NCBI RefSeq assembly: GCF_004010195.1
Contig: NC_057717.1
Location: forward strand, 27,685,580-27,745,314
From: Chiloscyllium plagiosum
Lineage: Eukaryota
Direction: 5' to 3'
Length of the DNA stretch: 59,735 bases
The translations under genes were made by a program, and so were the position numbers. A model generated the notes under the pieces. It had not been told where the DNA came from. It saw only the letters and a list, made by a program, of their open reading frames with translations, and ran no database searches. Below, in pieces: positions 1-59,735 of the stretch. Every line of letters starts with the position of its first letter. Position 1 is the first letter of the stretch.

Positions 1-852
1 GACAGTGAGGAAGGATTTGGCAGGTTACAGCGGGATATAGATAAGTTGCAGAGCCTGGCAGAAAGGTGGCAAATGGAGTTCAATGTAGTTAAGTGTGAGG
101 TGATTCACTTTGGTAAGAGTAACAAAAAGATGGGGTATTAGGCTAATGGTCGGATACTTGGTAGTGTGGATGAGCAGAGGGATCTTGGTGTCCATGTACA
201 CAGATCTTTGAAAGTTGCCACCCAGGTAAATCGTGCGGTGAAGAAGGCATATGGTGTACTGGCTTTTATTGGTAGAGGAATTGAGTTCTGGAGTCCTGAG
301 GTCATGCTGCAGTTGTATAAGACTCTGGTGCGGCCGCATTTGGAGTATTGTGTGCAGTTTTGGTCGCCATACTATAGGAAGGATGTGGAGGCACTGGAAA
401 GGGCGGAGAGGAGGTTTACCAGGATGTTGCCTGGTATGGTAGGAAGATCGTATGAGGAAAGGCTGAGGCACTTGGGGTTGTTTTCAGTGGAGAAAAGAAG
501 GTTTAGGGGTGACTTGATAGAGAAGTACAAGATGATTAGGGGCTTAGATACAGTTGGCCGTGAGAACCTTTTTCCAGGTATGGAGTCAGCTATTACAAAG
601 GGGAATAGCTTTAAATTAAGGGTGGTAGGTATAGGACAGATGTTAGGGATAGGTTCTTTACTCAGCGAGTCGTGAGTTCATGGAATGCCCTGCCAGTAGC
701 AGTGGTTTGCTCTCCCTCTTTATGGGTATTTAAGCGGGCATTGGATAGGCATATGGAGGATAGTGGGCTAGTGTAGGTTAGGTGGGCTTGGATCGGCGCA
801 ACATCGAGGGCCAAGGGCCTGTACTGCGCTGTATTCTTCTATGTTCTATGTT
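1..852 (+). mobile_element. CR1-clade LINE, 3' end (RT C-terminus, 3'UTR, TTCTATG tail)
   Basis: ORF 166-675 has CR1 C-terminal motifs (RDLGV, LYKTLVRPHLEYCVQFWSPY, LGLFS..RRFRGDLIE); ends in a ttctatgttctatg tail. Confidence 0.95.
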
Positions 853-1254
853 TCTGAGAGATTTGTTTTGTTTGCTTATTTTTTTGCTGAGTTTGAAATT
901 TTGTAATTTTATATATTTCATCTTGTGTTGTTTTGCAAAGTGTATCTAGGGGGCGTCGCCGACTTTTAACTTCTGTCTTATAATATGTTGGAATTTCTTT
1001 ACTCTACTTTGTTATGCCCGGGCCAAGATCATGTCTCTGGCTGGGAGATGTTATGGCGGGATTATTGGAAGGTAGTAGTGCCCCTTGTGAACAAGGGGGA
1101 ATGTCTCTGCTTTATGTTATTTGTTTTTTGGAATGTTCTTAGTTGTTTTGATTTGGCTGTTTTAAAGAGTGTTTATGTGTGAATCATTTTTGGTTTTTAT
1201 CCAATGTCTTTTGGGTGGGGTTCTCCCTCCTGGGGGGTCTCGGGTTTTTTTGGA

Positions 1255-2745
1255 TTATCATGACTAGTTATTCATTTAGCTGGTGCACCTGGAATGTCAT
1301 GGGAGCCACTCACCAATCAAAAGGAACAAGATATTATCAATTCTTAAAAAAGAAAGGGTGGATGTAGCCCTTACACAGGAGACACATCTACATTATAAGG
1401 AGCTGTCAAAGCTGCAATAAGATGGATTTGGCGAATTTGTCTTTTCATCTTTTAGCTCAAAAAGTAGGGGAGTAGCCATTCTCATTCGGAAGAATCTTCC
1501 CGTCCAAATGCTAAGCCAGATAAAAGATGAGTGTGGATGGTATAAGTTAATTAAAGGCCTAATGTATGGCGAGGAATATGGGATGTTGAATCTCCATGCC
1601 CCCGGCGCACGTTTTTAAATTTGTAATGGAAGCGTTCTCCAAGTTGATGGCTCTCGAGGTACACCACACAATTATAGGGGGAGATTTTAATAGCATCATC
1701 GACCCACGGATGGAAAGTATACCTAAGAGCTCAGGGGGCATATCTTTGAAATCTCGGCAGGTGGCAGATCTGAGTAGTGAGTTGTGGCTGGTAGATGTAT
1801 GCAGGTGTTTTCACTCTGAGGGCAGATATCTTACTTTTTAGTCTAAGCCAAACACAGGTGCCACATCAGAATCGACATGTTTCTGTCCCCTCAACGCGTT
1901 TGAACTCAATATTGTTTTGTAAAGTAGGTAATATAATTATTTCCGACCATGACACAGAAATTTAGACTATTGGAGATTAAGACTAGTGATGATGAGAAAG
2001 TTTCCCGACATTGACTATGAACCCTTTCCTATTGAAGGATAGCAAGAACACAAAATATTTCTCGCAGGAATTTAAAACCTTCTGGGATATCAACTCAGGC
2101 ACGGCCAGTAACCCTTCGGTGATGTGGGAGACTGCTAAGGCATACGCGTGAGGCTTGGTTATCTCATACTCTGTGACCCAGAAAAGACAAAAGGGACAAC
2201 AACAGTGTCTGCTCGAGGCTCGCCTGAAGGCGGTTGAGACAGCATATGTTGATAGACCCTCCATTACTAAATTACAGCGGATCACAGCCCTTAGGGTAAC
2301 TTTGAATCACACACTTACTCAAACAGCAAAGAGGGAGATATTATTTGAGAATCAGAGATTATTAGGTTACCGTGACAAGCCTAGCAGGTATCTAGCATAC
2401 CTTTCCAGAAAGAAAAAGGCTCCCCAAGCCATTATATCTATTAGAAAGAGTGCTGGTACCCTGACTTGTGATTATAAAATGATCAATGCAGCGTTTAGAA
2501 AGTTTTATCCCGAATTGTATAGGTCACAGGGCTCTGAGGATAGAACGATGAAGATAGAGTCTTTTTTAAATAAAATCTGGCCCAACCGGGCCTAACCTTG
2601 GAGCAGGTGTTGTTCATGAATGCCCCTCTGGCAACCCAGGAAGTACAGGAGACAGTGAGGCAGCTCCAGAGTGGCAAAGCACCCTGACCAGACAGATTCC
2701 AGGCTGAGTTCTATAAAGAATGTTTTGGGTAATTGGTCATACCAT
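1255..2745 (+). mobile_element. Degraded L1/Tx1-like LINE ORF2, APE endonuclease and linker
   Basis: Across frameshifts: TWNV.G, VDVALTQETHL, IIGGDFN, RIDMF, SDH, WETAKAY, DKPSRYLA and a KAP..D.F remnant; many stops. Confidence 0.85.
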
Positions 2746-4100
2746 GAGACAGCAGTGCGAACCACTGAGTTTCAAGATTAGATTCATACAATATTACCAT
2801 CTGCTGGCCTCTCCACACCACTGCATCAGTGGCACCGTTTATAAATCTCCAAGATAACAAATCCTTTCCTGTGAATCTCTTAAATTGCATGCCGTTTGAT
2901 TTTTCAAATAATATCTTTGGAAGCACAGATCAGTTTTGTCTGACACTAAGCGATGTTGTTCCTGCATCATTCTCAACACCACTGGGCCTTTTTCGGGACC
3001 TTTCAATACTTTCTCACATAATTTTTAAGCATTTCTACTCACAGAATGAGAAATAAATTCATCTCATTGCCTGACAAAATGGTTCAGTCAGAGGTGAGCA
3101 TTTCCAGTCTGACAGGTCCATGTATATTTGCAACCCTCCATCTACCAGCATTGTGTGTGTGTGTTGACAGTGCTGTCAGTGTAGATGGTGCTGTGAACGG
3201 CTGCCCTCCCTCTCTCCCTCCCTGCCACTGTAACTGCAGTAGGATGGGGAGGCCAGCTGAGGGAGAGATTGACTCATTTTCAGCACCACAGAGACTATCA
3301 GACCTGCACCTGCGTATAGATACTCACAGAGTGAAATGCAGACACACAGGTACAAGGGGTGAGAGGGGAGATGGATATTGGATACTCCGCCAACTGGCTT
3401 GGCCGTTTCTGTCCTATTGCAAGCTGTACCTCCTGGAATAGGAGACGGGGAGGGATGGAGTAAATGTGGGAGTGGATGACCCTGCTGTTAGTGCTTGTAT
3501 AGGTGGTGGGGGGAGATATTGACGTGCCCAGAGGGAGTCAGTCAACAGTGTTGTATCCATGCAGTGCTATTAGTGAGGGAGATATAGTACAGGGGAGAGT
3601 GAGGGGGAGGTGCTGCATGCAACAGTAAAAGTGGTGGAGCATGAGCCTTGTTTGGGGGTAGGTGCTGTAACAGATATACAGTGAGTGTGAGGGAGCAGAG
3701 AGAATATGATGACCGTTACACTGACAGAGCGGGGAAGGTTATTGATGCTTGTGCTGTATTGCTGGACATTTCTTCAGACCGCAGATACTGCACTGATCTC
3801 AGACCATACTCGGTGGGTCTGGTGGTGTGGCTCTCTCAAGGACGAGAATGGTCCACCTCTGTTCTAGCCCATCCACCAGGATCTCTGTACCCCTGTGAAC
3901 AAACTGTGGTGTAATTGCCCATTATCTGCCATGCTCAGGGTAAACTGTGCATGGCAGCATCAACCTGAGAAAGCTCAAATATATGGAGAACCAGCCATTT
4001 GGATACAAAACTGGCTCAAAAGTAGGAGACAGAGGGTAGTGGTCAAGGCTTGCAATATCCTAGCAAAGGTTTGCAATGCTCCCCCTGCTGGGCAGATAGT

Positions 4101-4366
4101 CCAGTTTATGGAGTAGTCCACCAGCACGGGCTGCACAGCTCTCCATCGTCGCCGTTACCTTACCCCTGTTTATGGAGTAATCCACTAGCACGGTCTGCAC
4201 AACTCTCCACCTTAGCCGTTACCTTACCCCAGTTTATGGAGTAATCCACTAGCACGGTCTGCACAGCTCTCAATCTTAGTCGTTACTTTACCCCAGTTTA
4301 TGGATTAATCCACTAGCACGGTCTGCACAGCTCTCCATCTTAGCAGTTACTTTTCCCCAGTTCATG
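4101..4366. repeat. 64-bp minisatellite, about 4 copies
   Basis: Anchor gtt(t/c)atg recurs at 4104, 4168, 4232, 4296 and 4360; unit core ggagtaatccactagcacggtctgcacagctctcc. Confidence 0.95.
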
Positions 4367-5129
4367 TTGTCTGGGCTGGTTCTGTGAAGCCGATTCAGAA
4401 TTTGAGGCAATGGACCATTCTAGCGGATCTGACAATGTCTCTGTTCAATGTTTGCTTTCTTGGGATTTGATTCACAATTGTCTTATTTATCCCATTATTC
4501 ATCTCCTTATCCATAGTTTCGGTAGGTTATCAGTTAATAAATTACTTGGTTTTTTTTCTGTCTCTTTCCCTGGCCTTAGTTTTTGACTCCCTCGTGCATC
4601 GAGTGTTGGCATGGTGAAACTCTGAAACATTGAAATGCTGTGTGTCAGGCTGTTGTTCGCTGCCCGATGTGTCCCGTGTGGTGCTCCATGGACGGCGGTG
4701 TTCCTGCAGCTCTGACTCTCATGTTTGAAACTTGGTATGCCCCTACTCACGGAACGCCTCTGTTTGTCTCTCGCAGTTGATTGTGCGGTCATTAACACGA
4801 GGAAAATCCTGGCGTATAATTGTAAAGGATCAGGCAACTAACTTGTAGGTGTGGGGCTTCTGACTGACCCTTGTTATTGAAAAGGTAGTGGAGGTGCTAA
4901 CGATGAGTTGCTGGAAGTTGTACTGTGAGCTGCCTGAGACATTCAGGGAGACTTGAGGATTTGGTGATCCAACTCTGGATGGAACATGGGGACTGTAGTT
5001 ACTGCATCTGGGTCTGTAACATGAACAACAAATGAAGCAGAGGCTGCAGAGAGGGGAAGCTCTGAAACCACCGAGTGAGTGCGTATGCGGAAAGGGATCT
5101 GTTATATCTGTCTGTGTTTTTGCCTGGAC

Positions 5130-5935
5130 AAGCACACCCTCTCACTCTCCCCGTTACATACGCCGATGCGCACTCTCCGTATCTGCTCCACTCACACCCT
5201 CCCTCTCTCACATGCGCACTCCACGCTGTCACATGCACGCAATGCACACGCAGCCTCTCTCTCTCCCTCCCGCACTCACACACACACACCTCACTTTCTC
5301 TCACGTACACAGTGTCTCTCTCGCCCCTTCACACAGACACGTCCTCTTTCTCACACATACGCACACGCAATTGAACAGACATGTATGCACATATACATCT
5401 GTGGGGTGTATTTGCATTTGCTCATTTGTATTTGCAGATGCATTTTATTTTGTTCAAAAAACGTACAATTTGTAGACAGTCAGTTAATGTGATATTTTAT
5501 AAACTCCTACTTTGTAAATAAAACCAGTCTGACTCCAGATGAAGACACAGGCAGCGTCCAAACAAAGTCTCACGCTTGGAATACATTGTCTGACTGCAAG
5601 CGTTATTTGATTTCCCTGAAAGTATCTTTCGGTAGTGACTTGAAATAAATTCTGCGATTTGCATAATAATGAATCAAACTAGCATCTCCATTCTAACTGA
5701 TTAAGTATTTAAGAACCATCTTAGGTGTATACAATTCGTGTGCATAAGTTGTACAACCCTTTGATCTTTCCCTTATAACTTCTGTGTTTAAGGTTTTCCT
5801 CTTTCTTACACCTAATGAAGGAGCAGCGCAATGAAACCTTATGTTTACAAATAAAGTCATTGGACTCTAACCTTGTGTGATTTGATTTTTGACCTTGTCC
5901 AACGCAGTCCAAAACCAGCGGCTCCATATCATGGT
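5130..5935 (+). mobile_element. Penelope-like element 3' region (CA/CT-rich tract plus terminal repeat with degenerate hammerhead motif)
   Basis: Low-complexity (CA)/(CT) tract, then cctaatgaaggagcagcgcaatgaaacc at ~5811-5838 (degenerate CUGAUGA...GAAAC) and an aataaa-containing terminus. Confidence 0.55.
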
Positions 5936-5944
5936 GTTTACTGG

Positions 5945-8120
5945 TTAGCTAGTCCTCTCGCCTCGCAAGTAAATTGTTCCTAACCCCATGTGTTATTGTC
6001 TTGCATATTAATCTTTTCCGAGGCACGTTATGCACTGATGTCTGGAAGTCCAGATATAATACATCTATAGGATCCCCATTATCCACCTTGCTAATTACGT
6101 TTTTGTTTTCCCAGAAGCTGGATAAGCTCGGATTGTTTACTTTGGAGCAGAGAAGGCTGAGGGGGATGTGATTCAGAAGGATGAGATTACGAGGCTCATG
6201 GACAGGGTGGATAGACAACAGCTGTTCCTATTAATCAAAGGGGCAAAAACAAGGGAACACACTTTGAAGTGAAGGGTTTGAGGATAAGAGAGGATTTGAG
6301 GATTGTTATTCACCCAGATGGTGTTGGGGTCTGGAATGTACTTCCTGAGAGTGGAGTTGTTATGGTAACCACATAACAGCTAAATAGGACTTGGGCGAGC
6401 TCTTGAAGTGTTATAACGTTCCTGCTTGCAGGCTTCATGTTGGAGAGTGGGAATAGTGTAGACTATGCTGTATTTCGGACGGTACAAAGACTATGCACCT
6501 ATGACTTTATGGCGTGGACATGAATTGATGGGTTCTGAAGAGAATATTAACAAGAATTATAAGGGTGAACTGTCAATGGAAAGGGTTAGAGAAAACAAGT
6601 GCACCTTCGTTACAGTCTGAACCCAGAGGAAGGAGAATAGAGAACAGCAATTACTTCAGCTCAGCCTTCACAGAATAAATCAAACGAAACAAATCAAATC
6701 TTCCCAGGAAGACTGGAAAGCCTAAGTCTCGAGAGAAAAATAATGAAATTAATAAATAAATGCTTTGGGAGAAATTATTTGGGCTGAAAGTATGGTTGAA
6801 TTTAGAATACAGATGGAAGGTGAGAAGGTGAAGTCCAATACCAGGGTTCTGTGCTTACTCAAAGTAGACAGCAATAGGATGAGGGAAGAGTTAGCTAAAG
6901 TTGACTGGAAGCAAACACTTTATGGTAGAACCATTGATGAACAAGTGTTCAGCAACATCATAGAATAGTGAAATGGAAGGACTGTAGGAAAAAGGGTAAT
7001 CTGCCACGGATGTCTCAGGAAATAAGGGAGGCTATCAAAATAAATAAATGTCATAAATAATGGCAAAGACAAGTAGGAAACTTGAAGATTGTGAAAACTT
7101 TAAAGGTCAAACGTGAGCAACAAAAAAGCTAGCAAGAAACATAAGATAGATTATGAGAGTAAACTACCTCAGAATATAAATTCAAACAGCTGCCATTTGA
7201 TCTCTTTTAAATCTCTTCCCTCTCACCTTAAACTTATCCTCTCTGGTGCTGGACACCTCCACCCTGGTAAAAGACCTTGGCTATTTATCCTATCCATGCC
7301 ACGCATGATTTTATAAACCTCTGTAAGTTCATCCCTGCCTCTCCATATATCTCAAAATCTCCCATTTCCGTCACATCCCATTTTAAATACTTTTGTCCAC
7401 TTTCCAGGTTATAACATCCTTCCTATAACAGGGCGACAAGAATTGTACTCAGTACTCCAAATGTGGCCTTACCATTCTCTTGTACAGCCACAACATGATG
7501 CCCCAATTCCTAAGGTCAATGCTCTGACCGATGAAGATAAGCGTGCCTAATGCCTTCTTCACCGCGCTGTCTACCTGCGACTCCACTTTCAAAGAAGTAT
7601 GTACCTGCACACTAGGTCTCTTTGTTCGAATATACTCCCCAGTGTCCTACCGCTAACTGTATAAATCCTGCTCTAGTTTGTCTAACAAACTGCAACACCT
7701 CACATTTGTCGGCATGAAGTTCTACCTGCCAATCCTCAGCCCACTTTCCCAGTTGATCAAGATCTCATTGTTCTCTAAGATAACCTTCTTCACTGTCCAC
7801 TATTAACACCCATTTTGGGTTTTTTGTCTACGAACTTACTAGCCATGGTCCCTATATTCTCATCCAAATAATTTACAATAACAATGAACAGCAGCAGCCT
7901 GGTCCTTGTGGCAAACCGCTGGTCACAGGCCTCCAGTTTGAACAACAGATCTCTCCCAGCACCATCCAGCTCTTACTGTCAAGCCAATTTTGTATCTAAT
8001 TAGCTTGCTTTCCTTAATCCTCTGCGATGTAACCTTATTAACCAGGCTACCATGAGGAACCCTTGTTGGGCTTCACTAACGTTCACGTAGACAACGTTTG
8101 GTGCTTTACCTTCATCTATC
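5945..8120. mobile_element. Cluster of old CR1 LINE fragments in both orientations
   Basis: Minus-strand VDNGDPIDVLYLDF (5949-6105); plus-strand LGLFTLEQRRLRG 3' fragment; plus-strand linker 6770-7185; minus-strand RT/3' fragment 7200-8120. Confidence 0.8.
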
Positions 8121-8124
8121 TATG

Positions 8125-8405
8125 AGCGGCACGGTGGCCCCATGGGTGGCGCGGTGGCTCAGTGGTTAGCACTGCTGCCTCACAGCGTCAGAGACCCGGG
8201 TTCAATTCCCACCGTAACTGTCTGTTCGGATTTTGCACATTCTTCCTGTATCTGCGTGGGTTTCCTCCCACAGTCCAAAGATGTGCAGGTTAGGTGAATT
8301 GCCCGTAGTGTTAGTTGGATTAGTCAGGGGTAAATATAGTGGGGTTGGGTTGCTCTTCGAAGGGTCGGTGTGGATTTGTTGAAGGGCCTATTTGCACACT
8401 GCAGG
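8125..8405 (+). mobile_element. tRNA-derived shark SINE (HE1/V-SINE type)
   Basis: A-box tggctcagtggttag, B-box gggttcaattccc, central tttgcacattct...tctgcgtgggtttcc, and a CR1-like tail. Confidence 0.85.
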
Positions 8406-8803
8406 TAATCAAATCTACCTTCCAGATCACCTCTTCAAAAACTGAAATCTAGTCTTGAGACATGGATTCTCAGACACAAAGCCGTGCTGAATATCCCTAA
8501 TCAGTCCTTGCCTTTCCAAATGCATGTAAATCTGCCTCTCGGAATCTCCTACAAGCATTTACCCACCCTTGATATCAAATTCACTGGTCTGTAGATTCCT
8601 GGGTTTTCCTGGCATCCTTGTTACACATAATGCAACAATATTAGCTGTCTTCCTGTCCTCCAGCACCTCAACCGTAGCTGATAATGATACACAAAAGAAA
8701 GTCAAGAGAACTACAGATTTTGTAAACCAGAAACGAAGACAGAAATGTGCTGGAAAAGCTCAGAAGGTCTGTCAGCATCTGTGCAGAGAAATCAAAGTTA
8801 ATG

Positions 8804-9498
8804 TATTACAACACAGGGTAAAACCCCCGCCCCTCCACAAACCGCGCGCTAATTTAACCCGTGCTGTAACCTGTAAAAATTCGGAAGGCCAAGAACCATC
8901 CTAAAGGTCAGTATTTAAAGTAAACATTAACAACTTTTTTAAAGTCTAACAGAGAATAATTAACTAACAACTATTTCTCTGACTATCTTTTACTTTCCCT
9001 TCTACAATACTGGACTGATAAAAACACCCCAATTAAGATTGACGAATACATCCAAATTTCAGAACCAGCCAGCTGTCGAATCGTCTGTTTGTATCTGCCT
9101 CTATCCTGTTTGCTTCTCCTTAAAGTTTCTGTTTCACAGGTCATTGATAAATAAAGGTACATTTAAGAGAGCTATTGTCTGGGCAGTCTGCCTATTTTGC
9201 TGGCACGGCAGTTCTCCCGCAACTTTTCAATTTTCTTTTGGTTTTATACCCCAAAACAGCGGGTCAATTCTGTTTTTTAAAAAAATTGTCAAAATGCCAA
9301 ATTCAAATTCGAGTGTAGTTTAGTTTCTTGGGACATAATTTAAACTGATTGATCGAATTTGATTTTTTTTGTCTCATAGTAAACCAGGTTCTGCCAGCTT
9401 CTGTATCAAATGTTACATTCTAAATATTGCAGAGCACACTGTGTTTGCAAATCCTTCAACTCCCTTAAAGGTACAGTACCCTTTACACGTTCCTAACA
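8804..9498 (-). repeat. 3' LTR of Gypsy copy 1
   Basis: Alignable by eye to 14116-14833 (tatttaaagtaaa..ttaacaac; caaatgttacatt; cttaaaggta...cacgttc.taaca). Confidence 0.8.
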
Positions 9499-10879
9499 CC
9501 TTCCCTCTCCAAAAAGAACCATCATAATGAAAACGTGTTATCATTTGCTTCTCTATTCTTTAAACATATTACCACAACATACAGATAACTTAAACCTAAG
9601 TTCACCTTAACTTCTTCCCATATGCCTATCATTGGATTAATACAAATCTTGTCTAAACTTTATCAGTTAAATCTGTGAGAACACATCAGTGATTACATTT
9701 TTTACGACATGCTATATGTACAATTTTTAGATTTAAAGTCTGTAATATATGACTCCAATGTAAAACTCTTTAAAGCGTTTAAAGAATATAAGATGATTGG
9801 GATCCGTGTTTACAACAGTCTCCAACAAGCTGTTTGTGAGTACACATTAAAAAGTTATTAGGCTAGTACCAAACTCAAGAGTTATTTCACAGTTATGGAA
9901 TATTTTCTATGTTGGAGGTTGAGTTTCTTTGAAAAGTACAATCACATCTCATCGTCCTGTTGCAGTATAGCTCCAACTCCAATGCCACTATCGTCGATGG
10001 CTACTTTGAAAAGTTTTGAAGTGTTTGTTGGAGCTGAAACTGGTTTGGTGGTCAATATTTCTTTTTAATGGTCGAAAGCCTCCTGGCATTGTTCTGCCCA
10101 CCAAAACTTTGTATTCTTCTTCAGCAAGTCGTTTAACGGTGCCACTACACTGCTGACGGTTGGAACAAACTTCTGAAAGAGTTCCTCAGAACCTTTCGTC
10201 TTTGCGTTCCATGGGGTCAACCTTCCATGACCGATATTTTTGTCCCAAGAACATTACGTCTGCTTTCACGAATACAGTTTTGTTTAATTTTATCACCAGG
10301 TTTTTTTCTTGTATTTGCTCAAAAGGCTCTGTCAACTGTACCAAGTGATCTTTCCAGAACTAACTAAGGATCACTACATCGTCCAAATGGACTGCACAGT
10401 TTATTAGTCAGGCCACAATTCTGTCCATGAGTCTTTGGAATGGTTTGGGTGTGTTTGTCATTCCAAAGGGCATCAGTTTGAATTGATACAGTCTATTTGG
10501 CGTTCCAATTGAGAAATGTCTTTTAATAAAGGTACCTGACAGAAACTACGTATTTCGTCCAACTTGGTGATGTATCTGACTTGTCCAAATTTCTCGATAC
10601 AGTCCTCCAATGTCGGTATTGGATACAAGTCTGACTTTGTAACAGTTTTGACCTTCAAATAATCCAGCCAAAATCATTGAGTCCCATCCGGTTTCGGAAC
10701 TAAGATGATCAGCAAGCTCGACTCACTCTGGCTTGGTTCGATGATGACCTCATTGAGCAAGACCTCAACCTCCTTCTGGACCGGTCTGGCTTTGAGAGGA
10801 TTAAGACGATATGGATGTTGTTTTATCGGAACAGTATTCCCAAGTCTACTTCATGTACAATAGCATTAGTCCTGCCCAA

Positions 10880-11011
10880 ACTCAGATTTCTCCAGTTTCC
10901 TAATTTCCCCTCCCCCCACCTTGTCTCAGTCAAATCCCTCGAACTCAGCACCGCCTGTTCCTTGGATGCTGCCTGACCTGCTGCGCTTTTCCAGCAGCAC
11001 ATTTTCAGCTC
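10880..11011 (+). mobile_element. Penelope-type terminal fragment inserted in Gypsy pol
   Basis: ggatgctgcctgacctgctgcgcttttccagca is shared with 32590-32640 and 30555-30590. Confidence 0.7.
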
Positions 11012-13130
11012 CTCCCCATATTATTCTTACGTATGTCCTCATACTGCAGTAACAAATCTTTCAACTGCGTTCTATGCTCCTGAGACAGATAGTTTACTAA
11101 CCTATCCCACTGCTCAAGGACTTCTACTTTTTAAGCATATTTTGAGGCACGTCAAAATTCGCAACGTTTGTATTTGATTCCTCACTCTGTGAGGCAGTAA
11201 CTAACACCTGTTTTTCCAATTCTTTCTCTCCTCTACTTTTCAGGAGGGGACGTACACACTCAGTTATAACCCAAAAGGAGGGGCCTTCGAATGTGGGAAT
11301 TGGCAACAGAGATGCTAGTTTAATTACTGCCTGTGGCCTACCTACTATTTGGCATGTATGACACGTTTGCCAAAAGTTAACCACATCTGTGTGCATTCCA
11401 GGTCAATAAAAATGTTTTTGTCCCTTAGCCTGAGCCTTTCGTACCACTCGGTGACCTGCCACAGGTAGTTCACGTGCTACCTGTAACACTTTCCTGTCTC
11501 TATGCCACTGGCAACATAATCTGGTGCACTTCAGCACATTACTCCTCTGCACTAACTTGCCGTAGTCTCCACTTCCTACTTAGGATGCTATATTTCTGGC
11601 AATAATCCACAGGAACATCTATGCCTCACTCTCGGAGTACGCATCCACATATATATCTTTTATCATCTTGCCTGTCTGTTGCCAATCCCTTAGCCTTTCA
11701 GGACTAAACACCTCTGTCTGATCCTCTCTTTGTTCATGATTTACCTGCACCATTACGTCAAACAGGATGTCACCTAACAGAACCTTAACTCCTTCATCGT
11801 TTTCTTATTTTGTGCTTCCTGCTGTGACTTATGAAAGTGGGATCTGGATACTGTACAGTCTGGGAAAATACCAGTATATTTCTGTTTTAACTCCTCAGTT
11901 TCTTGGTCTTCCTTGGGCTTCTACACAATGAGTGGTATCACTCCCAACTTGGACCCTTCTAAACCATTCTCAAGAACAAACTGGATTCCTGGAACTGACA
12001 CTCCGTCAGTCACTTCATCGGTTACTTCCCCAGACTTGAGTAGGCACTCCAACCTGATCTTATGTAGAGGAATGCTAAATTTCTGTCTAACTATCCCACA
12101 AATTGCGACACTCCCGGGTAACAGATCATAAAGACTGCAAATTTGCTTATCTCTTACTATTAGAAACTGGTTATATTCTGTATCTCTCAAAATGATAACT
12201 TCTTCTCCTTCTCCCCTGTTGTTTCTGAGTAGACTATACTCACAGAAGCGAATTCTTGACAGAGATCAGATACTAACTCCATACCCAGCCCGTGACTAGG
12301 CTATGCACATTCCTGCAGCTTTTCAGTTCTTGTTGGAGTTTCCTTTAATACTTTCACTAATGACACTGGCTTAACCTATTTTACCACATCTTCTCCCACA
12401 ATGCCTTTCTTAATGACCAGCACTGTGACCTTACATTTCCCATCTTATGGTAGTGGAAATACCTTTTATCATGCCCTACTGAAACCACCGGCACAGAAAT
12501 TGTCTGTGTCCCACTCCATGACAGTAAAAATACTTGAGGCCTTTCACCTCCTTTCCATTCTCTTGGGCATCTTCTTTAACCTGTGGTAAATTCTTATTCT
12601 CTACTCTTTCTTTTATACTGTAGCATCTCCCCTTCTCGCAAATTCTATCCTTCGCAGGACGAAATTCTGGCTGGAAGCTTGTCATATGCAACAACATGTA
12701 TTCATCTGCTAATTCTCCTGCTCTTCTCAATTCCTGAACTTTCTGTTCCTCAACATGAATTCTTATCATCTCTGGAAGTGAGTTCTTCAACTCCTTCAGC
12801 AGAATAATCTCCATTCGAGCCTCACATGTCGTATCTATCTTTAAAGCAAGCATCCATCTATCAAAATGCCCATGTTTAGTTCTTTCAAACTCAACCTAAG
12901 TCTGACCTGGTTCCTCCTTTATTTTACTGTACTACTATCTATATGTTTCTGGTACCAGTTTGTGAGCACTTCAAACAACTTGGTTGACGTCTTCAGAATC
13001 TCTTAACTCCTCATTTGACAGCGGAGAATATATTTCACTCACCCTACCTACCACTTTATTGCGAACTTGCATCCCCCATAAATCCTTGGACCATTCTATC
13101 TGCCTAGCCACGTCTTCAATGATAAAAGGC

Positions 13131-13416
13131 TAGATTACTTACAGTGCGGAAGCAGGCCCTTCGGCCCAACAAGTCCACACCGACCCGCCGAAGCACAACC
13201 CACCCAGACCCATTCCCCTACATTTACCCAACAGTACAGGCAAATTAGCATGGCCTTTTAACCTAACCTACAAATGTAGGGATTGTGGGAGGAAACCCAC
13301 GCAGACACGGGGAGATTCTGCAAACTCCACAAAGTCAGTCGCCTGAAGCGAGAATTGAACTCGGGTTTCCGGCGCTGTGAGGCAGCAGTGCTAACCACTG
13401 TGCCACCATGCCGCCC
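13131..13416 (-). mobile_element. HE1/V-SINE-type SINE inserted into Gypsy gag
   Basis: Reverse complement starts gggcggcatggtggcacagtggttagcactgctgcctcacagcgcc; same family as 8125-8405; interrupts gag. Confidence 0.9.
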
Positions 13417-14115
13417 TTCAACTAAACTGCTTCAACATTTTTCTCATCAAAATGTTTCAGCGTTTTGACATATTTGTATGTATCACTATCTTCCCTTTTA
13501 ATCTCCATCCTGTTAACTTGACTTTGCTGACTAAATCGCAACATCTCAAGTTCAAATTCTCTCTTTTTGCTCAGCTGTGAACATTCTCTCCTTTTTTTCT
13601 CTCTTTCTCTTCTGTCTTGCTTTCTGTTTCTTCTCTCTCTCTCTTTCACTCTCCTTTGTTTATCTTTACACTCCATTTTCCTCAACTACAATTTAAGTTG
13701 TTTTTCCACTGTGCTGCACTTGTCGTTTTTCTCTGACACACCTTCGTGTTTGAGCAATTTCCTGACAATGTCAGCTTTACTTTTGTCTTTGGTTAAACAC
13801 AAAACTATGCACTTCGCTAACTCTAAACGTTTGGCCTTTATCTTTCTTTTTAAACTTTCTTGGCAAATTTGAGAATCATCATCAAACCTCTCTTAACATT
13901 TTAAGAGCCATTTCTCTCACTTTTAATTGAACCAACCACAAGTTATCGAAATTAAAAAAAAGTCTCCATGACATTTTATTTAAAGATCTCAGACACTAAC
14001 GTGCAAATGTTTAAATATACTGTGCTTTTTTCATGCCTCAAATCTATTCAAATATACCCAGATCTCAGTTTGGATTTGTCAAAACCTGTTCAAATCGCGG
14101 ACAAAGCCCTCAAAC

Positions 14116-14833
14116 TGTTACAATGCTTCTCCTAATTTAAACCAGCCACACAGAATAAATTCACCTCATGCCGTAATCTCTTAGGTTTCGAGAGGCAATG
14201 ATCCATTTACAGAGTCACTATTTAAAGTAAAATTAACAACTTTGTTATTTAAGTACGACAGCGAATAATAAAACAAACAACTATTCCGAAATCCCTTCGG
14301 TTAAACGTATCTTTTCCCTCCCGCTCTACCATACTGGTCTAATGAAAAAAAAAACCTGATTAAGGTTTACAAAAAATATAATCGTGTTACAAAACCAGTC
14401 AGCTTTGTCAATTCTCCTTTGCAAATTTTGTTCTGTAGATGTTACTCTCGGTCAGCTTCGAGGTTTTGCTGTGCAAAGTTCTTACAGACAGATACCTTTA
14501 GGCAGCTCTTCAGCTCGCAGTCTATTTTTGTGGATGTTCTTCGCAGTTGTCCGCCTAAATATTCAAATGTCCGGTTTTATAACTCAAAACATCGGTTCAT
14601 TTCATTGATTTTGATGTCATCAAATACATTACATTTCAAACTCAGTTTGATTTCAGTATGTTGGGGCATAAGTTAAACGGACTGGTGGAATTTCAATTGC
14701 TTTTTGTTCTGTGGCAACTCAGGCTCACTATTGATTTTAATGTCAAATGTTACATTTTAACTTCTTACAGAACACTTTGTGCAAGCTTCCAGTCTCTCTT
14801 AAAGGTAACATATACCTCTACACGTTCATAACA
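14116..14833 (-). repeat. 5' LTR of Gypsy copy 1
   Basis: TGTTA...TAACA termini; adjacent to the PBS-like aaatcgcggacaaagccctca. Confidence 0.85.
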
Positions 14834-15329
14834 ATATCCTTTATCTGCCCTGCATAGCTTTACATAAATTTGATCAATTTAGTAAGTTCACATAATAGTC
14901 TTTTCTACTCCAAAAAAGACCCATTTTCTCTCATTCTTTCTTTACCTAAATATATCTTTCCAGTTATCATTCCAATTAGTTACAATATTACTGGTATTCT
15001 TCGACAAAGTAATGCATTGTGAGTGAGATGAAAGAATGTGATGTAATCACGTTCCCATATGAAGGAGTAAACGTGCAACATTTCCAAGCTTTCTGATATC
15101 AAAAGTGATGTAAAAATCTCCTTTATTCATGAATTGGGAAAGTGAACAAGTGATGTTCATGGACTGAACAGCAGTAATTTAATGAAACTTTACTGGCATT
15201 ATTGAACCACCAAATATTTAGTTTTCTCCCTAGAGTTTAAATTCAGCTGTTTTTCTTTTTCAATTCGTTTTTATCAATATGCAATCATCATCGGTGACAA
15301 AACCAGACGTTGCTTGGAATGTTCAGTAC

Positions 15330-16015
15330 TTCTGGCAGTATCTGTTGTGAGAAAGCTGATTCAACATAGTATAGAGAAATGGGTCTAGGTTGTTTTTTTT
15401 TGCCAATAGTTGACGGTTAGATGCATTAATCAGGGTTAAATGCAGAGTAATAGAGTAAGGGAATGGTTCACGGTGAGTTACTCTTTGGAAGGTCAGCGTG
15501 GACGTGCTGTGTGAAATTGCCTGTTTCCCCACCATAGGTATTTTACAGTTGTATGATTTCTTCATAAAAAGGGCAGTCGGTGCCAGAATCAAGAATGTCT
15601 CTGAGCATGCTCAGGGCATATTGAAGTGGGAAGTTAAACAGCTAGCCGTCGTGGTTCCCTTTGATACCAATGATATCATTAAGAAGATTGAAAGGTTGTC
15701 AGGTCCTGCAAAGAAAGTTCAGGGAGTTAGGAGTAAGTCTAAAAGCAGGATCTCCTGGGTTGTAATTTTGGGATTACTCTCTGTACCACCTAGAAGTGAG
15801 ACAATGAAGCGGAAGATAGTATGGCTGAATATATGGCAAAGAGGATTGTTTCTGATTTTTGAACGATTCGAATCGCGTCGAGTGCACATGGGAACTGTAC
15901 AAAAAGGAAACTGCGCACTTAAACTGGAGGGGCCCCAACATCCTGGAAGGGAGGTGTGTTCGTACAGATTTAAACTGATGATACAGGAGGCTGGGAACCA
16001 AAGCAGCAGGTAAAG
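15330..16015 (+). mobile_element. CR1 fragments: 3' end and ORF1 SGNH-esterase remnant
   Basis: VVVPFDTNDI and VVILGLLSVP resemble CR1 ORF1 esterase motifs; the preceding segment resembles a CR1 3'UTR. Confidence 0.7.
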
Positions 16016-16357
16016 GTTAGTCGAATAAACAGACAGAGCCAGTTTAATGACCATGCTGAGGGAAGTAATCATAACAATTTAACAAATCTGAAAGTGGTCT
16101 GATCATTAATCTGTAAACTGTAGAAAATACTTTCCTATTTCTAAATGTATTTGGTTTTCAAATATTTCCAGATTTATATTGCTTCACCAAAAATGTGCTG
16201 TTGATGCAGAAGTTTGTTTTGTGATCCAGGTTCCCAGTTTCTCATGCTTCAGTTTCGCAGTCTATTCATTGAAATAATACACTGTTATCACATTCAACTT
16301 GCCAAGGTGCTGAAACACAGATACATTTTCCCAACTATGATCCAAAGACCAATACTT

Positions 16358-16835
16358 AGAAACAACAAAGAACAAAGAAAACTTACAGCCCAGGAACAGG
16401 CCCTTCGGAGCTCCAAGCCCAAGCCAATCCAAATGTACTGTCTAAACCTGTCGCCCAATTCCTAAGCATACGTATCCCTCTGCTCCCCACCTGCTCATGC
16501 ATCTGACCAGACGCATCTTAAATGAACCTACCGTGCTTGCCTCTACCACCTCTGCTGGCAACATTTTCCAGACACCCACCACCCCCTGTGTGAAGCAATT
16601 GCTGTGTGTATCCCCCTTAAACTTTTCACCTCTCACCTTGAAAGCGTGACCTCTCGTTATTGAATCCTCTCTACCCACCCTGTCGATATCCTTCATGATT
16701 TTGTAAACCTCAATCAGGTCATCCCTCAATTTCTTTTTTTCTACTGAAAACAAACCTAAACTACTCAACCTCTCTTCACAGCTAACACCTTCCATACTGG
16801 GCAATATCCACGTAAACCTTCTCTGCAACCTCTTC
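16358..16835 (-). mobile_element. 5'-truncated CR1 LINE 3' end
   Basis: ORF 16442-16867 has QRRFTWILP, LGLFSVEKKKLRDDLIEVYKIM; agaaca-type tail. Confidence 0.9.
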
Positions 16836-17179
16836 GGTGGATTTTCCTCTATCAAAACGATTATCAATTTTTAGAACTGCTGAAGTGGATTGTCTTTCGG
16901 AGGAAAATGGCAGAGCAATCAATTTTTAGACACATGGAATGATTTTCATGTTCGGTAGCGTTTGATAAGATTTAGTAGAATTATTGCTACAGTGGACGCT
17001 TCAGTCAGGGGCATCAACAGGTGATTCTGTGGCAGTGACCACAGATTTAGGATGGTTCAGAGATTTCCCTGTTCTCGGATTAAGAACGTCAGGAAACATT
17101 TCAAGAACATTGTTAAAGGGGAGATTGACCCGTCAAAAGGTATAATACATATTGGTAGGAATGGTATTTTGAGGGAAAG

Positions 17180-17317
17180 ATTAAAGCTCAAAGTTTGTGC
17201 GAAGATTTGTAGCTCGGGTGCTCGTTGTTGTGGTTCTGTTCGCCGAGCTGGAAGTTTTTGTTGCAAACGTTTCGTCCCCTGGCTAGGCGACATCATCAGT
17301 GCTTGGGAGCCTCCTGC
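17180..17317 (-). mobile_element. Penelope-like terminal repeat with minimal hammerhead ribozyme
   Basis: Minus strand reads gca-CTGATGA-tgtcgcctagccaggggac-GAAACGTT-tgc (core 17299-17266); same family as 38400-38490; abuts a gap. Confidence 0.75.
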
Positions 17318-17785
17318 NNNNNNNNNNNNNNNNNNNNNNNNNNNNNNNNNNNNNNNNNNNNNNNNNNNNNNNNNNNNNNNNNNNNNNNNNNNNNNNNNNN
17401 NNNNNNNNNNNNNNNNNNNNNNNNNNNNNNNNNNNNNNNNNNNNNNNNNNNNNNNNNNNNNNNNNNNNNNNNNNNNNNNNNNNNNNNNNNNNNNNNNNNN
17501 NNNNNNNNNNNNNNNNNNNNNNNNNNNNNNNNNNNNNNNNNNNNNNNNNNNNNNNNNNNNNNNNNNNNNNNNNNNNNNNNNNNNNNNNNNNNNNNNNNNN
17601 NNNNNNNNNNNNNNNNNNNNNNNNNNNNNNNNNNNNNNNNNNNNNNNNNNNNNNNNNNNNNNNNNNNNNNNNNNNNNNNNNNNNNNNNNNNNNNNNNNNN
17701 NNNNNNNNNNNNNNNNNNNNNNNNNNNNNNNNNNNNNNNNNNNNNNNNNNNNNNNNNNNNNNNNNNNNNNNNNNNNNNNNNNNNN

Positions 17786-18110
17786 AGGTATGCGGAGATG
17801 AGTTCGGTTGGGCAGGAGCAGGCTGAGACGATGGGTCGTCCGGGGCAGTCAGGTTTGTGGATTTTGGGCAGGAGGTAGAAACGGGCGGTGCGGGGTTGTG
17901 GGACTATGAGGTTGGAGGCGGTGGATGGGAGGTCCCCTGAGGTGATGAGGTTATGGATGGTCTGGGAGATGATGGTTTGTTGGTGGGGGGTGGGGTCATG
18001 GTCAAGGGGACGGTAGGAGGAGGTATCTGCGAGCTGGCGTTTGGCCTCAGCTGTGTAAAGGTCAGTGCGCCAAACTACTACTGCGCCTCCCTTGTCAGCT
18101 GGTTTGATGG
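17786..18110 (-). mobile_element. Penelope-like element RT fragment
   Basis: IKPADKGGAVVVW...YRPLDHDPT...FYLLPKIHKPDCPGRPIVS is typical of PLE reverse transcriptase; frame open up to the gap. Confidence 0.92.
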
Positions 18111-18751
18111 ATCTCATCAAAGTGGTTTTGATTTAAAAGACCTTTGAGAGACAGCTACACTTGATAAAAAAAGGAATAGTTTATTAATTATGACATTGTC
18201 TGTTTTCTTTTTTTGACTAAAATGATCTCCTCAGTATCTGAACATTTTCAATACGTTTCTCTGAATAATTTCAGCAAAGATGGTTGTCATGCAGTCCACC
18301 ATCTCTATATCAGCTCTGTATGAGCTGTATCCTCACTATGACTCTGCTGTAGCTCACTGTAACCCCACACATTTTGTTACCTGTGTCTGTTTTTATTTCT
18401 GAATATTACGTCCAGACATAAACAATCTGAACAACCTGTACAACCAGTGATTAAACAGTCTATGTATAAAATATAATTCTGTTTCTCACATTTAAAATTG
18501 TCCTCTTCTGTTCACATTTACATTCCGCATTTCATGGTCCAAAAGTCATCTGTTATCTTGTTCTGTATTGCATTTCATTTCATTTATTAGAAAGAGGGAT
18601 GGTTGAATACTCGTGACTGGGAGATATTACTACTCTGCTCAGGACTCCTCAGCCACTGGCCCCAGTCCTTTCTGTCTCATAGCCAATGTCATATTCATTC
18701 CATCCCCTACTCATTAGTTCATGAGTTTTATTGAACAAGGTTATTGTACAT

Positions 18752-21700
18752 TGTTATGGACCAGGTCCGACCCCCCAAAACATTCTTAAGCAGATAGCAC
18801 AGACCGTAATGTTGTTCTCTGTTGAAGTTAAGTGTATAGTGGATATTCCCAGAATGAATTAGCTGGGCCGACTGCGACTTTTAAACAAACAGAATTTAAT
18901 TACTAAAGTAAGGAATGAAACACAATGAACTGAAAATACAATACCTGAATAATTCATCCTCTCCAAACTTGACAGGCGAGCACAACTTAATGATGCTGTT
19001 CCAAATGACTTGCAACAATTCCAATAAACAAACCCCTGAGTATAAAGAGTAAAACTTACATTCAATAAATTTACATGTTACATGGTCAGAGGGCTGATGG
19101 AGGGGGAAAGCGTCCAGTTTCAACAGTGACCCTGACTCAATTAACTCTCGAACTGAACTGACCTGTGCAGGTGGATAGCTGGTCACATCCCTTGAATTAC
19201 ACCAGTTTTTTTTTGTTGGAGACTTGAAAGCCTTCTGTCCGAGGTATTATTTGTTAGCTAAAAACCAAAGCACCCCAATGAAGCATTCAAAATTGAGACA
19301 TGTTGGAATCTTGGGTTGGTTAGAACATCTCTGAAAACAATTCAAGAACAACATAACCTTGAAAAGAGACCACCTTTGTGACAACTCCCCTAATATAAAA
19401 CTGAATCATCAATATCCAAAGATGTCTTCAGGTTTCAACCCCCCCCCCCCCCCAAAAAAAAAGTGGTTAGTACACTAAAATATGGATGTATATACATTTA
19501 CTATAAACATGCAAAAATGCACAACTACATCCGGATTCAGTGTGTGGTATACCCACTACTGAGTGCCTCAATCTGTCATTCAAGTGTTGACAATGCATCA
19601 ACAATCATGTTTTCAAGGCCTGCCACATGCACAATTTTCTAATTGAATAGCTGCACCAACAGGCTCCAGCAAAACAGTCTCGCATTTTTGTACTTAAATT
19701 TCTCCAAAAATGTCAATGGTTTATGATCAATGTACATGGTTNNNNNNNNNNNNNNNNNNNNNNNNNNNNNNNNNNNNNNNNNNNNNNNNNNNNNNNNNNN
19801 NNNNNNNNNNNNNNNNNNNNNNNNNNNNNNNNNNNNNNNNNNNNNNNNNNNNNNNNNNNNNNNNNNNNNNNNNNNNNATGCACAACTACATCCGGATTCA
19901 GTGTGTGGTAATCCCGTCACTGAGTGCCTCAATCTGTCATTCAAGTCTTGAAAATGCATCAACAATCATGTTTTCAAGACCTGCCACATGCACAATTTTC
20001 AAATTGAATGGCTTTAACAACAGGATCCAGCTAAACAATCTCACATTCTTGTCCTTAAATTTCTCCAAAAACGTCAATGGGTTATGATCAGTGTACATGG
20101 TTGTCTCAGATGTGTGGCTGGTAATATAAACACTGAAATGTTGCAGTGCCAACACAAAGCTCACAGTCACTTTCTCAACTGTTGAATATTTCTACCATTG
20201 AGCATTAAACTTCTCGGAGAAATACTTGATAGGTCTTTCTGTCTTCTCGTCGTTTTCCTGTAGGAGCCTAGCACCGACCCCCAAATCACTCGCATTTAAA
20301 GCCACCTTGAATGGTTTTGCATAAGCAGGTGTGGCTGATAGTGGGACAATGGTTAATACATATTTCATGCCATCCACTGTCTTTGACAGTCCTCTGTCCA
20401 CTGAAACGTCTTAACTTTCTTTAACAATTCCGTGAGTGGAGCAGTCACTTTGCGAAAATGAGGCACAAACCTACGATAAAATCTACACAATTCCAGCAAC
20501 CATAGTACTGCTCCTTCTGTCAACAGTATGGAAAATTCCCCAATTACCTTCACTTTTACATCCCATGACACTGTTTATGTATGTCCAATAGCATGGCCCA
20601 GGAAGGTGATTTGTGTTTTGCCAAATTCAATTTTTGCTCGGTTTACCACCAAGCCTTCCTTCCGAAGCCAATCAAACAAATTCGATAAATGCTGTAAATG
20701 TTCCTTCCATTACTGACTAAAATTCACCATGTCATCAATGTGCACCACACATTGGATAATCTGGTAACTTATTGGTTCGTCCCTGAAATGTGGCCGGCAC
20801 GTGTATCACACCAAATGTAAGTTGCTTGTCCCACATTTTCAACACAGTCTTCCAATCGTGGAACTGGGCATACATCAATCTTTTTAACTACATTGACTTT
20901 ACGATAGTCCACACATTTGGCTTTGGCACCATGACTATGGGTGAGTTCCAGTCACTGTAATGCACGTTGATTATGTCATCTTAGAGCATGCATTCAATCT
21001 TCTTCTGAACCTGTGCCAGCTTTAGAGGATTAAGCCCGTAAGGATGTTGCTTACTCATAACAGCATCTCCTATAGCTACATAATGCACAATTGGGTTAGT
21101 ACTTCCAAGTTAATTTCTGCTTATCTCCCCATGCAATAGTAATAACTATTTCTAGGCATTACAATTTTTCTCATAAAGGTAACTCAATCATTTATCCCAA
21201 TTTTGGACAACTACCTCATTGTCCACTTTATTTAAGGCATGCCATAATCATTAACACCTTCTCCCCTTGCTTTCCTTCCCTGTCAAAATACCTTTTGAGC
21301 ATATTCACACGACATACGCTGCGAGATGTCTTTCTGTCGGGAGTCCTTATCAAGTAGTTACCCCCACTCAATATCCTTTTTGTTTTATAAGGTCCACTAA
21401 ACCTTGCTTTTCAAGGTTCACCTATCACTGTAAGTAACAGTAATAACCTATCCCCGATAGCAAAATTGCAAATTTTAAATTTCCTGTCCGCTTCCTGTTT
21501 TACTGCCTGCTGCAATATTTGTAAATGCTCTCCAGCCAATTCCCCAGCGCTATTAATCGTTCCCAAAAATTTGAGAGACAGTCTAAAAGTGTGACCTTTG
21601 AATTCTGATTTACTACATTTTCCTTAATCAATTTCAATGGCTCAAACACTAATTCAAATCGATTGAATTTGTTCTGTTAATTTGGTGCATCCCTGATCAC

Positions 21701-24300
21701 AAAAAGCGCAAATGGAACTTCCTTATCCTAATCATCTGGATAATCCTGATCATAAGCCCTCAACATGGTCTATAATGTTTAATGTTACCTTTCTCGCGCT
21801 CCCTGCAATTTTGGATGGTACGCAGTAGATTTGAATTGCTTTGTCCCGAAGACATTATCGTGAATAATTTACATGTGAAGTTTGAACGCTTGATCTCACT
21901 GTAGCTCTATTGGTGGTCCATATCTATTTTAAAAAGGAGTAATTCCTCTGCAATTCTTTTAGCTGTGATATTGCATCTTGGGGTAGCCTCTGGAAATCTA
22001 GTCGATGCATCCATTATTGTTTACAAACACTGGTGCCGACTTTTTTTGTGTGTTCGGAGACCCACCCCATCAATTAAGACTCTTTTAAAAGGTTCCTCAA
22101 ATGCCAGAAGGGTTGAGAAAGGTGCAGGCTTTATTATCGCTTGTGTTTTTCCAATTCCCTGGCATGTATGACACGTCTGGTAAAATTCAACTACATTCTG
22201 TTGCAGTTCAGGCCAGTAAAATGTCTCTGTATTTCAGCCTCTGTTTTCTTCACTCCTAAATGACTTCTAGTTGGTAGCTTATGTACGATTCGCATCACCT
22301 CCTTTCTATACCCCATTGGCAAATTGATTTGATGAATCTCTTCCCATTTCTCATCTCCTTGACTATGTGATTGTCTCCATTTCCTTATCTGGACATCATT
22401 TTTAAGGTAATGATACTCAGGGATACATTCAAAATTCCTAACGTTTATGCTTTCTAATACAACTGGTTTAATCTTTTATCATTCTGCTGTGACTCAATTA
22501 GATTAGCTGAACTCAAAATATTTCCATGATCACCTACTTACTCCTGTTTTGTCGCAACTATCTGATGGAACAAAGTCTCTGTCAATTCCACTTAAGCTTC
22601 CTTATCTTTACATTTTTGATATTGCCTGTTTCAACTGGTAACATTTGGACCTTAAAACTCCACAATAAGGATACGACAACTGCATTGCTTCAGTTGCCTG
22701 TGTCTCCACTGGCTTTTCAATCAGAGTAGGCAGTGCTCCTACTGGTGAATCAGCTGTACTTTCCGCAAGGACAAATTGTATTCCTGGAGCTGAGAGTTTG
22801 TCCAATACCCCTACCACAATTGCTCCACACTTTTCTGGACAAGTTATCCTCGCTTTCCAAAATGTTGCACTTTTTGTTTCAAGATGAATTCCCTTTAGCA
22901 TTACATTTTCTGGAAATAGTTCTTCAGGAGTACATACCTCCTCATCTTTCAGCAGCATTGACTGAGAGGACACGGTATTCCTTAATGTTGCATCCTCTTT
23001 ACCTGCCCTGTGTGAATAAACTTTCCCTTTGCAGGAATATTTTCGAAGCAGATCTGGCACTTCCTCCTTAACAAACCTCCAATCAGTTTGTACTGTCTAA
23101 TGCAGCTTTCTAGCTTCCACTGTGCTTTCTGTCACCAGGCTTATCCCGTTTTCCTGCGTCTGTGTTTTTTTTTCTGAACCCACCAACACAGTGATTTCAT
23201 GTGTCCTAATTTGTTGCAATGAAAGCACCAGAGCTTTTTAACTTCTTTGTCTCCTTTAAGTATTTCCTTTTTACCCTGAGGAAAGTTATCGTTGTGATCT
23301 TCACCAATATCTACCTTTCCCTTTCTACGTGAGGATTTCCCTTTGACCAAATTTCTATTCATCATAGACTGAAATTGATTCTGGAAGCCAAAACAAGTTT
23401 TATAATCATTAATCACTAGTCATAATCATTAGCCACTTCAACTGCCAGTCTTGCTGTTTTAACTCTCTGCTCTTCCAAATGAGTTTGCACTATGTCAGGC
23501 AGTGAATTTTTGAACTCCTCCAAATTAATTGTTTTTCGAAGAGCATCGTAGGTTTGCTCTCTTTTTAAAGCTCTTATCCATCTATCAAAATTACTTTGTT
23601 TGTTCCATTCAAACTCAATATGTGTTTGACCTGGAACCCTCTTTAGATTGCTGAAACGTTGTCTGTAGGCTTCTGGCACAAGCTCATTTGCACATATGCC
23701 CTCTTCATACTCCCCACAACCCTCCTCTAATAGTGTTGCGAATACCTCACTAGCTCTATCTACATGTTTTGTTTGGGTCAACAAAACCCACATGGTCACT
23801 GGCCACTGAAATTGTTTAGCCACTTTCTCTGAGTGTCCATCTCTGAAGCTCAAATGCTCTCCCTTTTCCTTTCTCTCCTGCTAAAGCTAATTGTTGTTTT
23901 TTCTCTTTTCTCTGCTAAACCTATTCGTTCTCTTTCTTCCTCTTCTGATTTTAGTCGCAGCTCAAACTACTTTATTTCTGCTTCTAACTCAAGCTGTTTC
24001 ATTTGCGATTGAAGTTTAGTCATCTTCACAGATCATGATGGTCTTTGCAGCAAATTGGAATGCTGAGCTACTGCTGCAATCATCTCATCTTTCCTCACAT
24101 TAGGAGGTAGCTTTAACTCCTTTCGTCTACTAATTCTCGCTGCTTGGACTTACGTGCATTTTGTAAAACCTGCAAGGTCACTGTATCCACGTCCAAAGCA
24201 ACCTTGGTTCCTGCAAGAACCATTGCTATCTGAAGATCTCTTTACTCACCAAATCAACACACGAAATAAGAGACACTAATACCTGCCACTCGCTATCTAA
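18752..24300 (-). mobile_element. Decayed Gypsy LTR retrotransposon, Gmr1-like, copy 2 (only the 3' LTR evident)
   Basis: LTR ~18752-19383 (TGTTA...GACA); gag (ELVPEAYRQRF, EEFKNSLP, CCHC CFHCNKLGHMKSLC); protease region ~22700-23060; integrase (CHTCQ ~22160, HP..QG..ER ~21800, GPY ~21390); RT (VHIDD ~20735); RNase H (ASDLGVG, YTDHNPL, N..VDAFSRL). Confidence 0.9.
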
Positions 24301-24977
24301 ATGTTGGATTGAATTCGAAAAATGTAAATCTTACTGCTTTGAAGCCAATAAAGTTATTAAGGTGTGAGTAAGTTTACATGAAACAGAGCTCAATCGTATT
24401 GTGTGTTGAAGATTAACATTGTCTTACTAGAGCAACGAGAGGAATGTCCAGACAGATCCGCACTTCCTGTGTATGGTCAGGGCAAATATGCCCACTGAGA
24501 ATCTGTTGCTTGTCTCCTGTTCTAGTCGAGGAGAAATCAGCATGGTAACAACATCTGGGATTGTTTTTGTTTTGTGGTTGCTCATGGTGGAGCGTATCGA
24601 CGGTTATAGTATTGCAAATGGAAAACACAGCATAAGCATCTAGCCTGCGATAAGAAAACATCCATCATTGTCTCTCACAACTTACGTCACGACAGTAATT
24701 GCTGCTGGGAGATGTGACCGTTAGCCAGCGATTTCAACATTAAATTCAATCCAATTGTTATTGTGAACTGAAGTAGCATACTGAAACGAGTTAATTGGAT
24801 CTGTTTGTTCAGTGACTGTGACTGATACCAGTCTCCATGGATCCTAATTGTGCCACTGGATGGTTTTCCTTTTTAACTTGCAAATGGCTTCTTGCAATGC
24901 TTTATCCCATTATAGCTGCTGATGCATCACCTCCAACACTAACAGGGATCACCTGTTGCAGAGACAGGGAGAGGAGA

Positions 24978-25115
24978 GATCAGAGTCTGAGAATCATAGA
25001 CTGGAATGTTCCAACAATGGATCAGAATCTGAGAGCATTAGTCTGGAATGTCGCACCAATCGTTCAGAATCTAAGAAAAGTAGACTGGAATGCTGCAACA
25101 ATGGACAAGAGTTTA
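24978..25115 (+). repeat. 42-bp (14-aa) coding tandem repeat, 3 copies plus a partial
   Basis: DQSLRIIDWNVPTM / DQNLRALVWNVAPI / VQNLRKVDWNAATM / DKSL starting at 24978, 25020, 25062 and 25104. Confidence 0.9.
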
Positions 25116-25233
25116 TCCTGGGGTCTTTTCTATGTTTCCTGGTATTGGAACCTATTACCATATCGGATATACGGTGTACTGTTGATTATCCAGGCGGGTT
25201 ACTATCCCATGCTCGCTGTTATCGGTGTTCCTG
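25017..25233 (+). CDS. First coding exon of a GPR139/GPR142-like class A GPCR (shark-expanded family); start codon uncertain (24837, 25017 or 25101)
   Basis: Frame ends LLIIQAGYYPMLAVIGVP, immediately followed by a phase-1 donor G|GTAAGT at 25233/25234. This matches my recollection of the YYP.LA.IGVP TM1 exon end of GPR139-like receptors. Exon 2 not found. Confidence 0.7.
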
Positions 25234-25729
25234 GTAAGTCTCCTCATCTCTATCGATTTATTGATCCCAAAAGCCATGGTGAACTTCAGTGCTATTTCTG
25301 TTCTCTATATTTAGTAAAGACAGAAATTATTGTCTTCAGTTTCAAATGCAAATCCATTCATTCTCCACAAATTTCAGAACTGCACACACCTCCGCCCTCA
25401 CAAACATCTGAGAACAACACTCTTCACAATCCCAAAGTACCTATTTGCCCTGAATTGAATTATGTCTTGTTATTCTCTCCATCACCATAGCTATCCACTA
25501 CCAACTTAATGATATCCCCAGACCCCATCTGGACGTCAGTGCGGGTGATAACTAAATCGATATCTATACCTTGGACACGTACGTCAGGCGCCCAGGTTAC
25601 TACACTAGAGACACTGTTTCAAATCCTATCTCAGATGATGACAGAACTTAAATTCAAATGCCAGGAACTGGAAAGAATGGCGAATTTTACTAACATAATC
25701 ACACCAGCACTTCGCCAATACGTTTCTTA

Positions 25730-26805
25730 GTTTCACTGTTGTCCTTTAGTAAAGAAATCTAGCATTATTATCGGGTCTGGATTAAGGCTGACGTCAGACC
25801 CACTGCCTTAAGGAATGGCCTCACAGTAAAAAGCATTTAGTGAGGTCAACACATGCTGCCCTTGCCAGTGGTGCAGACATCCCATATAATAACAACAGAA
25901 AAGGTTGAAAAAAAAAACAAAGAATGATGCTAGAGAGCAGAAACAAAATGAACAAGGAAGTGCCAGAGAAACTGAACAGATTTGGCAGCCTCAGGTCGAG
26001 AAACAATTAGAAGTGACATTTCGAGTCCAATCGCCATACATCAGAACTGTACGTAGCTGGGAAATAGAGTGTTTGATGTTGGTTACAGGGATGTCTTTTG
26101 TGAAGGGGAGAAGGAATGAGTTGAATAGATAGAGAAAGAGAGAGATCGAGAGAAAGAAACAAACAGAGGGATTAATGATGATCAGCTGGAATGGAAATAA
26201 AAATCCAGATCAATCTTATTTATTTTTCTCCTGTTCCCATATTGGTGAAATTCATCCCCATGTAAGGTATACATCAAAGTTTCGGTTTGAAGTGAGTTAT
26301 GTCCCTTTGTCTTTCTTTCCTGAGTGCGATCTTCTTTTATTCATTAATAGGATGCTGGCTCGGTGTTTAATTCCCTTTCCTCATTGTCCTTGAAAATGTG
26401 TTGGTGAGCTGCCTTCCTGACCCACTACTGTCTGTGGGCTGTAAGTAGTCAGTGCTGAGGTCCGCCCGGTTTCATTTCTTTGAGAATTTGGAGTGAGGGA
26501 CATAACTGAATGGCTGGCTTGGCTATTTCAAACTGCAACTATGTGTTAACCACTGTGCTGTGGATCTGGAGACACATGTTAGCCCGAGCAGGTGAAGATG
26601 GTAGATTTTCTTCCCTTGAGGGCATGAGTGTGCCAGGTAGGACAAACACAATCGTTTCATTGATTCATTTGATTCTAAATTCCTGATATTTTATTGAATG
26701 CAAATTCCAACATTTACCGTGGTGAGATTCGATTCCGGGGTCTGGGTCATCACCTGGGTCCCTGTGTTAATATTCCAGAGATAATACAGCCAGGCCATCG
26801 CCTCC
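25730..26805. mobile_element. Old DeuSINE/SacSINE1-like fragments
   Basis: 25730-25890 resembles a Deu-domain/3' part; 26690-26805 on the minus strand has a tRNA-like head (ggaggcgatggcct...gaatcgaatctcacc). Recognised from memory only. Confidence 0.45.
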
Positions 26806-28079
26806 TCAGCATCTTCAACCAGCTCCAATGGCAATAGTGGTGTTGCTGTTGGCGCGGCTGTGCTTAAAGCAAAGCGCTTTGCAAGGCAACCAAAGGATTT
26901 GGCAAAACATACCATCCTTTTCATTTTGTATTTATGAAAAAGCGAGATGATGGGAAATGCTGTTAGTGAAACGGAGCTGGATGTCCTTGGTCATGAGCCA
27001 CTGACAGAATTCATACGGAACAGTAAGTCATCAGCACAGTAAATTTATAGTGTCCTTCATTGCAAAATGATGGATGTATAAGAGTGAAGACCTTACTGAA
27101 GTTATAGAGTGATATTGAGACAGAAGTTGGGGCGCTGTGAACAGATTTTCTCTCCTTTATGAGGAATGATCTGCTTGCCACAATGAGACAGATTAAAGGT
27201 GTTACACAAGACTAATCCCTGCGGTGAATTTACCATGAGGAGATTGTGAAGGAAATGAGTTTTTAATTTGTAATGCGACAAAAGAATAAAAAGTGATTGC
27301 AAGAAAACTTGAGCGTTATAGATCAACGTTCATTATTTACAAAACAAAACATCGATATCGTGAAATATGACGTGTTTTCCACAGTATATGTTTTCACATT
27401 CGGACAAACATGTGATAAGAAAGGTTTAGAAGGATATGGGCCAATTGCAGGGAAATGAAGTTTGCATGGATTGACATTTTCGTCGGAATGGACCAGTTTG
27501 CGCTAAACGGTTTACATGTCTTTGTGGAGCAACCATATTAGTTGAGTGAGAGCTCCAGGTTCCGAACAAACTCTCACGTCTGTATGTTCAGTTGGAGTGA
27601 GACCCTACACTAAGCATCATGTTGTTCACAACCATGTCAGCAGCCACACTCTCACAGGGTTGGCCATTCTCAAAAGCTTCTGACCGCCATGCAGAAGACG
27701 AGCCTGTTTTCTCGGAAATGGAAAATGCCTCCTTGAGACGTGGCACAAACCATCCGCTGTGCCTCCTTACCACCAGAAAACCACATTAATGTAACACGCG
27801 TGAAACATTAGCAATGGAGCCAGGAGACACAACATGGAGCAGTCTGTCTGTGCAGTCTCTGCTTCATTGGTTTGTCGTGTTGCAGTATCAATGACATACT
27901 ACTATTTCAGTGTAACATTTTGGAGGAGCAGAATGGCCTCTTCTGTTCGTGTGTCAGTGTCTCGAGGGGCTGAATGTCCTCTTTCTCGTTCCAGGGAGGA
28001 GCTTCATTATTGGGGGACCCGTGGTAGCTGCTAACCAGCGTGTTGAGCTGACTAGATTCCTTATCTTCCTGTGTAACAA

Positions 28080-29320
28080 TAGACAAACAGGAGGCTGGAA
28101 GAAACAGCAAGCCAGGCAGCATCAGGAAGTGGAAAAGTCAACATTTCAGGTATAACTGTTGTTCAGGACTGCACGTGTGGGTAGGGAGAGCTGCAGATAA
28201 AGAGGGGAGGGAGTGGTTGACATGGGGGGAGCAGCACGATGGTGAGGTAGAGGATAGGTAGACACAAGTGGTGGGTGCAACCTGGTGGTCGATGGGAAGG
28301 ATGAATCCGGTTGGGAGCTGGAAGGCAGTGTCATTTGGTGGAATGTAAGGGAGGAGGCGGGGGGTGGAAAGGGAGTAGGGCCATGGCTGAGAAGGTTATT
28401 TCAAATTGGAGAACCCAATGTTGAGTCCCCCAGGCTATAGGGTAACCAGGCGGAAGGTAAGAGGTCGTTCCTCCAGTTTACTGTCTGACTCACTGTGGCA
28501 ACAGAAGAGGCCAAGGATGGTCATGTTGGAAAGGGATTGGGAAGGGGAAATGAAATGAGTGGTGACTGGGAGCTCAGGTCGACCCCTTTGGGCCCGGCTG
28601 TGATGCTCGGTGAAATGTGCCTCTAGTTTAAGTTGCTCTCCCCGATGTAGAATAGACCACATCAGGAGCACCTGATACAGTAAACTAGTTTGAAGGAGAG
28701 GCAGGTGACCTCTGTTTCATGTGGAAGGACTGTTTGGGGCCTTGGATGAGGTGAGGGAGGTGGTGTGCCAGCAGGTGATGCATTTTTGTCATCTGTAGAG
28801 TCAGTTGCCAGTGGGGTTGGTGGATTTGGTGGGGAGTGTGGCACGAACCAAAATTGATGAAGGAATCGGTCCTTGTGGAAGATGTGCCAGGTTGATGCGA
28901 TCCAACCTTGTTTACTGTATGTGGCACTCCTGATGTGGTCTTCTCTATATCGGGAGACTACATGTAAAGTAAGGGGAATATTTTTCTGAGCATCTCATTC
29001 GGGCCTGTAAGGGCTTATATGACCTCTCAGTCATGGCTTATTTCAATTCCCCCTCCCACTCCCTCTCCGACATGGTCATCCTTGACCTCCTCCATTGCCA
29101 CAACGAACCAAAGCACAAATTGGATAAACAACACTTCATACTCTACTAGTGTAGCCTACTGCCCGGGGGACTAAACAGTGAGTTCTCCAATTTCTAGTAA
29201 CCTCCTTTCCAATTCCCGACTCCCTTCCCAAACCCTCCTCCTTCCATTCCTCTGATCAACCCAAGTGTGGACCTCTTCTCCTGATGCTGCCTGGCTTGTT
29301 TTGTTCTTCCAGCCACCTAC
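28080..29320. mobile_element. Inverted pair of Penelope-like 3' fragments (GIY-YIG region)
   Basis: Minus-strand LVYCIRCS...EAHFTEH...THF (28435-28720) mirrored by a plus-strand copy at ~28900-29200; termini ~28085-28130 and ~29275-29315 are reverse complements. Confidence 0.75.
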
Positions 29321-30395
29321 ATTCCATCATTTGTAGTTTTTTTTTTTTAAATCTGTTCTTGTGCAATAGGTAAGAGAGAGAGAATGGGCTGTGCCTTTCT
29401 TATCCAATAGCTTCGATGGGCTGAATGGCGTTCTCATATTTCTGTGAAAACAGCTTGAGATGCTGAATGATCTCCTCCGTTTTAGTCCTGTGGAAAGGTT
29501 CAGGGTCCAGAAGTGCTGTTACATGAATTTGACCTGCACGTTAACAGCATGAGCTTGAATGTTGTCCAGGTTTTGATGCTTTATGCGATCTTTTCTGAGA
29601 ACCCTCACTTCTGATGGAATGATGGAGAGTAAGACGTTGCTGAAGCAGCTGAAGATGTTTGTTCAAGGAAGCTACCCAGTGAATGGCCCACAGAGATATC
29701 CAGGGACTGAGTGAAAATATCTGCACCAGCCACATGGTGTCCTGAATGGCCCAACCACTTGGGAATTTACAACTGATTCCAATTAGGTACAATTTTATTC
29801 AGTCTCCTTGACACCTTGTTCAGATATGTCCTGCTGTTATGTCTGGGCCAGTCACTCTGACGCTATGTTCCTATTTGTTATTCACGTCAAAGGCCAAGAT
29901 AAATGTATGGGGACTGTTTCCTTCTCTCAGAGGGTAGTGACTGGAGGGGCCTCTCTATCCCAGACAGCTACATCTCTGAAATGTTTGGGGGATCAGGATG
30001 GAGTTAATGGACTTTGACTCATCAGGGAGTTGTTGGCTACAACGAATTGGGAATAAAAGAGAAATTGCGGCCAAGGGAGATCAGCCCTGACTTTACTGAA
30101 GGGAAGGGCAGGCTTGACAGGCTATATAGACTGTATTATTACAATAAACCCCATAATCCAGTCACTTTGTTGCCTCTTCCATTTCCTGTGTTTCTGATTT
30201 CAAGTAGCTGAATGGACTGATACAGATGCTGCATGATTTAAACTGGATCTAGTTCTATCAATTCGGGGGCGGGGGGGGGGGGGGGGGGGGGCGGCTGATT
30301 GGTGTCCTCCTGTAACTGAATATCATGGTCCAGGAGCTGAAACGCCAAATTCTGTTCTGATGTAACTTACATCCATATAGAACAGATCTACCCTT

Positions 30396-30598
30396 GGAGA
30401 AAGTGAGCACTGCAGATGCTGGAGATCAGAGTTGAAAAGTGTGGCACTGGAAAAGCCCAGCTGGTCAGACAGCATCCGAGAAGCACGAGTATCGAAGGCT
30501 TGGACATTCCTGATGATGGGATTATGCCCAAAACGTGGATTCTCCTACTCTGGAATGCTGCCTGACCTGCTGTGCTTTTCCAACACCACACGTTTGGA
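30396..30598. mobile_element. Penelope-type terminal repeat in inverted arrangement with hammerhead-like core
   Basis: cctgatgatgggattatgcccaaaacgt at ~30509-30536; flanks are reverse-complementary (ggaaaagcccagctggtcagacagcatcc / gaatgctgcctgacctgctgtgcttttcc). Confidence 0.7.
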
Positions 30599-31849
30599 CG
30601 TCGACCGGCCAGCCTTTGTCAACCTTCCTGGTCACGTCATCAAAGAACTTTAACAAATTAGTCAGGCCTGAACTTTCACTCAAAAAGTCATGCTTACCAT
30701 TCTTAATCAAACCCTGTTTTCCCAATGCATGAGCATCTTATCCCTAGAATCTTTGAAGTAATTTACTGACCACAGATGTTAAGTTTACTGGTCTGTATTT
30801 CCCAGGTATTACTTTTCAGTCCATCATGAATAAGGGCACAACATTTGCTATCCTCCAGTCTTCTGGGATCTTACCTGTGGTAACTGGTGATCAGAATTAT
30901 CAGCCAGGGACGCCGCAAATTCTTCTCCACCCACTTGCAGTGTTCTTGGATATATCTGGTAAGGACCATGAGATTTATCCAACTTCAAACAATCTAGTAC
31001 ATCCAATGCCTCCTCTAATGTGATATAGACTTTTCCTAAGATATCACCACTAATTTCCCCAAATTCCGAAGTAGTCATGTCTTTATCCACCGTAAACATA
31101 GTGGAGAAGTATTTGTTGAGGACATTGCCAACCTCTTATGGTACTACACATACATATCCACGTTGGTCTTTGAGGCGAACTATTCACTCTCTAGTTAATG
31201 TTTTTCCTTTAACATACTTAAAATACCTCTTTGGATTCACCCTGATCTTCTCAGTCAAGGTTATCTTATACCCAATTTTCGCCCTCCTGATTTCCTTCTT
31301 CAGTAAACTCCTGCATCTCCTGTTCACCTTCAGGGATTCCGTTGATCCCAGCTGCCTGTACCTGAGCCACACTTCCACATTTTTTTTGGTCAAAGCCTAA
31401 ACATCTCTTGTCATCCAGGGTTCCTCATTCCTATCATCTTTCCTTTCACCCTCACAGGAACATATTGATATTAAACTCCCAATTACCCGAGGTCCTTTGT
31501 TTATAACAGACTACTCAAACTAACCCCTGCAAACTCCTATATAAGTACATAAAAATTAAACTTGTCCCAATTTAGAACTTGAAACTGTGGACGAAAGTTT
31601 TCCCTATCCATAATTATTTTAAAATTAATAGAACAATGGTCACTGATCCCAAAGTGCACATCTACTCTCACCTCACTCACCTCTCAAGACCTATTTCTTA
31701 GTTCAAATGTTGCCCCTTCCCAATTAGGACCCCCGATATATTGCTTGAGGAAACTTTCCTGACGCACTTAATTGATTACATGTCATCAAATCCTTTAGTG
31801 CTCTGCCAGTTCCAGTCTGCGTTATGAAAATTAAAACCCCTATTATAAA

Positions 31850-32322
31850 ACATAGAATAGTACAGCACAGAACAGGCCCTTCAGCCCACAATGTTATGCC
31901 GACCATTGATCCTCATGTATGCACCCTCACATTTCTTTGACCATATGCATGCCCAACAGTCTCTTAAATGTTCCCAATGACCTTGCTTCCACAACTGTTG
32001 CTGGCAACGCATCCCATGTTCTCACAACTCTCTGTGTTAAGAAGCCGCCTCTGACATCCCCTCTATACTTTCCTCCAACCAGCTTAAAACTATGAACCCT
32101 CGTGTAAGCCATTTCTGCCCTGGGAAATAGACTCTGCTTATCGACTCTATCTATGCCTCTCATGATCTTGTATACCTCAATTAGGTCCCCTCTCCTCCTC
32201 CTTTTCTCCAATGATAGAAGTCCGAGCTCAGTCATCCTCTCTTCATAAGATAAGCCCTCCAGTCCAGGCAGCATCCTGGTAACCTCCTCTGAACCCTCTC
32301 CAAATAATCCACATCTTTCCTA
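31850..32322 (-). mobile_element. Younger CR1 3' end nested in older CR1
   Basis: ORF 31927-32274 MLPGLEGLSYEER...RRRRGDLIEVYKIMRG; catagaa tail. Confidence 0.92.
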
Positions 32323-32518
32323 TTATGACAACCCGAATGTTCCTCCAAGTCTCCCCAATCTCTCTACATATATGTGTTCCTGTAATTTCTGTTGCCTATT
32401 CTGGGGCCTATAGTACAACCCCAAAAATATCACCATCCCCTTTTTATATCTTAATTCCACCCACAAAACATCACTGGATGATCCATCAGTTATTTCATCT
32501 CTGATCACTGCTGTGATA

Positions 32519-32675
32519 GGAGGAGGAGAATCGATGTTTCGGGCATAAGCCCTTCTTCAGGCTTATGCCCGAAACGTCGATTCTCCTGTTCCCTGGATGC
32601 TGCCTGACCTGCTGCGCTTTTCCAGCAACACATTTCCAGCTCTGATCTCCAGCATCTGCAGACCTCACTTTCTCC
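32519..32675 (+). mobile_element. 157-bp Penelope-type insertion with 5' inversion and 14-bp target-site duplication
   Basis: TSD tcactgctgtgata at 32505-32518 and 32676-32689; 28-bp inverted arms at 32524-32551 and 32560-32587. Confidence 0.9.
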
Positions 32676-35044
32676 TCACTGCTGTGATACTCCACTTAAT
32701 CAGAAATGTAACTGCCCTCCCATCTTACCACCATAACTGTCCCTCTTAATGCATTTAACTCTGGTACATTAAGCTGTCAGTCCAATCTCTCCCTCAGCCA
32801 TGTTTCAGTAATAGCTAGACTATTCAGCGCCGATCACCTATCCACACCCTGAATTCATGAGCATTACCTGTCAGCCCTTTTGCATTGAAATAAATGAATT
32901 CCTTGTTCCCTAACGTGTTCCAACCTGATACGTCTCCTTAACGTACTATTTACGATTGCTGTATCTCCTTCTAGCCTAGCACTTGCCTTTCTTCTCTTGA
33001 GGATACCACCTCCTGCCAATCTCGTTTAAACACTCCCTTGTAGGACTAGCCAAACTGGCTGCAAAGATATTGGTCCCCCTTCGAGCGCATGTGCTACCAG
33101 TCCCTCTTGAACAGGTCAAGTCTGTCACAGAAAAGCTCCCAATAATCAAAATATATGAATCCATCCCGCTGCACCAATTCTTTAGTCACATATTTATCGG
33201 CCATATCCTCCTATTCGTACCTTCATTAGTTCATGACACTGGAAGTAATCAGGAGATTACCACTGTCGAGGTCCTATTTTTAACTTTTGTCCCAGATCTC
33301 AGTAATCATTCTGTAGAACCACATTCCTATGTCTACATGGGTTATTTGTGCCATTACACAAATTGACTTCTGGCTGCTCACCCTTCTCCTTGAGAATATG
33401 CAGCAGCCATTCAGAGACATCCTGGATCCTGACACCTGAGAGGCAACGCACCATCCTGGATTCCCGTTTAAGGCCGCAGAATATCTGATCTGTCCCCCTA
33501 ATAGTCGAATCTTCTATTCATAAGACCCTGTTTACCTTTATCCTTTCCTGCTGCTCCCCAGAGCCAGTCATAGTGCAACCAACCTGGCTACTACTGCTTT
33601 CCCCTGAACGGTTATTTCTAACACCCATCCCCCATCGGCCAATACACACAAAATCAGAATGCAAAATGGCATACATGTTTTCGAGTGGAATGGCCACAGG
33701 GGATTCCAGCACTCCTTGCCTACTCCCTTCGCCATTCCCTTTTTGAGCATGTGATCCCTACAGCCCCCAATCTGTTCTGTTACAGTTTCACTCACGAGTA
33801 ACGCCACTATGGCCAGGTCCTGTCTTTTTTGATAAAATCTGCCTCCCTCATCGAAATTATTTTTATTTTTCAAACTTTTTTCCTATTAGTCTTTTCCTTA
33901 TCAAGCTAAAAATGGTCACTGGGCCTGCCATGCCCTCCCAATCCTACCTGCAACATCTGATTGGCTTCATTCCCCACCATGAGGCCCAGCACTGCACCGC
34001 CCATTGTTGGATGTGCTACATGTTGATATAAGCAGCCCGCTGGAAGAAATGTCAAGCAGCTTTCCCCTCTTAAAAAATCACTGCCCTAATGAATCTTTGG
34101 AATTGAACTTTCTGAATATAATGATCCTATTTACACACCTAAGTGAATTGGTTATATATCCGTTCCTGCATTTTCTTTTATCTGGGGGTCTATAATATAT
34201 ACCTGTCATTGTTTTGATCCAAACCACAACCCACAAAGCGTCATTTGAAAACCTTTCCAAGATATCATCCGTCCTTACTGCTGTCCTTGACTCCATAACT
34301 AACAATGCAACACCACCTTCTCCTTTACCCCTCTTCTGTGCTGCCTATAGTTACTGTACAACAGAATATTGAGTTGGCAGCCCTGTCCTCCCTCATACAC
34401 ATCTATGTGATGGCAAAAATGTTCACTTCCCTATATCACCTCGTTCCCTTATCACATCAGTCGGTCGGATAATATTCCCAGCTTTAAGGAAAAGGACATA
34501 CAGCCTGGAATATGGCACCTAGAAAACTCGGATTTCTTCAGTCACTTACTGTTTGTTATCAAGCTCCTTTCCATGAACTAAAACTGCAACTCCAGGACTG
34601 AATGAACAATTATTGAATTTTAATTTCTTTTTTAGTTAATGTGTCAAATGCATCTTTTCAGAACTGAACATTTATCTGCACATACAATGAATTCCTGCTG
34701 GTTAATTTCCTGCTCAGTGTGCAGAGAGGTCAGCCCTCAGTAAGGAGATAGTGAGGACTGCAGTTGCTGGAGATCCGAGTCGAAACGTGTGGTGCTGATA
34801 AAGCGCAGCCGGCCAGGCAGCATCCGAGGAGTGGGAGAGTGAAAGCTTTGAGCATAAGCCATTCATCAGGAAGGCATTGGTGTGCTCACATGTTTTTCTA
34901 TTTCATGATTCACGGGGTATTTGGAACTGTACTTTCTCAGGAAGGCAGCACTGTATAGAGCCCTGAAATGGAAAGCAGTCAATCAGTTAATTGGACAGGG
35001 AGTAGAAAAAGTGAGGTCAAATACAGACTGATTGAAATACAAAC

Positions 35045-36582
35045 ATAATGATAGATAAGTCCCCTGTAGCAGAGAGGAAGCACCCGAGGTTTCCAGAGCA
35101 AGTGAGGGAGGAGTTTGCTGCACCTTTCGCGACGATCTTTCCGTCCCCACTGTCCACTGAATTATTGCCGGTGGCAAAAGTTATTCCCTTGTTCAGAAAA
35201 GGCAAGAGGGATAATCCTGCGAAATACAGACCGGTCAGTTTTACATCTGTATTGGGAAAAGTATTGGAGAGGATTCTAAAAGACAGAACTTATGATTACT
35301 TGGAAATTCAAAGTTTGATTAGAAATAGTCAGCATGGCTTTTTGAGGAACAAGTCATGCCTCACACAACTTATTGAATTCTTTCAGGAGGGGATGAAGCA
35401 CATTGATAAAGGTAGAGAAGTGGATATGATGTACATGTATTTTGGCAAGGTGGTCGAGAAGTTAACCTAAGATTGGCTCATTCAGAAGGTAAGGAGGCGT
35501 CGGATGCAGGGAAACAAGGAAATCTGTCTGTGTGGATACAGAATTGTCTGGCCCGTAGAAGACAGAGGATAGTAGTACATGGAAAATATTCAGCCTGGAG
35601 TTTGGTGACCAGTGATACTCTGCAGAAATCGGTTCTGGGACTGCTGTTCTTTGTGATTTTATTGAATAACTTGGATGATATAGTGAAAGTTCGTAGGTTT
35701 TACGATGTAACAAAGATTTTTGGAGTTAAGCATTGAGTGGAGGGTGGTTATAGGTATTAATGGGACATTGACGAGATGCAGAACTGGGCTGATATATGGC
35801 AGATGGAGTTCAACCTGGATAAATGTGAAGTGATTCATTTTGGAAGGTCGAATTTGAATGCAAAATACAGGGTTAAAGGCAGAAATGTTGGCTGCGTGGA
35901 AGAACATAGGGTTCATGTGGTCCATATCATAGGACGCTCAAAGCTGTCACCCAATTTGATAAGATTATTAAGACGGATGGTGTTTTCATTAGTTGGGAAT
36001 TGAGTTTAAAAGCCACGATGTTATGCTGCAGCACTAAAAAGCTCTGGTGAGACTATATTTAGAATATTGTGTTCAGTTCAAGTCGCCTCATTATTGGAAA
36101 GATATTGAGGCTTTGGAGAGGGTGCTAAGGAGATTTATCAGGATGCTGCCTGGAGTGGAGGGCATGTCTAACAAAGAAAAGATTAGGGAGCTAGTTCTTT
36201 TCTCCTTGGACCAATTAAGAATGGGAGGTGACTTGATCGACATGTACAAGATGATGAGAGGCATTGATAGAGTGGATAGCCACAGACTTCGTCACAATGG
36301 CTATCTTGAGCTGTCATAATTTTAAAGTGAAAGGAAGAAGGTTTGGGGGGATGTCAGAGTTAGGTTCTTTACACAGAGAGTGGTGGGTGCGTGGAATACA
36401 CTTCCAGCAGCGGTAATAGAGTCAACCTCATTAGGGATATTTAAGTGACTATTGGATAGGCGCATGAATGATAGTACAATGAAGAGTATGTCGGTTAGTC
36501 TGATCTTTGAGTAGGATAAAAGGTAGGCAGGACCTCAAGGGTTGAAGGGCCTGCTTTGTGCTGTGCTGTTCTGTGTTTTATG
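35045..36582 (+). mobile_element. Degraded CR1 LINE RT and 3' end
   Basis: KYRPVSFTSVLGKVLERI, SQHGF..KSCLTQLIEFF, WQMEFNLDKCEVIHFGR, LEYCVQF; tail at ~36570. Confidence 0.93.
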
Positions 36583-37639
36583 TTTCGCCCAGCTTGTGGA
36601 TTCTTATTAATTGTTGAATATGTGAGGGAGTGATGTGTGTGTGAGATCAGGAAACTGCGGAGGGGCGTTAGCCCAAAACTTCTAGTTATGTTATTCATTG
36701 TTACATTCACCTGAATGCCAGCACAGCATGTGTGGTGTCCTACACCAGGCAGGCTCCGCCAAGGTCAGTTATTTTAAAATTGATTCTTGGCTTGTCATTT
36801 GCTGTTGGTTTCTTCAGATACAATCTGTTGGGTGACCCATGTATTAATTAGACATTTGCTATGTTTCGTGAATTGGGCAAAAATAAGATGTCAGCTATGA
36901 TTTTTCAACTGAACTATAATCTCTGAAAACACATAAGTTGATTCTATATTTATGGACCTATAATATAAACTCCTGTCAAGATTTTCTAACACAACAATAA
37001 AGAATGTACATTTTATTTTATTTCGAACAAACAACATGGATGTAACTCTTTTGGCGATTAGAATTACATACACAATGTCAGGATTCAAAACAATGCATTG
37101 TCACTCCAACATTTTGAAAGTGGTTGGCTTCTGAATGATTACATGTTCAGGGTGAGTAAATGATTGAACAATCAAATAGAATTAGCGTTCTTATACTTTA
37201 TACATAATCAATCAGTTTAATTTCTCACTGAAATGTACAAGCTTCAGCTAATTGCCAGCGATTTAGAAATGGCTATAATTCAAAATGCACTTTGAATATT
37301 AACCTAAATAAATGATTTGTGTTATCAAATTTTAGTGAACATTATTTTTATTAAAAATCAATTTTTAGAAGGAATGACATTTAATATGAAATGTGGACAG
37401 TGAACAAAAATGCTGAATATATTATCATGTGAGTGATAGATCAGACCTTTTCAAAGAGATTTGTGCCAAAAAATGACAGATTTGTTTTAGTAATAATTAG
37501 ACTTCATAATGAAGCTGACCTTGTAATACTTGCATTTTAAATGCTTATGCTGCACCAAATAATCAGGTATTTGCGAGCATTTACAATGGGAAATAATCGA
37601 ATACTGACTTTTAATCACATCAGATACATGATAGAGTAC

Positions 37640-38020
37640 AAAACTTTAAGTACGGGAGGAGGCCATTTGTCACTGTGTGTGCATCAGCTCCAGTAATGTC
37701 TCACAAGCTCCTTCCATTTGCCAGCCCTATCTGCAGCCTGTTAAATTCATATTTCCAAATACAGATCAAATTCTCTTTTGATTCTTCATCCACAAGTCTC
37801 CCAGGCAGTCCATTCCAAAACCTAATAACTCTCTCAATAAAGACATTTTTCCTTATCTCATTCCTGGATCTTTTGCTGAAAATCTTGAAATTAGACATTA
37901 CTGATGCTATAATGTCAACTAGTGGAAACAGAGTAATCCTGTTTTACTCTGCAACATTTGTTCATAATTTTGAGCATCGTAATAAGTACACATCTTTGTC
38001 TATTCTGCTCCAGGAAGAAT
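37640..38020 (-). mobile_element. Old CR1 3' end
   Basis: IRKNVFIERVIRFWNGLP motif (37701-37898). Confidence 0.75.
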
Positions 38021-38490
38021 AAGCCTTGCAAGAACTGTAACAAACACTACATTGGACAAACAGGCAGAATACTAGCCACCTGGATACATCATCAACAACT
38101 AGCCAGAAAAAAAAATCATGACCCAATATTACTAGTATCCTTACATATGATGAGGAAGTATACCATTTTGAGTGGGTCTGCACTTCCATCTAGGACAAGC
38201 CAAACAGAGACACACACGAGAATTCCTAGACGAATGGCATTCCAATCGGAACTCCATCAAGAAACACATCGATTTTGATTTCAACTAACAATCTCTGAGA
38301 AAAAGAACAGGACATGAAATCACCAAAACTGGAAGTTACATTACTGACTCAAGGAAACCTAAACACTTAAATAGAAATTCGAAAAAACACTAACACTTCA
38401 CCGGACGCTCACTGATAATGTTCCCTAGTATAGTGACGAACCGTCTGATAATGAACTCTCCAACTCAGCGAACAAACTGACATCCAGAAG
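38021..38490 (+). mobile_element. Penelope-like element 3' end: GIY-YIG endonuclease remnant and terminal repeat
   Basis: PCKNCNKHYIGQTGRILATWIH (GIY-YIG second motif); degenerate hammerhead ctgataatgttccctagtatagtgacgaaccgtc at ~38412-38445. Confidence 0.88.
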
Positions 38491-39589
38491 AAACGCAATT
38501 TCCCGCATCATTTCTTTAACTAAATCCTTCATTCCAGTTATCATTCTGATTATTTATAAGGTTATTTGTATTCTTCTGCAAAGTAATGTGGTGTCTGTGT
38601 GTGTGTGAGAGAGAAAGAGACCGAACAATCCTCTTTTATCTCTGAATTACTCCCCGTGCCACTTTGAAAAGAGCTAAGGATTAGTAAGGCAGTATAGCTT
38701 AACATGTTAAAAAGCGAGTTCAGGGTAGATGTTTTCAGATTTTTGGATCATTGGACTTTCTTCTAGGACAAGTAGTACCTGTACAAAAAAGACAGGTTGC
38801 ATCTTAACTGGAGGAGCAGCAACATCCTTGTGGGGAGGTTTGCTAGTGCAAGTCGAATGGATTTAAACTAATAAAACAGGAATGTGGGAACCAAAGCAGC
38901 AGGTCAGAAACTGAGTAGAAGTTCGAGGTGAACAGGACATCAGGCACGGCCAGTCTAATGACCATGCTGAGGGAAGGAATCATATAAGTTCACATTGTGA
39001 GATGGAAGCTGGAATAAATATTAGAGAAGAGGTGCGGGTTTATCAGCGATTCACAAATAAGGATGAAGAGTGTGGGGTCTGTGAGGGATAGAGATGTGTG
39101 AGATCAGGCAGACATTGCACAAGAAAATATTAAAGGGGAAAGCGGTCGGGGAGGAGTGGGGTGGGGATTTCTGTGATGAACAACTGGGTCGAAAACACAG
39201 GAAAACTTGCTTTTTGTTAAAGTGAATATCTGGGAAGGAATTTATTATGCTTCAGAGAAATAGAGCCCTCAGAGCTAAAAGTCTGCATTATATTGAAGGA
39301 AAAGCTGTGTCCATGATATTTCTGTAGCGATAATAATGGTAGCACACAGGTGGAAAGATGCTCCTGCTGTTGTTGGTCGATGCTTACACTGAGCATGTGA
39401 ATTAGTTTGGATGTTCCCAGAGATGGGTCGGTTGCTGTAGGTTGAGTAAGTGCTGAAGCTGCATGAGATGATGTTGGTTTGTAATCTCACCACTTACTGA
39501 GTCCAAAGGAACAAAACAGCAACTGTCGTTGCTTATTGCTTAAGAATATATCAGAGTCTTCACGGCTGCCACCACAGAGAATCATGCAA

Positions 39590-40105
39590 CGAAGAAAAGG
39601 TCTATCACGTCTGCGCCAGCAAGTGCACATCCAAAGGCTTTGTAAACGTTTGTGAGGTTACCTCCCTCAACGACCCTCCTAGACAATGCATTCCAGATTC
39701 ATACCATCCTCCCAGTTCGAAAGACATTCCACAAATCCTCTCTCCATTCCATGCTTTTCACTTCAAAAATGCGTCCCTTTGTTTTTGATCCTTTGACTAC
39801 GGGAAGCAGCTTCTGTCTGTTCAGCCTCTCCATACCACTTATGCTCTTGTACACCTGTACCATATTCCCTCCTCAACCTTCCCTGCTGCAATGGAAAAAC
39901 GAGTAAATTTAGATCTCCCCATTCATAGTTTGAGTACTCACTTGTCTTGTTACTTCTGACGTGCATCATCCCACATTTATCTGTATTAAATTTCATCGCC
40001 CATTTATCTGGTTATCTGAATACTCTGTTTCTACCCTCCTGTAGCCTAACCATTTTCTCCTGACTGTGAGCCACCCAGCTCAGCTTTGTGTCATCCACAA
40101 CAGTG
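39590..40105 (-). mobile_element. Old CR1 fragments
   Basis: MKFNTDKC and QGRLR remnants, plus 3'UTR-like sequence. Confidence 0.65.
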
Positions 40106-41024
40106 TTTATCATTCCACTGCTAACGGCCCCCCACAACTTTCACATTCTCACCAGCATCATTTATGAGTATCACAAATCAAACGTGATTTCCTTCCAGTT
40201 CTCCAGATCTTATTCAGAGGAGCATTGAGATTTCCAGTCTCTGGCTTTTCTTATTTTGGTCAATTATCAGAGTGATTTGGCTAACGTGTTTTATGAGGAA
40301 GCCACAAATAACATTTTCGACACAGAATTGAATTCATCTTTTACACTTTGTCCTTCTACATGTTTTATTCATAAAGCTTGTAAATAGTTTCGGATGAACT
40401 AATTTTTGGCACCTTGCACTGGAACATTAGCATTTTGGAGGCGCTGTTCTTTGTTACATTCTCTGTTATAGCCAGAAATGGAGAAACTTTTCATCTGCAG
40501 GGTGGACGCAGACTAATTAATTATTTCTTTAAATCAGCTAGGGTGATGAGGATAAATATGCAATTAAATTCTATGTTATGGAGATCAAATCATATTGCCA
40601 TGTCTACCTTGAATTGGAAGCAAATACACATTGTAATAGAATTCCAAAAACACCATACTAGGAGAGAAAAAAACATGCCGTCTACATTGATGGTTTACAG
40701 AAATATAGAGTACATGTACAATCTGAACAAGAATCAAGTAATAGAGAAGAAAGTATATGAAATCTTTCCTTAATTTCGAATGGAAACCAGATCTCGATTT
40801 TCCTGAACCGTGATTTTTTCACACACAATCCCGCTTCGCCAAAAACAAGGTTTTCCCTGTCACTAAAACGTTATCTGCCATTCTTCCTCCTCCGTTCTAC
40901 TCTTTCCTCACACTCCTACTTCCCTTGCACTACCCCTTCTGTTGCTACATACTCTTCCACTGATGATCTCCCTTTATACCCTTCTTCTGGCACTCCCACT
41001 GTAAGTTACACCAATTCCCCAGTT

Positions 41025-44000
41025 ACTCCCACTGCTGCGCAGTTGGTGTAGGAGGGAGGGCTTCAGATATGTAGATAATTGGGATGCTTTCTGTGGAAGG
41101 TGGGACCGGTACATGAAGGACGGGTTGCATCTGAACTGGAAGGGGACCAATGTCATGGGCGGAAGGTTTGCTCGAATGGTTCAGGAGGGTGTAAACTAGT
41201 ATGAGCTATACACCGGTGGTGAGAGTTAATGGAGATGAGGCAATAGCAAGAGGTGGCGCAGCCAGTGGGAAGGCATTTCCTGGGAAAGAACTAAGAGATC
41301 GGTTAAAGTGTGTTTGCTTGAAAGCCAAAAGTATCAGAAATAAAAGTGATGAGCTGAGATCGTGGATCAGAACCTGGTGCTATGATGTTGTGGCCATAAC
41401 AGAGACGTGGGTTTCACAGGTGCAGGAATGGTTGCTGGATCTTCTAGGGTTTAGAACATTTAAAGAGAATAGTGAGGGGGAAAAGAGTAGGGGTTGTAGC
41501 ACTACTAATCAGTGAGGGCAGCAGAGCTACAGAAGTTACCATTGTCGAGGAGTGTCTGCCTACTGAGTCAGTATGGATGGAAATTAGGAACAGTAAGGGA
41601 GCAGTCACCTCACTACAGGCTCCCCGATAGCATCAGGGAGATTGAAAAAGCTTAGGTCGGCACATTTTGAAAAAGTGTGAATGGAGTAGGATTGTTTTCA
41701 TGGATGACTTTCACTTTCCAGTTTTGATTGGAACCTCCTTCGAGCAGATGATTTGGAAGGAGCTGTTTTTGTAAGGTGTGTTCAGGAGGGTTTCCTAACT
41801 CAGTACGTTGACAGGCCGACGAGGGGAGAGGCCATTTTGGGATTTGGTGCTCCGCAATGAGCCGGGGCAGGTGTCAGATCTTGCGGTGGGAGAGCATTTT
41901 GGTGATAGTGACCACAACTGCCTCACATTCTACATAGCTATGGAGAAGGAGAGAAGCAGGCACAATGGGAGGATATTTAATTGGGGAAAAGGAAACTATG
42001 ATGCTATCAGACGTTAGTTGGGAAGCATGGACTGGGAGTAATCGTTCCATGGAAAGGGCACTAAAGACATGTGGAGGCTGTTTAACGAAGAGTTGTTGCG
42101 AGTGATGCTTAAATGTGTTCCTCTGAGACAGGCAAGAAGGGGTAAGATAAAGGAACCTTGGATGATGAGAGCAGAGGAGCTTCGGCAGCTTACGTAAGGT
42201 GGAGGAAGGAAGGGTCTTGGTCAGCTCTAGAGGATTACAGGCAGGCGAGGAAGGAGCTCAAAAATGGCCTGAGGAGAGCCAGGAGTGGGCAGGAAAAAGG
42301 CTTGACAGGAACGATTAGGGAGAATCCAAAGACATTTTACAGGGATGTGAGGAATAAGAGAATGATCAAAGAAAAAGTAGGGCCGGTGAGGGATAGCATA
42401 GGGAACTTGTGCATAGAGTCTGAGGAGATAGTTGAAGCCCTAAATGAGGTTTTTGCATCTGTCTTTACTAAAGAAAAGGACCTTGTAGTGAATGAAACCA
42501 TTGAGGAGCAGGTAAGCATGCTGGAACGGATGCAGGTTGAGGAAGTGGATATATTGAAAATTTTGACAAACATTAAGATTTACAAGTCGCCAGGGCCAGA
42601 CCAAATTTGTCCTCGGCTGCTTTGGGAAGCGAGAAATGTGATTGCTTCCCCGCTTGCAAAGATCATTGCATCTTCGTACCTGAGGACTGGAGGGTGGCAA
42701 ATGTAATGCCTCTTCAAGAAACGAAATAGGGAAATCCTCGGCCATTCCAGACCAGTCAGTCTCACGTCTGTCGTCTGCAAGGTGTTAGAAAGGATTCTGA
42801 GGGATATGATTTCTGACCATCTGGAAGAGCATGGCTTGATTAAATGCAGTCAGCACGGCATTGTGAGGGGCAGGACATACCTCACAAATCTTAAGTTCTT
42901 TGAGGATGTTACTATACAAGTTGATGAGAGTTGAGCTGTGGATGTTGTGTATGTGGACTTCAGTAAGGCATTTGATAAGGTTCCCCATGGTAGGCTGGCA
43001 TTTGATAAGGTTCCCCATGGTAGGCTCGTTCAGAAGGTCAGGAGGAATGGGACACAGGGACATTTAGCTGTTTGGACACAGAGTTGGCTGTTCGACAGAA
43101 GACAGCGAGTGGTAGTGGAAGGAAAGTATTCCGTCTGGAAGTCAGTGTTGAGGGGTGTTTCACAGGGCTCTGTTCTTTGGCCTCTACTCTTTGTAATTTT
43201 TATTAATGACTTGTATGAGGAGATTGAAGGATGGGTTATCATGTTTTCAGTCGACACAAAGGTTGTTGTAGGCTGCAGTATGACATTGACAGGATGCAGA
43301 GATGGGCTGAGAGGTGGCAGATGGAGTTCAACCTGGATAGATATGAAGTGATGGCATTTTGAAAGGTCGAACTTGAAAGTTGAGTACAGCATTAAAGACA
43401 GGATTCTTGGCAGTGTGGAGGAACAGCGGGATCTTGGTGTGCTGGTCCATAGATCCCTTAAAATTGCCAGCCAAGTGGACAGGGTTGTTAAGAAGGCATG
43501 TGGCGTTTTGGCTTTCATTAACAGGGGGATTGAGTTTAAGAGTCATGAGATCTTGTTGCAGCTTTACAACACTTTGGTTAGACCACACTTGGAATCCTGT
43601 GTCCAGTTCTGGTAGCCCCATTATAGGAAAGATGTCGATGCTTTGGAGAGGGTTCAGAGGATGTTTACCAGGATGCTGCCTGGACTGGAGGGCTTATCTT
43701 ACGAAGGGAGGTTGTCTGAACTCGGACATTCCTCATTGGAAAAAAGAAGGAAGATAGGGGACCTAATTGAGGTGTACAAGTTAATGAGAGGCATAGATAA
43801 AGTTGATAGCCAGAGACGTTTTCACAGGGCAGAAATTGTTAACGCGAGGGGTCTTAATTTTAAGCTGTTTGGCGGAAAGTATAGAGGGGATGCCAGAGGC
43901 AGGTTCTTTATGCAGAGATTTGTGAGAACATAGAATTCATTGCTCGCAGCAGTTGTGGAAGCGGGGTAATTGGGGATACTTAAGAGACTGCTCGACATGC

Positions 44001-44113
44001 ATATGGTCACAGCAATTTGAGGGTTCATACATCAGGTTTACCTTACATGAGGATCAATGGTCAGCAGAACATCGTGGGCTGAAGGACCTGTTCTGTGCTG
44101 TACTCTTCTATGT
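41025..44113 (+). mobile_element. Long CR1 LINE (ORF1 3' end, endonuclease, RT, 3'UTR), degraded
   Basis: KSIRNKSDEL, YDVVAITETW, GEHFGDSDHN, KSPGPDQI.PRLLWE, DVVYVDFSKAFDKVPH, GVSQGSVL.PLLF, LVRPHLESCVQFW; many stops and frameshifts. Confidence 0.95.
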
Positions 44114-44767
44114 TTATCTGACCAACGCGTTCACTTTTTGCTTTCCAACTAGGATGAGGGAGCTTCTGTGCTGCTACTGATCATCAGTGAATGATGAGAT
44201 TGGGGTGATCAATACTCAATCGTAACAGACAATCGTGTGTTTCTGTCACTGTCTGATGCACCGTGAACAGAATGGTGTTGTTCCCAATGGTAGAGAGTGG
44301 AGTGTCTTTCTTTCTCTTTGTCACAGCTCTTAACCAAACAGCCTAATCGCAAATAGGATGAATCTCTCCTCAGAATCAGACGTCAATGCATCAGTTTTCC
44401 TTTAAACTTTGTGAGGACAGTGAACACATTGTTCAAACAAGCCATGTTCAGTCCTTTTGCTTTGTATTATTTTAAGGATCTTCCAATGTCATTTGAAGTG
44501 AGATCAGAGTAACTTCCCTTGCATCAAAGTAGTATTTGACTCAAGTGGCATCAGGTACCCTGAGTAAACTGTAGTCAATGGGAATCAGAGGATATTCTGT
44601 CCTGGCAATTTCCTAACTGAGCAATGACACCTTCCCCAGAGCTTATGAGAATGCCAAATAAACTCTGCCCTTCTAGTACCTTCCAAAACCATGCATAAAT
44701 TTGTCCTGTTAATAACATCAACATATATTATGGTTTCACAGTTTGGTGGTCTAAAATCTCAGAAAAG

Positions 44768-44990
44768 TACATAGAACATAGAACATAGAACAATACAGCA
44801 CAGAACAGGCCCTTCGGCTCACGATGTTGTGCCGAACTTCTAACCTAGATTAAGTACCCATCCATGTACCTATCCAAATGCCGCTTAAAGGTCGCCAATG
44901 ATTCCGACTCTAACACTCCCACGGGCAGCGCATTCCATGCCCCCACCACTCTCTGGGTAAAGAACCCACCCCTGACATCGCCCCTATTTC
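44768..44990 (-). mobile_element. Short 5'-truncated young CR1 3' end
   Basis: (catagaa)n tail; nearly identical to 45111-45320. Confidence 0.92.
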
Positions 44991-45110
44991 ACCACCATGT
45001 GTGGACCCGAATATTGAGGGCAAAGAAAGGAGCTAGATTATAGATGTGTAGCATTACTTGCTATCCTATGGGGTATTCGACTGTGTTAACTCTGCTATCG
45101 AAGTAAGCCT

Positions 45111-47367
45111 TAGAACATAGAACAATACAGCACAGTACAGGCCCTTCGGCCCACGATGTTGTGCTGAACTTCTAACCTAGATTAAGTACCCATCCATGTA
45201 CCTATCCAATTGCTGCTTAAAGGTCACCAAAGATTCTGACTCTATCACTCCCACGGGCAGCGCATTCCATGCCCCCACCACTCTCTGGGTAAAGAACCTA
45301 CCCCTGACATCTCCCCTATACCTTCCACCCTTCACCTTAAATTTATGTCCCCTTGTAACACTCTGTTGTACCCGGGGAAAAAGTTTCTGACTGTCTACTC
45401 TATCTATTCCTCTGATCATCTTATAAACCTCTATCAAGTCACCCCTCATCCTTCGCCGTTCCAACGAGAAAAGGCCGAGAACTCTCAACCTATCCTCGTA
45501 CGACTTCCTCTCCATTCCAGGCAACATCCTGGTAAATCTTCTCTGCACCCTCTCCACAGCTTCCACATCTTTCCTAAAGTGAGGCGACCAGAACTGCACA
45601 CAGTACTTCAACTGTGGCCTAACCAAAGTCCTGTACAGCTGCAACATCACTTCACGAGTCTTGAATTCAATCCCTCTGCTAATGAATGATAATACTCCAT
45701 AGGCCTTCTTACAAACTCTATCCACCTGAGTGGCAACCTTCAAAGGTCTATGTACATAGACCCCAAGATCCCTCTGTTCCTCCACCTCGCTAAGAACCCT
45801 ACCGTTAACCCTGTATTCCGCATTCTTACTTGTTTTTCCAAAATGGACAACCTCACACTTGGCAGGGTTGAACTCCATCTGCCACTCCTCAGCCCGGCTC
45901 TGCATCATATCTAAGTCTCTTTGCAGCCGACAACAGCCCTCCTCACTATCCACAACTCCACCAATCTTCGTATCGTCTGCAAATTTACTGACCCACCCTT
46001 CGACTCCCTCATCTAAGTCATTAATAAAAATTACAAACAGCAGAGGACCCAGAACTGATGCCTGCGGAACTCCACTTGTAACTGGGCTCCAGGCTGAGTA
46101 TTTACCATCTACCACCACTCTCTGCCTTCGTCCGGTTAGCCAGTTTTCTATTGGCCAAATTTCCCTCTATCCCATGCCTCCTGAATTTCCACATAGGCCT
46201 ACCATGGGGAACCTTATCAAATGCCTTACTGAAATCCATGTACACTACATCCACTGCTCTACCTTCATCCACATGCTTGGTCACCTCCTCAAAGAATTCA
46301 GTAAGACTTGTAAGGCAAGACCTACCCTTCACAAATCCGTGCTGGCTGTCCCTAATCAAGCAGTGTCTTTCCAGATACTCATAAGTCCTATCCCTCAGTA
46401 CCCTTTCCATTACTTTGCCTACCACAGAAGTGAGACTAACAGGCCTGTAATTCCCGGGGTTATCCCTATTCCCTTTTTTGAACAGGGGCACAACATTCGC
46501 TACTCTCCAGTCCCCTGGTACCACCCCCGTTGCCAGTGAAGACGAGAAGATCATTGCCAACGGTACTGCACTTTCCTCTCTTGCTTCCCACATAATCCTA
46601 GGATATATCCCGTCAGGCCCGGGGGGCTTGTCTATCCTCAAGTTGTTCAAAATGTCCAACACATCTTCCTTCCTAACAGGTATCTCTTCTAGCTTACCAG
46701 TCCATTTCACACTCTCCTCTTCTACAATACGGTCCCTCTCGTTCGTAAATACTGAAGAGAAGTACTTGTTCAAGACCTCTCCTATCTCTTCCGACTCAAT
46801 ACACAGTCTCCCACTACTGTCCTTGATCGGATCTACCCTCGTTCTCGTCATTCTCAGGTTTCTCACATACGCATAAAATGCCTTGGGGTTATCCTTGATC
46901 CTATCCGGCAACGATTTTTCATGCCCTCTCTTAGCTCTCCTAATCCCTTTCTTCAGGTCCCTTCTGGCTATCCTGTATCCCTCCACTGCTCTGTCTGAAT
47001 CCTGTTTCCTCAACCTTATGTAAGCCTCCTTCTTCCTCTTTACCAGACATTCAACCTCTCTCGTCAACCAAGGCTCCCTCACACGACCATTTCTTTCCTG
47101 CCTGATAGGTACATACATATCATGGACACGTCGTATCTGCTCTTTGAAAAAGTTCCACATTTCCACCACATCCTTCCCTGACAGCCTATGCTCCCAACTT
47201 TTGCTCCTCAAATCCTGCCTTACAGCATCGTAATTTCCCTTCCCCAATTATAAAATATACCTTGTTGTGCGCACCTATCTCTCTCCATAACCAAGGTGAA
47301 AGTCACAGAATTGTGGTCACCATCACCAAAATGTTCACCAACTAACAAGCCCACCACTTGTCCCCGT
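45111..47367 (-). mobile_element. Young CR1 LINE ORF2 (RT nearly intact), running into the gap
   Basis: ORFs 46102-47247 (381 aa) and 45177-46118 (313 aa) cover NYRPVSLTS, QHGF, DFSKAFDKVPH, GVPQ.SVLGP, FADD, with a small deletion/frameshift near 46150. Confidence 0.97.
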
Positions 47368-47867
47368 NNNNNNNNNNNNNNNNNNNNNNNNNNNNNNNNN
47401 NNNNNNNNNNNNNNNNNNNNNNNNNNNNNNNNNNNNNNNNNNNNNNNNNNNNNNNNNNNNNNNNNNNNNNNNNNNNNNNNNNNNNNNNNNNNNNNNNNNN
47501 NNNNNNNNNNNNNNNNNNNNNNNNNNNNNNNNNNNNNNNNNNNNNNNNNNNNNNNNNNNNNNNNNNNNNNNNNNNNNNNNNNNNNNNNNNNNNNNNNNNN
47601 NNNNNNNNNNNNNNNNNNNNNNNNNNNNNNNNNNNNNNNNNNNNNNNNNNNNNNNNNNNNNNNNNNNNNNNNNNNNNNNNNNNNNNNNNNNNNNNNNNNN
47701 NNNNNNNNNNNNNNNNNNNNNNNNNNNNNNNNNNNNNNNNNNNNNNNNNNNNNNNNNNNNNNNNNNNNNNNNNNNNNNNNNNNNNNNNNNNNNNNNNNNN
47801 NNNNNNNNNNNNNNNNNNNNNNNNNNNNNNNNNNNNNNNNNNNNNNNNNNNNNNNNNNNNNNNNNNN
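47368..47867. other. Assembly gap of exactly 500 N (probably a fixed-size scaffolding gap)
   Basis: Counted N run; the other gaps are non-round (468 and 136). Confidence 0.85.
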
Positions 47868-48589
47868 CACCAGATCACAACACGGTGTGTTTGCAGCAGA
47901 ACTCGCTCTGCAAACATTTTCAATAGAACCAAGAACATGATGCAACCTCACAAAAACAGCAAACTAATGATTAAATTGAATAGAAATAACAAGTCATAAC
48001 AGCAGCCTTGTTTGTGAGGGGACTTAACACTTAAAGCTGTAACGTTTCTGGCAACAGTTCAATTTATTTCCAACCTGTACACCCTTCCTGATCGTGACAA
48101 TCTTGTGCAGCGCACAGTAGGGCGGTTGAAGGCATATATTGATTAATCACTTCATGGTCAAACCAAAATTACTGAATGGACAAATATTACCACATTATAA
48201 TTTTAAGTTAGTTTCAATTACATAATCTGACCAATTCTGTAGTTTCAGATTTTAGTCCCAAATTTTATTTTGAATGAGGCTACTCAAAACAAAATTCAGT
48301 TAGTTTACAATTAGAACTGAGTTTTGTTTTTAAAAGTCAATGCATTAAAAACTCGTTTTTTTCATTTCTCACACTTCCGGGTTTCTGCCTTAAGTTGTTT
48401 TTCAGACCGTTACAAATGGATGTAATGTTTTCAATCAAGCAGAGAAAAATGTGTCATATAAGTTTAACAAATGCAGAAATGATTCATGAAAAACCAAAGA
48501 ACTTCACAAACATTGGTAATGAAAAGTAATCCAGAGAGTCAATCTCCTCACCAGAAAGAAAACACCGATTACAGAAAGCATAAAAACGC

Positions 48590-48905
48590 TGATCAATTTC
48601 ACAAACTGAATAAGATCCAATCAACTCAATTCAACAGAATCAAGGAAAATAAAATCAGAATCCAATCAACTCAAAACAACAGATTTGAATGAAACATAAT
48701 CAGAATCCAAACAATTCAATTCAACAGAATCAAATAAAACAATTTCAAAAGCCAATCAACACAATTCAACAAAACCAAGTAAAAACAAAGTCAGAATCCA
48801 ATCAACACAGTTCAAACCGAATCAACCAAAACAAAGCCAAAATCCAATCAACTCAATTCAACAGAATCAAGTAAAACAAACTCAGAATCTAATCAACAGA
48901 ATGCA
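48590..48905. repeat. ~44-bp degenerate tandem repeat (6-7 copies) in the IgH J-C intron
   Basis: Recurrent aatccaatcaactcaattcaacagaatcaa...aaaacaaa.tcag; strongly A/C-skewed on the + strand. Confidence 0.9.
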
Positions 48906-49416
48906 ATATAGCAACAAAATTTTATGACAGTTTCTAACCTGCTTGTCATCAACTAATCAACTAATTAACAAAATAAATGCGAAAATATAATCAGGGTAAG
49001 AACATACATTCAAGAAATTAATAATGATATTTTAGCATATTTTAATCATGTTTAGTAATGTCTCGAACATCTTTGATTTCTTAGCGTTTGTTGTTGATAA
49101 TAAAACTCACAGTCAGGTTGTCACTGACATTAACCATTATTTATAGCTGACTGATTAAGAGACATTAGGCGTTTCAAGTAACCCAGCCACACAGAATGCC
49201 CATCTGAACAAAAAAAGAGATACACCGAGCAACTGACTCCATCATCCCCATTGTAACTATTTGCTGAGCCTTAACTGAAGTCTGTAATCAATCTGAACAA
49301 AAATCAATCCGAACCAAACCAAACTCAGCACAGAATCTGAGTTTCATTTAATTCAAAAATTAGTCACATGAATAGAAAGTTTTTAAAAAGTCACTAAGAA
49401 AGTTCAAGGGTCTTAC

Positions 49417-49466
49417 CTCAAGTCACTGTCACCATGGTCCCTTGGCCCCAGTCATCAAGTTCGTAC
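49417..49466 (-). pseudogene. IGHJ: Immunoglobulin heavy chain J segment with in-frame stop
   Basis: G TAC GAA CTT GAT GAC TGG GGC CAA GGG ACC ATG GTG ACA GTG ACT TGA G|GTAAGA = YELDDWGQGTMVTVT*; WGQG motif, donor at 49416, TGA at 49420-49418. Confidence 0.93.
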
Positions 49467-49505
49467 CACAGTGTTACATCCTCTGGACTGGGTCACACAA
49501 TAACT
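49467..49505 (+). promoter_or_regulatory. 23-spacer recombination signal sequence of JH
   Basis: CACAGTG (49467-49473), 23 nt, ACAATAACT (49497-49505). Confidence 0.95.
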
Positions 49506-49832
49506 AGCTCTGTATAAAACAAATCAAAAATCTGCCATCGTTTTAAATTTTCAGAACCACAGACAAAATAATGTCACGATAAATCTTCATCACATAATTG
49601 CGCTAGTGAATTCTGAACATTCTTGATTAATGTTAATACTGTTTTATACTTCACAGAGTAACACATGAGCTGATTCTCAAAATCCCCAACTGGTGTATCA
49701 ATAATTACCCAACACTTTTACAAATTAAATAGTGATACTGGCATTAAACCGCACAGAACTAATACTGCTCTGCAAGTTAAGACGGTTTGTAGAAGTAATC
49801 ACTGACTAGTTTGAAACAATGGAGGCTGACTA

Positions 49833-49860
49833 GGGTTTTGTATTGGTCATAATTGCAGTG
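49833..49860 (-). promoter_or_regulatory. 12-spacer RSS 3' of the joined V-D(-D)
   Basis: CACTGCA (49860-49854), ATTATGACCAAT (12 nt), ACAAAACCC (49841-49833). Confidence 0.85.
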
Positions 49861-50187
49861 TCAACCCAGTTGTACCCATGAGCTCTCTTGCACAGTAATA
49901 GATGGCGGTGTCTTCGATCTTCAGGTTCTCCATGTCCAACGCGAAAATGCTGTTTGAAGTGTCTTTGGACGCAGTAAATCGACCCTTAATCGCTGGTGCA
50001 TAGTTATTGCTGTTTGAATTATAGTAGTACAGCAGCCACTCCAGACCCTGTCCGGGAACCTGTCGGACCCAGTGCATGGTGTAGCTGCCAAGATTGAAGC
50101 CGCTGGTTTTACAGGTCAGTTTCAGGCTGCCTGCGGGACGGCCAGTCTCTGCCTCTGGCTGGGTCAAAACAACCTCCGACTGGACAC
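49861..50187 (-). CDS. IGHV: Shark IgM-type VH exon pre-joined to D-derived sequence (germline-joined VDD)
   Basis: Acceptor tttaaag|GT; [51 protein letters not shown]...RFTASKD...[18 protein letters not shown]; both Cys and the core Trp intact; no RSS directly after CAR. Confidence 0.95.
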
Positions 50188-50314
50188 CTTTAAAAAGAAA
50201 ACAAATAAACCATGAGCATTAATGCTGATGAAATGATGGCTGAGTCTTTTATATTCCTGCGGTAGACGAACATTGAGACAGTCACAAAGAGAGACTTGAA
50301 CAAAAAACACTCAC

Positions 50315-50363
50315 ATGATAAGAAAGTCAGCAACAAACTGAGAAAAGGTGTCGACACAATCAT
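50315..50363 (-). CDS. IGHV: IgH V leader exon
   Basis: MIVSTPFLSLLLTFLS + T|GTGAGT donor; 127-nt phase-1 intron (50314-50188) restores Cys-Val-Gln-Ser. Confidence 0.93.
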
Positions 50364-50449
50364 TCTGATAACTTGTGGGAAGCGGTTCTGCTAAGATCTT
50401 TCTAAACAGATCCGACCCAGGAGTGTTGAATTACGGTCCAGTGCCCAGG

Positions 50450-50457
50450 ATTTATAT
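50450..50457 (-). promoter_or_regulatory. TATA box of the VH promoter
   Basis: ATATAAAT about 90 bp upstream of the leader ATG. Confidence 0.7.
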
Positions 50458-52634
50458 GGCCATCGGAAGGGGCAGGCTTACAGCTTCCGCATGTTGGTTT
50501 CCTGCTGGAGGCTCAGACTGGATCCTGGTATCAGCTTGCACAGCCCGAACACATGGGGTCATGTTTTTACATGAGGTTCTGCTTACACATGGACACATAC
50601 ACATCTTGGGATAGTGGTTTTGCTGAATAGCTTTTTGGAAGTAAATTTGAGTGGCTTCAGGTCTGTTTCACATGATAGTTGCACGTATTTTGTTTAAAAA
50701 AAAACAAATTCAACTGGAAGTTAGCTCCCTTTATTTCTACATTCATTCACACGCGGATAAAACTAAAATTAAAGTTCAAACATATAACTAGCTAATAAAA
50801 CAGTTGAGCTTTTCTTCCCTGGATACTGCAAGTCTCTGTCGCACTCAAAATAACATGTAATTCATACTAAACATTTCAAAATTCAATTTAGGCAACTGAA
50901 TACAGAGCGTGTCCAAAGTGATTATACTTAGAATATTCAATTAGAAGTTAATTCCCTTTAATCCTACATGCCACCACAAGCAGATAAAGCTAAAAAGAAC
51001 TTCAATAATATTATTAGCCAAAAAAGTGAATGACTTTATTTTTGCTGTCACTCAAAGTCTCTCTCACATTACAAAATAACATACCATTTCTAATCTGGGT
51101 TTCTAAATTCAGTTTCAGCAACCTAATATAGAGCATGTCTAAAGTGATTATGTTCAGAATGTGAGTGTATGTCACTAAACAGTTTGGACCCGGAGATTAG
51201 AAGCACCTCCTTACATTGCAGAATGTCTCTCCCTGCATCTTTTTTTTCAAATTGCTCCGACACTAAAATGCACAGTAAAGGAAAGCTGTGTGCCTGAGAA
51301 ACAAAATGTGAGTCCGCAGTGATACACAACACCGAGGTAAACTTTTGAAAGAGCGTCTAATGAACTAGAACAAAACAGTCCATAAGTTTTTTTTTTTAAA
51401 TCCTCAATGTCTAAACCATTGCCTGTAACAGTCTGGGTACATCAGGAATGTTTTGTTAAATTAGAGAGTATTACAGTAATAATTACCACGAATGTAGGTT
51501 ATAAACAGTACATTTCTCTGCTCACTGATAGCTCTGACAGGGCAGTTAACTCATTAAAATCAGCAAAAATTCGCTGTTACACTACACCAGTGTTAACCAT
51601 GTATAAAGGGCCCACTCAGTTTTAATGAGATACATGAATCAGAGAATGGTGTAACAAGTGATGTGAGTTTGAACCAATTCAATTTTGTTAATTTACTTTG
51701 AGATGATAACAAATGTTACTGCAATGTGGGATTTTGGATCCATTAACTTCATATGCAGGAGCTTTAAAGATACACAATAAACAGACTGAACCAACCAGAA
51801 CGTCATTGCATTCAATGTTCTGTTTTCTGATAGTCATACAGTGAATGCTGTATTCAGTGACTTTCCTTTTAAAGGGAGAAATGCCAAGTGAAATGTATTC
51901 ATTGTGAGTAAATGGGAAAATATAATTTGTTTGGTAGGACTTTATTTTAGTTGATTCATTTTCCCTTTAATCGTCCCGATACAATAGTTGCCAGCAATTA
52001 AGCTGACTGCAGAAAAGGTCATTGAGTTCCCAGTTTCATTTACTGGAAGCAGGTGGAGTTTCCGTAGTGGATCAGAGATATTTTGTCTCACTGTTGACCA
52101 GTTGGTGGAAAGCCAACTGCAAAACATAACCACCGCCTCCGCAGAAACAAATCGACTCAGCAACAATACTGGAGAAACGTTTATTTTCAGTTGTGTAACT
52201 TGGAGAACTAGTCACTCCTCTCATTGAAGGAAATATTCGCAAAGTCTCAGACACAACCTTAACATCAACAGTTCATTCAAGGATCACTACAGCACTGTTT
52301 AATATTGAGAAAAATTGATAAACAGTAATAGAGTCATGTAGTGATACAGCATGGTTACAGACCCTTCGGTCCAACCAGTCCATGCCAGTCATAATCCCAA
52401 ACTAAACTAATCCCACCTGTGTGTACTTGGCCCATATCCTTCCAAACATTTGATATTCATTTAGTGATCCAAATGTCTTCGAAAGGTTGTAAGTATCCAC
52501 CACCCAATCATCCCACACACAAACCATTCTCTGTATAAAAGGTTGTCTCTGATATCCTGTTTAAAATTTTTCGCCTCTCATTGGAAAAACATGTTCCCTA
52601 TTGTTGAAATCCCCCACTATAGGGAAAGTACACC

Positions 52635-53124
52635 AATTGAAAACAATCCCAGCTCCAAACATTTACAAAATATCACTATGGATCTTCCTCGAATCCAAAA
52701 AAGATTGTCCCCTTTGATCAATGATTTGTAAAATTTACTCGCGTATCTACTATGATAGACGTTTTCAAACAACTTCTTAAGTGCAAATGGTTCACAACAA
52801 TCAGATTAAAGTAACATTTCGTGCGCTACCACACACACACAAAAAACAAGTTTGTTGACACGAATTGCTCTGAGGAAGTCTACGATGGATTCTTTTATCA
52901 AACAAAATCATTTCCAATGTTGAGTGCTCGTCTATCTTCTGTGCAATGGTCTGAATTTTAAGTTGTGTCTGACTGCAGATGAAACTGGCTGAAGTGGGTA
53001 AAAGTATCGTTTCTGCCTTTCACGTTGGTAATGTATATTGCTGACTTTAGTTGAATAAAGTGATGTTGTCCCAGGCATCGTCTGGCACCATTAATTAGAC
53101 CATTAATTCCCACATCGCTAGCCA
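52635..53124 (+). repeat. Long inverted repeat, left arm
   Basis: Reverse complement of 54677-55161 (e.g. ccaggcatcgtctggcaccattaattagaccattaatt vs aattaatggtctaattaatggtgccagacgatgcctgg). Confidence 0.93.
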
Positions 53125-54171
53125 TAGGGTCAGGTGGAGTTTATTGATATGTGATATTTTTGAAACGAAAGCTTCGTACATTTCCAGTATGAATCATGTC
53201 AATTAGAGCCATTCACCTTTCCACTCATGGCTTTATAAACTTGTATGAGGTCACCCCCCCCCCCCCCCCCCCCCCCTCCCGCCCGACGTCTCACCCTCCA
53301 GTGAAACAAGTTCCAGTCTATCTGGATTTCCAACATGATTCCATTCCCTCACATTCTGCTGTGAAAGATCCTCCTGCAACCCCAGGTGCACAAAGAGCGT
53401 CCCTTGTTACTAGTTCAAAGAAACGAAAGGAACTTCTCCAACCATATTGTTCAATTTTAGTTTCAAACACCATAAAAAATAAATGTTCATGTCATTGCTG
53501 ATTTATGGGAGAATTCCGTGTACATAGTATCTGCTGAAATACCTGCAGTACCATCCTGAATCTGGTTCGCAGGTTCATCTGTTGCTCACAAATGCAACCA
53601 GACATCAGGGAATAGTGAACATCGCCCACCCCCACCCCTCCACCCTTCCCCTCTGTACTTTGCACTTTGTGAAATCCGTGTTGTCAATAATCAGTTAAAA
53701 GAAAGTTTTTTTGAAACTTTCTTAATTCATGTTGCTGAACTTGGCTGAATAAAGGTATGTTGCTGTCAGCATTTCTGGGGAACATGTCTACATTTTTTCA
53801 TGTCAGTTTACAATGATATTAAGTCAAGAATAGTCAAGATATCCTGAGGAACAACATTTAGAAATGGGCCTATTAGCTCCTCAGGGCTGGTCCAACTGTT
53901 TGAGTATTGATACAGTTCTGCCCCTACTTTTTCCCCATAAGCCAGGATTTACAGCATTGGAGATCATATCTATGTTGATAATGTGTTAGACCCTACACAA
54001 TGTTCCCGAATGTTGACAGTGCTATCACCTGCACGATTATGGACAACATGCTATAAAGTGGGTGTTCGCTGGAAGGCTCTGTCTTCACGTGATACAGATG
54101 CGATGGGTGAAGTGATCTCTTTCTGTCGTGAAAACTTTCTACTACTCGAAATTCATCTTTCCTACTTTGTC

Positions 54172-54583
54172 TCCAGGATGTTGCCTGGAATGGAGAATAT
54201 GTCGTACGAGGATAGGTTGAGAGTGCTAGGCCTTTTCTCATTGGAAAGGCGAAGGAAGAGGGGTGACTTGATAGAGGATTATAAGATGATCAGGGAATAG
54301 ATAGACAGAGACTTTTTCCCCGGATACAACAGAGTGTTACAAGGGGACATAAATTTAAGGTGAAGGGTGGAAGGTATAGGGGAGATGTCAGGGGTAGGTT
54401 CTTTACCCAGAGAGTGGTGGGGGCATGGAATGCGCTGCCTGTGGGAGTGGCAGAGTCAGAATCATTGGTGACCTTCAAGCGGCAATTTGATAGGTACATG
54501 GATAGGTGCTTAAGCTAGGACAAATGTTTGGCACAACATCGTGGGCCAAAGGGCCTGTTCTGTGCTGTATTGTTCTATGTTCT
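54172..54583 (+). mobile_element. Young CR1 3' end (same subfamily as 45111-47367)
   Basis: RMLPGMENMSYEDRLRVLGLFSLERRRKRGDLIE; near-identical to the reverse complement of 45115-45530. Confidence 0.93.
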
Positions 54584-54676
54584 TTGTCTCGTTCAGAGGC
54601 TCTACTTCACATGATTCATACTGGAAATATTCCAAGCATTCGTTTCAATGAGATCAATACACTCCAACTGATAGTC

Positions 54677-55161
54677 TGGCTAGCGATGTGGAAATTAATG
54701 GTCTAATTAATGGTGCCAGACGATGCCTGGGACAACATCACGTTATTCAACTAAAGTCAGCAATATACATTAACAACGTGAAAGGCACAAACTGTACTTT
54801 TATCCAGATAAGCCAGTTTCATCTGCAGTCAGACACAAAATTCAGACCATTGCACAGAAGATAGACGAGCCCTCACAACATTGGAAATGATTTTGTTTGA
54901 TAAAACAGTCCATCATAGACTTGCTGAGAGCAACTCGTGAATATTGCTTGATTTCTTTTTTGTGTGGGGTAACACATGAAATGTTACTGTATTCCGACTG
55001 ATGTAAACCATTTGCACTTCAAGTTATTTGAAAACGTCCTTCACAACAGATATGTGAGTAAATTTTAGAAATCATTGATCAAAGGGACAATTTTTTTTTG
55101 GATTCAAGGAAGATCCATAGTGATAGTTTGTAAATATTTGGAGCTGTGATTGCTTTAAATT
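54677..55161 (-). repeat. Long inverted repeat, right arm
   Basis: Colinear reverse-complement match to 52635-53124 with small indels. Confidence 0.93.
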
Positions 55162-55714
55162 TTGAACTAAGACATTGGCATACAGTGCACAACTTCACAA
55201 TTTGCTGTAACATGAAACTCGCAACCGCTGTGAACCTGGAAGGCTACGGTTCAAAATTTAACAAGGACCTCGCAAGGTACGTGGAATGGACCAACGAATG
55301 ATTCATAAAATTTAACAAAGGCATTTCTGAAATGATTAATTTAGCTAGGAAGAATGTCGAGACACAAATTCACATCTCTGTTTGCATTTCAATATACTAT
55401 AAATTACTTTTCTATTATATCCTAAAATGCTTGTGCCTTTGTTCATATTTAATACACTCTATCTTGTTCCGGTGTTAAGATAGTTTCTTTATTTATTTCA
55501 CTCAAGACTGTATGCTGTATTTTTGCCTCAGTATTGACCAAACTCGGTTTGGTGCCAGCTTATATCACTTGAGCTGCTTTTTCAGGAAGTGAATCTCTCC
55601 ACCTGTTATGTCAAAATAATCTGTTCGTGCTTAGATCAAAATAAATCCTGTTAATATCATCCCAAATTCATGCTCGGTTATTTTGTATTTATTCATTGGA
55701 AATGAACAGAATAT

Positions 55715-56655
55715 GACCGGACTGTTCTTGGTGGAGTGGGAGAGGGAGTTAAAGTGGTCAGCCACGGGGCCGTGGGGTTGGTTGGCACGGGTGTCCCAGA
55801 GATGTTCTCTGAAATGAACCGCAAGTTAGTGTCCTGTCTCCCTGACGTAGAGGAGACCACATCAGGCGGAACAGACACAGGGGATGACATTTGTGGAAGT
55901 ATAGACAAATTTCTCTGGGATGTGGTAGAATCATTTGGGGCCTTGTCGGAGGTGAGGAGGGCGGTGTGAGCTGATGGAGGGGCATGGACCTGACTAGGGA
56001 GTCACGGAGGGAATGGCGTCTCCGGAATGCAGATAGGGGTAGGGAGGGAAATATACCCCGAGTGATGGGGTCTGTTTACTGGTGGTGGCAGCAGCGGAGG
56101 ATGATATGATGTATGCGAGGTTGGTGCGGTGGAAGATGAGGACCAGGAGGGCTCCCTGTTGCGATTGGAGGGATGGGATTCAAGGGCATGGTCGACCACA
56201 TGGGAGGGGAAATTGCAGTCTTTGAAAAAGGAGGTTATCTGGGATGTTTTATGGTGGAACTGGTCCTCCTAGGAGCAGGTGCAGTGTAGGCAGAGGAAAT
56301 GACAATAAGGGATGGCATTTTTACAGGAGGTCGGGTGGGAGGAGTGTAGCCCAGGTAGCTGTGGGAGTCAGTGGGCTTGTAGTAAATGTTGAGTCGGTCA
56401 CTGGAGATAGAGGTGGAGAGGTCCAGGAAAGGGAGGAAGGTGTCCGAGATGGTCCCTGTGAAGTTTAGGTCAGTGTGGAAGGCTTTAGTAAAGTTGATGA
56501 ACTGTTCAGCCTCCTAGTGGTAGCATGAGGTGGCGTTCAGACAATCATCAATGTAGCGCTGGTAAAGGTGGGCAATGGTACCAGTGTAGGTATGGAATAT
56601 TGACTGTTCTACATATCTGACGAAGAGGCAGGCATAACTGGGGTCCATACAGGTG
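55715..56655 (-). mobile_element. Degraded Penelope-like RT/GIY-YIG fragment
   Basis: Minus strand shows GPSYACLFV and a YIDD-like motif (~56545-56560), FLDL, LDY.S.HP remnants. Confidence 0.75.
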
Positions 56656-57383
56656 TCAATATTCATGAAAATAATTAACAGTTAGACCAAGCTCTTTCAA
56701 AGAGAGAGGATTTGGAAAGATTGAAACCATACAGTGCTGTGCTTTATTTGAATTCAATGTCGGTCAGAGTTAGATACAGCCAAGGTGGTCTCTCCATATA
56801 TTGATTCTGTTAATCTGACACACCAACATACCTGTCTTTACAAAACTGTATTATTTGTTTAGTTGATCAAAATTTAGGAAACAGATCAAACAGAATGTAT
56901 TCGGCTGGGAAGGTGATGGATACAGAAGACAGAATCAAAAACTGGGAACATTAAATCTGAAGAGAGAGTAACAAGTAGTACAAGATGAAAGACATGAAAA
57001 GGTGCATGTCGAAATGTTCCAGACGTTAGTGAATCGAATGAGCTTGTTAGATGGTCGAGAGACTCGTCCAATGATGTCCTGGAATCAGACCGTGAAACAG
57101 AGATCGAAATGTCGATTTGCAAATGTCACTTCAATATGATCGCTTCATACTCTGTGTCCTGATATAGGCCACATTGGCAGATGTTTCCGCCAGATTGCAT
57201 CCCCTGGGTTTATTTTATGATCAGAAGTGAGATATGTGGCTTGCTGCTGGCACAAAGAAACAGGAAGTTGTGTGCCAGCTGAGAATGATACACCAGGCGC
57301 TAATTTCCGTATTATCAGCACAAACAGTCTTCCTGCCTCTGAGGGTGAACACACAGTGATAGTGTCAAGAACAAACGGGCAGA

Positions 57384-57649
57384 TTGTTGTTGGTCTCAAC
57401 ATTGTATTCAATTCCATTCCCATTTTCCAGAATGAAACAGAAGAGACACAAGATTATTTCCGTCAGAGAGATAAGAAGAGTTATCAGCGGGTGAAAGGAG
57501 CTAAAACAGGTTGTTGTTGGTCTCAACATTGTATTCAATTCCATTCCCATTTTCCAGAATGAAACAGAAGAGACACAAGATTATTTCAACTAGAGTAAAT
57601 TATCCGTCAGAGAGATAAGAAGAGTTATCAGCGGGTGAAAGGAGCTAAA
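57384..57649. repeat. Recent 127-bp tandem duplication
   Basis: ttgttgttggtctcaac...ggagctaaa starts at 57384 and 57511; copy 2 has an extra 17 nt (aactagagtaaattatc). Confidence 0.93.
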
Positions 57650-57779
57650 TGACAATGTGTAGTTTCACTCATAAACCTATATTTAAAAATAGAAAGCTTG
57701 AGGGAAGTTAATAGATAAATCTAAGAGACAGCATTCATTAAAAATTGGAATTGTAAGGTTTAAGCAATAAAATTCAGCA

Positions 57780-59735
57780 TGGCTTTGGTGGAAGTGATAT
57801 CATATCGGAAGTGGTTGATTCTGTTTTCCGGAGAGGCAATGAGATGTGACATCGGGTGTAAAATGTGGATGTAATGCTTCTTGAATTCAATCCAGTATTT
57901 GACCAGATCTTGCGTCTTCAATATGGTAAGTGTTCATGGGATCTGGTGCAGTTTGGCAAATGCATCGAAGGTTTATTTGTTGGCAGAAGGTAATGGTCGA
58001 AGGTAGTCATTGTGAAGACATCTTGTGTCCAGTGGCTTACTATATGACTTGGTGCTGGATCCTTTGCTGTTTGCAGCGTATATGAACGATCTAGTCAAGA
58101 ATGTAGCAATTCTGATCAGTAAGTTCAAAGATGAGGTGAAAAATGTTTGCTTTTACATTTAATGAGGAGGAAAGCCAGTGTGACATCGATGAGCTTGCCT
58201 GTCGGAGAGAAGAATTGAAAACAGAACATTATATCCTAAAGTCTGTGAAGTAAAGCATTTTCGAGACTAACAATTTAAGCGAATATACGATGCATTGTTG
58301 GGATCTACACGATACAAAGGATAAGCGATCTTCTGTTGTGAACATCCACATCATGGAATGGGGGTTGGAGTTATAGTCTGGAGATATTGTGACTGGACCA
58401 TTAATTCAGGAAACAGGGGTCTGAGCCCGCAGTGCTGCCACATCAAGTTGTGAATTAAAATTTAACAACTCATTGAAGGAATAAGCTCCACAGATATTCC
58501 CTTGCTCTGCTTTGGAGAGCACAACACATCAACGCAAAAGTTAAGGCTGAAGCATTCACAGCAATCTTCAGCCAGAAGTGCTAATTGTCTGATCTATCTC
58601 GGCATCTTCCATAGATCACCAATATCACAGATACCTGTCAGCAGGGAATTCCATGTGAAATCAAGACACTGTTGGGCGGGAAGGGGGGCGGGGGGGGGGG
58701 GGGGTTACTGCAAATGCTATGGAGCCTGACAAAATTCTGGCAACAATACTGATGATTTGTGCTAGCCAATCACTCCCCGTACAGCTAAAACACTGGCATG
58801 GACAATGTGGAAAATAGGCCAGCTACGTCTTGTGCACAGAAAATAGGTCAAACCACCCTGGCGAATTACTGCCCCATCAGTCCATGCTCAATCATGAGTT
58901 AGATGTAGGGAGGTGCTATCAAGCAGCACTAGCTCAGCAATAACCTGTGTAAATGTGGGTTACGCAAGGCCTACTCAGCTCATGTCTGAATTACAGACTT
59001 GATTTAAACATGGACAAAGAACTGAATTCCAGAAATGAGGGGAGAGTTACAGCCCTTCACATTAAGGTCACATTCGACAGAGTGTGATATTATGGAGTCG
59101 TAGCAAAACTGGATTCAATGGTATTAGGCGACAAACTCCCTGCTGCCTGCAGTCATATCTCACACATTCGAAGATGGCTCTGGTTGTTAGAGGGCAGAAG
59201 TCTCAGCCAAAGCAAATCTCTGTTGGAGTTCCTGAAGAAAGTGTCCTTGGCCCAATCATGTTCAGCTGCTTCAGCAATGACCTTCCCTCCATGAAGGTCA
59301 GAAGTGAAATCTGCATTAATCTCGCACTTTTTTGTGACTCCTCAGTCCACATTCAAACGCAACAAAATCTGGACAATATCCAGACTTGAGCTGACAAGTG
59401 GCACATAGCATTCACACTAAAAACTACGAGACATTGACCATTGACAATAAGAGACAATCTAACCAAAACCCCTTGACATTCAATAGTGTTACCATCACTG
59501 AATCCCTCACCATCGACACCCTAGGTTTTATTGTTCATTAGAAATTGAGCTGGACACTCCACATAAATACAATGGTTGTACGAGCAGGCCAGAGACGAGG
59601 AATACGACAGCGAGTAACTTACCCTCCTGACTCGCAAAGCCAATTGACTGTCTAAGAGACAGAGGTCAGGAGGCTAATAGCACAGCTCACCCCTTGACTG
59701 GATAGGAGCAGCTTCAACTGCACTCAAGAAGCTTG
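57780..59735 (+). mobile_element. Highly degraded CR1/L2-clade LINE RT fragments
   Basis: NYCPIS, ALHIKVTFDRV, GVPEESVLGPIMFSCFSNDLPS, QQNLDNIQ remnants. Confidence 0.75.

Follow-up and report, generated by a model that had tools for sequence, protein, structure and literature searches.

How does an immunoglobulin heavy-chain cluster come to stand in a genome assembly with its V segment already fused to D-derived bases and its J segment still apart, and could such a copy serve as an antibody gene? The question is raised by a locus of the bamboo shark Chiloscyllium plagiosum (Hemiscylliidae), which was studied within a stretch of 59,735 nucleotides (the window). From its anatomy, its closest relatives and the DNA that lies 3′ of its J segment, the locus is probably a germline VDD-J orphan, and a probable pseudogene, of an IgM-type heavy-chain minicluster.

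Anatomy of the Cluster

The locus lies on the minus strand of the window. A first-pass annotation had described a TATA box, an intron-split leader and an open VH fused with no 23-RSS after the V, followed by a 12-RSS, some 327 bp, and a 23-RSS with an unjoined JH; direct reading of the sequence bears this out, with all of the elements in place and in a VDD-J layout. A putative TATA-like box (CATATAAA, 50451-50458), read directly, is found 88–95 nt 5′ of the ATG at 50363. The ATG starts leader exon 1 (50315-50363), which consists of MIVSTPFLSLLLTFLS plus 1 nt, and a leader intron of 127 nt with GT..AG borders follows (50188-50314). Both were delimited by direct reading, and the intron also by the RNA-like public run X17, where a contig with a related V, already spliced, omits exactly these 127 nt (joint 50184>50312, cut +3). 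V exon 2 (49884-50187) contains the end of the leader and a VH that is open up to ...YYCAR(E), with the canonical Cys, Trp and YYC in place (Pfam V-set, E 3.2e-17). There is a single V in the window, as a tblastn search of the whole window with this V returned the V itself alone. The VH is 90% identical to P0001 of C. punctatum and 81% to another C. punctatum VH model, and the values for Heterodontus HV01, Scyliorhinus torazame and Rhincodon are 76%, 75% and 72%; no protein identical to the window V was present in the protein collection compared. The octamer ATGCAAAT, at one mismatch or fewer, was absent within 48691-52466, and nothing is drawn from its absence.

The fused part of the gene reads from the V end (...TGTGCAAGAGA) into a junction of 20 nt (GCTCATGGGTACAACTGGGT, 49864-49883), on either side of which the contigs of relatives diverge, then into TGA (49861-49863), which colinearity with contigs of runs X6 and X17 identifies as the final 3 nt of D2, and from there directly into a 12-RSS. 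No RSS stands between the V and the D-derived bases. The D2 3′ 12-RSS (49833-49860) is made up of the heptamer CACTGCA (49860-49854), a 12-nt spacer and the nonamer ACAAAACCC (49841-49833). A D2-J intersegment of 327 nt (49506-49832), colinear with record 30 of X6, separates it from the JH 23-RSS (49467-49505), in which the nonamer AGTTATTGT and a 23-nt spacer precede the heptamer CACTGTG (49473-49467). The JH itself (49417-49466) starts at the heptamer border with an additional GT (49466-49465), reads YELDDWGQGTMVTVT with a WGQGT motif, and ends with an in-frame TGA (49420-49418) as its final codon and a splice donor. The donor, GTAAGA, opens the segment 48000-49416, the first 1.4 kb of what in working clusters is the J-C intron. 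About 1.5 kb 3′ of J lies a LINE-type retroelement on the same strand (45180-47951), with RT ORFs and a run of 500 N inside it.

The D2 12-RSS agrees with the consensus at 4 of 7 heptamer and 8 of 9 nonamer positions, and the JH 23-RSS at 7 of 7 and 7 of 9. A loose scan for RSSs gave 15 hits in the window (4.0 ± 2.1 in shuffles), so that RSS-likeness alone is weak and was not used as stand-alone evidence. With loose hits this common and a 12-RSS heptamer at 4/7, the case rests on position, orientation and relatives. Both signals adjoin coding ends in the correct orientation. At 49835 the base that gives a perfect nonamer (ACAAAAACC) is present in 4/4 runs, and the window carries an A>C change there.

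Unjoined Relatives in Public Sequencing Runs

Twenty of the 24 public runs listed contain part of the stretch, the best share of sampled words being 0.49. The segment 48000-52000 was compared with the contigs of four of the 24, X1 and X4 (organism A), X6 (organism B, DNA-like) and X17 (organism A, RNA-like). The depths in X1 and X4 run from hundreds to thousands with very short contigs, and no copy numbers were drawn from them. The closest public contigs are 97%–98% alike to the window, come from two organisms and carry the unjoined form of the cluster.

The relative in X6 is a single copy with a flat depth of ∼11, and eight contigs tile 48000-51973; records 25–30 account for 48000-49416, again at single-copy depth. 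It differs from the window at 89 of 3983 letters (2.2%) and by 17 gaps, and colinearity between the two breaks solely at 49864-49883. On the V side, record 31 (1759 nt) matches 51333-49884 and continues into a 307-nt overhang that starts with C, then CACAGCG, then AGAGGAACC; it reads as a V with its own heptamer. On the J side, record 30 (1066 nt) matches 49285-49863, with 18 other letters in 579, and then leaves the window in a 489-nt overhang. On the gene strand, this overhang together with the shared TGA gives the heptamer CACAGTG and then ATATAGCTGGAGTGA (the first 30 overhang letters), which identifies record 30, by its sequence, as a free D2 that has its last three bases, 12-RSS, spacer and J in common with the window. 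The same two loose ends, on the 49884 side and on the 49863 side, occur in X17, and the V-side end occurs in X1. The C. punctatum model P0001 reads ...CARD HSERS, which is the same heptamer directly after V. The loose ends of the relatives therefore place the boundary of V at 49884 and what remains of D2 at 49863-49861. The window V stops one base short of the coding end of the relatives, D2 is trimmed to TGA, and neither flank accounts for the 20 bases that separate them.

In one X1 contig (depth 9.3), 49706 and 49888 are linked across letters of unknown identity, and this contig might represent a joined paralogue.

Two other origins of the fused arrangement were ruled out. The first is that the 3′ end and 12-RSS of the window are simply the normal end of an unrearranged V; when paralogues of this kind were looked for, the relatives proved to be unjoined, and they and P0001 have a heptamer right after V. 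The second is a processed cDNA or retrocopy, which the first-pass annotation had already excluded from the retained leader intron and promoter. The leader intron is indeed kept, and the stretch is colinear with its relatives for ∼1.6 kb 5′ of the ATG (to 51973) and ∼1.4 kb 3′ of J (to 48000).

Origin of the Junction

The 20 nt at 49864-49883 are absent from the relatives and hold a 12-nt D-like core, GGTACAACTGGG. The last 15 coding bases of the window match the D2 of the relatives at 9 of 15 positions, far below the 98% seen elsewhere, and the junction bases are therefore not simply D2. The contribution of D2 was set at 3 nt by colinearity, with the overhangs of the relatives read for 30 letters each. 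Because of the D-like core, D1 was assigned to the junction, which would then consist of N additions and a D1-derived core and give a VD1D2-J configuration.

A junction without D1 would arise if V had been joined directly, with N additions, to a D2 that had been trimmed, or if D1 had been lost by some other deletion, and the configuration would be V(N)D2-J. Such a junction would fit the mere 3 nt assignable to D2, and among the 30 letters read from each overhang of the relatives there is no germline D1. Set against this is the occurrence of a 12-nt D-like core within only 20 bases. The D2 5′ signal of shark clusters has a 22/23 spacer, and if this holds for the present cluster, joining V straight to D2 would violate the 12/23 rule. 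A D1-less junction is accordingly held to be unlikely.

In the preferred VD1D2-J reading, RAG-type recombination in the germ line would have fused V to D1 and D1 to D2. With these joins the 23-RSS of V, the two signals flanking D1 and the 5′ signal of D2 would have been lost, together with some 0.7–0.8 kb of spacer. What remained would be, in order, a V lacking 1 nt, ∼20 nt of N and D1 bases, the last 3 nt of D2 with its 3′ 12-RSS, the spacer of 327 bp, and the JH behind its 23-RSS.

The 5′ End of J

The 5′ coding end of J is the spot that has changed most relative to the relatives. There, the heptamer is followed by ACTATCTTGATTACTGGGG (YLDYWG), and in the window it is followed by GT and ACGAACTTGATGACTGGGG. 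The two bases GT are missing from X6 and X17, which also differ from the window at 49453, 49460 and 49462. The extra GT lies exactly at the RAG cut site and forms a palindrome of the J end of the relatives (AC...). It is conceivable, if doubtful, that GT is a 2-nt P insertion of an open-and-shut joint, the product of an aborted third RAG synapse in a germ-line cell. The locus would then keep the scars of three RAG synapses, with the V-D1 and D1-D2 joints finished and the third aborted, a proposal that is offered just as tentatively. If true, and taken with a split relative only ∼2% diverged, it would show directly, in fossil form, that RAG has recently cut a heavy-chain locus and opened hairpins in the germ line of sharks.

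The three substitutions in the next 12 bases are left unexplained by an open-and-shut joint, and a J patch copied from another cluster would fit them better.

Germline or Somatic Origin of the Join

At 25 of the 40 variant places listed, the letter of the window is contradicted by all contigs that cover the place, in each run with coverage, and the window's own allele was not seen among the contigs listed for X1, X4, X6 and X17. Likewise, no contig bridging 49864-49883 was present among those listed for the four runs; rare variants are not retained in contigs. The animal or species of origin may be absent from the public runs examined. All of the relatives seen are unjoined, those of organism A included.

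The changes private to the window are spread along the whole 4 kb and include the segment 50752-51792, which lies ∼0.3–1.4 kb 5′ of the ATG and extends >1 kb 5′ of the promoter. Somatic hypermutation does not act that far 5′ of the promoter, and these changes are therefore not its product. A hypermutated B cell copy was ruled out on this ground.

Somatic VDD-J intermediates are common in nurse shark thymocytes, occur in B cells and can be hypermutated there, according to one study (PMC2435157). A rival reading is that such an intermediate, carried by a lymphocyte or a thymocyte, or else an artefact of assembly, entered the assembled sequence of an animal whose germ line is unjoined. The frequency of these intermediates would speak for this, as would the unjoined state of all compared relatives and the failure of any public run to confirm the junction (at a best word share of 0.49). 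Nevertheless, the consensus of an assembly is expected to reflect most of the reads, among which any single junction should be very rare whatever the tissue. The differences from the relatives over 4 kb, reaching far 5′ of the promoter, are not those of hypermutation, and the locus itself looks dead, with a stop in J and no C region. Furthermore, similar gene models of V, D and 12-RSS exist in the independent assembly of C. punctatum. In models P0003 and P0010, D-like codons follow the V and lead to the same 12-RSS heptamer and spacer as in the window, P0003 reading ...YYCTRAVGSWI-VTAIMIDTKT... and P0010 reading ...YYCGVYYSNWAV-ALQL-stop. A somatic or artefactual join is for these reasons improbable, and the join is very likely of germline origin.

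Probable Decay of the Cluster and the Search for a Constant Region

The last full J codon in the WGQGT frame is TGA in the window (49420-49418) and TCA in all covering contigs of 4/4 runs (the difference being at 49419). An error in the assembly, or an allele, might account for the TGA. Residue 6 of the leader is Pro in the window, with a Leu codon at 50347 in all covering contigs of 4/4 runs; the leader of P0001 is the same as that of the window apart from this L for P. In FR3 the conserved NNIF motif reads SNSIF in the window, the consequence of a private N>S change at 49950.

The window extends for 49.4 kb 3′ of J, and no Cμ1 was found in this DNA: tblastn with a catshark J-Cμ1 protein (P0064) matched the V and J alone. 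One relative in X17 has a J-to-Cμ1 spliced end, with its loose end at 49420, and the J/Cμ1 splice motif taken from that contig had no match at three or fewer mismatches across the same 49.4 kb. No Ig C pattern was found in stop-free segments by regular expression and by eye. Among the 20 ORFs scanned with Pfam, none matched C1-set, and the search for Cμ2 to Cμ4 was made by motif, by eye and by Pfam. V-set was matched once in these ORFs; the others matched RVT_1, SCAN, RNase H or integrase, or nothing, with RVT_1 in the LINE ORFs at E 6.9e-13 and 5e-12. The DNA 3′ of J is mostly debris of LINE and LTR retroelements. The window has three N runs, of odd sizes, and the one of 500 N falls within a LINE ORF.

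Neither the J stop codon nor the missing Cμ had been remarked upon in the first-pass annotation.

With a stop in J and no Cμ exon in 49.4 kb, the last 12/23 step is formally possible and could not yield a heavy chain. The copy is most likely a pseudogene, a C-less orphan whose loss of function is suggested by its sequence. In the proposed course of events, the J stop, the lack of Cμ within 49.4 kb and the retroelement debris would belong to a later state, in which the joined cluster became an orphan. The idea of an antibody gene frozen part-way through recombination, put forward in the first-pass annotation, therefore stands in part. Its VDD-J anatomy and the existence of unjoined relatives support it; the J stop, the absence of Cμ from 49.4 kb and the private changes in the nonamer, leader and FR3 do not agree with a gene that merely awaits its last step.

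The cluster might instead be a working germline-joined VDD-J gene with a partly fixed CDR3, in which the TGA is an error or a null allele and Cμ lies beyond the window or has been displaced, by retroelement insertions or by misassembly. The V is open, the splice sites and both RSSs are present, and the window reaches no more than 49.4 kb 3′ of J and is interrupted by three N runs, all of which would be compatible with a functional cluster. Germline-joined shark Ig genes can, moreover, be expressed early in life, as reported in two papers (PMC2193156, PMC5192425). However, the usual distance between J and Cμ1 is 6–7 kb, which the 49.4 kb without Cμ1 greatly exceeds; in the nurse shark, Cμ1 is placed 6.3–6.8 kb from J (PMC2435157). 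The 500-N run sits inside a LINE ORF, and the in-frame TGA in J is accompanied by further window-specific changes, which affect the leader, the nonamer and FR3. There is, on balance, little likelihood that the cluster works, and the orphan reading is retained below.

Comparison with Known Germline-Joined Genes

Germline H clusters of sharks have long been known in fully joined, partly joined and unjoined states. VD- and VDD-joined forms are in print (PMC2193156), as are the configurations VD-J, VD-DJ and VDJ (PMC5192425). The horned shark and other partly joined IgM clusters share with the window a V fused to D bases in genomic DNA and a retained leader intron and remaining RSS pair. The window copy differs from them in belonging to a bamboo shark and in having no Cμ within 49 kb, a stop in J and a split relative that is only ∼2% diverged. 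Expression of the joined horned shark H genes was not detected (PMC2193156). For C. plagiosum, 37 IgM clusters have been counted (PMC8692893), and the portion of that source consulted is silent on their configurations. A literature search, covering papers apart from their supplementary tables and figures, found none that gives the segment configuration of bamboo shark IgM clusters.

The joined light-chain genes of the nurse shark NS4 group (R4, R7 and others) are similar in that joined and split pairs are up to 99% identical and the RSSs have been cleanly removed. Their joints show trimming and possible P or N bases, taken as the mark of RAG activity in germ cells, and the joined light-chain genes are recent derivatives of split ones, formed by RAG-like processing (PMC2193156). 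The NS4 genes are light-chain VJ genes, fully joined, in frame in 4 of 6 cases and expressed in pups, whereas the window holds a heavy-chain gene with two of three joins made that is probably dead. In the nurse shark somatic VDD-J intermediates, as in the window, V, D1 and D2 are fused and the D2 12-RSS and J 23-RSS are left (PMC2435157); these, however, occur in single lymphoid cells and in working clusters, in contrast to the assembly consensus of a diverged, C-less locus seen here. Chicken VH pseudogenes are likewise C-less germline V-D fusions, and a germ-cell RAG origin has been proposed for them (PMC2193156). They lack leader and RSS and act as gene-conversion donors, a role not known for the window copy.

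The chief evidence that RAG has been active in germ cells, and that it can reshape antigen-receptor loci in the course of evolution, comes from germline-joined Ig genes of sharks. Among H chains, joined and split genes have been too divergent for their junctions to be dissected, and close pairs have been wanting (PMC2193156). As the copy described here is most likely dead, having a stop in J and no C region, it is an additional example of a known phenomenon rather than a new principle, and the useful extra is its close split relative. With a split relative ∼98% alike, knowledge of D1 would allow every base of the junction to be assigned, and an age could be put on the event.

Coding End of JH and an RNA-like Run

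At the 5′ coding end of JH (49453-49466, minus strand), the sequence differs from that of the relatives, public contigs 97-98% alike that carry the unjoined form of the same cluster type. Two extra bases, GT, lie exactly at the border between heptamer and coding sequence, and comparison with the public contigs shows them to be palindromic to the J end of the relatives. Three substitutions come next, within 14 nt, against a background of 2.2%. This J end could bear the scar of an open-and-shut joint, or it could be a patch acquired by conversion. In the RNA-like public sequencing run X17, the J of a relative was found spliced to the start of C-mu1 (at window 49420). The same run yielded a 491-nt contig, at a depth of ∼10, that spans an unjoined D2 together with its spacer (49601-49863); this contig could stem from sterile transcription of clusters that are not rearranged, or from DNA present in the library.

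Sequences Flanking the Cluster

Two copies of a tandem repeat with a unit of ∼227 bp (50708-50934 and 50935-51160; 71% alike) are located 350-800 nt upstream of the ATG of V. On the other side, 3′ of J, two 12-RSS-like matches (48806-48833 and 49108-49135, plus strand; heptamer 6/7, nonamer 7/9) are in the opposite orientation and are no more than the loose RSS scan would be expected to turn up by chance. JH is followed, after about 1.5 kb, by an inserted LINE-type element (45180-47951, minus strand); it has two ORFs bearing RT (RVT_1), the 5′ one containing a 500-N run. Remains of LTR retroelements lie on the minus strand at 11127-12895 and 19940-23880: SCAN-like gag in both stretches (12479-12895 and 23419-23880), an integrase zinc domain in the first (11127-11402), and RNase H in the second (19940-20191).

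Apparently Joined Gene Models in Other Sharks

The Rhincodon protein P0007 looks like a fully joined VDJ. In the C. punctatum gene models P0003 and P0010, the reading runs from VH through D-like codons into the CACTGCA..12..nonamer signal, so further clusters of the VDD-J type seem to be present in a second bamboo-shark assembly.
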